From the IMG/VR virus record IMGVR_UViG_3300021425_000046, positions 1 to 55,533 of that record: a DNA stretch of 55,533 nt. The stretch is one strand, 5' to 3'. The stretch is from a virus (lineage: Duplodnaviria; Caudoviricetes). This document shows, piece by piece, positions 1-55,533 of this stretch (position 1 is its first letter; each line of letters opens with the position of its first letter). The position numbers and the translations under genes are program-made. The notes beneath the pieces are model-generated. The model was not told the origin of the DNA. It did no database searches and worked only from the letters and a program-made list of their open reading frames with translations.

Positions 1-1
1 G

Positions 2-3000
2 GACTTTAAGAAGCAACTTAATAGAAAGGTAGATCATCCAGAATTATACGAAGAACTACAACACATTCAACCACGTTATATGTGGGGTCAGAATGGATTG
101 TATGATCTTGAATTTAAATCTGATATTGATAGAGCAATATACTTTGCTGGTAAACTTAGCACCAAAGATACACCAGATAAAGTTGCTGTTAGAGCATGGT
201 TAAAAGATGTTACCAAATTAGATGTTCGTGAAGATTATAGAGAAGTCAAAGAATATCGTGATAAAATTTTAGCATTAATTCTACAACTGGTTAAATTATT
301 AGACCCACAAAAGCGTGAAGTAACTGTTCCTCCTGTGTATGATGGGTATTATCAAGATCCTCTAGAGGAAGATGAAGAGGAAGAAGATGAAGACGAAATT
401 GATGATGAGGAGTATGATGATCTTTATGGATCAAGCCTCGATGATTTATTGGCACAAACAAGGGAATCCACAGAAGATAATGAAGATGTAGAAGATCAGA
501 TAGAACAAAAGAAAGAAGAACTTGAAGACGCCGCTGAAGAAGAGCAAATAGAAGACGATGATGAAGGTGATATTGGATCAGAAGATGATATACCAGATGA
601 ATTGTTTGATGACACAATAGATCCTTCCGTATTAGAAGAGATCATCAACAAACGAAAAGGTAAGACAGGAACAAAAGAAAAAAAATCTTACTACGTTTCT
701 AATACAAAATTACTGCAAGGTATTACTCAAAGTTTAGCAGCAGTTACTGGACAACTTGAGCAGGTCAATCAATCTCTGCTTGAACAGAACCAGTTAATTC
801 AAACTAACATTGATCTTAACTTAGCATCACTTGAAGCATTGCAGGCACAGGACGATATTCTCACCACAAAGTTTGATGCTATACTCAATGCATTCCAACA
901 GCAGTATGAAGCATCACAGAAAGCAGAAGAGGATGCTAAGAGATTAAAAGCAGAGCAAAAATTAGAAGGTCAAATATCTACCGCAGGAACAGAAGATCCA
1001 GAAGATCTAACTAAAGGTGGTAAAGGTGGAGGAAGAAGAAATAGAATACAGCAATATTTTAGAAAGAGATTAGTAAGACAACTCTACAGAAAACTACCTA
1101 GACAGGTAAGATCTTTGCGAACTAGAGCAAGGAAGTTGCAGAGAATGCCTGGCAGAGCAGTAGGCAGGATTAAAAATGCTACTGCTAGTAGAATGTCTAG
1201 GATGCTCCCGCCTAGAGTATCTAACTTTGGGAAGAACATTGCGACTGCTAGAGCTGCCACAAAAGGTATGGGTGGATTCTCTAAGATCAAAGGAGTTGGT
1301 AAAAATATTCCTGGTCTGAAACAAGCACTTGCTGTTTGGGAATATGGAGATAGAAAATCAGCAGGACAATCTGATATGCAAGCAGCAGCAGGTGTTGGTG
1401 GTGGACTTGCTGGTGCTGCCGCTGGTGCTGCGATTGGAACGATGCTGTTTCCTGGCGTGGGAACAGTTGCTGGTCTTTTAATTGGTGCTGCGTTCAGCGC
1501 TGCTGGAGCATACGCTGGAGGCAAAATTGCAGATACAATTACTGGCGTAGAAGATAAACAGTATGAGCAAGGAACAGATTACGCAAAACCAGGAACTGCA
1601 ATGCTTCATGGCACTGAGTTGCTGATTGATAAAGATAAGCAAGGTGATTTGTATGGTGTTGATACTGTTGGTGCTACATTAATTGCAGCAACTTCTAAAT
1701 TTATTACTGGTTTGGGACCAGCAGGTGCTGCAGTTGCTCCATTGTTTGAGCAGAAAGCAGCGCCACTCATTCAGTTGTTTGGTGCTCCTGCTACCACAGC
1801 ACAGACAAATGTTGGTGGTGGGTTCCCATCAATAGGATCTATATTTAAGAAGGTAGAAAAAAAGAAAGAAGATAAAACTGATAAAGAAGAAGATTTTGGT
1901 AAAGATTTTGATGATTTGATGAAGGGAGATTCTGAATCGTTTGCTGAAAAATTATTGAAGATGATTGACCCAAGAAATATCTTTGGAAATATTTTATCAT
2001 TGATTAATAATAGAACAGATGCTCCAGAGTTTAATGGTGATAGTTTGATGGCGGAAGGTGGGGAAGCAGTTGCTTCTGGAGATATAACAAGTCAGTATGG
2101 ATGGAGATGGGGTAAAATGCACGCTGGTATTGACATTGCCAGTGCGAAGTTTAAACAAGGAACACCTATTTCGGTTATAAAACCAGGCGTTGTTAAGTTT
2201 GCTGGTTGGCAAGATCCAAACAATCATAAAAGAGGATGGGGACAGTTTGTTGCTATTCAACATGATGATGGAACTGCATCATTGTATGGTCACTTAGATC
2301 AAATTAATGTAACTCAAGGACAAAGAATTGAACCAGATGCAACTGGTAAGTTTCCTGTTATAGGAAAACTTGGTAACACAGGTAGTTCTACAGGAGCACA
2401 CTTACACTTTGAAGTTGGAACTGGTTGGACTGGAGGAACATTAACGGGTCACATTGATCCAGCACCAGTTGTTGGGCAATACTTACGTGGTGGTGGCAAC
2501 GTCAAGAAAAAAGAAACAACCAGTGATGCTCCAACTGCAAAACTTGAAACACCAACAAGTGGGCAAGACATTACTCAAAACTTTGGCATGAAAACTGGAC
2601 AAGAAAAATTCTTTACTTCTAGAAATAAACAATATAAAGCACATAAGACAGCAAAAGGATTTGAATTTTTTGATGGTGCATTGAGAATGGATACTACGGG
2701 GGGTAGAAATAATCAACTTGTTAGAGATTTTATGGAGTCGCAAGGTGTTCAATTTGAAAGAACAGAAGCGGCAAGTGTAGCAGACGACTTCATGCGTCAG
2801 AATAATATTCAACCACCACCTCCACCTAAGTATGATTTTATAAACACTAAGGGAACAGATGAATCTGCTGTGTATATGGTAGTGAATCAACAGCAGGCAC
2901 CAGCAAAAGCAGCAGATCTTGGTGTTAGATTTGTTCAAGATGGTAGTAGATGGATAACTGATAAAGAATATGATGTCAAAACATTAGAAAAACTTCGTTT

Positions 3001-3013
3001 ATCCTTACAATAA
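2..3013 (+). CDS. Tape-measure/baseplate-hub-like virion protein with C-terminal M23 metallopeptidase domain (5' end probably truncated by window)
   Basis: Frame is open from position 2 through ATG at 80. Contains an acidic tract, coiled-coil, Gly/Ala hydrophobic segment, and M23 motifs HAGIDIA (HxxxD) and STGAHLHFEV (HxH). Lies upstream of hub genes. Confidence 0.8.
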   Translation, partial: DFKKQLNRKVDHPELYEELQHIQPRYMWGQNGLYDLEFKSDIDRAIYFAGKLSTKDTPDKVAVRAWLKDVTKLDVREDYREVKEYRDKILALILQLVKLLDPQKREVTVPPVYDGYYQDPLEEDEEEEDEDEIDDEEYDDLYGSSLDDLLAQTRESTEDNEDVEDQIEQKKEELEDAAEEEQIEDDDEGDIGSEDDIPDELFDDTIDPSVLEEIINKRKGKTGTKEKKSYYVSNTKLLQGITQSLAAVTGQLEQVNQSLLEQNQLIQTNIDLNLASLEALQAQDDILTTKFDAILNAFQQQYEASQKAEEDAKRLKAEQKLEGQISTAGTEDPEDLTKGGKGGGRRNRIQQYFRKRLVRQLYRKLPRQVRSLRTRARKLQRMPGRAVGRIKNATASRMSRMLPPRVSNFGKNIATARAATKGMGGFSKIKGVGKNIPGLKQALAVWEYGDRKSAGQSDMQAAAGVGGGLAGAAAGAAIGTMLFPGVGTVAGLLIGAAFSAAGAYAGGKIADTITGVEDKQYEQGTDYAKPGTAMLHGTELLIDKDKQGDLYGVDTVGATLIAATSKFITGLGPAGAAVAPLFEQKAAPLIQLFGAPATTAQTNVGGGFPSIGSIFKKVEKKKEDKTDKEEDFGKDFDDLMKGDSESFAEKLLKMIDPRNIFGNILSLINNRTDAPEFNGDSLMAEGGEAVASGDITSQYGWRWGKMHAGIDIASAKFKQGTPISVIKPGVVKFAGWQDPNNHKRGWGQFVAIQHDDGTASLYGHLDQINVTQGQRIEPDATGKFPVIGKLGNTGSSTGAHLHFEVGTGWTGGTLTGHIDPAPVVGQYLRGGGNVKKKETTSDAPTAKLETPTSGQDITQNFGMKTGQEKFFTSRNKQYKAHKTAKGFEFFDGALRMDTTGGRNNQLVRDFMESQGVQFERTEAASVADDFMRQNNIQPPPPPKYDFINTKGTDESAVYMVVNQQQAPAKAADLGVRFVQDGSRWITDKEYDVKTLEKLRLSLQ

Positions 3014-3016
3014 ATA
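3009..3016 (+). promoter_or_regulatory. T4-like late promoter
   Basis: AATAAATA, matching the NATAAATA late consensus, about 20 nt before ATG 3037. Confidence 0.7.
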
Positions 3017-3036
3017 TCACTAGGAAGGTATAACAA

Positions 3037-5688
3037 ATGTCAGCAGGAACCGAAGGTTACGTAGATACTAGGGGAAGTTCTACTTTCCTAGAAGATTCTA
3101 TTGGAACTATGATTTCCAAGGTTCTTGCTGCAAAAGTTCTTGCAGATAAGGAAAGAAAGTTTGCTCAAAAGAAAGCATTAGAACAAGGAATTGATGAAGC
3201 ACAATTCAATTCAATGTTTCCTCGTGGTGATTTCTTTAAGAAAGCATTGGTTGGTGAGTTTGGAGGATTCAAACTAAAGAAAAAGAAACAAGAACTTGCT
3301 GCACTCTATAGAAAAGCATTACTAGTTGGTAAAGTAACTAAGAATAAAAAGTTACGTGGTAGAGTTGCCAATCAACTCAAACAATCATTAATATATTCTA
3401 AGGCAAATTTAAAGAATGCTAAGAAGTTCCGTAGTCAGTTTGACTATACTGATTATGAAGATTACCTAGCACCACAGAGTGAAAAGATTCCCAGCACTAG
3501 GAAAAGAGTAAAGAATGCTATCGATGGTGGAGGTGGTAAGAGAGTTTCTAGGGAACAGATCATTGAATCGATTGATGCTATCGCAAAGTCAATTGAAAAA
3601 ACAGCACAATCAATTACACAATCATCCTCTTCTGTTTATGGCACACTGATTGTATCGAACCAACTACAGGCAGACGTAGCACAAGATCTTAAAGTAAGAA
3701 ACACTACGCTCGAAGATAAACTACAGAAGTTAGTTGATGTAATCTCAAATCAAACTCAAGTTCAAAAAGATATTGTTGACAAACGTGAAGATATACAACA
3801 AGAAGCACAGTTAGAAAGAAAAACTGTTGCTGCTGGTTCAGAAACACCAGATGATTTGAAAACAAAAGAAAATGAACGCAAGATGTATTCATCTTTTGCA
3901 GATGAATCAGATATGATGGCTGCTTATGGTTATGGTTACGAACCACCTGTGGTTAGACCAGTATCTGGAATGATGAATGATCTTCCTAGTATGGAAGCAT
4001 ATGGTTATCCAAAGGCAGAGAAAGGTGGTATGTTCTCTGGCAAAGGTGGTCTTGAATTGCATGGAACGGAAGCACTACTATCACCAGATGGAGCTGCCAA
4101 GATAGTTTCTGGTCCCGATAGTGGTTACTTACATAACATTGATGAACCGACAACTGTAGTTCCACTGGATAATAATTACACACAAGGAGAAAGAAGTGCG
4201 GTTACTGGTAAGATAGAACCAAATCCAAGAACACCAGTAATTCCTAAACCAAAACTTCAGCAGTTTGAAATGGGAACGCAAAATACTTTGAACAATACTA
4301 ATAATGTTAATGCTCTAACCATGAACAATGACCTGACACAATCATTGATTGATGCTGCGAGTTTACTACCAATGGCAGCAGGTGGAGGAACACTTGCAAT
4401 GACAAATGAATACCTAAGTACTATGGGTAGTTCTGGTGATGATGTTAGACCATTGATTCAGCAAAACTCTAGAGCACTTTCCAATGTATTTGGTTTGCCT
4501 TCAACTATTGTAAGCAAAGCATCTGGAACTAGAACAGTAGGCAAAACAAAAGAGGAAGAACAAAAGAAAGAAGAAGATACAGGAAAGAAGAAAAGTCTAT
4601 TTGAAAAGATGAAGGAAGGTTTCGGTAAGTTTATGGAACTTCTCGGCAAGAAAATAGAAGAAGGTAACGGCGGCGGTGGCGGCGGTGGAGGTGGCGGTGG
4701 AGGTGGATCTGGTATGGGTGCTGGAAGCACTGCCGAAAGAAATGCTGCTGCATTCTTGTCAACATTAGAAGGTGGTGGGGGACAAACAGCAGCAGATACT
4801 ATGCAAGTAATGTTGAATAGAGCTGCTAATGCCCAAGCAGGTGGTTCCATGAAGGCATACGGAACTTCTTTATTCGATCAAATAACTGCAAGAGAACAAT
4901 TTTCTCCTTTTTCTGCTGCAATTTATGGAGGTAGTGCTGATTCTGCTGCCGCTAAAAAATATGGTCATATCACGAAAGCATTGGGAAGCACCCCAGAAGA
5001 AAGAAAGAAAAAATTATTAGAAATTGCTGATGGTCCAGATGGATTAGTTAATTTGCAAAAATTATTTAATGCGGGTAGTGCAGGTCATGCTGCTGAAGTA
5101 TTAAAAGATTTTGAAAGTGATGGTGCTATGGCGAAGGCAGCAAGAGAATTTGTTGGACAATCAATGTCATTTAGAGGATATGAAACGGAAGGATCGAGAA
5201 GAAGAGCACAAGGTGGTAATTATATATTTGGTGGTGGTGCTCACACTGGAATGCTTGGTAAAGTATCTGCTGCTCCAGTAAAACCAGTTACTCCAGTTGC
5301 AAGCAACAGAAGAAATCAACGTGGAGGAAAAACAGCTTTAGAAAGAGCAGACCCATCCAAATCATTATCACCAGAGCAATATAAAGCACAGCAACAAGCA
5401 ATAAGAGAAGCAGATTCTCAAGGATTAACTGGAACTGCAAGAGCAGAATATATTGCACAAAAAGTTGAAGCAGTTATGAGTCCTATATTCCAACGACCAG
5501 CACAACCTTCTGGAATGGATCAGTTGTCTAGTGCTCCTGCTTCATCCAACCCAATGATTGTGGCATTAAATACACCAGCACCATCACAAACTTCGACCGC
5601 AGGAACTGCACCACAATCAAATGCAGAGACCGCAACAGTTGGTAGAGGTTCTAACCCACTTAAAGGATCAGGATTGTATATAGGATAA
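3037..5688 (+). CDS. Tape-measure-like virion protein with SleB/Hydrolase_2-like cell-wall hydrolase domain
   Basis: FLSTLEGGG...QVMLNRA...DQITAREQFSPF matches the E...V.NR...QFS pattern of SleB/CwlJ lytic transglycosylases. N-terminal parts are paralogous to the upstream gene (LHGTE motif). Confidence 0.7.
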   Translation: MSAGTEGYVDTRGSSTFLEDSIGTMISKVLAAKVLADKERKFAQKKALEQGIDEAQFNSMFPRGDFFKKALVGEFGGFKLKKKKQELAALYRKALLVGKVTKNKKLRGRVANQLKQSLIYSKANLKNAKKFRSQFDYTDYEDYLAPQSEKIPSTRKRVKNAIDGGGGKRVSREQIIESIDAIAKSIEKTAQSITQSSSSVYGTLIVSNQLQADVAQDLKVRNTTLEDKLQKLVDVISNQTQVQKDIVDKREDIQQEAQLERKTVAAGSETPDDLKTKENERKMYSSFADESDMMAAYGYGYEPPVVRPVSGMMNDLPSMEAYGYPKAEKGGMFSGKGGLELHGTEALLSPDGAAKIVSGPDSGYLHNIDEPTTVVPLDNNYTQGERSAVTGKIEPNPRTPVIPKPKLQQFEMGTQNTLNNTNNVNALTMNNDLTQSLIDAASLLPMAAGGGTLAMTNEYLSTMGSSGDDVRPLIQQNSRALSNVFGLPSTIVSKASGTRTVGKTKEEEQKKEEDTGKKKSLFEKMKEGFGKFMELLGKKIEEGNGGGGGGGGGGGGGSGMGAGSTAERNAAAFLSTLEGGGGQTAADTMQVMLNRAANAQAGGSMKAYGTSLFDQITAREQFSPFSAAIYGGSADSAAAKKYGHITKALGSTPEERKKKLLEIADGPDGLVNLQKLFNAGSAGHAAEVLKDFESDGAMAKAAREFVGQSMSFRGYETEGSRRRAQGGNYIFGGGAHTGMLGKVSAAPVKPVTPVASNRRNQRGGKTALERADPSKSLSPEQYKAQQQAIREADSQGLTGTARAEYIAQKVEAVMSPIFQRPAQPSGMDQLSSAPASSNPMIVALNTPAPSQTSTAGTAPQSNAETATVGRGSNPLKGSGLYIG

Positions 5689-7112
5689 TGTCAAACAAAT
5701 TTCCCTACGCTTCTAGTTTTAAACTAAAGCAAGTAAAAATATATCAGGTTGAATCTGACAAAGCATATGACATCACACAAATGGTGTCTAAGTTTGATTA
5801 CTTTGAAAACATCCATTACCCAACTACATCTGCTAGGTTGTTGCTGGTTGATAGTGCGGAGAACTTGATTGCTTCTTTGCCCATTCAAGGATTTGAAAAG
5901 GTTGAGATAACTTTAGAAGCATCTAATAATCAAACGTATGAATATTCTTTTAGGGTATATAAAGTAGATAATAGATTTGGTGCTGATAGGTTCCAAGCAT
6001 ACTCACTTGGATTGATTTCAACAGAAGCACTACTCAATGAAGGAGTTAGAGTTGCTAAGACACTAAGAGGTAAACCTGATGCTATTGTGAAGGAAATACT
6101 GCAGTCATATTTGAAGACCGAGAAAGAAATTTATACTGATAAATCTGTATATAATATTGTATTCCAACCAGGAAAGAAGACACCTTTCTCCATTATTAAT
6201 TCGATTAAAACCAAAGCAGTTCCAGAAGGAACGTCAGTAAAATCAAAAGGCAAATCATCTACAGCAAAATCTGGTAGTGGTGGAGGAGGAGCATCTGATG
6301 TTCCAGCAACAGATAAAGCGGACTACTCATCCGCTGGTGGAACTGCTGGTTATTTTTTCTATGAAAATAGAGAAGGATACTTTTTCAGATCTGTTGATGG
6401 ATTATGTTCATCAGATAAATTCAATGGACAAAAACCAGTAGCAACTTATGTCCAGGAGAATAAAGATGTAGGTGGTCCACCAGATAGAAAGATCTTGGAC
6501 ATTGATTTCAATAATGAGATTGATGTCATGGGCAAACTTAGAATGGGTGCTTTCTCATCTCTAATTTGTTTCTATAACTACAGCACTGGAGCGTATGAAG
6601 AGTATGTTTATTCACTAGCAAAAGAATATGAGAACATGGGACATATGGGATCGCAAAAAGGATTGCCATATGGACAGAAAGAATTATCAAAGTATCCAAC
6701 TAGAATCATGAGTGTTCTTCTCGATCACGAGACATGGTTCGATGGAGAAGAAACCGCATCACCAGAGGAGAGAGATGGAGCGAATGGAAAAACATCTGGC
6801 TTTCCAGATTTTCAAAAGTATTATATATCTCAGTCAATTTCTAGATATCATTCACTAGAAAATCAAAAGGTAAATCTAACTGTTACTGGCAACCCTGCGT
6901 TAAAGATTGGGGATAAGATAGAGATTCTAATCCCCAATCAAATCCCAACTGCCAACAGAGCGCAGGCATTGTATGACAGTGAGCATAGCGGAACGTATTT
7001 GATCTCGGAAGTGAACCATGCCTTCAGTCCAAAGGATCAGAAATGCACCACCTATCTTACACTAATTAGAGATTCATATGGAAGACAAGATAGTGCTTCC
7101 AAGGTTAAATAA
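5688..7112 (+). CDS. Baseplate hub / tail protein (gp27-like)
   Basis: YFFYENREGYFFRSVD and C-terminal VTGNPALKIGDKIEI...SGTYLISEVNH...LIRDSYG motifs typical of T4-like hub proteins; immediately upstream of gp5. Confidence 0.75.
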   Translation: MSNKFPYASSFKLKQVKIYQVESDKAYDITQMVSKFDYFENIHYPTTSARLLLVDSAENLIASLPIQGFEKVEITLEASNNQTYEYSFRVYKVDNRFGADRFQAYSLGLISTEALLNEGVRVAKTLRGKPDAIVKEILQSYLKTEKEIYTDKSVYNIVFQPGKKTPFSIINSIKTKAVPEGTSVKSKGKSSTAKSGSGGGGASDVPATDKADYSSAGGTAGYFFYENREGYFFRSVDGLCSSDKFNGQKPVATYVQENKDVGGPPDRKILDIDFNNEIDVMGKLRMGAFSSLICFYNYSTGAYEEYVYSLAKEYENMGHMGSQKGLPYGQKELSKYPTRIMSVLLDHETWFDGEETASPEERDGANGKTSGFPDFQKYYISQSISRYHSLENQKVNLTVTGNPALKIGDKIEILIPNQIPTANRAQALYDSEHSGTYLISEVNHAFSPKDQKCTTYLTLIRDSYGRQDSASKVK

Positions 7113-7115
7113 ATA
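7108..7115 (+). promoter_or_regulatory. T4-like late promoter
   Basis: AATAAATA upstream of gp5 ATG. Confidence 0.65.
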
Positions 7116-7135
7116 GGTAATAAAACTCCTTCAGT

Positions 7136-10100
7136 ATGGATCCAGTATTAACATCACTATTTCCTGTTCATCAGATTGGTGCTGACGGATTCAATTGGTG
7201 GATCGGTCAGATCGAATCAAATAAGAATGACGATCCTAAGAATTCTGGTAGGTATCGAGTAAGAATTGTTGGTCAGCATCTAAAGACGTGTGATGCTACA
7301 CCAACTGAAGAATTGCCATGGGCAAATGTAGTAATGCCAGTCACTACCCCATGGTCTGATGGTGGTGTTACTGGAGCATCTGTTAATCTTAATCAAGGTA
7401 ACTGGGTAGTAGGATTCTATCTTGATAATGACAAACAGAAGCCAATCATCATGGGTTCTGTTGGACACACTGCAGGCTCTACATTACTCAAGAACGTAGA
7501 GGAAGATCCAAATCCAGGCGAAACTTGTAAGTCATTTACCACATTTCTTTCTCCCGATAGAAACCCATACAAGCACGAACCTTTACCAGATAAAGATAAA
7601 ACTAATGCTCCAGCAGCAACTACATCTACTGCAACTGCTGGAGATAAACCAACCACAATAGGACAAGCTGGACTGCCTGCTAATGCAGTTCCAGAAAAAC
7701 ATGCAGCTAATTTCTATGCTTTGTTTGCAGAGAATAGTGCAACCAATCCAACTGGCGCTAAGATTTGTGTAGAGATTGCTGACCCTAAATGTGGATCCGA
7801 AAGTGATCTTAGAGGTGGACTAACTAATATCTTAGGTGATATGTTAGCAGCTAACCAGCAATCTGGTGGTCAACTTGGTGATTTTTATGTGAGTAAAGTT
7901 AGTGGAGAGATGACACGATACCTGGACGTAGGTAGGTATCATGTTAACCGAGCTATTAGATTGGTTAAGAGTTTTATTGCTAGAGTTAAGGGTGAACTAA
8001 TCAAACTCATTCGTCAAGGTGTTGACTTTTTAATTGAGAATGCACTAACCGTAGAAGTAGCAGCTGGAGAACTGGGTAATGTAAACACTGGTCCCGTTGC
8101 ACCTGATCTTGGTATTGAACCATTCCAACCTGTAGTGAAAAGAGAATCAAGATTAAAAGATATTCAAGAATTTCTTGATAATACTTTAGCAGAACTTGGA
8201 TGTAGCATTGAAGATATTACAGATAGAATTGCTCAGTGGTTGACTGATCTTCTTCTTGGTCTGTTGATGGATGCTTTCAATGCTGCTACATGTCTTGTAG
8301 ATACTGTAGTAAATGGAGTTATCAATCAAATTATTTCTTTCCTTGAAGGATTAATTTCTACGGTGATGGGTCCGATCCAAGCGATTCTTTCTATAGCATC
8401 AGCGCCACTTAACTTAATTGGATCTGCTATCAATACTATTCTTGGACTTCTTGGTATATCATGTGACGGTCCAGCACAAAGCTGTCAAAAAGTTAAAAAA
8501 GAATGCACCGAATGTGATAGTGATGAGAAAGGTGATTGGTTAGATGATTTGATTAGTCAGATTGAAAACGGGGAACTTGCTGGAAATTCTGTTTGTTCTG
8601 ATGCTAAACAGTTTCCAAAAATTAGAGATACAAAAGTCGTTGCTGTTGGTGGTGTCTTTACTCCAGCTCCTGGCTCTATCATTCCAGGCACAACGTCACC
8701 AACTGGAGGAACATCTAGTATATCCCTAAGCACTATTAATACTATTACTTACAGTTGTTCTGATATTGAAGTCACTGAAGGAAATTATGCCACCTTTATT
8801 GTTACAAGATCTGGCAACACCCTATTCTCCTCTAGTTTATCTTATATTATTTCCGATTTAACAGCAACTTACAACGAAGACTATACAGGGACAGTTATTG
8901 GTACAATTGGATTTGCTAGAGGAGAAAGAGAAAAGAAAATAAAGTTGAGAACATTTAGAGACAATAAGCGTGAAGGAATAGAACAATTTGAAATTGTTTT
9001 AAGACCAGAGACAACACCAAATGGAGTAACTCCTAGATTTCCTGATGGAAATACTTTTAGGTGTTCTATTAGTGATTTTAGATATCCAAACTACGGACCA
9101 ATAGGATCTACTCCAACAGTTCCTCCTGTGTCTACTACATCTTTAGTATCTATCTCACCAAGGGAATTAGTTTCGGTATCAAATCCACAGAGGAAGAGAT
9201 ATAATATTACATCTGACAAATCATACTATTATAATGGAGAAACAATTACGTTTACCATTACTACAGCAAATGTAGAAGATGACACAGTATTAAATTATCA
9301 GATAAGTGGTAGTATAAATGCTTCAGATATAGATGGTGATTTATCTGGAGAGATTATTATTGTTAATAATAGTGCCACATTAAAATTAAAAACAATTGCA
9401 GATGAAGAAACAACCACTGAGACATTGACACTAGATCTATTGAATACACCAGCTTTCAAAACTGTTTCTATTGTTGGTGATGATCTTCCAACTTATAATG
9501 TAGAAGCAGATAGAACAGTTGCCGAAGAAGGAGATACAATTACATATACTATAACAACAGCTAATGTTGATAATGGAACTACATTATCCTATACTTTATC
9601 TGGAGATATCAGCACTACTGATATCATTGGATTTGACTTGACTGGAACATTTGAAGTTCAAAATAATTCTGCCGAGGTTCAAATTCAGTTAGCTGAAGAT
9701 GGTATATTAGAAGATTCCGAATTGATTACTTTTACTATCGATAACACCACTGCTTCTGCTGATGTTATTATTCTCCCTGAAGATATTATTGTAGAAGTAG
9801 AAGATCTTACGACAGTCACTGTAAAATCTGATAAGTTATCTTATGACGAAGGAGAAACAATATCATATACAATTACAACGACAAATGTACCTGATGGTAC
9901 TGTGTTCCAATACTCATTGTTTGGCACATCGATTACACCTAGCGATATTTCTGGTGGATCATTGTATGGAACATTTATTGTCTTAGATAATAAAGCTAAA
10001 GTTTACGTAGGCATTGAAGAAGATTTAACTATCGAACGTGATGAAACATTAACATTTACTATTAATGGAACTGGTGCGTCAACACAAGTTATTATTAATG

Positions 10101-10684
10101 GTGATCTTGATTATAAGATTGAAGATGATTCTGACATCGCAGTTCCTTGTGTAACACCACCAACATTTGCTTCGCCAATCACTGATGAAAGAGGATCTAT
10201 TATCAGTATTCCAATTTTAGAAAGAGGTTGTCCATATCAAACACCACCAACTATTATTATTTCTGGTAATGGATATGGTTCTCGTGCAATACCTTTATTA
10301 GATAGTAACGGATACGTCACAGAAGTCCGTGTAACAAAGACAGGAACTAATTACCAGAAGAATTTACCAGATCCCAATCTACGTTGTGTTATTGATTCGT
10401 TCACTCTACTCAATCCTGGTAGAGATTATACTTCATCACCTACAGTTATTATCAACGGTGAAAAAGGATTGGCAGAAGCATTGGTAAATAGTGATGGTTA
10501 CGTTTATAGTGTAAGAATATTAGATAGATCCAAGGAATATTACGAAATCCCATCCGTCATTATTCAAGGTGGTGGTGGCGGTGGAGCTAGAGTTCTACCA
10601 AACATTGTATGTAAGGATCCACTTGAGCTAGAAAATATTGGCTACGCTAAGATCGGAACAGGTAAGTATATTGATTGCCCATAA
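7136..10684 (+). CDS. gp5: gp5-like baseplate central spike N-terminal part (OB-fold) with Calx-beta and three Ig-like repeats; no lysozyme domain recognised
   Basis: GFNWWIGQIE...GRYRVRIVGQH...LPWANV...WVVGFYLD...PIIMGS is the gp5 OB-fold signature. Calx-beta-like VTEGNYATFIVTRSG...FARGEREKKI. Three EG(E/D)TIT(F/Y)TITT.NV repeats. Confidence 0.85.
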   Translation: MDPVLTSLFPVHQIGADGFNWWIGQIESNKNDDPKNSGRYRVRIVGQHLKTCDATPTEELPWANVVMPVTTPWSDGGVTGASVNLNQGNWVVGFYLDNDKQKPIIMGSVGHTAGSTLLKNVEEDPNPGETCKSFTTFLSPDRNPYKHEPLPDKDKTNAPAATTSTATAGDKPTTIGQAGLPANAVPEKHAANFYALFAENSATNPTGAKICVEIADPKCGSESDLRGGLTNILGDMLAANQQSGGQLGDFYVSKVSGEMTRYLDVGRYHVNRAIRLVKSFIARVKGELIKLIRQGVDFLIENALTVEVAAGELGNVNTGPVAPDLGIEPFQPVVKRESRLKDIQEFLDNTLAELGCSIEDITDRIAQWLTDLLLGLLMDAFNAATCLVDTVVNGVINQIISFLEGLISTVMGPIQAILSIASAPLNLIGSAINTILGLLGISCDGPAQSCQKVKKECTECDSDEKGDWLDDLISQIENGELAGNSVCSDAKQFPKIRDTKVVAVGGVFTPAPGSIIPGTTSPTGGTSSISLSTINTITYSCSDIEVTEGNYATFIVTRSGNTLFSSSLSYIISDLTATYNEDYTGTVIGTIGFARGEREKKIKLRTFRDNKREGIEQFEIVLRPETTPNGVTPRFPDGNTFRCSISDFRYPNYGPIGSTPTVPPVSTTSLVSISPRELVSVSNPQRKRYNITSDKSYYYNGETITFTITTANVEDDTVLNYQISGSINASDIDGDLSGEIIIVNNSATLKLKTIADEETTTETLTLDLLNTPAFKTVSIVGDDLPTYNVEADRTVAEEGDTITYTITTANVDNGTTLSYTLSGDISTTDIIGFDLTGTFEVQNNSAEVQIQLAEDGILEDSELITFTIDNTTASADVIILPEDIIVEVEDLTTVTVKSDKLSYDEGETISYTITTTNVPDGTVFQYSLFGTSITPSDISGGSLYGTFIVLDNKAKVYVGIEEDLTIERDETLTFTINGTGASTQVIINGDLDYKIEDDSDIAVPCVTPPTFASPITDERGSIISIPILERGCPYQTPPTIIISGNGYGSRAIPLLDSNGYVTEVRVTKTGTNYQKNLPDPNLRCVIDSFTLLNPGRDYTSSPTVIINGEKGLAEALVNSDGYVYSVRILDRSKEYYEIPSVIIQGGGGGGARVLPNIVCKDPLELENIGYAKIGTGKYIDCP

Positions 10685-11922
10685 TGTCATTAACTAACAA
10701 ACCAGTATCGGAAGATACAGCAGTAAAATTATCAGGTAATGTACCTAAAGGTGAAGGAGAATATTCTGGACAGTATGGTGGTCCAGTTATAGATGCCTTC
10801 ACAGAAATGGGATCTGCATCCATCGCTAGTTATAAGTATAGTGATGGATCAAATGGATTCGCTATATTTTCTGCGGCATGGGCATTTCATGTAGATAACA
10901 ATAACAATTTTATCTTTACTGCTGGTCCCCCATCTCAAGGTGGATGTGGTGGTAAACTAATTCAAAAGAGTGAAGCTATTGTTCAGCGAACTGGTTCTGT
11001 TTCTACTCATGTTACTGGAAGAAAAGATGATGGTGTTACGAAACAAGAAGTAAAAGATGGTGGCATAGAAGAATCAAAACTTCCTGCTTACTCGCTTAAA
11101 GTTGAAGGTGATATTCTTTTAGAATCAGTTGGCGGTGAGGTTGTGCTGAAGGGAGACAATATTACTCTTAATGCTCTCAATACACTTAACTTGAAATCAG
11201 GTAAAGATATTAATCTCCAAGCGGGAGATGAGAGCGGTAAAATTTCTATTAACTGCAGTAAATTTGATTTAAATACAGCATTTTTTAACAAGAATATTTC
11301 TGGTGGAGAATATTCTAAAGGCTCTGGAGAAACTTCAACTGAACAATATAATCCAAATGCAACTACAGAAATATTAACTCCAGGTAGTATTAAATACATG
11401 GTAAACGGTAACTATGAAGTGGGTGTTACTGGAGATTACAAGCAAATTGTTAACGGTCATTATAGTTTATCAGTTGATAAAGATTATGCTCACACTGTAA
11501 AAGGTGACTACTCTATGAAGGTAGAGGGTAAAGCGAAATCAGTATTCAATGGCATCAATAAAACTTCTGCTCAACAAGAAACATATATCCTAGAAATTGG
11601 CGTAGCAAAAAAAGAAACACCTTCTTACTTAATTAGTTCTGGATCTGGTGTGAAGATTGAAACATTAACTGATGGTTTCTTGGTGGAAACTGCAAAGCAA
11701 GCAAGCAAGTTAGAACTTACCGAAAAAGAATTGACTGCATCTATTGGTAAAAAACTTGGACAACTCTCGGTATCAGAAAAAGAATCTAAAATTAGTTTTG
11801 GTGAAACATCTTCTGTTGTTGCAGAAACTTCAAAGGCGGAGTTGAAATTTGGAGAGACATCCACAGTAACTGCAGATGGATCTGGAGTATCGGTCAAGGG
11901 GACAGCCATCTATCTGAACTAG
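10684..11922 (+). CDS. gp5 C-terminal-like triple beta-helix spike protein
   Basis: Octapeptide VxGxYxxx repeats (VNGNYEVG VTGDYKQI VNGHYSLS VKGDYSMK) and C-terminal IYLN; TAATG overlap with gp5 stop. Confidence 0.7.
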   Translation: MSLTNKPVSEDTAVKLSGNVPKGEGEYSGQYGGPVIDAFTEMGSASIASYKYSDGSNGFAIFSAAWAFHVDNNNNFIFTAGPPSQGGCGGKLIQKSEAIVQRTGSVSTHVTGRKDDGVTKQEVKDGGIEESKLPAYSLKVEGDILLESVGGEVVLKGDNITLNALNTLNLKSGKDINLQAGDESGKISINCSKFDLNTAFFNKNISGGEYSKGSGETSTEQYNPNATTEILTPGSIKYMVNGNYEVGVTGDYKQIVNGHYSLSVDKDYAHTVKGDYSMKVEGKAKSVFNGINKTSAQQETYILEIGVAKKETPSYLISSGSGVKIETLTDGFLVETAKQASKLELTEKELTASIGKKLGQLSVSEKESKISFGETSSVVAETSKAELKFGETSTVTADGSGVSVKGTAIYLN

Positions 11923-11926
11923 GGGG

Positions 11927-11955
11927 TTGACATCCCAAGACCCTCGTGGTATACT
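11927..11955 (+). promoter_or_regulatory. sigma70-type early promoter, overlapping a CTAAATA late-like element
   Basis: TTGACA-N17-TATACT with extended -10 TG. Confidence 0.85.
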
Positions 11956-11983
11956 AAATAAGTACAAGGGTCGAGGCAGTCGC

Positions 11984-12115
11984 ATGACTATTCCAAATTG
12001 GCAACACCACAGCAAAAAAGAACAGAAGCGGCACCTCAAGCCTCAAGCTTTACGTGCCGCTAAGAAGCGCAGACAAGCCATCAAAAACCGCTTGACAGCA
12101 ACGGGACGAATATGA
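11984..12115 (+). CDS. Small basic hypothetical protein (MTIPNWQHHSKK...)
   Basis: ATG at 11984 preceded by GAGG; downstream of a strong promoter. Confidence 0.65.
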   Translation: MTIPNWQHHSKKEQKRHLKPQALRAAKKRRQAIKNRLTATGRI

Positions 12116-12121
12116 TACGAT
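12092..12121 (+). promoter_or_regulatory. sigma70-type promoter for tRNA genes
   Basis: TTGACA-N18-TACGAT with extended TG; -10 embedded in 8-bp dyad TGATACGA/TCGTATCA. Confidence 0.55.
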
Positions 12122-12139
12122 AGGTTCGTATCAATTCAT

Positions 12140-12211
12140 GGGACTGTTGCTTATTGGTTAAAGCCGTCGCCTTATAAGCGGCAGAACCGAGTTCAATTCT
12201 CGGCAGTCCTA
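12140..12211 (+). tRNA. tRNA-Ile(UAU)
   Basis: Acceptor GGGACTG/CAGTCCT, anticodon arm GTCGC-CTTATAA-GCGGC, TTCAATT T-loop. Confidence 0.9.
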
Positions 12212-12217
12212 CCTGCT

Positions 12218-12290
12218 GCTGGTTTAGCAATCTGGTGAATGCACCCGACTCATAATCGGATATAGGCGAGTTCAATCCTCGCAACCAGCA
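12218..12290 (+). tRNA. tRNA-Met (elongator) or Ile2, anticodon CAU
   Basis: Acceptor GCTGGTT/AACCAGC, anticodon loop CTCATAA, T-arm GCGAG-TTCAATC-CTCGC. Confidence 0.9.
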
Positions 12291-12291
12291 C

Positions 12292-12320
12292 TTGACAATC
12301 TCAGCAATCTATGCTATGAT
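12292..12320 (+). promoter_or_regulatory. sigma70-type promoter
   Basis: TTGACA-N17-TATGAT with extended TG, just upstream of tRNA-Leu. Confidence 0.85.
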
Positions 12321-12333
12321 TGTCTCATACCAC

Positions 12334-12418
12334 GGGGATGTGGTGGAAGTGGTAGACACACCAGACTTAAAATCTGTTGAGCATTGCGCTCGTGGGGGTT
12401 CAAGTCCCCCCGTCCCTA
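12334..12418 (+). tRNA. tRNA-Leu(UAA)
   Basis: Acceptor GGGGATG/CGTCCCT, anticodon loop CTTAAAA, long variable arm. Confidence 0.92.
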
Positions 12419-12419
12419 T

Positions 12420-12445
12420 TCTCACACTAAATATATTGTGTGGGA
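12420..12445 (+). promoter_or_regulatory. Late promoter (CTAAATA) inside an RBS-sequestering hairpin
   Basis: TCTCACAC-taaatatatt-GTGTGGGA; the 3' arm contains the GGGA 8 nt before ATG 12454. Confidence 0.55.
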
Positions 12446-12453
12446 TTTAACAC

Positions 12454-12726
12454 ATGAAATACAAGTACACTCTATCACAGCAATATTGCTTCTATATGGG
12501 AGAAGTTGTGCGTATGTATTTCATACAAGGTATGCCATATACCTTTGACGAACTACCACAAATAGTTCAAGATCATCCTTCTGTGCAAGCAGAAGCATTA
12601 CAACACAGAGATTATGATGATGAGTATCTTTTTATGACATCAAATTATTTGGTGTGTGAAGCTGCTCATCCACTTATGTTTGACCTTGAAGTTGACAATC
12701 CAGATTTATTACCCAAAGATGATTGA
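12454..12726 (+). CDS. Hypothetical cyanophage protein upstream of cpeT
   Basis: 90-aa ORF with RBS and late promoter; overlaps cpeT start. Confidence 0.75.
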   Translation: MKYKYTLSQQYCFYMGEVVRMYFIQGMPYTFDELPQIVQDHPSVQAEALQHRDYDDEYLFMTSNYLVCEAAHPLMFDLEVDNPDLLPKDD

Positions 12727-13246
12727 AAAATTTAAATCCTATCTAGTAGGTAAATTTGAAAACAAGAAACAAGCATTTAAAAATCCTAGTAAGTTTGCCT
12801 ACATTAGAATTACTCATGTTGATATTGGCGATGGTTTATTTTATGGAGAACAAGCATATAATTACAATTTAAAATCTCCTTACCGACAGTTTGTATTAGA
12901 GCCAGTTGAGGAGGACGATCAGATTCGTATTTTAAATTATGAAATTTTAGACAAACATCAGTTTAAAAATTGTCAAAACCTTGACAAATTAGATAGATCT
13001 ATGCTAAAATTGAAAGATGGTTGTGATGTAGTTGTAAAACTTGTAAACAATGTTGCTTTTCAAGGTGGTATAGAAGGTTGTGATTGTTATGTTAAATGGA
13101 TGGATCGTGACACTTATCTAAAAAATCAGATAGAGTTAGGATTAGATTATTATTTTGTTATTGACCAAGGATTTTGTGCAGAACACCATCATCAAATTTG
13201 GGGTTCTAAATATGGTAGATTTGAATTTGCTAGAATGCCTGTGTAG
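12719..13246 (+). CDS. cpeT: CpcT/CpeT-like (T-type) phycobilin lyase
   Basis: G.FEN..QAF.NP..FA.I, YGEQAY......PYRQ, GCD and D.G.......IWGS..G.FEF motifs of the CpcT/CpeT family. Confidence 0.9.
   Translation: MIEKFKSYLVGKFENKKQAFKNPSKFAYIRITHVDIGDGLFYGEQAYNYNLKSPYRQFVLEPVEEDDQIRILNYEILDKHQFKNCQNLDKLDRSMLKLKDGCDVVVKLVNNVAFQGGIEGCDCYVKWMDRDTYLKNQIELGLDYYFVIDQGFCAEHHHQIWGSKYGRFEFARMPV
12981..13010 (+). promoter_or_regulatory. Possible internal sigma70 promoter for downstream tRNAs
   Basis: TTGACA-N18-TAAAAT with extended TG, inside cpeT. Confidence 0.4.
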
Positions 13247-13310
13247 CTCAGCTGGATAGAGCAACGGTTTTGTAAACCGTAGGTCGTCGGTTCAAGTCCG
13301 ACCGTGGGCT
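13237..13310 (+). tRNA. tRNA-Thr(UGU), overlapping the cpeT stop codon
   Basis: Anticodon arm ACGGT-TTTGTAA-ACCGT; acceptor GCCTGTG/CGTGGGC with three G-U pairs. Confidence 0.85.
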
Positions 13311-13344
13311 TTGAAAGGACAGGAAATGTCCAGTTCTTTCAAAC

Positions 13345-13435
13345 GTAGGTGCCAAAACCGCTCCTCATCCCTAGTATTCTGTGGGTGAGTGAAAGTAAAG
13401 AGGGGTAACATAGGTAAAGTTATCTCCACCTACCA
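13345..13435 (+). ncRNA. Putative structured ncRNA (multi-stem, ends ACCA)
   Basis: Closing stem GTAGGTG/CACCTAC encloses CTCATCC/GGGTGAG and GGGGTAAC/GTTATCTC stems. Confidence 0.5.
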
Positions 13436-13439
13436 CAAA

Positions 13440-13517
13440 TCTTCTGCGTAGTCTATTGGTAAGGACACCCCGATAAGGGAGTTGGAAACTGGGTTCGATT
13501 CCCAGCCAGAGGAGCCA
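13440..13517 (+). ncRNA. tRNA-like RNA or pseudo-tRNA with collapsed anticodon arm and encoded CCA
   Basis: D-arm GTCT-ATTGGTAA-GGAC, perfect T-arm CTGGG-TTCGATT-CCCAG, bulged acceptor, anticodon stem only about 3 bp. Confidence 0.6.
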
Positions 13518-13560
13518 TCATTTGCGCTGGAAAGATAAACCAGAATGCCGTGATGGTTAT

Positions 13561-13642
13561 GTCGATGTGGCGGAATTGGTAGACGCACTGGGTTTAGGTT
13601 CCAGTGTCTTCGGACGTGGAGGTTCAAGTCCTCTCATCGACA
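13561..13642 (+). tRNA. tRNA-Leu(UAG)
   Basis: Acceptor GTCGATG/CATCGAC, anticodon loop TTTAGGT, variable arm GTC-TTCG-GAC. Confidence 0.92.
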
Positions 13643-13643
13643 T

Positions 13644-13671
13644 CGAATTTGGGTTTTCCAAATTCGTTTTT
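13644..13671 (+). terminator. Rho-independent terminator
   Basis: CGAATTTGG-gtttt-CCAAATTCG followed by a T run. Confidence 0.7.
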
Positions 13672-13735
13672 CAAATCCACAAAATGGGGAAAAAATTCCC
13701 CGCAAAAAAATCGCCAAAAAAGTCGAGGTAAAAAA

Positions 13736-13876
13736 ATGACGTTACTTTCAAAGAAAGATCACGAAATGGTTATCGAAGCACTTGAGGTATTAATTGAACA
13801 AAAAGATGAAAATACTCGTTTTGAATATTTAAATCTTTTGCAGTGGGTTAAAATCAAATCTAAAGATACGTTTTAA
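13736..13876 (+). CDS. Small hypothetical protein (MTLLSKKDHEMVIEAL...)
   Basis: GAGG RBS before ATG 13736; 46 aa. Confidence 0.65.
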   Translation: MTLLSKKDHEMVIEALEVLIEQKDENTRFEYLNLLQWVKIKSKDTF

Positions 13877-13878
13877 TT

Positions 13879-14289
13879 ATGTCTTTTCATAAATTTGTAT
13901 TTGGCGAAGAGAGGCCTGTTAAGGGAATAACTAGGGTTTGTAAAATTTGTAATATCGAAAAACCAATAGAATGTTATCACGTAAATCGTGGTTCGACACA
14001 TGATCGTCGTAGTGAGTGTAGAGATTGTAGAAAATCTGGGGGTGCAGCTAACTCAAAAGCAGCTATTAAATTGATGAAAAAACACAATATCACTAGACCA
14101 AAATTAGGCACTCCGTGTGCTTGTTGCGGTAGAACTGATAAACCGTTAGTTTGTGACCATATTCATGGGACAGACATAATACGTGGATTTACATGTGATA
14201 ATTGTAACGTGGGTATTGGAAGACTTGGTGATAACCTTTCTTCGCTAGAAAATGCTGTTAAATATCTTAGTGGAAAATATTTAACTTAA
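13879..14289 (+). CDS. Endonuclease VII-family (His-Me finger) nuclease, probable free-standing homing endonuclease
   Basis: CACCG...LVCDHIH...RGFTCDNCNVGIGRLGDN motif plus N-terminal CxxC...CxxC zinc finger. Confidence 0.85.
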   Translation: MSFHKFVFGEERPVKGITRVCKICNIEKPIECYHVNRGSTHDRRSECRDCRKSGGAANSKAAIKLMKKHNITRPKLGTPCACCGRTDKPLVCDHIHGTDIIRGFTCDNCNVGIGRLGDNLSSLENAVKYLSGKYLT

Positions 14290-14292
14290 TAT

Positions 14293-14364
<72 letters not shown>

Positions 14365-14406
14365 TTGGCGATACTGCCAAGAACCAACCCCTTCCGTGTG
14401 CGATAG

Positions 14407-14433
14407 AACCTCTCCTACATAAGGGGAGGTTTT
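14407..14433 (+). terminator. Rho-independent terminator
   Basis: AACCTCTCCT-acata-AGGGGAGGTT followed by Ts. Confidence 0.7.
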
Positions 14434-14448
14434 ATTGTATCTATTAAA

Positions 14449-15084
14449 ATGTATAAAGTATATGATAATATATTATCTAAATCTACCATAATTGATATTT
14501 GTAAAATTTTTTTATATCCATCTTTTCCGTGGTATATTAATCACACTTGCGAAAAGACATTAAGTGATAGATACGCTAATCAATATCCACAATTTCAAAA
14601 TTCTGTTCAGTTATATCATCCATTTTTATCTTATACACAAGTATGGAAAGAATTAGCTATAGATTATTATTATGTTGATAATCTAGAACAGGCGAATAAA
14701 GAAAAAAATATTATCAATAATTTAGTGAAAGAATTTTGTGATAATATTCAAGAAAATTTTAATGATATAGTAATATACAGAGCAAAATCAAATTTACTAT
14801 TACAAAATAATCAAATTACTCCAAATCCTCCACACATAGATTTGGTGGACATAAAGCATAAAGTTCTTTTGTATTATGTGAATGATTCTGATGGTGACAC
14901 TATAATTTACGAAGATAAATCGGCAGAAACAGTTGTGGATAGGATATCACCAAAACAGGGTAGAATTTTATTTTTTGACGGAAATTGCTATCATTCATCA
15001 TCTTCTCCTACTGTTAACAATAAGAGAATTGTCATTAATATTGATCTAGTAAACAAAAAGGATTTGCCTGGGGTTTCTGTATAA
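14449..15084 (+). CDS. 2OG-Fe(II) oxygenase superfamily protein
   Basis: PHID (HxD), YYVNDSDGDT, PKQGRILFFDG..YHSS and RIVIN motifs. Confidence 0.85.
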   Translation: MYKVYDNILSKSTIIDICKIFLYPSFPWYINHTCEKTLSDRYANQYPQFQNSVQLYHPFLSYTQVWKELAIDYYYVDNLEQANKEKNIINNLVKEFCDNIQENFNDIVIYRAKSNLLLQNNQITPNPPHIDLVDIKHKVLLYYVNDSDGDTIIYEDKSAETVVDRISPKQGRILFFDGNCYHSSSSPTVNNKRIVINIDLVNKKDLPGVSV

Positions 15085-15087
15085 ATA
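15080..15087 (+). promoter_or_regulatory. T4 late promoter
   Basis: Perfect TATAAATA upstream of the giant structural gene. Confidence 0.85.
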
Positions 15088-15127
15088 CATTGAAGAAAAG
15101 AACACGCAGCCCAGGGTTTCGGTAATT

Positions 15128-18100
15128 ATGGCTCTTACAAGACTTGATAATCTTTACTCAAGTAAGACGGGAAAATATTTATATGTTTCGCCTGATGACT
15201 TCAATGCAACAGACGAATTAGACAATAGAGGTAATTCGCCTTTAAGACCATTTAAAACAATTCAAAGAGCTTTTCTTGAAGTAGCAAGATTCTCTTATTT
15301 ACCTGGAAAAGATAACGATAGATTTGACCAGTTTAGCATCATGTTGATGCCTGGTGATCACTATATTGATAATCGTCCTGGTCTTATTGATCTTGATGAT
15401 GCTGATAGACAGCGTTATTTTGATGCTAGAAATCTCATCAATGCCAACCGAGACGAGGTTGTAGATAGAGCATTTGCTCAAATAATGATTGATTATCGTG
15501 AAGATCTCTGGGGAACTGACTGGGTAGTTCCTGGTGATGTAACGTCTGATGAGTTTTCACGTTACAAGGATGCATATCGTCTAATTCAAAAGAATAGACA
15601 AGATATTATTGATGGAGCTTATGCTGAAATTGCTATTCAGCATCCAACTTTTGTAAATCCAAATACAGAAAAGTGTCAGCGTGATATTGGGTACTTTATT
15701 GATGCAGTTTCTCTTGATATTTCTCTTGGTGGTGCTAATAAGTATACCAGAAAGTTCCTCCAAAATTATTTCATTGGAAATACCTGGAAGCCAAATACTC
15801 TTGAGGGAGAAGAGGTAGAATCCAACACTGCATTTAATAAAGCAGCCGCTTTAATGAAGCAGGCCATTGCTAATCAATTGACATACAAAGATCTCAGTAT
15901 CACTGCAGATTCTGCAACTGAATCAAATGTAAGTCCAGCATCCTGTGGTAATGTTCAAAATGCTATTGGTACACTCGCTATTCTTGTAACTTCATATATT
16001 ACTCAAGGTAATATTGATGATTTAGACACTACTGCTCCAGAAACAGTTCCAGAAGCTGGCGCTGGAATGTCTAAGTGTAAGCGTGATATTGGATATATTG
16101 TAGATGCTGTGGCATCTGATATTGGAAATGGTGGAAATGCCAGCATCATTGCAGCAACAAAGGCATATTTTAATTCTAACGGAACTCCAATTTCTAATGG
16201 ATTAGTTGGAGAAGAAACGCAATCGGTTATTGCGTTTAATGCTGCCAGAGATATGATGCAGAAGGCAGTAACTAACCAGTTATATGCCAAAGATTTGACT
16301 CTATCCGAGGGTCCAGCTGTTTATGCTAATGGCGGTGCAGCGATTCCAAACCTTCCATCAGGAAATGCTAATACCTGTGTGGATGTTCAAACAACAATTG
16401 CTACACTAATTGCTGTAATTACGTCTGCTATCGAAGATGGTAATCTGGATGGTCTTGCAGATCTTGAAATCAGTGGCGATATTCCTGTATTCTATTTTGA
16501 TCAAGCAAAGCAAGAATGGAATGATCAGTCAGTATTAGATCTTTCTAACCCAGATAACGTTCTTTACAAGTTTAACGCTTCTACTGGTGGTGCTATTGTA
16601 CCCAGAGGTTGTTCACTTGTTGGTTATGACCTTCGTAGAACAATTATTCGTCCTCTTTATGTTCCAGATCCTGCGGACGGAACACAAGGAAGAACTTCTA
16701 TCTTCAACCTAACAGGTGGTTGCTATATTTGGCAGTTTACTATTAAAGATGGAGATCTAACAGAAAATTCACCTCTTTATGATGCAAATGATAGAGTTGG
16801 TAAGGTATATTTCCAAAAAGGTAATAATACTCAATTAGCTATTCCTGAGTATTCGCACCATAAGATCACAATTATGGAATATGCGGAGGACTTTGAGCTT
16901 GAAAAGTATTACCAGAAAGTTGGTAAGTCCTTCTCACTATTCCAGCCTACAATTGATGATGGCGATTTTGAGGCACTACCACAAGAAAACAGAATTGTTG
17001 GACCACTTTCTGACACCAGAAGCATCGTAAATCTACGTCTTGTTTCTCAATCTGTGGTTGGTGGTAGAGATAAAACTCTTATCGAAGCAACCACTAAAAT
17101 TCCACATGGTTACTTTATTGGCCAATATATTGCTATTATTGATAGTGGACTAAATGATCTTCTTAACGGTACATTTAAGGTAGTTGCAATTGATGATGAA
17201 GATCCAAAGAAATTTAGATATGAAGTAGAAACCACTCCAACCATTTTAGGTCTTGAAATTAATGCAGAAGGATACGACGCTGGTTCTACTCCTGCTTTAA
17301 GTGTAAACTGTAGAGCACAAGCAGAAATTGATTCAGTTGAATCTGCATCTCCATATGTATTCAATTGCTCAATCCGTTCTACGTGGGGCATCTGTGGTAT
17401 GTGGGCGGATGGTGCCAAATCAACTGGCTTCCGCTCAATGGTTGTTGCTCAGTATACTGGCGTTTCTCTCCAAAAGGATGATAGAGCATTTATTCGCTAT
17501 GACGAGTTTAGTAATACTTGGAATCAAGCATCTTTAACTGATGCATTTGCTACTATTCCTTATCACACCAAAGGCGATGCATATTGGAAGGATGATTGGA
17601 GAAACTTCCACATTCGTGCTTCCAATGACGCATTCATTCAGTGTGTTTCGGTCTTTGCTGTTGGATTCTTTGATCACTTCCTGATGGAGTCGGGTGGTGA
17701 TATGTCTATCACCAACTCTAACTCCAACTTCGGTAACACTTCACTTCATGCAACTGGATTTAAAGGATTTGCATTTAATCAAGATAAAGGTGGATACATT
17801 ACTGATATCATTCCTGTAGAAGAAGTTGATGACAGTGAATTTAATCAAGAGGATCAAAAATATTATTCAATTGCTATTCAGTCTACAAAAGATCCATCAA
17901 ATAAAACTAAGCTATATTATGGTACTGATGAAGCATATAATCCATTTCAAAAGCCCGCTACTTCTATTAATGGTTATAGAATAGGTGCAAAAACTGGAGA
18001 AAAATTATTTGTAAAAATTAAATCTAGTGTAGGAACAACTATTCCATTTGAATCTACTGTATCTCCTAATGGATTTAAGCGTTATACAGTATCTCTAGAT

Positions 18101-21100
18101 ACTCTAAATCCAGACGGTATTACTATCAATAATTTAGCACAAGATGCCGCTAATTTGATTGAAGTAAATAAACAATTTATCCAAAAAGAAGCATATGGAT
18201 ATATTACTGCTAAGTATCCAGCACTGCTAACCAATACTAATATCACTATTTCTAAGTGCGAAAGAGACATTGGCTATTTTGTTGATGCTGTTGTTTCTGA
18301 CCTAAGATTAGGTGGAAACATTAATACTATCCAAGCAGCAGAAGGCTACTATGTTGGTGGTCAGCTTGCATATATTCCAAATGAACTTAACGAATCGCTA
18401 GAAGCATACGATTACGTTAAGAATCTGTGTATTGCTGCGATGAGAAACTTCGATTATCTCATCAGACAGTGTAATACAGTAAATGGATCTGCTATTGTTG
18501 ATATTGGTGATACAACTGGTATTATCATTGGTATGAAAGCTACTCAGTATGAGTATAATATCATAAACTTTACTAATGGTAGATTAAATGAAGGAGCAAC
18601 ACCAATTACCTCCGCTATTCCTTCAGGCGCTTATGTAAAGAGAATCATAGATGGTTCTAGAATTGAACTTGGAACTTCTGGTAGTTACTTAGGATCTGGT
18701 AATACTTTACCAGCAATCTTAACTTCTGGATCAGTATACATTTATTTTGAATTGCCACAAACGAATAGTATTACAGATAATGAAAATAACTTATCTGGTG
18801 TTTGGTCTTCTGTCCCAGCCAAAAAAGATCCTACTGTTATTCAAGATGCTACATCTTGGGAATTAATTGGTCCTGATGGGTATCCTGAGTGTAGTGGTAT
18901 TGCTAACACTATCATTGGATATTTTACCAATATTGCTCTCATTCTAGGTCAAGGATTGACACCAGTTGGTGGTAGGTGGGTTGATGCTTCAAATTTAATT
19001 CTCGCAAACAAAGAATTGATTGCTAATGAAGCAGTAGAAAGAATGCTTACCGCAAATCCAGGATTTGCTGTTCCTGGTGGTAATCAAAATTGTATTGATG
19101 ATGTACTTCAAATCATTGATGCATTAGCATTTAACGTCAAATATGGCAGCAATAATAGGATTTATGATGCTGCAAAGATTTATGTTCAACAGCCAGAATT
19201 GTTAAATGGGGAAAGAGATGAATCGGTTGCGGTTTATCTTCAAGTAAGAGATATGGCAATTCAAGCCATGAGAAATGAACCTATTTTTATCCAGGGTTCT
19301 CATGGTTTAACACAAACAATTGATAATACTGTACTTTTAGAGTATGATTCAAATGGCAATTTAGTTGTTCCTGCATGTGCTGATGTAGCAAGTGCTATCA
19401 CTACATTAATGGCTATTATTACTGGTGCTATTGGCACGGAAGTAGAGCCTGGTGACCTTGTTGGTATCGTAAGAACTGCACCAATATTTACCAACATCAC
19501 TAGGGTAGAGCCAGTTTTAGATACAGCAAATCTTGCAGCAAGAGCAACAATTTTTACTGTTAATACTGGCGGCGGTTTATCAAATCCACATAATTTTGAA
19601 ACGGGAACACCAGTTCGTCTTATACCAAAAGCAAGAGAAGGTACAAATCCAGATAAGAGAGTTATTAGATTACCAAGAGGATTTGAAACAAATACTGTTT
19701 ACTACGTAATTGCTCCTGGCAGAAAGACTACACCAGAAGATTATTCTGATTCTTTAAAGTATCAAGATATTTTCACGGCAGACTCATCAACCCGTTTAAT
19801 GCTTGCATCTACTAAAGAAAATGCTGCTGCTGGCATCTATATCTATTCTTCCGAAACATCTGCAATTGATCCTGAAGTAGAAATTGAACTCCAGCAATAT
19901 GTATTAGATAACTCCTATGATCTACACCAATACTTATGTAATTTTGCAGCAGGACAAACTGATGTAATTCAGACAGATGTTCCACATATTTTTGATGTAC
20001 CAAGTTCTACAAATACAGTGCATAAAGTATTTTTTAGAACTTTCGGAGATCCATCAGAATCTGAGCTACCACAAATTTCTGTAAATGGCGTAAGTGAGGA
20101 GGTAAATCCATCTAAGTATTATTATGCTAGATATGTAACTAATAAAACATTTGCTATTTTTGATACTGCGGCACAAGCTATTGCTGGCACTCCAAGAATT
20201 ACATTTACTCCAGGATTTGGTAAGAATTTTTACGTCTTCGCAGATAAGAGAGAAAGCCCAGTAAAATATGATGCTACACTTCAGAACGATGATACTTCAA
20301 CTGGTCAATGGTATATTAATGTATTAGATGAAACTTCAAATCCAAATAATATTATCGCAAGATTCCAAGAACTTGGAGACACGTTAAAAGATTCTAGAAG
20401 TAAGAATACTTATTTCACTCGTCTGCTTGACAACAGAGAAAAAGAAGATAGAATTTATCGTTTACGTTATGTAATTCCACAATATGCTGATGGTGTTCGT
20501 GATCCATTAAATGGTTTCGTTCTCAAAGCAAGAACTGATACCACAAGAAAACTTCTCGCACAAAAAATTATTTTAAAACCAGTTGCTGCTGGTACTCCAG
20601 ATGTTGCATACTTTGAAATTCAAATACCATCAGAAACTGGAGGAACAATTATTCAGCAACTAGGATTAACCAAAAATGAATTAGATCCAACATTTAATTA
20701 TGATCCTTATGATCCAGCTCAAGTAAAAATTGTTGATAGCGACAGAACCTTCAGTAAAGTTTCTTTCAGTATTCAATCAGCAAGAAAAGTAGAAGTAAGT
20801 GGTACTAATTTACTTGAACTAACAGTATTCGATCATACGATTACAAATGATGCTCTTAAAAATGAGACATTTGTAACTGTTAAGATTGAAGCTCCGCAGG
20901 AAGGAACATTTAGATCGACCGATGGATTTAATGAAATTACTTGGAATGGAAATTCTTCTGGATCTGCTATTGTTCAATCTTATTTTAACATTCCAGAAAC
21001 AAATGAACATTACCTAATCTTACGTGCAGTTACTGGTTCAATTAATTATAATGCTCTCATTGACACAACTTTCTACCAGCCACTGCTTGATGTAAATAAT

Positions 21101-24100
21101 GATCCTGTACTTGATAATCAAAATCAACCAGTACAAATTTACGCTAAACTAATTAAAAAACCAAATAGTGCTGGCAGCCCAAATGAATCATTAAGCAAGT
21201 CTGAAAAGAAAGATTACTTATACAGCAATAAGGATGCTAACGTACTGACGGTAACTCCAGGTGATATTATTCAAGATGATGATGCTGTACAGTATAGAGT
21301 CATCTCTGTTGAAGATGCTGGAGAAATTGAAGATACCTTCTACATCTTCGACATTAATGAAATTCAAAGAAGAATTCCTAATCAGCAAGAAGGTATTTAC
21401 TATCTAACTTGTGTTAAGGGTAATGTTTCTCCATATCCAACTGGAGCTGGGGTAGACACAAACTTTAGAAACTTTAGATTCTCGCAGCCAATTTCACAGC
21501 TATATCCATTAAATTATAAGAATGATCCACTATGGTTCCAAGTAAGACCAGATGGTTCTAGAGATACTCTCATCACAGACGTACCACATACTATTTGTGC
21601 TGCAGATAACTATGTACATGGTCTGGTAAGAACCAATGATTATAAAAATAGTGAAACAAAAGAAGTTGTCCTAGATTTAATTAGTAATCCAGCACTTAAT
21701 CGCTATGATTACACTGGATTAATTACTGCTCAAACTGGTAATGCAACTTCTGGTTCTGAAGATCGTAAGATTTCAATTTCTGGTAATTCAGAATATCCAA
21801 CTGAAAATAGATTATATGTTGAACTTCGCAGACCTTCTATTGCTAGATCTGGTAACCACACATTTGAATATCTTGGTTTCGGTCCTGGTAACTACTCAAC
21901 TGGCTTCCCACTTCGTCAAGAAGTTGTTCTTTCTGATGTTCAAGATTTCTATGCACAAGCAAAGCGTGAAGATGGCGGCATTGTATTCTACACTGGTCTA
22001 AACTCCAACGGCGACCTCTATATCGGTAACCGTAAGATCAACGCTATTACTGGCGAAGAAACCTTCTTAGAAAAAGCAGAACTTGTTTCTTCCGATGATG
22101 ATGGCGGAGATCTTGGAAATCTTGTTACTACTTTTGAACTTCCTGTTGTATTTGAAAGAGACATTACTGTTGATGGTAATGCAAACTTCAATAATCCTGT
22201 AATAGTCAACGTTGAACCAAATGAGCCAAATGCGGTAACTATTGTATCTAATATTGATGCAAATTCTGGTGAAGATGTATCTTTAGATAGTGCTAGATAT
22301 GTATTAAGTAGCATTGAATCTGAAGGCAATATTACACTACATAAGAACAAAATTTATGCTGGTGTATATGCATTCAATCCGAGAGGAAGTATAACAATTC
22401 AGGGTCAAAATTATAGCATTAGAACTCATGCTGACCAAACAAATGGTTACTTACCTTCAAATATCACCCCCCATCAAACAAATTCAAGTCTTGGCAAGCA
22501 AGTACAATATGGTCAAGAATCTCCAACAGCTGGTGATATTCTGTTTAAGGGTGTTGAGGTAGGCAAGACGGGATCTCTTGGATGGATTTTTGCTAACTTC
22601 TATACTAACAAGACAAGTGATGTATTCTCGGTAACGGCTGATGGTAATCTATCAGTGACATTTACAATGCAAGTTGGTGTTAATCCTTCTGATGTTGGAA
22701 TTGAACAAGGTACTGAAGTTAAATTTACTGAATTTACTGGGAGATTTGAACCATTAAATGGCGTTAGAAAAGTTATTTCTACGACTGCAAATACATTTAC
22801 GATTAGCACTCAAGTCGTTATTTCCCAAAGTCCCGACGACCCAACTCGTTTGAATCAAGAACAAGTAAATGCTAAGATTGAAGTTTCTTCTGTACGATGG
22901 AAAGAAGTGGGTGTTCTTGGTGCAGAAGCATTGAGAACGGAGACAGAAAATTACGGTGACTTTAGATTAGGAATTAATACTTTTGCAAGAGCGGATCATG
23001 CAGATCGTGAAGAAGGATTTGTTTCTGAAGCAACTAAGCCAAGAGCAAACCTAGATGTAGTTGGTACTGCATTTATTAGCGGAACTACATTAACAACTGG
23101 TCTTATAAATGAATTTATTTCCAACCCAGTTGCTGGCGATAGAGAGTTTAACCTAGCTGAGAATGCATTTATTGTAGGTGGAGATAGTGCAAACCCAGAT
23201 AATATAGCAACATTTAGAATTTCCACCAAGAATGGCGGTAGAATTGGTATTAATGTAACAAATGCTAATTTAACAAAAGAACTATTTGTTAATGGTCAAT
23301 CTGAATTTACTGGTGATGTGAGCTTAAGAACAGACCTTTCTGTTGCTGGGGGCAATATTACAAGCACTTCCCAGACATTTAATTTAATTACTGATTCTAC
23401 CTTAAGAATTGTAAGTGCTTTCGACAAAGCTACTACAATTGACATCGCAAAAACTGCTTCTGGAAATCAAATATTCAACTTTGGAACTGGATCTTTAATC
23501 AGTAATCAAACATTTAATGTTGGAACTTCATCTGCAACAACTAAATTAAATATTCACACAAATTCTACTAATAATAAAACAAGAATCGGCATTTCTAGAG
23601 ATGATTTAGATAGTGTTGTCAATGTCATTGAATTTGGGGGAGGATTCTTAAAAAACAGTAACTCTCCAATTGATGGTAGCTTGTTTAAAGTTAACAACAG
23701 ATACACAGAAATCGCTGGAGATCTTAGAATTGGTGCTAACGATGGCTATAGCGACGCTAAACTGCAAGCATCTACAAATGAAGTTTCTTTATTTACAACT
23801 CAGGTATCTAGATTAAATTTTGGTACTAGTGCTGCTAGATTACAAATAGGTGCAAAGAGTGGCGAAACATCAATTAATAACACATTAGTTGTTAAAGCTG
23901 ATACTTACCTGGATGGTGATGTAATTCAGCGTGGTGGTTTAAACAAAGGTTTATTTGCTATCAGAAGAGGTTCTTTCTCTACTGACACATATGCACACAC
24001 AAACGGAAGTATTGATAATTTAAATCTAGATTTCTATGAAAAGGTAGAAATTACTACAAGATTAGATACAGCTGGTGCGTTAACTTGGGGAAGTACAAGT

Positions 24101-25672
24101 GCTCAAGTAGATCCCAATAATGATGAAGATTATTACTTATATCTAAGTGATAGAAGTTCTGCTATTGAGTTTGAAATTGGTTCTTATGTACTAATTGATC
24201 GTTCTGTTTTAGTTCCAGGACAAGATACTTCTAGATCGCCAGTTGGTGAACAATATAGTGAATTGCTTGAAGTTGTTGAAATAACTAACTTAAGCACAAT
24301 TGGCGATGATGCAGGAGAAGAACTCAAAGTAAAAGTTAAGCGTGCAAGAAACGTATTAAATGTAAATGATACAATGATAACTGGAAATTCTCCAGTTGCC
24401 GTTGGTCAAATTGATTATCAACAATCTGGATATAAGTATCTTAGAACTGATCACCCAGATAATGCTATTCTTGTAAGATATGACTTATCAGAAGCAGCTA
24501 GCTTTATCAATAATACTGGTGGTGGTCTTTCCATTGAAACTGCAGGAATAGAAAGTAACCTAGCAACAGGTGTTTTCAGTGGAGATGTTAGTGAAGGTGA
24601 TATCTTTAGATTAATTACAACAACAGGTAATTCTGAATTAACACAAGTTGTACGCATTGAAGAAACAACAAATCAAAGTTTTATAATTAATGATGGTGGT
24701 AATCCTGCAATTAATGTCTTTAGTGTTGATTCAACTAATGGAAACACGTTTATCTTTGGCAATACAGATGCTTATAAAAATGTAACTATTCATGGTTCGT
24801 CAACAGAAAATCAAGAACTGTTAAAAATTGTCGATGGAGATGAAATTGAAAGATTTGTAGTTGATACATATGATGGTGAAACGTATATTAGTGGTGATTT
24901 AAGAATTGGCTATGGAAATTATGATAATACAATTTTTGATAGGGTATTAGTTAATTCTAAAACTGGAGACATCAATGTAAGAGGTGGCGATTTAGTAGTT
25001 ACTGGTGATACTACAACAGAACAGGATCCAAATGAGAAATTATTCTTACAAAATAACACAGGAAACTTAACAATTTCTGGAGTACATAACTCAACTGCTA
25101 TTGAAGGAACTAATTTATTTGAAGCTAATTTGCAAATTAATGGTGGTCAACTTACTGTTAACAAAAAAGTTTCTGGTGAGGACTTAAAATTATTTGAAGT
25201 TGAATATATATCTGGAACTGTTAATGTTCCTAAATTTGGAGGAGCAGTTAATTTTGCTGGTCAAGAAGGATTCTTTACACATACTGGTGCTAGAAAATGG
25301 AAATATATTGATGCTTCATTAGATACAGAAGCTTTAGAAGTTAATGTGAATTATTTTATTGCTCCTACCGCTACGTTAGTATTAAAACTACCAGAAAATC
25401 CAGTTACTGGAGATATGATTAGAATTATTGATGTCGGTGGAAATTTAACATATAATACTTCACTTATTGTTCTTGCTTATGGTACTACTTCAATTCAAGG
25501 AGATAATACACAATCTGGTCAAGCAATAGTTGATGGTTATAATGGAGGAGAATTGGTAGTTCAAACTCCTAATGCTGCATTTGGTTTGGTTTACTTAGGA
25601 CAATTTAATTATGATGGCACTGGAACTGGTGCTGGAGATAGTTTTCAAGGTTGGTGGTTAGTAGAAATCTAA
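15128..25672 (+). CDS. Giant (3514 aa) virion structural/tail-fibre-like protein with four phycobiliprotein-like inserts
   Basis: Cyanophage-type N-terminus LYVSPDD...GNS..RPFKTIQRA, interrupted beta-helix (SPYVFNCSIRS; IQCVSVFAVG), fibre-like repeats and C-terminal LKLP..P..GDMIRIID domain; late promoter. Confidence 0.85.
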   Translation: MALTRLDNLYSSKTGKYLYVSPDDFNATDELDNRGNSPLRPFKTIQRAFLEVARFSYLPGKDNDRFDQFSIMLMPGDHYIDNRPGLIDLDDADRQRYFDARNLINANRDEVVDRAFAQIMIDYREDLWGTDWVVPGDVTSDEFSRYKDAYRLIQKNRQDIIDGAYAEIAIQHPTFVNPNTEKCQRDIGYFIDAVSLDISLGGANKYTRKFLQNYFIGNTWKPNTLEGEEVESNTAFNKAAALMKQAIANQLTYKDLSITADSATESNVSPASCGNVQNAIGTLAILVTSYITQGNIDDLDTTAPETVPEAGAGMSKCKRDIGYIVDAVASDIGNGGNASIIAATKAYFNSNGTPISNGLVGEETQSVIAFNAARDMMQKAVTNQLYAKDLTLSEGPAVYANGGAAIPNLPSGNANTCVDVQTTIATLIAVITSAIEDGNLDGLADLEISGDIPVFYFDQAKQEWNDQSVLDLSNPDNVLYKFNASTGGAIVPRGCSLVGYDLRRTIIRPLYVPDPADGTQGRTSIFNLTGGCYIWQFTIKDGDLTENSPLYDANDRVGKVYFQKGNNTQLAIPEYSHHKITIMEYAEDFELEKYYQKVGKSFSLFQPTIDDGDFEALPQENRIVGPLSDTRSIVNLRLVSQSVVGGRDKTLIEATTKIPHGYFIGQYIAIIDSGLNDLLNGTFKVVAIDDEDPKKFRYEVETTPTILGLEINAEGYDAGSTPALSVNCRAQAEIDSVESASPYVFNCSIRSTWGICGMWADGAKSTGFRSMVVAQYTGVSLQKDDRAFIRYDEFSNTWNQASLTDAFATIPYHTKGDAYWKDDWRNFHIRASNDAFIQCVSVFAVGFFDHFLMESGGDMSITNSNSNFGNTSLHATGFKGFAFNQDKGGYITDIIPVEEVDDSEFNQEDQKYYSIAIQSTKDPSNKTKLYYGTDEAYNPFQKPATSINGYRIGAKTGEKLFVKIKSSVGTTIPFESTVSPNGFKRYTVSLDTLNPDGITINNLAQDAANLIEVNKQFIQKEAYGYITAKYPALLTNTNITISKCERDIGYFVDAVVSDLRLGGNINTIQAAEGYYVGGQLAYIPNELNESLEAYDYVKNLCIAAMRNFDYLIRQCNTVNGSAIVDIGDTTGIIIGMKATQYEYNIINFTNGRLNEGATPITSAIPSGAYVKRIIDGSRIELGTSGSYLGSGNTLPAILTSGSVYIYFELPQTNSITDNENNLSGVWSSVPAKKDPTVIQDATSWELIGPDGYPECSGIANTIIGYFTNIALILGQGLTPVGGRWVDASNLILANKELIANEAVERMLTANPGFAVPGGNQNCIDDVLQIIDALAFNVKYGSNNRIYDAAKIYVQQPELLNGERDESVAVYLQVRDMAIQAMRNEPIFIQGSHGLTQTIDNTVLLEYDSNGNLVVPACADVASAITTLMAIITGAIGTEVEPGDLVGIVRTAPIFTNITRVEPVLDTANLAARATIFTVNTGGGLSNPHNFETGTPVRLIPKAREGTNPDKRVIRLPRGFETNTVYYVIAPGRKTTPEDYSDSLKYQDIFTADSSTRLMLASTKENAAAGIYIYSSETSAIDPEVEIELQQYVLDNSYDLHQYLCNFAAGQTDVIQTDVPHIFDVPSSTNTVHKVFFRTFGDPSESELPQISVNGVSEEVNPSKYYYARYVTNKTFAIFDTAAQAIAGTPRITFTPGFGKNFYVFADKRESPVKYDATLQNDDTSTGQWYINVLDETSNPNNIIARFQELGDTLKDSRSKNTYFTRLLDNREKEDRIYRLRYVIPQYADGVRDPLNGFVLKARTDTTRKLLAQKIILKPVAAGTPDVAYFEIQIPSETGGTIIQQLGLTKNELDPTFNYDPYDPAQVKIVDSDRTFSKVSFSIQSARKVEVSGTNLLELTVFDHTITNDALKNETFVTVKIEAPQEGTFRSTDGFNEITWNGNSSGSAIVQSYFNIPETNEHYLILRAVTGSINYNALIDTTFYQPLLDVNNDPVLDNQNQPVQIYAKLIKKPNSAGSPNESLSKSEKKDYLYSNKDANVLTVTPGDIIQDDDAVQYRVISVEDAGEIEDTFYIFDINEIQRRIPNQQEGIYYLTCVKGNVSPYPTGAGVDTNFRNFRFSQPISQLYPLNYKNDPLWFQVRPDGSRDTLITDVPHTICAADNYVHGLVRTNDYKNSETKEVVLDLISNPALNRYDYTGLITAQTGNATSGSEDRKISISGNSEYPTENRLYVELRRPSIARSGNHTFEYLGFGPGNYSTGFPLRQEVVLSDVQDFYAQAKREDGGIVFYTGLNSNGDLYIGNRKINAITGEETFLEKAELVSSDDDGGDLGNLVTTFELPVVFERDITVDGNANFNNPVIVNVEPNEPNAVTIVSNIDANSGEDVSLDSARYVLSSIESEGNITLHKNKIYAGVYAFNPRGSITIQGQNYSIRTHADQTNGYLPSNITPHQTNSSLGKQVQYGQESPTAGDILFKGVEVGKTGSLGWIFANFYTNKTSDVFSVTADGNLSVTFTMQVGVNPSDVGIEQGTEVKFTEFTGRFEPLNGVRKVISTTANTFTISTQVVISQSPDDPTRLNQEQVNAKIEVSSVRWKEVGVLGAEALRTETENYGDFRLGINTFARADHADREEGFVSEATKPRANLDVVGTAFISGTTLTTGLINEFISNPVAGDREFNLAENAFIVGGDSANPDNIATFRISTKNGGRIGINVTNANLTKELFVNGQSEFTGDVSLRTDLSVAGGNITSTSQTFNLITDSTLRIVSAFDKATTIDIAKTASGNQIFNFGTGSLISNQTFNVGTSSATTKLNIHTNSTNNKTRIGISRDDLDSVVNVIEFGGGFLKNSNSPIDGSLFKVNNRYTEIAGDLRIGANDGYSDAKLQASTNEVSLFTTQVSRLNFGTSAARLQIGAKSGETSINNTLVVKADTYLDGDVIQRGGLNKGLFAIRRGSFSTDTYAHTNGSIDNLNLDFYEKVEITTRLDTAGALTWGSTSAQVDPNNDEDYYLYLSDRSSAIEFEIGSYVLIDRSVLVPGQDTSRSPVGEQYSELLEVVEITNLSTIGDDAGEELKVKVKRARNVLNVNDTMITGNSPVAVGQIDYQQSGYKYLRTDHPDNAILVRYDLSEAASFINNTGGGLSIETAGIESNLATGVFSGDVSEGDIFRLITTTGNSELTQVVRIEETTNQSFIINDGGNPAINVFSVDSTNGNTFIFGNTDAYKNVTIHGSSTENQELLKIVDGDEIERFVVDTYDGETYISGDLRIGYGNYDNTIFDRVLVNSKTGDINVRGGDLVVTGDTTTEQDPNEKLFLQNNTGNLTISGVHNSTAIEGTNLFEANLQINGGQLTVNKKVSGEDLKLFEVEYISGTVNVPKFGGAVNFAGQEGFFTHTGARKWKYIDASLDTEALEVNVNYFIAPTATLVLKLPENPVTGDMIRIIDVGGNLTYNTSLIVLAYGTTSIQGDNTQSGQAIVDGYNGGELVVQTPNAAFGLVYLGQFNYDGTGTGAGDSFQGWWLVEI

Positions 25673-25673
25673 A

Positions 25674-27413
25674 ATGGCAAAATATTCCGAACTTAGAACT
25701 ATGAAAGCCCTACCCATTGGCTCAGTGCAGCCATGGGCAGGACCATTGACAAGAATTCCCAAAGGATGGTTACTATGCAATGGCGCAGAATTAAATTCAG
25801 AAGATTATCCTTTATTAGCTAGAATTTTAAAAGATTCTTATGGTGGTACTAATTTTGGGGGATCATTTCCGAATTATACAGGAACATTTAGATTACCTCC
25901 AACTAATCAGCGAGGATTAGCCGATATTGATGTTCAATATTTTAGTGATGATACTACAACTGAAGTGAATGGAGAAACCGTAAAAAGGCCAGCTCCTATC
26001 GATAATTTAGAAGCATTAACTGTTTTAACTGTAGAGAACGATTTTATTGCTGTAGATGGTGATGGTAGTTTATCTGCACCTACAGTAGTTTTTGCTACCA
26101 CAGATTTATTATTCAGCTATACTCCAGATCCTGATGGATTTATTGCTGGGGTACTACTAGATTTTATTAATTCTGGTCCTCCTCCATACACAGCAGAAAC
26201 TGTCGTATTTTCAAATGTGGAGGCAGTTGGAGGATCTGCTGGCGTAAATGATACAAAAGCAACATTTAAAGTAGTTATTGGAGCGGGAGATGTAGACGGT
26301 GTAACTCCAGGACCAGTTGAAATTAGAAGAGAAAATGGTGGCGAAGGGTATGCTGCTGGAGATTCATTGACTATTCGAGGTGAAGCTTTTTCTTCAATCG
26401 GTGGTGTTACTGGAGTAAATGATTTAATAATTACTGTCACTTCAGTTGGAGATGGATTTTTTAGCGGTTCTATTTCTGGACAATCTATTATTAATGGTTT
26501 TGATATTAGACCAGTTTACGTTATTGGGAGAAAATTATCAAGACAGCATTTTCCACAACACTATCATGGTGGGCAATATAGAACAATTAATAAAGGCGAT
26601 GCTACAACCACACCAGGAAGAGGTGCTGGGGTATATCAAAATGCTGAAATAGATGTAGTCGAATATTGGACTTGGGAAAGAGGATTTAATGGTATTCTTG
26701 GTCAAGATGATACAAGAACAACTCCAGAATTAAATAGTATTGGAAATGTTTGGGCTGGCGCTTGGAATGTACTGCAAGGAGATGGAAGCCCAGGTGAGGT
26801 AAGAACAGTTAACTTAACTTCACCATTCCAACCTGGGGCTGGAAGATATGCACTTGCAGTTGTGGATGGCACTGATGATATTCCAAAAAGGAATAGATTA
26901 ATCTCAACTGCAGCAAATAGTCACGGTGTTGGTAAAGATTGGTTTCAAAAACCGTGGATTGGAGCAAATTTAAGAGATGCACAAGGTAGTTCTACTCCAG
27001 ATAATCTAAAATTACAGCATTTACTTGATACGGGAGAATTTCAAATCGATGTTAGAATTCCTTTTTCTGATGATATTCAATTAGTAAAAACTCCAAACTA
27101 TGATAATGGAGGAAATAATCCTGGAGATAGTGAAGGTATTTTTGGATTTACTGAAGCTCTATATAATACAGCTGGCAATAATTATAATGTAGAAACTGTA
27201 GTAGATCCTACAATAAATAATGTAATTTTACCACACGATCATAATGGATCTTTTAATATAATATATGATGATAGTGGTTTAAGTATAAACCCATCTATTA
27301 GTGTTAAAGTCAGACCAGACATAGTACCAGATAATATCGAAAATGCATTTCAAATAACATACAATGTTCCATCACCTTCGTTAGCAATCATACATTTAAT
27401 CAGAGCATACTAA
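25674..27413 (+). CDS. Tail-collar domain fibre/baseplate protein
   Basis: LPIGSVQPWAG...PKGWLLCNG...DYPLL collar motif; HxH motifs; C-terminal LIRAY. Confidence 0.8.
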   Translation: MAKYSELRTMKALPIGSVQPWAGPLTRIPKGWLLCNGAELNSEDYPLLARILKDSYGGTNFGGSFPNYTGTFRLPPTNQRGLADIDVQYFSDDTTTEVNGETVKRPAPIDNLEALTVLTVENDFIAVDGDGSLSAPTVVFATTDLLFSYTPDPDGFIAGVLLDFINSGPPPYTAETVVFSNVEAVGGSAGVNDTKATFKVVIGAGDVDGVTPGPVEIRRENGGEGYAAGDSLTIRGEAFSSIGGVTGVNDLIITVTSVGDGFFSGSISGQSIINGFDIRPVYVIGRKLSRQHFPQHYHGGQYRTINKGDATTTPGRGAGVYQNAEIDVVEYWTWERGFNGILGQDDTRTTPELNSIGNVWAGAWNVLQGDGSPGEVRTVNLTSPFQPGAGRYALAVVDGTDDIPKRNRLISTAANSHGVGKDWFQKPWIGANLRDAQGSSTPDNLKLQHLLDTGEFQIDVRIPFSDDIQLVKTPNYDNGGNNPGDSEGIFGFTEALYNTAGNNYNVETVVDPTINNVILPHDHNGSFNIIYDDSGLSINPSISVKVRPDIVPDNIENAFQITYNVPSPSLAIIHLIRAY

Positions 27414-27415
27414 AA

Positions 27416-28309
27416 ATGGCATATTACACTAAAGAAAAAGCAAAATTTGGTGGAGTTACTGGAACTATTTTACCATTCACTGTGGAATTGCCATTTGTAA
27501 ATAATCCAAATGAAGATATTTGGAAAAATTTATTACCAGCAGGATTTTTGAGATGTAATGGTGATATTTTAAACGCCAGTGTTTATCCTTCGTTGGCTGC
27601 TGTATTAGGAACAGGTTCTAATTGTGCATTTGCAAAAGTTCCTGAGGATTTGGCGGCAGATGAATTTCAACTTCCTGATATTGGATCAAAATATATAAGA
27701 TCTTCACTAGCATCTGGACAATATTTAAATTTGTTTTTAGAAAGTGATAATACTATAAGAAAAGTTGGTTCTGAAATAGAAGTACAATCTTTAATTGGTA
27801 GTGAAGAAACAATTTCTTATTCTGGAAATTTTACTGTAATTGGTCAATCTGGAATAAGATTTAATGGGTTTCCAATTTACAGATCAAACACAGGATTTAC
27901 TGATACCGATGCTTTAACGGAGGATAATTTCCAAGGTCATGGACATAAAGCAGATGTTGGTGTATTTTCATATTTGGGAAATTGGTCTGAAAGTAGATTT
28001 AATGACAATAGAGGAGATTCTGCTGGTAATGGAGACAATACTGGTCAAACAGAAGGATCTAATAACGGAGTAATTTTAGATTTTCCAGATGGTTCTTCTG
28101 GAACAGTATTTCATAATCACCCAATTAATTTACCTGGATCTATTACACTTAAAGATCCATCTAACAATACTTTAGCTTATTCATTCGGTTCTCAAAATAT
28201 TTCTCCCGATGGTCTAACAAGTACAGTTACAGTAACAACAGAAAATCTTAAGAAATTAGATGATGCAATTTCTCCATATATTTTAGTAGAGTACATTATA
28301 AAGATATAA
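27416..28309 (+). CDS. Tail-collar domain protein
   Basis: GTILPF...PAGFLRCNG...YPSLAAVLG...FQLPD; C-terminal PYILVEYIIKI. Confidence 0.8.
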   Translation: MAYYTKEKAKFGGVTGTILPFTVELPFVNNPNEDIWKNLLPAGFLRCNGDILNASVYPSLAAVLGTGSNCAFAKVPEDLAADEFQLPDIGSKYIRSSLASGQYLNLFLESDNTIRKVGSEIEVQSLIGSEETISYSGNFTVIGQSGIRFNGFPIYRSNTGFTDTDALTEDNFQGHGHKADVGVFSYLGNWSESRFNDNRGDSAGNGDNTGQTEGSNNGVILDFPDGSSGTVFHNHPINLPGSITLKDPSNNTLAYSFGSQNISPDGLTSTVTVTTENLKKLDDAISPYILVEYIIKI

Positions 28310-28311
28310 AA

Positions 28312-29766
28312 ATGGGAGTAGTATCAGCAACAAATTGGAGTACTAGATCAGAAAAATATAACGAAGCAACTCCATATCCTTTTGTAGTTTCTATTGAAGA
28401 TAATTGGTCTACGTTTCTTGTAAGCAAGGGAATTGTTGGGGATGGGACTTATGTATTTGATGTAATTTTTGAAGATTCGGGTAAACAACAGTTTCGAACT
28501 AGCGCCGATGGGGATGCATATTTTTACATAGATGGAGTTTACGAATTTAAATTATCTAGCGAATCAACATCACCTATAACAACAACCAACAATTTATACG
28601 AAAAAAATAAAATATATCGAATTACTATTGTAGGAAATAATACAGATAGAGGTTTAACTTCAGTAGCTGCTGAATGGGTTGGATATGAATATGCCTATGT
28701 TTCTATAAATTCTTTTACATCGACTCAATTTATAGAATCTGGTGGAACTTTAATTCCTACAAGTAAGGTAAATTTATTCTGGGATATAAACAATGCGAAA
28801 GAAATTTTAATTGATAATAATGTTGGTGACGTAACAGGTTTTACAAGCAAAATAGTTGATACATATTTACAGTCAAAATATCCAGAAAATTCTCCAGCAA
28901 CAAAAACATATACTATAACTGCAGTTGGTTATGTACCAACAGATATTCAATCAAAAACTCTTACTGTATCAATAAATAACGATAATGAATTTGAGTATTT
29001 TGAACAGGGAGTTACTAAATTTTACGAAATTCCAAGTTTTCTAGATATTGATTCCGATGAAGAACAAGTGCGTCTTTTGGGTAATATTTATGGAATTGAT
29101 ATGAAAACTAATCTTAGTTCACCAAACGGACAGTTTACAATAGCAATTGAAAATAGTACATCTTCTTTTTCTACATCAACAACAGTAGATCCAGGAGATC
29201 AAGTTTATATAAAATTTAGTCCTCCTCCTTTTAGTACAGATGAGTTTGGAGAACCAAATATAACTCAATACGTAATGGATATTGGTCCAATACGTAAAAA
29301 ATTTAATGTTGGTAGAAGAGCACCTAACATTAGAGCAGTAGATTTTGATGCTTCTGATGTATCAGAAGGTATTCCATATCCAGATATTGACACCATTGAA
29401 GGTAATCCAACTGAATATTTAATAACGTCTATTCCTTCTATTGATACTCAAAGTATTGAATTAGTTACTCCAAATGGTCCTCAAATAACAACTAATATAA
29501 AAAATTATTCTGAAGGACATATTACATCTCCAGTTGAATTGCGAGTTATTCCTTCTGGAACAACAGATGCACAAAAAGAACAAATACAATTCGTAGAACC
29601 AAATAATTTTTATGTAGATGATCCAACTCAGCGAAGAATTTTAAACAATATAGATCTTTCTTCTATAACGTTACGAGCAGGAACAACACATTCCCCAACA
29701 AATCCAAATCAAATAAGAATAAGACAAGGAAATGCAGTACTAACTGCATATAATGTATTGCAATAA
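28312..29766 (+). CDS. Virion structural protein with PA14-like N-terminal domain
   Basis: FRTSADGDAYFYIDG resembles PA14; C-terminal half paralogous to the next gene. Confidence 0.6.
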   Translation: MGVVSATNWSTRSEKYNEATPYPFVVSIEDNWSTFLVSKGIVGDGTYVFDVIFEDSGKQQFRTSADGDAYFYIDGVYEFKLSSESTSPITTTNNLYEKNKIYRITIVGNNTDRGLTSVAAEWVGYEYAYVSINSFTSTQFIESGGTLIPTSKVNLFWDINNAKEILIDNNVGDVTGFTSKIVDTYLQSKYPENSPATKTYTITAVGYVPTDIQSKTLTVSINNDNEFEYFEQGVTKFYEIPSFLDIDSDEEQVRLLGNIYGIDMKTNLSSPNGQFTIAIENSTSSFSTSTTVDPGDQVYIKFSPPPFSTDEFGEPNITQYVMDIGPIRKKFNVGRRAPNIRAVDFDASDVSEGIPYPDIDTIEGNPTEYLITSIPSIDTQSIELVTPNGPQITTNIKNYSEGHITSPVELRVIPSGTTDAQKEQIQFVEPNNFYVDDPTQRRILNNIDLSSITLRAGTTHSPTNPNQIRIRQGNAVLTAYNVLQ

Positions 29767-29769
29767 ATA
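29762..29769 (+). promoter_or_regulatory. T4-like late promoter
   Basis: AATAAATA upstream of ATG 29783. Confidence 0.65.
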
Positions 29770-29782
29770 ATTATAAAAGAAA

Positions 29783-31828
29783 ATGGCTGCATCCTGGAAT
29801 AAAAATCCTATTTACGACACATCTAAAGATATAGAATTTTTTTCTGATGTAGAAGATACAACAGATACTATCATTATACCTTTTGCTGTCATTCGAGTTT
29901 ATACTGAAGCATGTGGTGGTGGCGGTGGTGGTGGTAAATCAAATGCTGATTCACAAGATGCATTTCCTGATGATGCAGCAAGTGGAGGAGGCGGAGGAGC
30001 ATGGTGTTATAAAAGTTGGAATGTAATAAAAGGCGATGAATTTACCTTCAAAGTAGGTAAAGGTGGTAACGGAAAAACGGGTCAATCTGGAGTAGGTGAA
30101 GATGGAGGAGACAGTGAAGTAAGTTACACTACTGGGTTAGCTAATATTCCAATGATTGCTGGTGGTGGTGATGGTGGTGCTCGATCTGCAGCAGCACCTG
30201 GAGGTGTCTTTTCTGGAGCTGATGGTGGAGTAAATGGAAGATCTACCGATGTAATTATTTCTAACAATAGAGATGCTCGTGGTGGAAGAGGTGGCGGTGC
30301 AGCTGGTCAAGGATCTGGTTCAAGAACTAATGGTTTGTTTACCGTAAATTGGTCGTGTTGTACTAGCTGGCAAGGGGATGGAGACAGTGGTGGACAAGCT
30401 GTTTGGACCTGTTTACAATATACAAATTATAGTGTAGATGTAGAAGCTAGAATATGCGGCGGTCCTGGTGGAGCTGGTGTTGGTGTTGGCGGTCTTTTAT
30501 TAAACTCAGGAATAAATGCTGATACAGCTCCAGGAGGTTATTACCGAGTAAATGGTAAGCCAGGATCATTATATGGAGGAGGTGGTGGTGGATCTTCAGG
30601 TGGTCACGGAAAAAATGTATTTACATTATTTGATTCGGGATATGGTGATTTACAAAGTGCTACTGGTTCTAATCAAATCATTGGCGGACCATTTTTCTTT
30701 GCTTGTTATGGCACTGTATTTACTTTAAGTAATATAAGATTGGGAACTGCAAATAGCGGTGCTGGTGATGGTGGTGATGGTGCTAGAGGATTTGTTTACT
30801 TATCAGCAAATTATAAAGAACCAGAAATTCTTGGTGTGGAAATACCTACGGTATATAATCTCGAAGGGACTCCAACTAAAAATATGACTTGTAATTATGT
30901 AACAAAATATGCTAGTGAAGTATGGTTAAATGATTCTCAAGGAAATGAAATGTTTAGAATTACGGTAACAGATGCCCAAGGAGAACCAGATAAAGTACCT
31001 GATGGAGGAACAAATTTTGTTTCAACTCTACAATCAAGAGTAGAAAATGGTATCTCTCCAGCATGTGATACGTTTACTTTTTACGCCAAAGGTCCAGGAG
31101 GACAAGTAAGTCAACAAGTACAAGGTTGTATCTATAATGACGATTGTATTAAAGATGTAGTTATACCAAATCAAGGACCATTTGATCCAAATGAACCTGT
31201 TAGTATAAATGTAAAAATTGAAGATATTGATATGCCAACTAGAATTCAGGTTTCTAGTGGTCTAACATTTGATATAGATTTTCAAGGATTAAATATTGGT
31301 AGTTCTTCGTTAATAACCAATAACCAAACGGTGACATTAAAAACAAGAACGTTACCATTTTGTACAGACGAAAGAGGACTGCAACACTATAGAAATTTGT
31401 ATGTAGAATTTGGCAGTGGTGAGGGTTATTGCAACGTTAAGAGGTATGATTTTACAGTTATTACTAGAGAACCAGTTATAGCTGAACAACAAATTGATTT
31501 TACTGATAATAGTATTTCTTTCCCATATCCCAAAATTGATACTACAGATGTTGTTCCTACTGAATATTTAAGCAATAATAATGGTCCTGTTCCTATACAA
31601 GATATTGAATTAGCTGATCCTTATGGGGTTCAAGTAAGAGTTTTAGATACAGAATTTTCAACTTCATATACAAAAGATTTCCAAGACACCAGAGCACAGC
31701 AATCATCTGATGCTCAAGTACAAGTTAATCGTAGTGAAGCTGGATTGCAAGCATGGAGAAATCCAAATATTATTGGTGTTAATGAATTGCCACCAGCAAC
31801 TGGTCCTTGTATAACAAATGAATCATAA
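29783..31828 (+). CDS. Glycine-rich tail-fibre-associated protein
   Basis: GGGGGGG...GGGGGA...FTFKVGKGG glycine-rich domain typical of phage tail fibres. Confidence 0.7.
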   Translation: MAASWNKNPIYDTSKDIEFFSDVEDTTDTIIIPFAVIRVYTEACGGGGGGGKSNADSQDAFPDDAASGGGGGAWCYKSWNVIKGDEFTFKVGKGGNGKTGQSGVGEDGGDSEVSYTTGLANIPMIAGGGDGGARSAAAPGGVFSGADGGVNGRSTDVIISNNRDARGGRGGGAAGQGSGSRTNGLFTVNWSCCTSWQGDGDSGGQAVWTCLQYTNYSVDVEARICGGPGGAGVGVGGLLLNSGINADTAPGGYYRVNGKPGSLYGGGGGGSSGGHGKNVFTLFDSGYGDLQSATGSNQIIGGPFFFACYGTVFTLSNIRLGTANSGAGDGGDGARGFVYLSANYKEPEILGVEIPTVYNLEGTPTKNMTCNYVTKYASEVWLNDSQGNEMFRITVTDAQGEPDKVPDGGTNFVSTLQSRVENGISPACDTFTFYAKGPGGQVSQQVQGCIYNDDCIKDVVIPNQGPFDPNEPVSINVKIEDIDMPTRIQVSSGLTFDIDFQGLNIGSSSLITNNQTVTLKTRTLPFCTDERGLQHYRNLYVEFGSGEGYCNVKRYDFTVITREPVIAEQQIDFTDNSISFPYPKIDTTDVVPTEYLSNNNGPVPIQDIELADPYGVQVRVLDTEFSTSYTKDFQDTRAQQSSDAQVQVNRSEAGLQAWRNPNIIGVNELPPATGPCITNES

Positions 31829-31855
31829 ATAAATTTAAACTATTATAAAGTTACC

Positions 31856-32032
31856 ATGGGCAAGAAATTAAGTGATCATCAACCTAATAATTTAAAGCCA
31901 GATTCGATGTTTACTTCTGAAATTATCAAATTTGAAAATATTCCAGAAGGAGAAAAAGTAGAAATTAAGGCAAGTAAACCAATTGAAGTTAGAGTCAATA
32001 ATGGTAAGTGGATTCAAATTATTCCTGATTAA
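31856..32032 (+). CDS. Small hypothetical protein (58 aa, not in ORF track)
   Basis: ATG..TAA after CATAAATA late promoter (31824-31831); VEIKASKPIEVRVNNGKW resembles part of the fibre beta-sandwich repeats. Confidence 0.55.
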   Translation: MGKKLSDHQPNNLKPDSMFTSEIIKFENIPEGEKVEIKASKPIEVRVNNGKWIQIIPD

Positions 32033-32034
32033 TA

Positions 32035-32042
32035 GATAAATA
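32035..32042 (+). promoter_or_regulatory. T4-like late promoter
   Basis: GATAAATA upstream of ATG 32070. Confidence 0.65.
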
Positions 32043-32069
32043 CTAAAAGACAAAGATTAATCTTTATAA

Positions 32070-35000
32070 ATGGCTGAAAGAGTACTTGTAGGCGCTCAAG
32101 ATACGGTAGAAATTAGATACCCAACTCCTTCAACTTGGAACACTCAAGTTGAAGTAGAAGTTAGAGTTGGTGCATCTGATATTGATACCATATTATTTGG
32201 AACAAGGATTCCACAAGCAAAAACCCCAGAATTCGATAACCTACTACAGTATCAAAGAGGATATGATAGCACAAGTGCTACCAGTTACGTATTTTCTTTT
32301 GAAAGAGATACATTTTATTATACTGACGAATTCTTAATTGATCAAATAGAATTAAGAGTTCCTATTATTATTTCAGCTGAAACTACTGGTCCAAAAAATT
32401 TAAGTGCTAATGTTGAGGAATGTGCATATGAAATTAATGGCAGTGGTACTTGGGTAAATATTGCAAATTCTAAAGTATCATTTACTGGCAATATTACCAA
32501 AGATTCTAAAGTAATCACAAACGTTTCATCTACCAGTGGTTTGTTTGTTGGGATGTCAATTAGTGGCAATCCACATATTAGTGGAATGATTACTGCTATT
32601 AATGCAGCAGCAAATACAGTAACTTTAACTAATTTAGCAAAATCTTCAGCCTTATCTTCTTCGCTAACTGCATATAATACAGTTAAAAAAGGAGACACTG
32701 TAAGATTAAGAATTAAAACTGAAGATTGGTACACTACAAGTACTAAATTAACATGTCAAATATCTGATGAAACCTGGGGAACTGATCTTAACGAGCCAGC
32801 AACAACAACTATTGGCACTTGGTCTATTACAACAAGACCACAAAAATTAGCAATTCCTCAATTTTATTTCTTTGATTATGTTGATATTACCGCAAATGAA
32901 TTTGGTGGTTGGAAATATTTTGATATTCCAGTAACACAACTAACATCCACAACACCAAATGGTGTTGATTTTGATGTCATTCTACAAACTTCAGTAACTT
33001 TTGATGGAGAAGTATCAAAAGATGGAGGAGCAACTTGGGTTAATGCTTCTAATTCACCGATGCTTAGTGTTTATGCAGGTGACATAGTAAAATGTAGGGT
33101 AAAAATTGGCGAAACCTACACAACAAAAACTAAGTCAATAATTACTGTATATTCTATTGCTGGAGAAAAAGAGAATCTTGGATTTCCTACAGATAGAGAA
33201 AATAATATTGTAGGAACTTGGGGATACACAAAGATTTTGCCTGGAATAACTCAGTCGTCTGAAGTAACACAGACGATGGCTACAGTTACTGATGATTGGT
33301 ATATGTGGACGGAAGTTGATCGTTACCCAGATCAATTTTCATTATCTCCAATATATACCATTTCTGATGGAGATGAAGTTGTAGTTTCCAGTACAAACGT
33401 TTTCAATTTTGCGGAACCAAGTTTTAATCAACAGGTTCCTGACTTTGTTTATAAATGTGATTTTACGGTAAGTGGTCTTGGAACAGAATATCCTGCAGGA
33501 GCCTATGCCGAAATAAATTCAGATGAAACTAAAATTATAGTAACTAATAATACATTATTGCCAGGAGTAAATATTGGTGTAGATGGCATTGATACTTCTA
33601 TTGTAAACGGACAAACGGTAGAAATTGAATGTATTGTTGCAAAAGCAGGTGCTAGAATTAGAAGACAAAGATCTAACAGTCAGGGAGGATTTGATTTTAC
33701 TGAATGGTCTGATCGAGTTTATGTAATAAATGGTGACATCATTAATGTACAATATGCATCACCAAATGATTATAATACTAGTATTAATAGCATTATTAGA
33801 TTTTTAGGACCACCATTTGGTGGATCTTTAGGGAATCCCACGCAGGGACCATCTGCTGATTTAAAATCAGAATTAGATAAACAAGATACAATTACAATAA
33901 AAACTAGACTTGCTAGAACAAAACCATATGAATTTAAAATAAAAAATGTTTATGATGCAGATCCAAATGACAGTTTTGTAGATACTGTTTCTCTTAGGGG
34001 ATATGATGTTGACGTAAATGGATTTGTTTCTTCTATTAATGGACTATCTCAAATTAAAACTCCATTAATACAATATTCATCAAATGTCATATCAATTCCA
34101 AGACCATTTACTCCTACAGGATCAGTTTCTCTTTTCGTAAAAGGTTCTTCTGGATCAAATTATGGAGATCTTGTATCTACTAGCGTAAGAGTAGGAACTT
34201 CTACTAATTACTACGAAGATGAATGGTTAGTATTTAATAAAGAAGGACAAGATTGGATTTATACGAGTTGGGGAGGTTCAAATTTTTACAATGAATTTGA
34301 ATTCCCACCATTTGCTTCGGAGTTATATTTTGTTTTAGTTGGAGCAGGTGGCGGAAATGGAGGAGATGATGCACCAAACAGCTTTGGTGGTAGAGGAGGT
34401 AAAGGTAATGTATTAAGAGGTGTTATAACTTTACCCGATGAACTGCTATTCGCTAGCTACAGAAGAATTCGTGTTTATTCTCCACAAGCTGGTGTTGATG
34501 GTGTTTCGTCATTAAGTGGTGCTTCTGGAGGAACTGGTGGATGGGGTTATGCAATTGGTGGTAATGGTGGAAATGCTGGTACAGCAAATTCAGACCGTTC
34601 TGGTGGCGGTGGTGGAGGCGGTGGAGCTGCTGCAATCACTTTTGTTACTAGAGATGAAAATAACGTAGAAACAGAAACACTTCTTGCTTTAGCTGGTGGT
34701 GGTGCTGGTGGCGGTGGTGCAGGTAATGATACAAGCACACAAGAATCATTCCAAAATGCTCATTGGGATGTTGTAAATGAAAATAACGCCGCAATTGGTA
34801 CTATAAAAGGAAATTTATCTGGTTTATCTTTATCAGGAAACAATGGAGAAACTAATCCAGGACAAGGTGGTGGTGCTGGTGGTGGAGGCGGTGGCTTTGG
34901 TGTGGGTGGATATATCATAACAGAGAAACGTGATAATATTAGCGGTGGAGGTGGTTTTTATGGAGATACTGGAGTCGTTCTTCAATCTAATGACTTGGAT

Positions 35001-38000
35001 GCAACTGGAGGAACAGGTGGCGGAGCTTACTATAATTCATCATATGTATCATTACTTGATGATTATGAATATGGTAATTTTGGTTCTGCTGCAAATGAAG
35101 ATGGAGAAGTTTATGTATATTACGCACCACAAGATAGGACACCAATTTTCGTAGGAACATTTGAAAATACACTTGATGCAGAGCCAGGAATAACAATCCA
35201 ATCAAATAAAATTCAAGTTACTGATATTACTGGTTTAGTTGATGTTACGATATTTAATAGAGGAACTACTGGAGCCTCATTTTATAAATGTGATGAAAAT
35301 CAACAAAATTGTCAAGAACAAGGAGCAACAGGTTTTGTTACAAATAATCAATGGATTTACTTAGAAGCAGCTCCTGGTAATGCTTATGAAAGTCCATATA
35401 CAGTAGAAGTAATAGTAGGCACAAGAACAATATACTGGGATATTCAAACTAAAGAAAAACCAGATGAATTTCCAGATAATATTTACGAAATCCCAGATAA
35501 AATTGGAGTAGAACCAAGTACACCAATTGATGCATTAAAAACTGATGTTAATTATGTTCCAAATGTTGTAGAAAGTGATGCAGTAGTAATTACTGGTATT
35601 AATACAAAAACTAGAATTACTGCAACCGCAGTTGTTGAAAATAATGTTCAAATTTCAATATGTGATGTTAACGGAGTATGTGGTCCATGGAAAGATCCTT
35701 CTAATGATAATGATCCTGTATTAATTGGTAATGGTGAATATTTTAAAGTTAGAATGGATGCTTCTACTAGTTATAGTACGACAGTAAGCACTAGAATTAG
35801 AGTAGGAACAGATCCAAGTGGGTATATTTATAGTGTATCAACTAGAAATCCCCCTGATATTAATCCAGAAGAATTTTTATTTTTATCTGCTACTAGTGTA
35901 GAACCAGGAACAAGAACAAGATCACCAAATACAATTAGAATTAATGGTTTATCAGAACCAGTATTATTTACTGTAGATGATCCTCAAAGTAATGATGAAC
36001 AATACATCAGTATTGTTTTAAATGACGTTTTAGTACAATCTAATACAGTAACTGTAGAAAATAGAGATACTGTTAGATTAATTTACGATTCTCCAGATAT
36101 AATTGGGGCTTCATGGACATTTAACGTAACTGCTGGTGGTTATACTACTACATGGTTTGTTCAAAATGCAGGCAATGCTGCCACAACTCCAGATCCATTT
36201 ACATTTACTACAAAGAGTGGAGATGCTGGCATTTATGTAGAAACTGATGAAATTATTCAAATTACTGGTCTTGGTGCTGGTGTTGATGTTGGAGTTTATT
36301 TAACAAATGGAGGGCAAGTAAGATCTTCCAATACAATAGCTGGTATTGATTCTGCTAGTTGGTATACAGCAACAATAAATGATCAAATTTCGGTCCAAAA
36401 TAATACATATATTCAAGTTAGATTATTTTCTAGTTTAATTCCTGGGTTACCAAAATCGACTAAAATTTATGTTGGAAGTTACTCAACTGTTTTTACAGTT
36501 TATAGTGCAGCAGATGCTGGTGATATTATCAAAGGTCAATGGTATAGTAGCATTCAACCAATTATTAGAGATGAAGCGGGAGCACAACTTGGTAGATTCT
36601 CTTCAAAATTTGATGGACTTCCAATTGGTTCTTTGATGCCAGTATTTAAAGATACTACACAAGAATATAATTGGGGAGATCTTGATGGAAATCTTAACTC
36701 AAGATTCCATGGTTGGATCTATTGTGATGGAAGAGCAGTAAGTAAAGATGACTACCCATTATTATATGATCTATTTACTAATGGTGGTAGAACTGTAGCT
36801 TACTATAATGAAGATGCAATCACTGGAGAATTTTTCCTACCTGATTTTAGAAATAGAAAAGTTCTTGGTACTGGAGTAGTTGATTCTACCTCATTGGCAT
36901 CTCCAATTGTAAATCCAACATATTCACCATTAGGATCAACTTCTGGTAATATAAGTGGACAGAGGCCAGGATGCGTTGGTGGAATGTGGTTTATTGACAC
37001 TATTGGTGATCCTGGGTATGATGGCCAACAAAATACAGAGCTAGAGCAAGTATATACTCCTGCTGAGGGTCAAAAAGCACAAGAAAGTCCATACTTTACT
37101 GTAGCAAATATCAGAACCCAAGGATATAATAATGTTACTAATAGTATACAATTTTCCACATCAGGTAGCATTACAGCTCCAATTTCTATTGGTTCTGTTA
37201 GAATTTTTGATGTTCCTTTACATACTCACTTGTTAATTACTGGCCAACCAGATCCTGGCAGAAACAAAGGTATTGTTTTCTGGGGCAGAAGAGGTGGAAT
37301 AAATCAAGGAAAATTAAATCAAGTTTGGATCGAATCTTATCCTAATCCCCCAACAGATTCGTCTCCAACTAGACCCAAAACTGCGATTATTAATTTATGG
37401 GGTTATGCAGTAGCTCCAGTAACTACTACCGACAATGATGTTATTGGTACACCAAATACACCAACGAGGGGTCCAAATTGGTATTATAGATTTTCTCAGT
37501 ATTCTGGTGAGATTATAGATCCAGATCCTTTTGGGGGAGGAGTATATTATCAAGGTCAATATGTTTCAGACAATGGATTTCTTAGTGGAGTTGTGATTAA
37601 TTTTAATGCTTTTAATGGATCAACGAATGAACTTGAAATTAAAAAATATATTGATTGGGATGGATTAGCTATATCTGAAACAAGATGGATTGCTTCTGTT
37701 GATATTCCAGAAAAAGATATTTCAATTAGAGGATTTACTCCAGCTGAAAAATCAACACATAGTCATTTCTTATCAATAATTCAACCTGGACCATTAAATA
37801 ATACATACAGTTATGGTCATGCGTCTGCAGAAGGAACTGCAAAATCTGGAACACCAAGTACAGATGTAGTTAATGTAACATTTAGTGCATTAGATACTGG
37901 TTTAGAAGTATTACCTGGAACATTTGTTCTTTCAGGTAATAAACAATTAATTCCAACTCCAGAATTAAGTCCACAAAATAAAATACCACTAATTACTCCA

Positions 38001-38036
38001 TACACATGGGTCAAGTGGCTGATTAAAGCATTCTAA
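32070..38036 (+). CDS. Large tail-fibre protein: beta-sandwich repeats, glycine-rich domain, C-terminal collar domain
   Basis: DxxPDxFxF repeats; LVGAGGGNGG Gly-rich domain; LPIGSLMP...GWIYCDG...DYPLLY...LPDFR collar; C-terminal WLIKAF. Confidence 0.8.
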   Translation: MAERVLVGAQDTVEIRYPTPSTWNTQVEVEVRVGASDIDTILFGTRIPQAKTPEFDNLLQYQRGYDSTSATSYVFSFERDTFYYTDEFLIDQIELRVPIIISAETTGPKNLSANVEECAYEINGSGTWVNIANSKVSFTGNITKDSKVITNVSSTSGLFVGMSISGNPHISGMITAINAAANTVTLTNLAKSSALSSSLTAYNTVKKGDTVRLRIKTEDWYTTSTKLTCQISDETWGTDLNEPATTTIGTWSITTRPQKLAIPQFYFFDYVDITANEFGGWKYFDIPVTQLTSTTPNGVDFDVILQTSVTFDGEVSKDGGATWVNASNSPMLSVYAGDIVKCRVKIGETYTTKTKSIITVYSIAGEKENLGFPTDRENNIVGTWGYTKILPGITQSSEVTQTMATVTDDWYMWTEVDRYPDQFSLSPIYTISDGDEVVVSSTNVFNFAEPSFNQQVPDFVYKCDFTVSGLGTEYPAGAYAEINSDETKIIVTNNTLLPGVNIGVDGIDTSIVNGQTVEIECIVAKAGARIRRQRSNSQGGFDFTEWSDRVYVINGDIINVQYASPNDYNTSINSIIRFLGPPFGGSLGNPTQGPSADLKSELDKQDTITIKTRLARTKPYEFKIKNVYDADPNDSFVDTVSLRGYDVDVNGFVSSINGLSQIKTPLIQYSSNVISIPRPFTPTGSVSLFVKGSSGSNYGDLVSTSVRVGTSTNYYEDEWLVFNKEGQDWIYTSWGGSNFYNEFEFPPFASELYFVLVGAGGGNGGDDAPNSFGGRGGKGNVLRGVITLPDELLFASYRRIRVYSPQAGVDGVSSLSGASGGTGGWGYAIGGNGGNAGTANSDRSGGGGGGGGAAAITFVTRDENNVETETLLALAGGGAGGGGAGNDTSTQESFQNAHWDVVNENNAAIGTIKGNLSGLSLSGNNGETNPGQGGGAGGGGGGFGVGGYIITEKRDNISGGGGFYGDTGVVLQSNDLDATGGTGGGAYYNSSYVSLLDDYEYGNFGSAANEDGEVYVYYAPQDRTPIFVGTFENTLDAEPGITIQSNKIQVTDITGLVDVTIFNRGTTGASFYKCDENQQNCQEQGATGFVTNNQWIYLEAAPGNAYESPYTVEVIVGTRTIYWDIQTKEKPDEFPDNIYEIPDKIGVEPSTPIDALKTDVNYVPNVVESDAVVITGINTKTRITATAVVENNVQISICDVNGVCGPWKDPSNDNDPVLIGNGEYFKVRMDASTSYSTTVSTRIRVGTDPSGYIYSVSTRNPPDINPEEFLFLSATSVEPGTRTRSPNTIRINGLSEPVLFTVDDPQSNDEQYISIVLNDVLVQSNTVTVENRDTVRLIYDSPDIIGASWTFNVTAGGYTTTWFVQNAGNAATTPDPFTFTTKSGDAGIYVETDEIIQITGLGAGVDVGVYLTNGGQVRSSNTIAGIDSASWYTATINDQISVQNNTYIQVRLFSSLIPGLPKSTKIYVGSYSTVFTVYSAADAGDIIKGQWYSSIQPIIRDEAGAQLGRFSSKFDGLPIGSLMPVFKDTTQEYNWGDLDGNLNSRFHGWIYCDGRAVSKDDYPLLYDLFTNGGRTVAYYNEDAITGEFFLPDFRNRKVLGTGVVDSTSLASPIVNPTYSPLGSTSGNISGQRPGCVGGMWFIDTIGDPGYDGQQNTELEQVYTPAEGQKAQESPYFTVANIRTQGYNNVTNSIQFSTSGSITAPISIGSVRIFDVPLHTHLLITGQPDPGRNKGIVFWGRRGGINQGKLNQVWIESYPNPPTDSSPTRPKTAIINLWGYAVAPVTTTDNDVIGTPNTPTRGPNWYYRFSQYSGEIIDPDPFGGGVYYQGQYVSDNGFLSGVVINFNAFNGSTNELEIKKYIDWDGLAISETRWIASVDIPEKDISIRGFTPAEKSTHSHFLSIIQPGPLNNTYSYGHASAEGTAKSGTPSTDVVNVTFSALDTGLEVLPGTFVLSGNKQLIPTPELSPQNKIPLITPYTWVKWLIKAF

Positions 38037-38061
38037 ATATTAACATAGAAGTATAAAAACG

Positions 38062-39012
38062 ATGGCACTACAAGCATTTAATCCAAATGATTTTATTTTG
38101 CAAGAAATTGTCTCACCAGATAATAAAAAAACTTTGGTGGAGTATGATGCTGCACATAGAATGATTTTAGTGCGTGTCAAAGAAATTATTAATGGAAAAT
38201 CTGAAGATAAGTATAGAGCTGTTTATTTTAAACAAAATATTAATGATAATTTTTTGAATGCTTTACCAGATGAATTTTGTAATGATAAAGATAAATTAAT
38301 TTTGTTTGCTATTTATGATGATGGATCTTATGATTTAGTAAAGCAAAAAATGAAATATGATTTTGCGACCAAACAAGCAAAATGGGTTAAATATGAAAGT
38401 AATGAATTGTCATTAGAACAGGCAAAAGAAATATTTGATGTGTTAAAATCAATGTTGTTTTTACAACAAATTATTGAAAAAAAAGAAAAACATGATGCTA
38501 TTTTAGAAATTGTAAATAAGCAAGAATATCTAGATTTACGTTACGAAGAGTATTGTCAACAAAGAGATATTTTATTGAGAGAAAGTGATTATAGAGTTTT
38601 GGAAGATTATCCAGAGTCTTTTGAAGGAGAAAAAAATTTATGGATTACTTGGAGAGAAATTTTAAGAAATTTTGTGAAAAAACCATCTGACTTTACTGAT
38701 CCTTTAGAATACATTACACATTGCGAAAATTTTGCTTGGCCACATGATCCCTTAGTATATTATTCTACGTATCCAAATTTAGATGTTGAATACCTTTCAA
38801 CCGAAGATCAATTTAAAAAACAATATGAATTAATTTCAACAGAAGCACAACAAAGAATTAGTAATAATATTTTATCTGCATCACTAGAAGCAAAAACAAG
38901 AAATGAAAAAGGTATTCCTATTAATAAACAAATATTAGATATTGTAGAAAAATATAGATTATTGGAAGGAGTTCTTGAATTAAATATTAACGATTTAGTA
39001 GTGGAGGGTTAA
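38062..39012 (+). CDS. Tail-fibre assembly chaperone-like protein
   Basis: RDILLRESDY...W..WREILRN...WP motif; directly after the fibre gene with CTAAATA (38033-38039). Confidence 0.7.
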   Translation: MALQAFNPNDFILQEIVSPDNKKTLVEYDAAHRMILVRVKEIINGKSEDKYRAVYFKQNINDNFLNALPDEFCNDKDKLILFAIYDDGSYDLVKQKMKYDFATKQAKWVKYESNELSLEQAKEIFDVLKSMLFLQQIIEKKEKHDAILEIVNKQEYLDLRYEEYCQQRDILLRESDYRVLEDYPESFEGEKNLWITWREILRNFVKKPSDFTDPLEYITHCENFAWPHDPLVYYSTYPNLDVEYLSTEDQFKKQYELISTEAQQRISNNILSASLEAKTRNEKGIPINKQILDIVEKYRLLEGVLELNINDLVVEG

Positions 39013-39013
39013 A

Positions 39014-39400
39014 ATGATAATTCCAAGAGATTTTTTAGAATATTTAAAACATGATACTGCAAAAGATGCTTCTACTGTTATGATTCTTCGTCCAATCGGA
39101 CCTGATGGAGTTAGCGATGCAGAGAGAGCAAGTCAAATCTATTCTGCATATCATCTTAATTTAGAGCCAGAGTGTCCTGGATTATTTGATAAACTTTTAT
39201 ATAATGAATTTGTTTTTGTAGAGTTTGAATCAGAAGAAGCTGCATATCAATTTGCATTACAAAATCTTCCAATGAATAAAGATTCTGTGGAAAGTGAGTA
39301 TTGGATTCAATTTTTTATTATTAGTAATGGTGAATATACATACTCAAATGATAGTTTAAAAGCATTATCAGCAGCTATTAATGAAGTAGATACATTTTGA
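39014..39400 (+). CDS. Hypothetical protein
   Basis: 128-aa ORF with GGAGG RBS, coupled to the upstream gene. Confidence 0.75.
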   Translation: MIIPRDFLEYLKHDTAKDASTVMILRPIGPDGVSDAERASQIYSAYHLNLEPECPGLFDKLLYNEFVFVEFESEEAAYQFALQNLPMNKDSVESEYWIQFFIISNGEYTYSNDSLKALSAAINEVDTF

Positions 39401-39419
39401 TCTGAACCCTGACAGAGTT

Positions 39420-39448
39420 ATTCTACTGGGTTTCTTGGGTGGTGTCAA
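39420..39448 (-). promoter_or_regulatory. Antisense sigma70-type promoter facing the late fibre genes
   Basis: Minus strand reads TTGACA-ccacccaagaaacccag (17 nt)-TAGAAT. Confidence 0.6.
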
Positions 39449-39451
39449 GCC

Positions 39452-39505
39452 CAGTTATCAAACCGACACATGGGGGTTGACACCCCCCTTTTTTTGTGCC
39501 ATACT
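39452..39505 (+). promoter_or_regulatory. Early promoter: dyad motif, terminator hairpin with -35 in its loop, extended -10
   Basis: CAGTT-N4-AACCGACACA; GGGGG-TTGACA-CCCCC-T7; TG-c-CATACT 17 nt after -35. Confidence 0.75.
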
Positions 39506-39527
39506 AATGGTATCCAAACGCAATCCC

Positions 39528-40754
39528 ATGAAACTTCGCCCCCAGCAAGAGCAATCCCTCGCCGCCATGCAACGCCATCAGTTCGGGCAGATCATCGCTC
39601 CTACTGGTGCTGGCAAGACCTTGATCATGATCTTCGATGCCATGCGTCGTATGCGTGAGGCTACCACACCACAGACCATTGTTGTCTGTGCTCCCCGTAT
39701 CCTTCTGGCAGAACAGCTATCCAGTGAGTTTCTTGAGTTTATTGATGATGCTAACGTTCTTCACGTTCACAGTGGAGAGACGCACCACAAGAGCACAACC
39801 AACCCGCAGGTAATTGCTGCATGGGATGAGGTTGTTGACAACCACAAACTTATCTTCACCACATACAATTCTCTTCGTCGCCTCAACGAATCTGAGATTC
39901 ATATTGATGTCGCTTACTATGATGAAGCACATAATGCAGTTCGCACTGACTTTTTCGATTCTGTGGCATCTTGTAATGCTACTAACTACTATTACTTTAC
40001 TGCTACTCCCAAGCATCGCCGTTCTTCGCTCGGCACTGGCATGAACAACAAGATTGTTTTTGGTCAGATTATTTCTAATATTTCTGCACCAGAACTTGTT
40101 GAGCAAGGTTGCATTCTGCGTCCTACAATCGACATCCATGAAGTTGATTACGAACGTCAGAAGGGTCTCAGTGCTGCTGACAACGACCACAGCACCCTAC
40201 TCGATATGATTGACGGATTGGACTCTAGGAACGCCCAGAAGGTGCTTGTAGCGGCTCCCAGTAGCAAAGTGCTCTGGCAGATGCTTTCTCGTACTACGGT
40301 CCTTGCAGACCTCGCTGAGCGTGGCTACGATGTTCTTCACATCACCAGCAAGTTTGGTGCTTATGTCAACCAAACTAAAGTTGACCGTGAGACATTCTTC
40401 GATACCTTTAACACATGGGGTCAAGATTCTGAGCGTAAGTTCATTATCTTCCACTACAGCATTCTGTCTGAGGGTATCAACGTTCATGGTCTGACTCACA
40501 CTATCTTGCTTCGCAATCTTCCTATCGTTGAGATGGCACAAACCATTGGTCGTGTCATTCGTCTCAACGAAGAGGATTCTAAGGATATTGCTGCTGGCAA
40601 GATTGAAGCTGGTAACTTTGCCATGTATCGTAAGAGCACTGGTTTCGTAACTGTGCCTGTGTTCAAGAACTATGGTAAGAAAACTCAGCGTCGCCTTGAA
40701 GAAGTTGTCGATACTATCTTCGTTAAAGGTCAACCTGCTATCGACGTTCGATAA
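39528..40754 (+). CDS. Superfamily 2 (DEAH) helicase
   Basis: Q-motif LRPQQ, Walker A APTGAGKT, DEAH, TATP, LSEGIN and QTIGRVIR. Confidence 0.92.
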   Translation: MKLRPQQEQSLAAMQRHQFGQIIAPTGAGKTLIMIFDAMRRMREATTPQTIVVCAPRILLAEQLSSEFLEFIDDANVLHVHSGETHHKSTTNPQVIAAWDEVVDNHKLIFTTYNSLRRLNESEIHIDVAYYDEAHNAVRTDFFDSVASCNATNYYYFTATPKHRRSSLGTGMNNKIVFGQIISNISAPELVEQGCILRPTIDIHEVDYERQKGLSAADNDHSTLLDMIDGLDSRNAQKVLVAAPSSKVLWQMLSRTTVLADLAERGYDVLHITSKFGAYVNQTKVDRETFFDTFNTWGQDSERKFIIFHYSILSEGINVHGLTHTILLRNLPIVEMAQTIGRVIRLNEEDSKDIAAGKIEAGNFAMYRKSTGFVTVPVFKNYGKKTQRRLEEVVDTIFVKGQPAIDVR

Positions 40755-40776
40755 ATATTTTAGACGCAAGGTAATT

Positions 40777-41094
40777 ATGCTTTCATCCCAAACTCGTCTT
40801 CGTCTGGAAGACATCGCTGCACGTATTCAAGGTGGACTAAATGTTTCTTTTGAAGAAATGCAATGGGCACAAAAATGGGCAGATCACAATAAAAGTGCAG
40901 AAGCAATTCTAAGGAAGGCGAGGAGAATTGCTATTCAGGGTGAAGCGCCTGAGGGTAGTTTAGACGAACTAATGCAAGCAATGGACATTGGCGATCCCGA
41001 TCCTTCTAATCATTTGATTGGTCCTCAAGATCCTACTACGCTTGCTGAGTGGTTTAAACAGGACAAATCTGATGATTGGAGGCAAAGAGATTGA
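40777..41094 (+). CDS. Hypothetical cyanophage protein
   Basis: ATG 40777 after GATAAATA (40750-40757) late promoter. Confidence 0.75.
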   Translation: MLSSQTRLRLEDIAARIQGGLNVSFEEMQWAQKWADHNKSAEAILRKARRIAIQGEAPEGSLDELMQAMDIGDPDPSNHLIGPQDPTTLAEWFKQDKSDDWRQRD

Positions 41095-41345
41095 TGATTT
41101 ATTACTACACACTATTTACATTTTTTGCGATTGTATGCTACCTTATTATTGTAGATAAAAACGTAGCAGATTACATTGTTCTTCAGTGTATGAACGCTGT
41201 AGTGCAAATCAAACGACTCATTTGGATGATTCGCTTTCATCCAAACAATCCCATCGCCAAATGGATGTGGGAACGTAGAGTACAAAAAATGATCAAAGAA
41301 TTTGAAAAGGAGTATCAGGATGACCCATTACGACAGATTGATTGA
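41094..41345 (+). CDS. Hypothetical membrane protein
   Basis: TGATG coupling; N-terminal hydrophobic segment. Confidence 0.7.
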   Translation: MIYYYTLFTFFAIVCYLIIVDKNVADYIVLQCMNAVVQIKRLIWMIRFHPNNPIAKWMWERRVQKMIKEFEKEYQDDPLRQID

Positions 41346-41496
41346 CACAATTAAGCAAGAGCTATGGGAATTTTATGGTGACGTTGCTGTGTGGGATGAA
41401 AAAAGAGCAGAAGTAGCAGCACGAAACATTCTTGAGCATGTAGAAGAATTTCAATCTATTCGTACTTTAGCAAAACAGTGGAGGGCAAGTGATTAA
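41320..41496 (+). CDS. Hypothetical protein
   Basis: AGGAG RBS; coupled ORF. Confidence 0.65.
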   Translation: MTHYDRLIDTIKQELWEFYGDVAVWDEKRAEVAARNILEHVEEFQSIRTLAKQWRASD

Positions 41497-41708
41497 TGGA
41501 CTTATATGCAGGCTCAATAGTTAGATATATTGGTTGTTCTCAAGAACAAATTAATTGGGGTAATAATGATGATCCAAGAAGTTTCCTAATTATTGGTCAT
41601 CGTTATTATGTTGAACATGTAGAACATCACTCCCAGCATACTAAAATAGAGTTGCGTGGAGTAACTGGTAAATTTAACTCAGTTTGTTTTCAAGTAGTAG
41701 GAAAGTAA
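41496..41708 (+). CDS. Hypothetical protein
   Basis: TAATG coupling; 70 aa. Confidence 0.7.
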   Translation: MDLYAGSIVRYIGCSQEQINWGNNDDPRSFLIIGHRYYVEHVEHHSQHTKIELRGVTGKFNSVCFQVVGK

Positions 41709-41709
41709 A

Positions 41710-42027
41710 ATGCAACTATACTTATTTGTGCAAGAAGGCTGCAGACCATGCATGTATGTTGAAACTCAACTAAAAAAAGCAGAAGGTTGGGAAGAGGTGG
41801 TAGAAATTGTTAACGCTAAGGATGCAAATGGCGAGTGGTGTGATTTAGCAAAAAGATTTTTAGTTGATGTAACACCTACTCTTGTCTTTTTTGATACTAA
41901 CTTGCATGTTGGTTATCATAACCCAGTAATGAATAAATTTACTGAATCAAACAATATGAACTCGGAATTTTGGAAAGGTTTAGTTTCTTATGAACGGGAG
42001 TGGAGGAAAAAGCATGGGAATGTTTGA
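41710..42027 (+). CDS. Thioredoxin/glutaredoxin-like protein
   Basis: N-terminal CRPC (CxxC) and cis-Pro motif VTPTLVF. Confidence 0.8.
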   Translation: MQLYLFVQEGCRPCMYVETQLKKAEGWEEVVEIVNAKDANGEWCDLAKRFLVDVTPTLVFFDTNLHVGYHNPVMNKFTESNNMNSEFWKGLVSYEREWRKKHGNV

Positions 42028-42409
42028 TTATTTCAGATCTTCATATGATCTGGGAGAACAGTTTACTGATGTAGTGTGTCAAACCAAAGACATCGAAGAT
42101 GGTATTGGTGGCACTATGACTGATTACTGGTTAGATCCTGCTGGTCAGTTGTGGTATCCAGATTATCGTCACACACATACACTCGAAATCTATGAAGAGG
42201 GTCATCCAAAATATGATCCGAAAAAAAGTTTTTTTAATCATGAGTGGATTCCAACTGGACAACATGGTAGATATCAACCTCACCACATTACTAAGTATGT
42301 TGAGGTGTATCCTGCCAATTGGAAAGGAGCGTGGGAAGATTGGCCACGCTTGAAAATTCACTTTAAACGTGGTATACTACAAGATTATGAGGACATTACA
42401 GGACGATGA
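42014..42409 (+). CDS. Hypothetical phage protein (MGMFDY... family)
   Basis: GGAGG RBS; MGMFDY...CQTKD motif. Confidence 0.75.
   Translation: MGMFDYFRSSYDLGEQFTDVVCQTKDIEDGIGGTMTDYWLDPAGQLWYPDYRHTHTLEIYEEGHPKYDPKKSFFNHEWIPTGQHGRYQPHHITKYVEVYPANWKGAWEDWPRLKIHFKRGILQDYEDITGR
42350..42378 (+). promoter_or_regulatory. Internal sigma70-type promoter
   Basis: TTGAAA-N17-TATACT with extended TG. Confidence 0.5.
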
Positions 42410-42687
42410 AACTGATTACACTCAAGCATCGTTATGATTATGGTCATGACTGGTATGTTCAAATCCTACACACAAAGCGTTTTGCATTTCTTCAAGCATC
42501 TGTTAGTTGGAATGATTATGCCAGTTGGCCATATCTCCAGATAAAATCTGGTAGTGGTAGTGTATTCAATTTGATATTCTGGGTCTATAGATTCGGAATT
42601 GATTTTGGTTTCCTTGAGCATACATGGAACTGGGATTACATGGAATTCGTTGATTTGGAGGAAGAAGATGTACAGCACACCAGTTAG
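42406..42687 (+). CDS. Hypothetical protein
   Basis: ATGA overlap; 93 aa. Confidence 0.7.
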   Translation: MKLITLKHRYDYGHDWYVQILHTKRFAFLQASVSWNDYASWPYLQIKSGSGSVFNLIFWVYRFGIDFGFLEHTWNWDYMEFVDLEEEDVQHTS

Positions 42688-43048
42688 ATCAACAGCACCA
42701 AAAAAGAACAATAGAACCACCTTGAACTGGTGGGAATATTGGATTGGACACTGCTGGATGACTGGATGGCAAACCATTCGCATCAACTTTAGAGTATGGG
42801 CAGATCTTATGGGTTCAACCTATGAGAATTATGCTCTGCTCAAAGATGATGATCCAGAACAAGAATGTATTGAATGGTTCTGGGTTGGTCTGAATGATGA
42901 TGATGTTTATCCCAAAGAGTTTCTTGAAGGACTCATGGAAATGATGGATCGTATTGATCGTGGCGAAGAAAAACTCATTCCAATTGACGAGGTTTTCTTT
43001 GAACGAATGAAAAAACTTACTGATGGAGTTGAACTCGATGACTTATGA
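42668..43048 (+). CDS. Hypothetical protein
   Basis: GGAGG RBS before ATG 42668. Confidence 0.7.
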   Translation: MYSTPVRSTAPKKNNRTTLNWWEYWIGHCWMTGWQTIRINFRVWADLMGSTYENYALLKDDDPEQECIEWFWVGLNDDDVYPKEFLEGLMEMMDRIDRGEEKLIPIDEVFFERMKKLTDGVELDDL

Positions 43049-43226
43049 TGAATTGTATGAGCACATTACCTTTTATGTTGATCAAGAACTTGACACCAAA
43101 CGTAAAGCATGTTTGATTCTTGGTGCTGTCATGGAGTTTCAACTTGATTGCCTCGATGAAGGTGTAGACCCTCGCACTATTGACATGACTGGTTTTGTGA
43201 ATGAAAAACTTGATGAATTAGAATGA
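43038..43226 (+). CDS. Hypothetical protein
   Basis: GGAG RBS; acidic small ORF. Confidence 0.65.
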   Translation: MTYDELYEHITFYVDQELDTKRKACLILGAVMEFQLDCLDEGVDPRTIDMTGFVNEKLDELE

Positions 43227-43257
43227 AACCAACATCTAATCCACAATACTTCTAACG

Positions 43258-43545
43258 ATGACTGAAACCAAAACCTATCCCTACATCAAATACATTCCAC
43301 ATCTGTTTATACTTCGTATAATTGTTCTTGGTCCGTTTGTGGTTACACAAGCAACAGCAGAGTTTATCTCTAACTTCTTAGATAAGTCTGCTCGTAAAAT
43401 TGCTACATTTCTTCCAGAACCTTATATTGAAAAACGAGTAGAATGGGATCAGTTGCCCAAACGAAAACAAAAAGAAATTGAACAACTTGACCAGAAGATG
43501 AACACCATCAAAGAACGAATCCTCATTCAAACGGTGAAATCATGA
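43258..43545 (+). CDS. Hypothetical protein (hydrophobic N-terminal segment)
   Basis: ORF track; ATGA-coupled to the next ORF. Confidence 0.65.
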   Translation: MTETKTYPYIKYIPHLFILRIIVLGPFVVTQATAEFISNFLDKSARKIATFLPEPYIEKRVEWDQLPKRKQKEIEQLDQKMNTIKERILIQTVKS

Positions 43546-43784
43546 CTAAATCATTACCACAAAAAACACACGCAGAGACACTAATCAAAGTCACAGAAGA
43601 ATACACTCTACGACCCAAAACAGGTGATCGTGCTCGTGTATGTATTGCTACTCTTCAGTATCTGCTGGACAACTTTGCTTCTGATCATGAATATTGTGAT
43701 GAGGACGACTGCGGTTATTCTGGAACTTATGTAGATGCTGACGACATCAACGATCTCATTTACCAACTACAAAAACTGAAATGA
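43542..43784 (+). CDS. Hypothetical protein
   Basis: ATGA coupling on both sides. Confidence 0.65.
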   Translation: MTKSLPQKTHAETLIKVTEEYTLRPKTGDRARVCIATLQYLLDNFASDHEYCDEDDCGYSGTYVDADDINDLIYQLQKLK

Positions 43785-43939
43785 ACTACCTCATCACCTA
43801 CTACTACAAAAATGATTTGGAACAACGACATCAAAGACACAAAACGATGGCAGTAGCAATAGCAACTGCTAATCTTCTAATTGCTCATGGACATTATGTG
43901 ATTGATAGTATTACTACTGAATATGGAGTAGAAGAGTGA
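43781..43939 (+). CDS. Hypothetical protein (52 aa, not in ORF track)
   Basis: ATGA/GTGA coupling fills the gap exactly. Confidence 0.55.
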   Translation: MNYLITYYYKNDLEQRHQRHKTMAVAIATANLLIAHGHYVIDSITTEYGVEE

Positions 43940-44205
43940 GGTTCCGTAACATAGAGTTCCGTTGGAGCAAATGCAACAACAAGTATGAACTCGTCAAGTG
44001 GAATACCCCAACAGAAGATAGTTTCTTCAAAGACCCAACATGTTATGTGATTGCCTTCTTTGATAAAGGTTCCGAGGGATATGATATGAGAACCATTGGT
44101 AATCGGTTCTTTGAGGATAAAGATGCTTGGGTCGTAGGTAAGTATGGTTTGGAGTTTCTAAATGAAATCTTTCAGATTGAACAAGATGAAGAGGAATTGA
44201 AATGA
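43936..44205 (+). CDS. Hypothetical protein
   Basis: GTG start with GGAG RBS; coupled. Confidence 0.65.
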   Translation: MRFRNIEFRWSKCNNKYELVKWNTPTEDSFFKDPTCYVIAFFDKGSEGYDMRTIGNRFFEDKDAWVVGKYGLEFLNEIFQIEQDEEELK

Positions 44206-44384
44206 ACTATCTCTGTCTGATTGATGGTGTTGTTGAGTTTGGCAGCACCAGTTTACATGAATTTGCTCGCTACTTTGTGATGTATGATGAAGAAGTCGCA
44301 GAGGCAGAAGAGAGAGGAACATTAGAAATCCTCAATCTAACTGATGAAGAGTATGATGCTATGTTCCCTGTGGAGGCACAATGA
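44202..44384 (+). CDS. Hypothetical protein
   Basis: GAGG RBS; ATGA coupling. Confidence 0.6.
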   Translation: MNYLCLIDGVVEFGSTSLHEFARYFVMYDEEVAEAEERGTLEILNLTDEEYDAMFPVEAQ

Positions 44385-44503
44385 GTGTTTATAAAATCTG
44401 GTATCGTCACATCACAGGATACTGGGAAACTAACTATCCCCACATCCTTGGTTTCAATAGTAAAATGTTCTGGAATGTAATCAACGGAGACTGGCAAAGA
44501 TGA
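44381..44503 (+). CDS. Hypothetical protein (40 aa, not in ORF track)
   Basis: GGAGG RBS; ATGA coupling at both ends. Confidence 0.5.
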   Translation: MSVYKIWYRHITGYWETNYPHILGFNSKMFWNVINGDWQR

Positions 44504-44745
44504 AAAAACTTGAATTTCGTCCAGTCACAATCACTTATGTGAGGACTATGATGCTCACACCAACATCAGAAACATTTGAGGATTGGGATGTAGAGCCAAC
44601 ACAAGAGAGTGTTTATGAGTGGGCAGTGGAAGAGTTTCTCACTACAATAGAAGAAGAAGCAAAAGATGGTGAATGGAGAAACTTTACCATCATTACAGAA
44701 GACCAACCACCAGTAGAAGTTGAATGGGGTGATGAAGACACCTGA
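44500..44745 (+). CDS. Hypothetical acidic protein
   Basis: GGAG RBS; ATGA coupling. Confidence 0.65.
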   Translation: MKKLEFRPVTITYVRTMMLTPTSETFEDWDVEPTQESVYEWAVEEFLTTIEEEAKDGEWRNFTIITEDQPPVEVEWGDEDT

Positions 44746-44792
44746 AGAACTGGCACAGGAGCATCCCACAGGTGCTCCTTTTGGTCTATAAT
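44739..44792 (+). promoter_or_regulatory. Early promoter: dyad motif, hairpin/terminator, -10
   Basis: CACCT-N4-AACTGGCACA; GGAGCATC/GGTGCTCC hairpin plus TTTT; TATAAT. Confidence 0.7.
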
Positions 44793-44820
44793 GACTTCAT
44801 ACACAAAGGAGGAACTCCAA

Positions 44821-45024
44821 ATGGCAATTGACACCAGCACCTGTATCAACATCCTTCCTGATGAGGAATGGTATTACACAGTTGAAGATTCAAATATTGT
44901 CACCAGTGGTGATGGTTGTACTATTTCCTATTGGCAAGATGGAAAACGACATACTCACATTACTATGGAAAAAGAAGAAGCACTCGCAGTAGCAGACGCA
45001 ATCTACAAACTCTTTAAGAACTGA
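44821..45024 (+). CDS. Hypothetical protein
   Basis: AGGAGG RBS before ATG 44821. Confidence 0.7.
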   Translation: MAIDTSTCINILPDEEWYYTVEDSNIVTSGDGCTISYWQDGKRHTHITMEKEEALAVADAIYKLFKN

Positions 45025-45025
45025 A

Positions 45026-45376
45026 ATGACTATCAAACGCATCAAAGTCAAAGAAACCGCAGAGATTGACGCATCTAACTTCACAGGTAAGTTAGAGCAT
45101 CTTATCGCACAACTTCAAGATTGGATGAATGAAGGTGAGTGGGAAGGGATTGAGGAATACTATGATGGTGGTTATGACCTTTCTTCTCCTATCGTAGAGT
45201 ATTATCGTCTTTACAAGTTCCGTGAAGAAACCGACAAAGAGTATGAGAAACGAGTAAAACAACTGGAGAAAGAAAAAGTAGAAAAAGCAAAAGAAAAGGA
45301 ACGAAAACTTCAACAACTCAAGAAAGAACTTGCTAATCTAACTGAAGACGAACTCAAACAACTTGGAGTAAAATGA
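45026..45376 (+). CDS. Hypothetical protein with C-terminal coiled coil
   Basis: REETDKEYEKR followed by a charged helix. Confidence 0.7.
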   Translation: MTIKRIKVKETAEIDASNFTGKLEHLIAQLQDWMNEGEWEGIEEYYDGGYDLSSPIVEYYRLYKFREETDKEYEKRVKQLEKEKVEKAKEKERKLQQLKKELANLTEDELKQLGVK

Positions 45377-45558
45377 CTGAACGAGTAAAATTCACACACA
45401 TCACACGAGTGATTGACCCAAAGAGTGGTATTCATTATCTTGACGGTGTGGATAGTAATGGGTATCATTGGACGGCACAAATGCAAACAGGTGTAGAACG
45501 ATGGATTATCTACAAAGAAGTTTGGAAAAAAGACCCTCAACAACCTTACGACTTATGA
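45373..45558 (+). CDS. Hypothetical protein
   Basis: GGAG RBS; ATGA coupling. Confidence 0.65.
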   Translation: MTERVKFTHITRVIDPKSGIHYLDGVDSNGYHWTAQMQTGVERWIIYKEVWKKDPQQPYDL

Positions 45559-45854
45559 CTGAAACCGACATCTCAAAAGTTCTTATAGAAGGAGAATACG
45601 CAACCATTATGGGTGTGAAGTATAAGAGAGTGGAAGAACCAAAGAAACCAGAAACTCTTTATGATATTATTGTTCGTTGGTGGGGAGATGCCGAAACACA
45701 AGACAAAGACCCTATTATTGCTGACCTTGTAGATGATATTGAGAAGTGGTTGCCGAAAAAACAATCAGCAGCAGGAAGTCAAAATGCTTATGTGGAGTGT
45801 AGTGTAGAAGGTTTTAACGATTGTCTCACCGAAATCAAAGGGAAACTACGATGA
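45555..45854 (+). CDS. Hypothetical protein
   Basis: ATGA coupling; start moved to MTETD. Confidence 0.65.
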   Translation: MTETDISKVLIEGEYATIMGVKYKRVEEPKKPETLYDIIVRWWGDAETQDKDPIIADLVDDIEKWLPKKQSAAGSQNAYVECSVEGFNDCLTEIKGKLR

Positions 45855-46042
45855 CTGAAAAAACAATTCAAATGAACCTCACAGAAGAGCAGTTCAATAT
45901 AATTTGGAATGCTCTGGCGTTGAGTGAGAATGAAATTGTAGATGAGAATGATATTAGGGTTTATGTTGAAACTCTAAATGAAATGGAGGACATTATGGAA
46001 GAACTTGGACTTGAAGTATTTGGAGATGCTGATGATGACTAA
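45851..46042 (+). CDS. Hypothetical protein
   Basis: ATGA coupling. Confidence 0.6.
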   Translation: MTEKTIQMNLTEEQFNIIWNALALSENEIVDENDIRVYVETLNEMEDIMEELGLEVFGDADDD

Positions 46043-46217
46043 ACGAAATCTTACACAAGAACTTCTCTATACCAATTATATTGATATGGAGAATGGAGAC
46101 GATGTAGAAAGTATTGATTATCGTTCTCTTATTCATATTCTTACAGAACTTATGAATAGAATAGAGCAACTGGAAAAGGATAATGAGTTACTGAAATCTT
46201 ATGCTTGGGAACAATGA
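46035..46217 (+). CDS. Hypothetical protein
   Basis: GGAG RBS; coupled. Confidence 0.6.
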   Translation: MTKRNLTQELLYTNYIDMENGDDVESIDYRSLIHILTELMNRIEQLEKDNELLKSYAWEQ

Positions 46218-46453
46218 CTGAAGAAGACAAGTATGCTCTCAAAGAGTTTCTCCGTGGTGCTGGTGTAGTTGTTGGTGTTGTTGGCGTTCTTATTACCATT
46301 CTTATGGTGCTTGCTTACTCTACCACAGGTGGTGAACCGTTGAGTTCATCTTTTGAAGTGGTTGACAAATACAAAGAATGTGATATAGTAAGGTATGCAC
46401 CACATCAAGTTGCAGAGTATAAGTATTTTCTTTATTGTGAGAAGAACAAATGA
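46214..46453 (+). CDS. Hypothetical membrane protein
   Basis: Single hydrophobic helix VVVGVVGVLITILMVLAY. Confidence 0.7.
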   Translation: MTEEDKYALKEFLRGAGVVVGVVGVLITILMVLAYSTTGGEPLSSSFEVVDKYKECDIVRYAPHQVAEYKYFLYCEKNK

Positions 46454-46632
46454 CTGAAGACATCCAAATGCCCAATGGAGACTTTCTAAAGAACTATCCA
46501 GATGTGACTCGTGTTGAAGTAATCAATGGATCTGAAAGAGAACTTGTTCGTTATGAATGCTCTAATGTTCAGGTAAGTCTTCAGGACGACGGACAAACAC
46601 TTAAAGTATTTCTTTTTACGACTTATGAATGA
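46450..46632 (+). CDS. Hypothetical phage protein
   Basis: VTRVEVI...SLQDDGQTLKVF motif; coupled. Confidence 0.7.
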   Translation: MTEDIQMPNGDFLKNYPDVTRVEVINGSERELVRYECSNVQVSLQDDGQTLKVFLFTTYE

Positions 46633-47101
46633 AGATATGCCTTGGGTTAATCTCACCCAAGAAGAAGTAGAAGAACTCCGTAGTAAGAAACATGAACTCA
46701 CCGAATATGGTAAAGACAAAATCCGAGAACTTATGAAAAACCAAGAACCTTATCCTGATGCTATGTTTGAAGAAGCAGAGCGTCGTGAAGCAGAAAATAA
46801 ACGACCATTCTATCGTTTCTTTGCTATTGAATATTTTGCTACTGGAGAGGGTATGTCTTTCTGGTTGAAAGTATGTCGTAACTATCCACCACACGATGAT
46901 AGAGATTACGATTTAGAAAGATTCGCTAAGTTTATTGGTGAAGGAGCAGCGCATTATCTGCATGGTTTGGAAACTCCAACACAAGAAGAATTTTTGGAAA
47001 AGTATGCTAATCTGATTCCACCATACATTGTGAAAATGATTGAGCGCAGAGACCAACCAGGATTTGACTGGGAAACACATTTGTATTTTAATTACTCATG
47101 A
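46625..47101 (+). CDS. Hypothetical protein
   Basis: 158-aa ORF; YFATGEG motif. Confidence 0.7.
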   Translation: MNEDMPWVNLTQEEVEELRSKKHELTEYGKDKIRELMKNQEPYPDAMFEEAERREAENKRPFYRFFAIEYFATGEGMSFWLKVCRNYPPHDDRDYDLERFAKFIGEGAAHYLHGLETPTQEEFLEKYANLIPPYIVKMIERRDQPGFDWETHLYFNYS

Positions 47102-47251
47102 ACCTTACATTTAAGCAACATGTTATTCTGTTATCAGGACTTACATTATTGTATGACAGTGCTGAAAAGGTTAATAACTCCGAAATGCAACATGAAATTC
47201 TAGAACTTTCTGATATTATTACTGAATATGCTGAAAGGAGGCAAAGAGCAG

Positions 47252-47437
47252 ATGAACGACGAAATGCAAAATCCTGACGAAATCGTGCTGAGAGATGTGG
47301 AGATGTTTCACCTTGAAAGTATGAATGAACGCACACTTTGGTGTGGTGTTTATGGTAAGGATGGTAAAATCTATCACTTGAACATTTCTGCCGATGGTGA
47401 TAAACTGAGGTACTATTGGAGTGATGAAACGCCATGA
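47252..47437 (+). CDS. Hypothetical protein
   Basis: GGAGG RBS; NPDEIV...FHLE motif. Confidence 0.65.
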   Translation: MNDEMQNPDEIVLRDVEMFHLESMNERTLWCGVYGKDGKIYHLNISADGDKLRYYWSDETP

Positions 47438-47664
47438 CATGGAAAGAATACTGGCAAATGACCAGATGGGAATGGTTCATCGAAGGTTTTCGTCATATTG
47501 AATATATCATTGATTGTCGTATCACAATGGATCATTTTGGATATGATGACTTTTGGGAAGCATTATCGTGGGGTTGGTGTTGCGAATACATCTATCCTTA
47601 TGATGATCCTTATGACTCTCGTATTTCACCTGAACGCAAGTTAAGGTTAGGGAGGTGGACATAA
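47434..47664 (+). CDS. Hypothetical Trp-rich protein
   Basis: ATGA coupling. Confidence 0.65.
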   Translation: MTWKEYWQMTRWEWFIEGFRHIEYIIDCRITMDHFGYDDFWEALSWGWCCEYIYPYDDPYDSRISPERKLRLGRWT

Positions 47665-48005
47665 TGGACTTTCCAGTGTTCTTAAACAAGTGGATCATCG
47701 GATTTAAACCGATTAAGTATACACCATTCTGGTGGTGGTATAGGTTAATGAGTCATGAAGGATTTCGCTTTGATGATTATGGCATCTGGGGTGAGTTCTG
47801 GCACTCATTAAATAGTGGATGGCAACACATGGAATATGTGTATAACTTTGAAGAGTTCTGGGGAGAAGGTTCTTATCCACCAGAACGTATCACAGTATCT
47901 GAAGAAGATTATGATCATCTGATGGAACGTATTATTGCTCCACCAGATCCAGAAGTACAAGAACAAATTCGTAAACTATTAGAACGTAAAGCACCATGGG
48001 AATGA
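47664..48005 (+). CDS. Hypothetical protein
   Basis: GGAGG RBS; TAATG coupling. Confidence 0.65.
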   Translation: MDFPVFLNKWIIGFKPIKYTPFWWWYRLMSHEGFRFDDYGIWGEFWHSLNSGWQHMEYVYNFEEFWGEGSYPPERITVSEEDYDHLMERIIAPPDPEVQEQIRKLLERKAPWE

Positions 48006-48163
48006 ATTTTACTGACGAACAATACAAACTGATCTACAATGCCGTCAGGCGTTATCAGATTGAAAAAACAATTCTCAATTCAGAAGAATACAATGAATGT
48101 GATGTGATCCTTACAGATCTATTTCCATATGTTTATACACAACAACAGGAGCAACCAACATGA
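48002..48163 (+). CDS. Hypothetical protein (53 aa, not in track)
   Basis: ATGA coupling on both sides. Confidence 0.55.
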   Translation: MNFTDEQYKLIYNAVRRYQIEKTILNSEEYNECDVILTDLFPYVYTQQQEQPT

Positions 48164-48321
48164 TACAATGCTTTGAAGAAGATGATGGATCTCTCACCAT
48201 AACATGGGATGATACTGATCCTGTTGAATCAGTTCTTAACACATGGACTGAGCAGGACTTTATTGATGCTATAATGCAGAAAGCAAACGAGGTATTAAAC
48301 CAAGATGAACAAGTATCTTGA
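48160..48321 (+). CDS. Hypothetical protein (53 aa, not in track)
   Basis: AGGAG RBS; ATGA coupling. Confidence 0.55.
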   Translation: MIQCFEEDDGSLTITWDDTDPVESVLNTWTEQDFIDAIMQKANEVLNQDEQVS

Positions 48322-48466
48322 AGGATTTAAGAAGCGTGCTGGCATATCTTTGCTTGCATGTCAATTGGCGTTGATTATGTATCAATTATGGACTCTTGGC
48401 GAAGCAAAGGTGACAGTTTGCACACCGTCACCATATCAAAACCAAATCATATGTGTAGAACAATGA
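48305..48466 (+). CDS. Small hypothetical membrane protein (53 aa, not in track)
   Basis: GAGG RBS; hydrophobic segment. Confidence 0.5.
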   Translation: MNKYLEGFKKRAGISLLACQLALIMYQLWTLGEAKVTVCTPSPYQNQIICVEQ

Positions 48467-48471
48467 CGTGC

Positions 48472-48500
48472 TTGCCAAACCGAGCAGGGTGTGCTATGAT
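48472..48500 (+). promoter_or_regulatory. sigma70-type promoter
   Basis: TTGCCA-N17-TATGAT with extended TG. Confidence 0.75.
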
Positions 48501-48528
48501 GTCCAAGAATCACACAGGGAGTTAAATT

Positions 48529-49365
48529 ATGGCGACCGAAGGGTATGTGAAATTTGAATACTTTAGTAAGGGTGTGCCTCCATTCTATAATACCAGCGGG
48601 TTCCCCGATCTTGTTGATGATGAGAAGATTACTGTTGAAACTCCATCTATTGATATGAGTTATCATCAGTATATCAGTTTGTTCAAAAAGTTTTTACTTG
48701 CAGTTGGATTCGATCAAAAGAATCTCATTCAGGCAGGTTGTTCTCTTGCATTCAGTGAAATGAATGACGAGAAACTAATGCGTGAAGTAGCAGAAGAGTA
48801 TGAACTGATTATGTCTGAGGATCTGCCAAAGATCCTTGAAGATAATAAGAAGCAAGATTATGAATGGATTGAGAAGCACAACGAATCGTGGGAGCAACGC
48901 TACTGGGCATTGCATAAACGATTCAGTAAACTTGCTCATCTGACTGATGCTGACCTTGAAGAAACTGCTGCCAAATATAGGGAGCGGAATGATGGTATGA
49001 TGCCATGGGGTCATAGTGATCTTGAGTATGGTCTTGCTAATCCAACGCTAACTGAAGATCGCAATAGTAATTTTCCTGGTGAAAATACTATTTGTGACTC
49101 AAATAATCCAAGTGACAAATGCAAACAACACTGGAATGATTTTTGGGAAGAAGACAATTCCAATAAGAATATGTGGGATCAAGGTGTAATGAAGATTACA
49201 ACCAATGATCCTATGAAAGCATGGAATGGTCTTGTGCCTGGTTCACCTGAAGCACGAGCAGCAGGATGTATTTGTCCTGTTCTTGATAATGAAGAGATGC
49301 CTGACGATAAAAAATGGATTGATGTAGCGTGTCCCATTCATGGTAAGAAAAACAAAAACAACTAA
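48529..49365 (+). CDS. Hypothetical multi-domain protein with C-terminal Cys/His motif
   Basis: PGSPEARAAGCICPVLDN...CPIHG putative metal-binding module; GGGAG RBS. Confidence 0.75.
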   Translation: MATEGYVKFEYFSKGVPPFYNTSGFPDLVDDEKITVETPSIDMSYHQYISLFKKFLLAVGFDQKNLIQAGCSLAFSEMNDEKLMREVAEEYELIMSEDLPKILEDNKKQDYEWIEKHNESWEQRYWALHKRFSKLAHLTDADLEETAAKYRERNDGMMPWGHSDLEYGLANPTLTEDRNSNFPGENTICDSNNPSDKCKQHWNDFWEEDNSNKNMWDQGVMKITTNDPMKAWNGLVPGSPEARAAGCICPVLDNEEMPDDKKWIDVACPIHGKKNKNN

Positions 49366-49618
49366 GGTAAATAAGTTTGAAGCATTCAAATTCCCCTATG
49401 AGAAATACCCTTATTGTTTACAACACTTTGAGGGGGATGATCTTAGGATATGCTGGTTTGAATGCGAAGAACATTTCCACAAATATGTTTCCAGATACAA
49501 ACTAAATGAAAATGAAATTAAATTCAAACATAAGGATGGTGTGGAGATGGTGGTGCAAAGCACTGGGGGAAAAAGCAAGCCAGTGCGATCGAGAGTCCGA
49601 CAAAGTAGCAGTGATTAG
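49340..49618 (+). CDS. Hypothetical protein
   Basis: FPYE.YPY...ICWFECEEH motif. Confidence 0.65.
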   Translation: MVRKTKTTKVNKFEAFKFPYEKYPYCLQHFEGDDLRICWFECEEHFHKYVSRYKLNENEIKFKHKDGVEMVVQSTGGKSKPVRSRVRQSSSD

Positions 49619-49853
49619 AACATTTATATTTGTCACATATTTAATCACTAATGGTTTCATTGTGGCAAATGCTATTCGTCACTGGAATGACAAAGAAATT
49701 AACGTTGAGGTATTAATCTATGAAAATCCAAACTATTCAGAAGAGTTACACACAAAAGGATGGCACAGTGTGGGAATGGAACGAAACGCCAGAATTGAGG
49801 GCGTTTATCACCCAGGAACAGTCAAAGCAAATCGTACAGGTGAGTTTGAATGA
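49536..49853 (+). CDS. Hypothetical membrane protein
   Basis: WRWWCKALGEKA...IRHWN with a hydrophobic helix; start uncertain. Confidence 0.65.
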   Translation: MVWRWWCKALGEKASQCDRESDKVAVIRTFIFVTYLITNGFIVANAIRHWNDKEINVEVLIYENPNYSEELHTKGWHSVGMERNARIEGVYHPGTVKANRTGEFE

Positions 49854-50086
49854 AAAACCAAAACGTGCATCCTGAAATCGCAGAGGTAGATTGGATTGAT
49901 GATACATTCCGTGTTGAACAATCTCGTTGGAAAACTTGGCGAAGTTATGCTAAAGATGGTAAAGAAATCATCACCTCATTACAGCGAGACGCTTGTATTG
50001 ATGCAACCAGATTTTACCTTAAAGGATGCCAAGAAGGCTGGACTACTGCCAAAACATATGAAGGGACAGTAGGTGGTAAATTGTAA
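49850..50086 (+). CDS. Hypothetical protein
   Basis: ATGA coupling; C-terminal YEGTVGGKL. Confidence 0.7.
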   Translation: MKNQNVHPEIAEVDWIDDTFRVEQSRWKTWRSYAKDGKEIITSLQRDACIDATRFYLKGCQEGWTTAKTYEGTVGGKL

Positions 50087-50274
50087 TGACAGATTATCAA
50101 TTTGATTATATAAGTAATGATGATCGCATAACAGAATTAGAAGCTCGCATAGATTATCTTGAACGAGAGAATGTTAGTTTAACTAATGAATTGTATGAAC
50201 TTCATAATCGAATAGATGCTATTGAAGTTCATCTTGATATGAACACAATTAAAAACTTTATTGAGAACAAGTAA
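50086..50274 (+). CDS. Hypothetical coiled-coil protein
   Basis: TAATG coupling; heptad pattern. Confidence 0.65.
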   Translation: MTDYQFDYISNDDRITELEARIDYLERENVSLTNELYELHNRIDAIEVHLDMNTIKNFIENK

Positions 50275-50495
50275 TGGCATTATCTGAATCAGTTGAAACC
50301 AGTTTGAAAGAAGCAGAAGCATCACTTCGTAATGCTCTTGCATATGCTGCACGTCAAGAACGTCCACTGGTATGTAAAACTATCTCCACTCTCATTGCTG
50401 ATATTGATCAACTGATGAAGTTTGACAATCTTATTGATAAACTGGAAGAAAAAATGGAAGGAGGCAAAGGACAATGGGGACCATTTAGTTCGTAA
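50274..50495 (+). CDS. Hypothetical cyanophage protein (MALSESVE...)
   Basis: TAATG coupling; helical. Confidence 0.7.
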   Translation: MALSESVETSLKEAEASLRNALAYAARQERPLVCKTISTLIADIDQLMKFDNLIDKLEEKMEGGKGQWGPFSS

Positions 50496-50585
50496 CTATT
50501 TGTTACAACATACTTAAGCAAACATTAAGAACTAACACTATCTAGTTAAATAGTGTTAGGATATCAACATATTCGGGATCACACG

Positions 50586-50747
50586 ATGACTCTTCCACAA
50601 AAAACAGAACAACTTTCTGAACAAGAATGGTCGGAAATGGATGCACTAAAGCGTGCAATTAATTATAGACCACATTCGGTAATTCCTGAAAAGATGGAAA
50701 TGTTTACAGAATATCTTGTTCGTAGTTTACGAGAGAAGGGTGGCTGA
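50586..50747 (+). CDS. Hypothetical protein
   Basis: ATG 50586 with GGGA RBS; preceded by dyad-embedded TTAAATA. Confidence 0.6.
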   Translation: MTLPQKTEQLSEQEWSEMDALKRAINYRPHSVIPEKMEMFTEYLVRSLREKGG

Positions 50748-50801
50748 CACTTGAATAACTGTCACACGAGGGGTTCACACCCCTCTTTTTTTGTGTATAT
50801 T
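50748..50801 (+). promoter_or_regulatory. Early promoter: dyad motif, terminator hairpin with -35 in loop, -10
   Basis: CACTT-N4-AACTGTCACA; GAGGGG-TTCACA-CCCCTC-T7; TATATT. Confidence 0.7.
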
Positions 50802-50822
50802 AAAGGAGTCGTCAGGAACACT

Positions 50823-50969
50823 ATGAAAGTCACCTACGTTTTCTTTGCAATTATTGCTATTCTCGTGTATAATGGGATGCTCGCCAAACGTGATGCTGAA
50901 TTGTTCAAGGCATATGATAAAGCATGTGCTAATCAAATTCACAACCCTAATTGCATTTACGCAAAATGA
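50823..50969 (+). CDS. Small hypothetical membrane/secreted protein
   Basis: AGGA RBS; N-terminal hydrophobic helix. Confidence 0.6.
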   Translation: MKVTYVFFAIIAILVYNGMLAKRDAELFKAYDKACANQIHNPNCIYAK

Positions 50970-51112
50970 AAACATTCAATGTAATACTTGAGCACTGGCA
51001 GACCAGAAAGCTTAAGTTTATCACAGTTGAAGAATGTAAAGACATGGATGATTGTATCACACATGTCAAGGAAACTGAACCAGATTTCGAGATCATTCAG
51101 ATCACACCGTGA

Positions 51113-51166
51113 CAGTTTTCGAAGTGGCACACTGCACTGGCAGGTGCCACCCATCCACCCTATAAT
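51113..51166 (+). promoter_or_regulatory. Early promoter: dyad motif plus -10
   Basis: CAGTT-N4-AAGTGGCACA then TATAAT at the same spacing as the other copies. Confidence 0.7.
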
Positions 51167-51190
51167 AAGCAAGTCAACCACACACGACCC

Positions 51191-51652
51191 ATGAGCACCA
51201 ACTCTCGCATCGGTTATGAACTTCCAGACCACACTGTTGTTTCTGTTTATTGCCATTGGGATGGTTACGTTAGCAATAACGGTTGTATCCTGGCTACTTA
51301 TTACACCAACCGTGATGCGGTGAAAGAACTGATCGACGGTGGTTCTATGTCTTCTCTTCGTACCACCCACCTTTGGGAAACCAAAGCAGTGCGTGATGAA
51401 GATGGTAAGATTGTAGAGAATGCAGATGGTAGCTGGGTGATGACTCCTGTTCGTGACCCTCAGCCACTGTATCACACCGAGCGTGGTGATGAACTGGAGG
51501 TTGATCACACCAGTTTCGATGAGTTTATCTCTGGTAACTGTGGTGAAGAGTATTGCTATCTGTATGACCTGAACGGCAACTGGAAAGCATACAAGATCGG
51601 TTGGTCCACACCAGTTGAGCAAGTTGAAATCCCTAACTACGTTACTGCCTGA
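51191..51652 (+). CDS. Conserved phage hypothetical protein (YCHWDGY motif)
   Basis: MSTNSRIG...SVYCHWDGY...EEYCYLY; GC-richer codon usage like the helicase. Confidence 0.8.
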   Translation: MSTNSRIGYELPDHTVVSVYCHWDGYVSNNGCILATYYTNRDAVKELIDGGSMSSLRTTHLWETKAVRDEDGKIVENADGSWVMTPVRDPQPLYHTERGDELEVDHTSFDEFISGNCGEEYCYLYDLNGNWKAYKIGWSTPVEQVEIPNYVTA

Positions 51653-51654
51653 TC

Positions 51655-51813
51655 ATGATTGCTGATACAGTACAAGACAAGCAGATCCGTCGCACTATCA
51701 TTAAAAGTGTAGAAGAGATGGATCTACAACTTCTCCAACGAATTGCATACGAGGTTCGTTGTGAAGAGATGGGCATCTATCCAGACAACTGGAAACTTTA
51801 TCCTGAGGACTGA
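51655..51813 (+). CDS. Hypothetical protein (52 aa, not in track)
   Basis: Fills the gap between neighbouring ORFs. Confidence 0.55.
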   Translation: MIADTVQDKQIRRTIIKSVEEMDLQLLQRIAYEVRCEEMGIYPDNWKLYPED

Positions 51814-51815
51814 TC

Positions 51816-52034
51816 ATGAACGAAAACGACATCACTGTTACACTCACAGAATCTCAGCATGAACTCATCAATGAGATTCTGTGTCATGCTGTGGATGCAA
51901 TGAATCTAGCAGCACCCTATGGCGATGGACTATGGGATCTGCCACTTGACAATCCTATCATTCAACGCTATGATATGCTTGAGAACATGAAAGACATGTT
52001 CTATACACTTTGGTCCGACCGTTTTGACAAATGA
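51816..52034 (+). CDS. Hypothetical protein
   Basis: GAGG RBS. Confidence 0.65.
   Translation: MNENDITVTLTESQHELINEILCHAVDAMNLAAPYGDGLWDLPLDNPIIQRYDMLENMKDMFYTLWSDRFDK
51946..51974 (+). promoter_or_regulatory. Internal sigma70-type promoter
   Basis: TTGACA-N17-TATGAT. Confidence 0.55.
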
Positions 52035-52195
52035 TTGAAATTCTACTTGCAGCAGCGGTGTCTACTACACCCATGGACCGCTCGGAACAGATTAATCGGT
52101 TCTGTGCTTATGTGGTGGGTATTCCATATGCCAGTGACAACTTTAATGATGAAGAGTGGGAGAGATTTAAATTCTGTAGGGAACAATTGAGATGA
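52031..52195 (+). CDS. Hypothetical protein (54 aa, not in track)
   Basis: ATGA coupling on both sides. Confidence 0.55.
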   Translation: MIEILLAAAVSTTPMDRSEQINRFCAYVVGIPYASDNFNDEEWERFKFCREQLR

Positions 52196-52380
52196 TAACT
52201 AAAGATGGATATGCTACGGTCCCCTGGGGGGACCGTTTTGTTTTGATATACAATGGGTATCAACTGAGCGATCATAAAACATATGAGGATGCTGTTGATG
52301 CACTAAAGAAACATCGTAAACAAACGAAACAACCAAAGACACGATCAACATCAAAAGCAAAATTGCAAATTGAAAAATAA
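52192..52380 (+). CDS. Hypothetical protein
   Basis: DGYATVPWG..F..IYNG.Q motif; coupled. Confidence 0.65.
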   Translation: MITKDGYATVPWGDRFVLIYNGYQLSDHKTYEDAVDALKKHRKQTKQPKTRSTSKAKLQIEK

Positions 52381-52383
52381 ATA
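52376..52383 (+). promoter_or_regulatory. T4-like late promoter
   Basis: AATAAATA upstream of ATG 52406. Confidence 0.65.
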
Positions 52384-52405
52384 GTGTTACTAGACACACA
52401 AGGAA

Positions 52406-54739
52406 ATGGCGGTATACAAAATTAAGGATATATTAGATCCCACTCTTGTATCCAGCGATTCTTCTATAGCAGATTTTATTAATGATTGTAAAAAGACGCA
52501 AGTTGTTAATATAACAGAGACAATCGGTAAAAATGGAAAACCAAAAAAGCCTAAAAAATCTGCATTGTATAAAAAATTAGAAGAGCACCGAGAAGAAATA
52601 TTATGCTATCAAATAAAATATAAAGGTGCATCATATATTACAATACCAAGGAAAACTTTAGAGCTTATTACAAATAATAACATTAAAACATTATTTAAAA
52701 ATGCATCTGTCAAATCATTACTGAAAAAACTATCTGGTAAAGATGATCAATTAAATTTTTTTGAACTCATTAATTCATCTGATAACAATACCACACAGGA
52801 AAAGCAAGATTTTACTTGTTATGCTGTGTGGTATTTTTTTAATAACTCTAATCACTCTTTATATGATTTTTATGAGCACTTAAAACAAGAATCTAACTTA
52901 CTTCAAAATAACAAGTCAAAGCTATTTATTTCATCTTCATCATCAGAACTAAAAGAGTTTTCTTTGTTGGAAAATTATAGTTATATTTTAGACTCTGTTA
53001 CGGTAGCTAAAACTCTTATTAAGAATAGCAGTAAACTAAACATGAAAGGATCTTTATCATCATATTGTATAGCTGAAGAAGATTCTACTGAGGGTATTAG
53101 ATACAAGTCTTTACCTTTTAAAAAAATTTCCTTAACAGAAAAATCTTATTACAATGCTCCTGATAAATTAACTACTGCAGATATGTTTATTTTCAATCCC
53201 CAGGCAAAAGGAATGAAAAAATTGAGTATTGTACTCAATCAATCAACGTTAACTCATTTGCAGTATCAAACATTTATGGATGAAGCATATAAAAGAGGTG
53301 ACATCATACCAATATCTTTGAAGCAATTAAAAGTACCAACAATTTCTGATAATTTAACTACTAATTTAATTAAAGTAATTGGTTCACTTGAAGCTGTAGA
53401 TAAGGATTTACAAGATCCTTTCTTTAGTACAGTATTACATTTGTTATCAATATCAAATAGAAATAAATTCGTCGAAGAAATGAATAATATTATTGAAATT
53501 GACAACAAATCATTTGATTATAAGTTGGCAAAAGTAGGCAGAACTAAGTTCAATTTTAATATTAAATTTGTTGATTACGATAACTCATCTAAATACGAAG
53601 CATTTCTACAGTCAGGACAAATATATATTAAGCCAGAAGGAACTGGTTCGGCATCTGGTATTGGTGGTATTGCCAGAGATTATGTTAATGACCAGATTGT
53701 TAGAAATTTACCAGAAAAAAATGTATTTTTTAGAAGTTTAAAAAAAATTCGTAAAGATGCTTTTGAAAAACCATTAATTATCAATGGAACTCAAGTTGAT
53801 TTAAAAATTAAAGATATTGGTATTGATTATACTAGTATATTACCTGGATTAAAATTCACTAACCCACAATTAACTATTAAAGATGAAGCCTTAGAATTTT
53901 TTGTAAGATATGCTATGTCTTTAATTGATGGGAAACCATTTTATCTTACTACAAAAGAAAAAAAATTTGTTTCAATCACAAAAAAAATGAAAATGCTTGA
54001 TCCAAATAAGTTGGTGGATGAAGCTGTGAAACTTGGTATATCTGATAAAAGAACAATTCAAAGCAGATTAAATATTAAAAATCAAAATCAATTAATTAAG
54101 TATCAAGAAAATTTGGTTAAACAAATAAAATCAAAAGCAAAACTAAAAAAACAAAAAGAATTGATAAATGCGGCAGTGCAACTAAAATTAGTTGATAAAA
54201 TAGATGCAGTTAAAATGGAAGTTGATGAATTAGCTGATCTTATTAGTAATTCTAAAGCATATAGAGGATTGACAAATTATCCTGCTCTAATGAAATCTGA
54301 TTTGTTAAGTCCAGGAGTATTATCAAAAGTATTTGCGTCTATACCAGAGGGAGTTAGAAAAGTTGTTGCGAAAAGATATATTCAAGGTATTACAAAGCAT
54401 ATGAAAGGAAAATCTAATGAGATCTTAAATGATTTTGAGCGTGAATTTGAATCAAAGAAAAACTTTTTAAAAGATATTAGCAAACCTTCTGATGACAAGA
54501 TAACATTTGATGATGATACAAAAGCATTTTTTGAAAAACTCGCATCATATGAAATGTTATATCTATGTTCATCAAATGAAGATGTAGTCAAAAAATGGAT
54601 TAAGAATTCTTTTATCATGTCTACATATGCTCTAGCTGCTGCATACGGTATTATTATATTTAATGGTAAAAGGTATAATTTAAGTAGTTTTGCTAAGATA
54701 GCAAGAAAGAATCCTATCTATGTAAAGATTGGTGAATGA
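52406..54739 (+). CDS. Large Lys-rich hypothetical protein with possible PD-(D/E)xK nuclease-like domain
   Basis: QE...TADMFIF...IIPISLKQ pattern; very AT-rich; AAGGA RBS. Confidence 0.6.
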   Translation: MAVYKIKDILDPTLVSSDSSIADFINDCKKTQVVNITETIGKNGKPKKPKKSALYKKLEEHREEILCYQIKYKGASYITIPRKTLELITNNNIKTLFKNASVKSLLKKLSGKDDQLNFFELINSSDNNTTQEKQDFTCYAVWYFFNNSNHSLYDFYEHLKQESNLLQNNKSKLFISSSSSELKEFSLLENYSYILDSVTVAKTLIKNSSKLNMKGSLSSYCIAEEDSTEGIRYKSLPFKKISLTEKSYYNAPDKLTTADMFIFNPQAKGMKKLSIVLNQSTLTHLQYQTFMDEAYKRGDIIPISLKQLKVPTISDNLTTNLIKVIGSLEAVDKDLQDPFFSTVLHLLSISNRNKFVEEMNNIIEIDNKSFDYKLAKVGRTKFNFNIKFVDYDNSSKYEAFLQSGQIYIKPEGTGSASGIGGIARDYVNDQIVRNLPEKNVFFRSLKKIRKDAFEKPLIINGTQVDLKIKDIGIDYTSILPGLKFTNPQLTIKDEALEFFVRYAMSLIDGKPFYLTTKEKKFVSITKKMKMLDPNKLVDEAVKLGISDKRTIQSRLNIKNQNQLIKYQENLVKQIKSKAKLKKQKELINAAVQLKLVDKIDAVKMEVDELADLISNSKAYRGLTNYPALMKSDLLSPGVLSKVFASIPEGVRKVVAKRYIQGITKHMKGKSNEILNDFEREFESKKNFLKDISKPSDDKITFDDDTKAFFEKLASYEMLYLCSSNEDVVKKWIKNSFIMSTYALAAAYGIIIFNGKRYNLSSFAKIARKNPIYVKIGE

Positions 54740-54751
54740 GGACTAAGGGGG

Positions 54752-54779
54752 TTGACACCACAGTTCAGTGTGCTATGAT
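54752..54779 (+). promoter_or_regulatory. sigma70-type early promoter
   Basis: GGGGG-TTGACA-N16-TATGAT with extended TG. Confidence 0.75.
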
Positions 54780-54807
54780 ATGGGGGTAGTCAAGGGAGGA
54801 ACCCCTT

Positions 54808-55008
54808 ATGACCCAGCCAATCTTCGTAAAGAAGAAACCATTTCCGCAAGGTTCCGCAATGCCGTACATCGTGCGGAACATTGTAAACTCAAATCGTGTC
54901 GAATTGATTGATCGACGTACCAATTTCCGCATTGGCATCTATCCTAATGAGGATCTTGCCAATGAAGCCCGTCGTTTCCAACTCATGCGTGAAGGTTATG
55001 AAGTTTGA
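54808..55008 (+). CDS. Hypothetical protein
   Basis: GGGAGG RBS. Confidence 0.7.
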   Translation: MTQPIFVKKKPFPQGSAMPYIVRNIVNSNRVELIDRRTNFRIGIYPNEDLANEARRFQLMREGYEV

Positions 55009-55141
55009 AGTTCAACTTTATGTTGCAGGCACTGTATTTTACGAGACAGTAATTGCTCGTAATTATGAAGAAGCAAAACAAACTGCTCTCGCCCGCAATC
55101 CTAAAGCTAAAGTCATCGCTGTTACTGCTAAGTTTAACTGA
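54998..55141 (+). CDS. Small cyanophage protein (MKFEVQLYVAG...)
   Basis: ATG 54998; ALARNP.AKV motif. Confidence 0.65.
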   Translation: MKFEVQLYVAGTVFYETVIARNYEEAKQTALARNPKAKVIAVTAKFN

Positions 55142-55299
55142 TGGATCTTACTGAACAAGAGCTTAACTACATCATGTCTGCTATGCAGCTGATGAGTAAT
55201 CGTCAAGAAGCTTTCTTGCAACAACAATGTAATTGTGATTCAAGAAAGCTTTATGCTAAACTATTCGATCTTATCGAGGCTTCTTCCAATGCAAACTGA
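55141..55299 (+). CDS. Hypothetical protein (52 aa)
   Basis: TGATG coupling. Confidence 0.5.
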   Translation: MDLTEQELNYIMSAMQLMSNRQEAFLQQQCNCDSRKLYAKLFDLIEASSNAN

Positions 55300-55408
55300 A
55301 CAACACAACGAAGAAATTCACATTGATGATTTGTTCATGATGGCATTAGAAGAAGAAGCAGCAAAGCTTGAAATTACTGTAGATTATTATATGGAAGAAT
55401 TCTTGTAA
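55289..55408 (+). CDS. Small acidic hypothetical protein (39 aa)
   Basis: GAGG RBS; AAKLEITVDYYMEEF motif. Confidence 0.55.
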   Translation: MQTEQHNEEIHIDDLFMMALEEEAAKLEITVDYYMEEFL

Positions 55409-55440
55409 TCTAAATACTAGTTGTCTATTACCATTTAAAC

Positions 55441-55533
55441 ATGGCAGCAAACATCGATCAAGCAAATGCTCTCATTGATGAACTTAAAGAAACTATCAAG
55501 CATTTGCAACAACAAAATATTAACCTCGAACAA
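55441..55533 (+). CDS. Hypothetical coiled-coil protein (3' truncated)
   Basis: ATG after CTAAATA (55410-55416); open to the window end. Confidence 0.5.
   Translation, partial: MAANIDQANALIDELKETIKHLQQQNINLEQ

What the first reader, a model, noticed from the sequence alone, without database searches (positions are those of the whole stretch)
12719..19440. Candidate system: phage CpeT lyase whose substrate is the phage's own virion protein
Seen: cpeT lies about 1.9 kb upstream of the giant protein. It is translationally coupled to ORF 12454, which is preceded by a late-type CTAAATA element, so it may be co-expressed with structural genes. Established: T-type lyases (CpcT/CpeT) attach bilins at the beta-Cys153/155 site. 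Cyanophage CpeT is usually assumed to act on host antennae, but to my knowledge its native target has not been demonstrated. Light-dependent adsorption is known for some cyanomyoviruses. Inference: the Cys155-like sites in the virion repeats (best match ECSGIANTIIGYF) are a plausible substrate, making lyase plus fibre a virion-chromophorylation module that could couple light to adsorption or protect the virion.
Basis: inference. Interest (0 to 1): 0.88.

Follow-up and report, generated by a model that had tools for sequence, protein, structure and literature searches.

The report
Phage lyase beside phycobiliprotein-like tail protein
A cyanophage tail or baseplate giant protein carries four copies of a domain folded like a light-harvesting phycobiliprotein, and the phage's bilin-attaching enzyme gene sits just upstream and is present or absent together with such domains across cyanophages, so the virus may attach pigment to its own particle.

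Summary
cpeT (12719-13246) is a normal T-type lyase gene. Its start overlaps the stop of a small ORF that has a late-type TAAATA box. The box keeps its position in 75 of 77 related loci.

The giant ORF (15128-25672, 3514 aa) holds four repeats with a true phycobiliprotein fold. The AF2 model has pLDDT 90.6, and every listed Foldseek match in the PDB is a phycobiliprotein, mostly phycoerythrin beta chains. The repeats keep the Cys84-type Cys-x-Arg-Asp motif (99/91/100% of about 940 copies). They also keep a second Cys just before the last helix (98% of 783), the place of beta-Cys153/155.

In 28 T4-like cyanophage genomes, cpeT and the repeats are both present in 25 and both absent in 3, with none discordant. 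In 51 of 51 related cpeT loci with enough flank, a repeat-bearing ORF lies downstream on the same strand.

Nothing shows bilin binding or lyase action. A large subfamily of the repeats has no second Cys. It sits in viral contigs of unknown host with no cpeT, psbA or hli found.

Verdict: the lyase-plus-virion-acceptor idea is unproven but is the best single reading (about 0.4). It is cheap to test.

The parts
12427..12433 (+). CTAAATA, a late-promoter-like box 20 nt upstream of ORF 12454
   Evidence: An NTAAATA box lies 20-42 nt upstream of the homologous ORF in 75 of 77 related loci that have upstream sequence.
12454..12726 (+). Small ORF (90 aa, the 'T4-like GC730' type) whose stop overlaps the cpeT start. 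Function unknown.
   Evidence: A homologue lies directly upstream of cpeT in 79 of 80 IMG/VR loci. Annotated as GC730 in S-PM2, Syn1 and S-WAM2. No Pfam hit and no Atlas hit.
12719..13246 (+). cpeT, a T-type phycobiliprotein lyase gene (175 aa)
   Evidence: PF06206 E 4.6e-37. 4o4o CpcT E 1.5e-20 and 5hi8 E 1.4e-6. 32 invariant columns across 23 relatives.
15080..15087 (+). TATAAATA, a T4-type late-promoter box 41 nt before the giant gene's ATG
15128..25672 (+). Giant virion (short-tail-fibre or baseplate-type) protein, 3514 aa
   Evidence: 686 long homologues, and nearly all of the 120 listed carry a precomputed PF00502 hit; one is named 'putative short tail fibre' of S-RSM4. Neighbouring ORFs hit PHROG tail, baseplate and short-tail-fibre families.
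15560..16033 (+). Phycobiliprotein-like repeat 1 (Cys183 at 15674-15676; second Cys273 at 15944-15946)
   Evidence: HMM hit. AF2 model pLDDT 90.6. Foldseek matches to phycobiliproteins at TMq 0.68-0.71. PF00502 E 8.6e-5.
16019..16465 (+). Repeat 2, which lacks the first helix (Cys317 at 16076-16078; second Cys417 at 16376-16378)
18137..18982 (+). Repeat 3, split by an insertion of about 130 aa (Cys1044 at 18257-18259; second Cys1255 at 18890-18892, inside ECSGIANTIIGYF)
18974..19477 (+). Repeat 4, the Cys-Ile-Asp-Asp variant (Cys1322 at 19091-19093; second Cys1417 at 19376-19378)

Best explanation
The giant tail/baseplate protein carries four domains descended from a beta-type phycobiliprotein. 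These domains keep the residues that in true phycobiliproteins hold bilins at two sites: the Cys84 site (Cys-x-Arg-Asp) and the beta-153/155 site (a Cys just before the last helix, plus an Asp aligned with CpcB Asp39). cpeT, with its small upstream partner ORF, is probably transcribed from a late-type promoter within the tail gene block.

Inferred, not shown: during particle assembly the phage CpeT attaches a bilin made by the host or the phage to the second Cys of these domains. The Cys84-type site would be filled by a host S-type lyase or autocatalytically. The virion would then carry covalent bilins. The most attractive use is light sensing at the baseplate or fibre, that is, light-gated adsorption.

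Shown here: the fold, the conserved residues, co-occurrence, synteny and the promoter box. Inferred: every biochemical step.
For: Fold:
- AF2 model of residues 145-301: pLDDT 90.6, pTM 0.88.
- Foldseek against the PDB: every listed match is a phycobiliprotein, most of them phycoerythrin beta chains. TMq is 0.68-0.71 for those, rmsd about 3 A over about 158 columns, probability 1.00.
- The A1 profile against PDB sequences: the best 60 of 97 matches are all phycobiliproteins, best E 1.8e-4.
- hhalign against 53 real CpcB sequences: phage 4-65 aligns with CpcB 40-108, E 7.6e-4. This puts Asp148 on Asp39 and Cys183-x-Arg-Asp on the CpcB Cys-Leu-Arg-Asp.

Conservation in 121 giant homologues:
- First Cys 99% of 946 copies, Arg 91%, Asp 100%.
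- Second Cys 98% of 783 copies.
- Asp148 98% of 829 copies.

The second Cys sits one residue before the last helix of the model. A forced global profile alignment puts it on CpcB Cys153, and the four second-Cys windows are the top 4 of 19 Cys-anchored windows under a Cys153 scoring matrix.

An obligate disulfide is unlikely. Of 13 repeats that lost a Cys, 12 lost only one.

Co-occurrence by profile search of whole records:
- 28 T4-like cyanophages: 25 have both features, 3 have neither (P-SSM2, S-SM2, S-SSM7), 0 are discordant.
- Among the 8 genomes picked without regard to earlier hits: 5 both, 3 neither.
- In most genomes the two loci lie 40-55 kb apart.
- The control gene psbD has a different pattern.
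- On a tail-protein tree the three 'neither' phages need at least 2 changes.

Synteny: 51 of 51 cpeT loci with at least 4.5 kb of downstream sequence have a repeat-bearing ORF downstream on the same strand, starting 40-3130 nt after cpeT.

Promoter box: 75 of 77 loci.

Literature:
- The role of phage cpeT is called unresolved (Sullivan 2010, PMC3037559, passages).
- P-HM1 and P-HM2 do not adsorb in the dark, while P-SSM2 does (Liu 2019, PMC6628666, passages). Of these, P-HM2 was searched here and has both features; P-SSM2 was searched and has neither; P-HM1 was not searched for the repeats.
Against: - There are no data on bilin binding, colour or fluorescence of virions, or on lyase action.
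- The C-terminal halves of the repeats show no sequence match to PF00502 (0 of 10). The equivalence with Cys155 therefore rests on position only. I could not get model coordinates to superpose the structures or to measure the Cys-Cys distance.
- The best-conserved site is the Cys84 type, which is served by S/U- or E/F-type lyases. No S-type lyase gene was found in any of 37 phage records.
- Among 141 further family representatives, the second Cys is present in only 178 of the 571 repeats that reach that column. A subfamily (41 of 124 proteins with at least 5 repeats) lacks it almost entirely while keeping Cys/Arg/Asp.
- Contigs of that subfamily (8 fragments, 26-67% complete) show no cpeT, psbA or hli. 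Their capsid gene is nearest to phages of Flavobacterium and of Microcystis. The repeats may therefore exist where no phycobilin is made.
- S-SKS1, which is not T4-like, has one repeat with both Cys but no cpeT.
- Bilin reductase genes occur in P-SSM2 and S-SSM7, which lack the repeats.
- Co-occurrence and synteny are confounded by shared descent: the three 'neither' phages sit in one broad group of a single-gene tree.
- 20 of the 28 genomes were chosen because they had hit one of the two queries.
Confidence: 0.4

Rival explanations
1. cpeT is an ordinary host-directed auxiliary gene that acts on host phycoerythrin or phycocyanin, or buffers the bilin pool. The phycobiliprotein-like repeats are pigment-free structural modules of the tail or baseplate. 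Their conserved Cys, Arg and Asp serve folding, metal binding or receptor contact. Co-occurrence and neighbourhood would then reflect shared ancestry and conserved gene order.
For: This is the usual reading of phage cpeT in the literature (PMC10452541 and PMC2984593, passages). Gene order in the tail block is conserved in general. The three genomes that lack both features fall in one broad group of the tree. A single-Cys subfamily keeps Cys-x-Arg-Asp in contigs with no photosynthesis-related gene found.
Against: - It is hard to see why the bilin-contact residues (Cys, Arg, Asp and the Asp39 equivalent) stay at 91-100% while the rest of the domain has diverged to 20-45% identity.
- Why 0 of 28 genomes are discordant when the loci lie 40-55 kb apart and the psbD control differs.
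- Why cpeT sits behind a late-type box among tail genes.
- Recalled, not read here: P-HM1 CpeT bound phycoerythrobilin but did not transfer it to the host beta-phycoerythrin (Gasper 2017; the paper is not held).
Confidence: 0.3
2. The repeats do bind bilin, but without the phage lyase. Attachment would be autocatalytic, as is reported for the phycobiliprotein domain of the core-membrane linker ApcE (recalled), or done by host S- and T-type lyases. cpeT would work on host antennae or only hold bilin.
For: The Cys84-type motif is the most conserved feature and is universal in the wider family (1337 of 1384 repeats). The second Cys is not universal (178 of 571). S-SKS1 has a two-Cys repeat and no cpeT. 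No phage carries an S-type lyase (0 of 37), so at least the Cys84-type site must be served by something other than a phage lyase.
Against: It does not explain the perfect co-occurrence of cpeT with the two-Cys repeats or the tight synteny. It also does not explain why the only subfamily examined that lacks the second Cys lies in contigs without cpeT (0 of 8).
Confidence: 0.15
3. The two conserved cysteines of each repeat form a disulfide that stabilises an extracellular helical domain. The likeness to bilin sites would then be a relic.
For: Two nearly invariant Cys per repeat, and virions live in oxidising sea water.
Against: Of 13 repeats with a lost Cys, 12 lost only one. A whole subfamily keeps the first Cys alone. 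If the fold follows beta-phycobiliproteins, the two sites lie far apart; that distance is recalled from known structures and was not measured here.
Confidence: 0.08

Closest known systems
Beta subunits of phycoerythrin and phycocyanin (Pfam PF00502)
   Same: The globin-like helical fold from helix B to helix H (Foldseek TMq 0.68-0.71). The Cys-x-Arg-Asp motif on the helix aligned with helix E, and an Asp aligned with CpcB Asp39. A Cys just before the last helix, where beta-Cys153/155 lies.
   Different: No N-terminal X-Y helices; alignments start at about phycobiliprotein residue 37. Longer loops. The domain occurs as tandem repeats (4 here, up to 35 in relatives) inside phage tail or baseplate proteins of 2000-8000 aa. 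There is no alpha partner. The C-terminal half has no detectable sequence similarity. Pigment is unknown.
Phycobiliprotein domain of the core-membrane linker ApcE (recalled, not examined here)
   Same: A phycobiliprotein-type domain embedded in a large multidomain protein. It is reported to attach its bilin without a lyase, a precedent for a non-antenna context.
   Different: ApcE is a cellular phycobilisome part with one such domain plus linker repeats. Here the domains sit in a virion protein.
T-type lyases CpcT/CpeT (solved: 4o4o Nostoc CpcT; 5hi8, a 136-aa chain deposited as 'Antenna protein', which I recall to be CpeT of phage P-HM1)
   Same: The window's CpeT aligns over its full length with CpcT (E 1.5e-20) and passes PF06206.
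   Different: It belongs to the long (about 175 aa) phage form. Its gene is coupled to a small phage-only ORF and lies next to tail genes. Its substrate is unknown.
Giant gp7-like baseplate wedge and short-tail-fibre proteins of T4-like cyanophages
   Same: The window's protein is a member. Homologues are annotated as short tail fibre, tail protein, baseplate wedge or gp7, and virion structural protein.
   Different: None of the 10 paper searches returned a title or abstract about a phycobiliprotein-type domain in these proteins. Searches were aimed at that question.

Membership tests
CpeT/CpcT T-type bilin lyase (PF06206) | Profile match above the curated cut-off over the whole domain | tested here: met
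   128.1 bits against a cut-off of 21, profile positions 2-181 of 181.
CpeT/CpcT T-type bilin lyase (PF06206) | Full-length similarity to a solved, characterised T-type lyase | tested here: met
   4o4o CpcT E 1.5e-20, query 8-173 aligned with chain 13-187.
CpeT/CpcT T-type bilin lyase (PF06206) | Conserved Pro-Tyr-Arg and Asp residues of the bilin pocket (their roles are recalled from the CpcT structure paper) | tested here: met
   P54, Y55, R56 and D149 are invariant in 23 phage sequences. They align with the same residues of CpcT.
CpeT/CpcT T-type bilin lyase (PF06206) | Attaches bilin to beta-Cys153/155 of a phycobiliprotein | not testable with these tools
   Needs a biochemical assay.
Phycobiliprotein (PF00502, globin-like fold) | Profile match above the curated cut-off | tested here: met
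   Whole protein 34 bits against a cut-off of 22.2. Repeat 1 alone scores 23 bits; repeats 3 and 4 alone score 14 and 15.8 bits, below the cut-off. The match covers profile positions 28-95 only.
Phycobiliprotein (PF00502, globin-like fold) | The phycobiliprotein three-dimensional fold | tested here: met
   Model pLDDT 90.6. Every listed Foldseek match in the PDB is a phycobiliprotein, TMq up to 0.71. The Foldseek E-values are only about 1e-3.
Phycobiliprotein (PF00502, globin-like fold) | Cys84 with Arg86 and Asp87 on helix E | tested here: met
   Aligned. Conserved at 99, 91 and 100%.
Phycobiliprotein (PF00502, globin-like fold) | Beta-type second site, Cys153/155, in the loop before helix H | tested here: inconclusive
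   The Cys is at model residue 129 and the last helix spans 130-149. A forced global alignment puts it on CpcB Cys153 with low confidence, and a scoring matrix gives ranks 1, 10, 15 and 22 of 3502. No local sequence match in the C-terminal halves (0 of 10).
Phycobiliprotein (PF00502, globin-like fold) | N-terminal X-Y helices that build the alpha-beta heterodimer | tested here: not met
   Alignments begin at phycobiliprotein residue 36-40. The repeat starts with the helix aligned to helix B. It is therefore a phycobiliprotein-derived domain, not a phycobilisome subunit.
Phycobiliprotein (PF00502, globin-like fold) | Covalently bound bilin | not testable with these tools
   Needs spectroscopy or mass spectrometry.
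T4-type late transcription unit | A TATAAATA box shortly upstream of the gene | tested here: inconclusive
   The giant gene has an exact TATAAATA at 15080-15087. The cpeT pair has only CTAAATA, but an NTAAATA box keeps its position in 75 of 77 relatives. No transcript data: the RNA runs found hold only small shares of the stretch.

The most novel reading that the evidence does not exclude
T4-like cyanophage particles are biliproteins. The phycobiliprotein-derived repeats in their baseplate and fibre giants are loaded with bilin by the phage's own CpeT during assembly, and act as a virion-borne light sensor that gates adsorption. That would explain both the long-unexplained phage cpeT gene and light-dependent adsorption. 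It fits the two phages searched here for which adsorption data were read: P-HM2 does not adsorb in the dark and has both features, while P-SSM2 adsorbs in the dark and has neither.
Probability: 0.2. Interest if true: 0.95.

Novelty: new variant of a known kind. Interest (0 to 1): 0.82.

Why it matters
Two open questions in cyanophage biology would become one bench experiment. First, why do most T4-like cyanophages carry a lone T-type lyase gene with no matching host operon? Sullivan 2010 calls this unresolved. Second, what makes adsorption of some cyanophages depend on light, independently of host photosynthesis?

A pigment-bearing virion protein would be, to my knowledge, the first light-absorbing structural part of a phage particle. 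It would also be a new use of the phycobiliprotein fold outside antennae.

Even if no pigment is bound, the finding stands that a host antenna fold was captured and multiplied in tail proteins: up to 35 copies per protein, in 1315 family representatives. None of my paper searches returned a title or abstract describing this.

Tried and rejected
- Complex prediction of CpeT (alignment A3) with repeat 1 (alignment A1) gave no answer: scores 0.02 and 0.11 against a mark of 0.32, and the controls were not run. This says nothing either way.
- RNA evidence: the run search found 3 runs holding only 6-7% of the sampled words. I did not lay them, so there is no statement on expression.
- Gasper 2017 and Doron 2016 are not held. 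What I say of Gasper 2017 is recalled.
- The search for the word CTAAATA in papers returned only unrelated primer hits.
- The genome-contig scan with CpeT gave one locus, a phage-like contig inside a bacterial bin, of no use for host lyases.
- tblastn of the repeat against plasmids gave only chance hits at E 8.
- A profile search among small proteins (81-336 aa) found 21 proteins, and most of the best-scoring ones are from contigs of about 1 kb. No true phycobiliprotein and no clear stand-alone form was found.
- The alignment of the tail protein across clades was too divergent to scan IMG/VR. Scans with single proteins of P-SSM2, S-SSM7 and S-SM2 gave mostly short fragments, unfit for a test of co-occurrence.
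- Rejected idea: that tblastn with this window's CpeT shows 241 of 315 repeat-bearing records lacking cpeT. Profile search showed that those genomes carry a shorter, divergent cpeT.
Full report
**What is at the coordinates**

The window is a 55.5-kb viral contig fragment (about 29% complete). It covers the tail and baseplate block of a T4-like cyanophage. PHROG hits name a tail protein, a gp5-type hub with lysozyme, short tail fibre proteins and a tail collar protein.

The order between the hub genes and the giant gene is as follows.
- A small island with seven tRNA genes.
- A 90-aa ORF at 12454-12726.
- cpeT at 12719-13246.
- An endonuclease VII ORF at 13879-14289.
- A weak 2OG-Fe(II) oxygenase ORF at 14449-15084.
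- The giant ORF at 15128-25672, 3514 aa.

cpeT is a full T-type lyase. It matches PF06206 at E 4.6e-37 and the solved CpcT 4o4o at E 1.5e-20 over its whole length. Its ATG overlaps the stop of the small ORF (ATGATTGA). CTAAATA lies 20 nt upstream of that ORF.

**The repeats are phycobiliprotein-fold domains**

- The giant protein passes Pfam Phycobilisome PF00502 (34 bits, cut-off 22.2). Three of the four repeats hit it separately.
- Nearly all of the 120 listed long homologues, out of 686 found, carry the same precomputed hit.
- I aligned 26 repeat copies from the window and from IMG/VR relatives (A1). As a profile this alignment finds only phycobiliproteins among its best 60 PDB matches (best E 1.8e-4).
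- The AF2 model of residues 145-301 is confident (pLDDT 90.6, pTM 0.88).
- Every listed Foldseek match in the PDB is a phycobiliprotein. Most are phycoerythrin beta chains, at TMq 0.68-0.71 and rmsd about 3 A over about 158 columns.
- The domain lacks the N-terminal X-Y helices of real subunits. It is a captured and remodelled domain, not an antenna subunit.

**The bilin-site residues are kept**

Over 1477 domain hits in 121 giant proteins:
- the Cys of KCxRDxGY is kept in 99% of 946 copies;
- the Arg in 91% (Asp in 8%, as in repeat 4 of the window);
- the Asp in 100%.

Alignments against solved chains and against 53 real CpcB sequences, taken from metagenome loci, put these residues on the phycobiliprotein Cys-x-Arg-Asp of helix E. 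They put Asp148 (98% conserved) on CpcB Asp39.

From memory, not from a call: the helix-E Asp and Arg contact the Cys84 bilin, and Asp39 contacts the beta-155 bilin.

A second Cys is kept in 98% of 783 copies. In the model it is the residue just before the last helix.

**Is the second Cys 'Cys155-like'?**

At the sequence level the C-terminal halves of ten repeats give no PF00502 hit, and the local hhalign alignment stops at residue 65.
- The topology fits: the Cys sits at the end of the loop before the last helix, and the fold matches are mostly beta chains.
- A forced global profile alignment puts it on CpcB Cys153, at low confidence.
- A scoring matrix built from 50 CpcB Cys153 segments ranks ECSGIANTIIGYF first of 3502 windows; 2 of 300 shuffles reach that score. 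The other three second-Cys windows rank 10, 15 and 22, and the four are the top 4 of 19 Cys-anchored windows. The four copies are paralogues, so this counts as one observation.

I rate the equivalence likely but not shown.

A disulfide between the two Cys is unlikely. Of the 719 repeats that cover both columns, 706 have both Cys, 9 have only the first, 3 have only the second and 1 has neither.

**The link to cpeT**

A first tblastn suggested that most repeat-bearing phages lack cpeT: 315 records against 74, all of them cyanophages. This was an artefact of divergence.

Profile searches of whole records, plus a Pfam check of the S-SSM4 ORF (23.4 bits, cut-off 21), give the following for 28 T4-like cyanophages.

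| cpeT | repeats | genomes |
|---|---|---|
| present | present | 25 |
| absent | absent | 3 (P-SSM2, S-SM2, S-SSM7) |
| present | absent | 0 |
| absent | present | 0 |

- Ten genomes chosen through the repeat all had cpeT. Ten chosen through cpeT all had repeats.
- Eight genomes chosen without regard to either gave 5 both and 3 neither.
- The non-T4-like S-SKS1 has one two-Cys repeat and no cpeT.
- In most genomes cpeT lies at 13-20 kb and the repeat-bearing gp7-like giant at 55-75 kb, so one deletion cannot remove both.
- The control gene psbD is absent from a different set: P-RSM6, P-SSM2, P-TIM40, S-SSM4 and S-SSM7.
- On a maximum-likelihood tree of the neighbouring tail protein, the three 'neither' phages need at least two changes. 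S-SSM7 is sister (support 98/97) to S-SCSM2R, which has both features. This is a single-gene tree of 26 rows. S-SSM4, S-SKS1, P-SSM4 and Syn19 were left out for partial or missing matches.
- The 'neither' phages keep a partly homologous fibre ORF of 1.9-2.3 thousand aa, without repeats.

**Synteny and promoter**

I examined 80 IMG/VR loci whose CpeT is 40-67% identical to the window's.
- All 51 loci with at least 4.5 kb of downstream sequence have a repeat-bearing ORF downstream on the same strand, starting 40-3130 nt after cpeT. None has one upstream or on the other strand.
- 79 of 80 have the small ORF directly upstream of cpeT.
- 75 of the 77 with upstream sequence have an NTAAATA box 20-42 nt before it. 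L260 and L283 lack the upstream sequence; L272 and L277 have no box.
- The giant gene has its own exact TATAAATA.
- In P-HM2, P-RSM6 and S-WAM1, cpeT still lies among hub and fibre genes, but no repeat is within 6 kb.

So adjacency is a feature of the S-PM2-like clade, while co-occurrence is general.

**What speaks against the idea**

- No call shows pigment or enzyme action.
- The KCxRDxGY site is the Cys84 type. T-type lyases are not known to serve it, and no S-type lyase gene was found in 37 records.
- The family is large: 1315 representatives at E of 1e-3 or better.
- Among 141 further representatives, the first Cys, Arg and Asp are kept (1337, 1287 and 1358 of 1384 repeats), but the second Cys is present in only 178 of the 571 repeats that reach that column.
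- A subfamily (41 of 124 proteins with at least 5 repeats, 609 repeats in all) has essentially none: 2 of 95.
- Eight contigs of that subfamily (26-67% complete) show no cpeT, psbA/psbD or hli. All five tested for gp23 have it.
- The major capsid protein of one of them (G004) is nearest to an uncultured phage (56%), a Flavobacterium phage (52%) and a Microcystis phage (52%).
- Their giant protein finds only cyanophage proteins among isolates, at 24-37% identity.

This cuts both ways. It fits 'no T-site Cys, no cpeT'. But if these phages infect heterotrophs, conservation of Cys-x-Arg-Asp cannot be due to phycobilins.

Bilin reductase genes (8 of 29 isolates) occur in P-SSM2 and S-SSM7, which lack the repeats.

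**Literature**

- None of the 10 searches returned a title or abstract about a phycobiliprotein-type domain in a cyanophage structural protein. Searches were aimed at that question.
- Sullivan 2010 (passages) found cpeT in 12 of 16 cyanomyoviruses and calls its role unresolved.
- Liu 2019 (passages) reports that P-HM1 and P-HM2 do not adsorb in the dark, while P-SSM2 does, though less than in the light. It cites Jia 2010 for S-PM2 adsorption being light-dependent and independent of photosynthesis.
- Of these phages, the genomes I searched show both features in P-HM2 and S-PM2 and neither in P-SSM2. That is three phages, so it is an anecdote.
- I recall, but could not read, that P-HM1 CpeT binds phycoerythrobilin tightly yet does not pass it to the host beta-phycoerythrin.

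**Verdict**

The proposed lyase-plus-virion-acceptor system is unproven, but it is the best single explanation of the fold, the kept site residues, the perfect co-occurrence, the synteny and the late-type box. I give it 0.4.

The rivals are:
- host-directed cpeT with pigment-free repeats: 0.3;
- pigment binding without the phage lyase: 0.15;
- a disulfide relic: 0.08.

The experiments that would decide between them are simple.

Noticed in passing
window 12140-14365: Seven tRNA genes flank cpeT: Ile, Met and Leu before it; Thr, one with an undefined two-base anticodon at 13440-13517, Leu and Asn after it. tRNA-Thr (13237-13310) overlaps the last codons of cpeT. The same cpeT-tRNA junction is annotated in S-CAM1, S-PM2, S-WAM2 and S-RSM4.
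   Followed up: partly
window 12454-12726: A small ORF of unknown function ('GC730' type) is coupled to cpeT in 79 of 80 related loci. It has no Pfam or Atlas hit. It could be a partner of the lyase. In S-WAM1 it lies apart from cpeT.
   Followed up: partly
window 13879-15084: An endonuclease VII ORF and a weak 2OG-Fe(II) oxygenase ORF lie between cpeT and the giant gene. The spacing between cpeT and the giant ORF varies from 40 to 3130 nt among relatives, so this is an insertion hot spot.
   Followed up: partly
window 18440-18886 (giant residues about 1105-1253): Repeat 3 is interrupted by an insertion of about 130-150 aa between its middle helix and its final Cys-helix. The nature of the insertion was not examined.
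   Followed up: no
P0142-P0146 and similar; loci L421-L448: A single-Cys subfamily of the repeat has up to 35 copies per protein. It occurs in T4-like viral contigs where the giant gene lies a few kb from gp23. No cpeT, psbA or hli was found. The capsid protein of one contig (G004) is nearest to Flavobacterium and Microcystis phages. Host unknown.
   Followed up: partly
L018 (S-PM2 record AJ630128, 168556-170110): This record annotates 14 tRNA features inside the coordinates of the giant CDS S-PM2p218, where my profile search finds phycobiliprotein-like repeats in an open 3792-aa frame. The tRNA coordinates in this record look misplaced.
   Followed up: no
29 isolate records: Bilin reductase genes (PF05996) are found in 8 of 29 records, five of them phages isolated on Prochlorococcus. 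They include two of the three phages that lack both cpeT and the repeats.
   Followed up: partly
window 1-55533: All six CTAAATA words and 10 of 15 ATAAATA words lie on the coding (+) strand. Both words are rarer than in shuffles (6 against 14.4, and 15 against 25.2). That would fit selection against stray late-promoter boxes.
   Followed up: no
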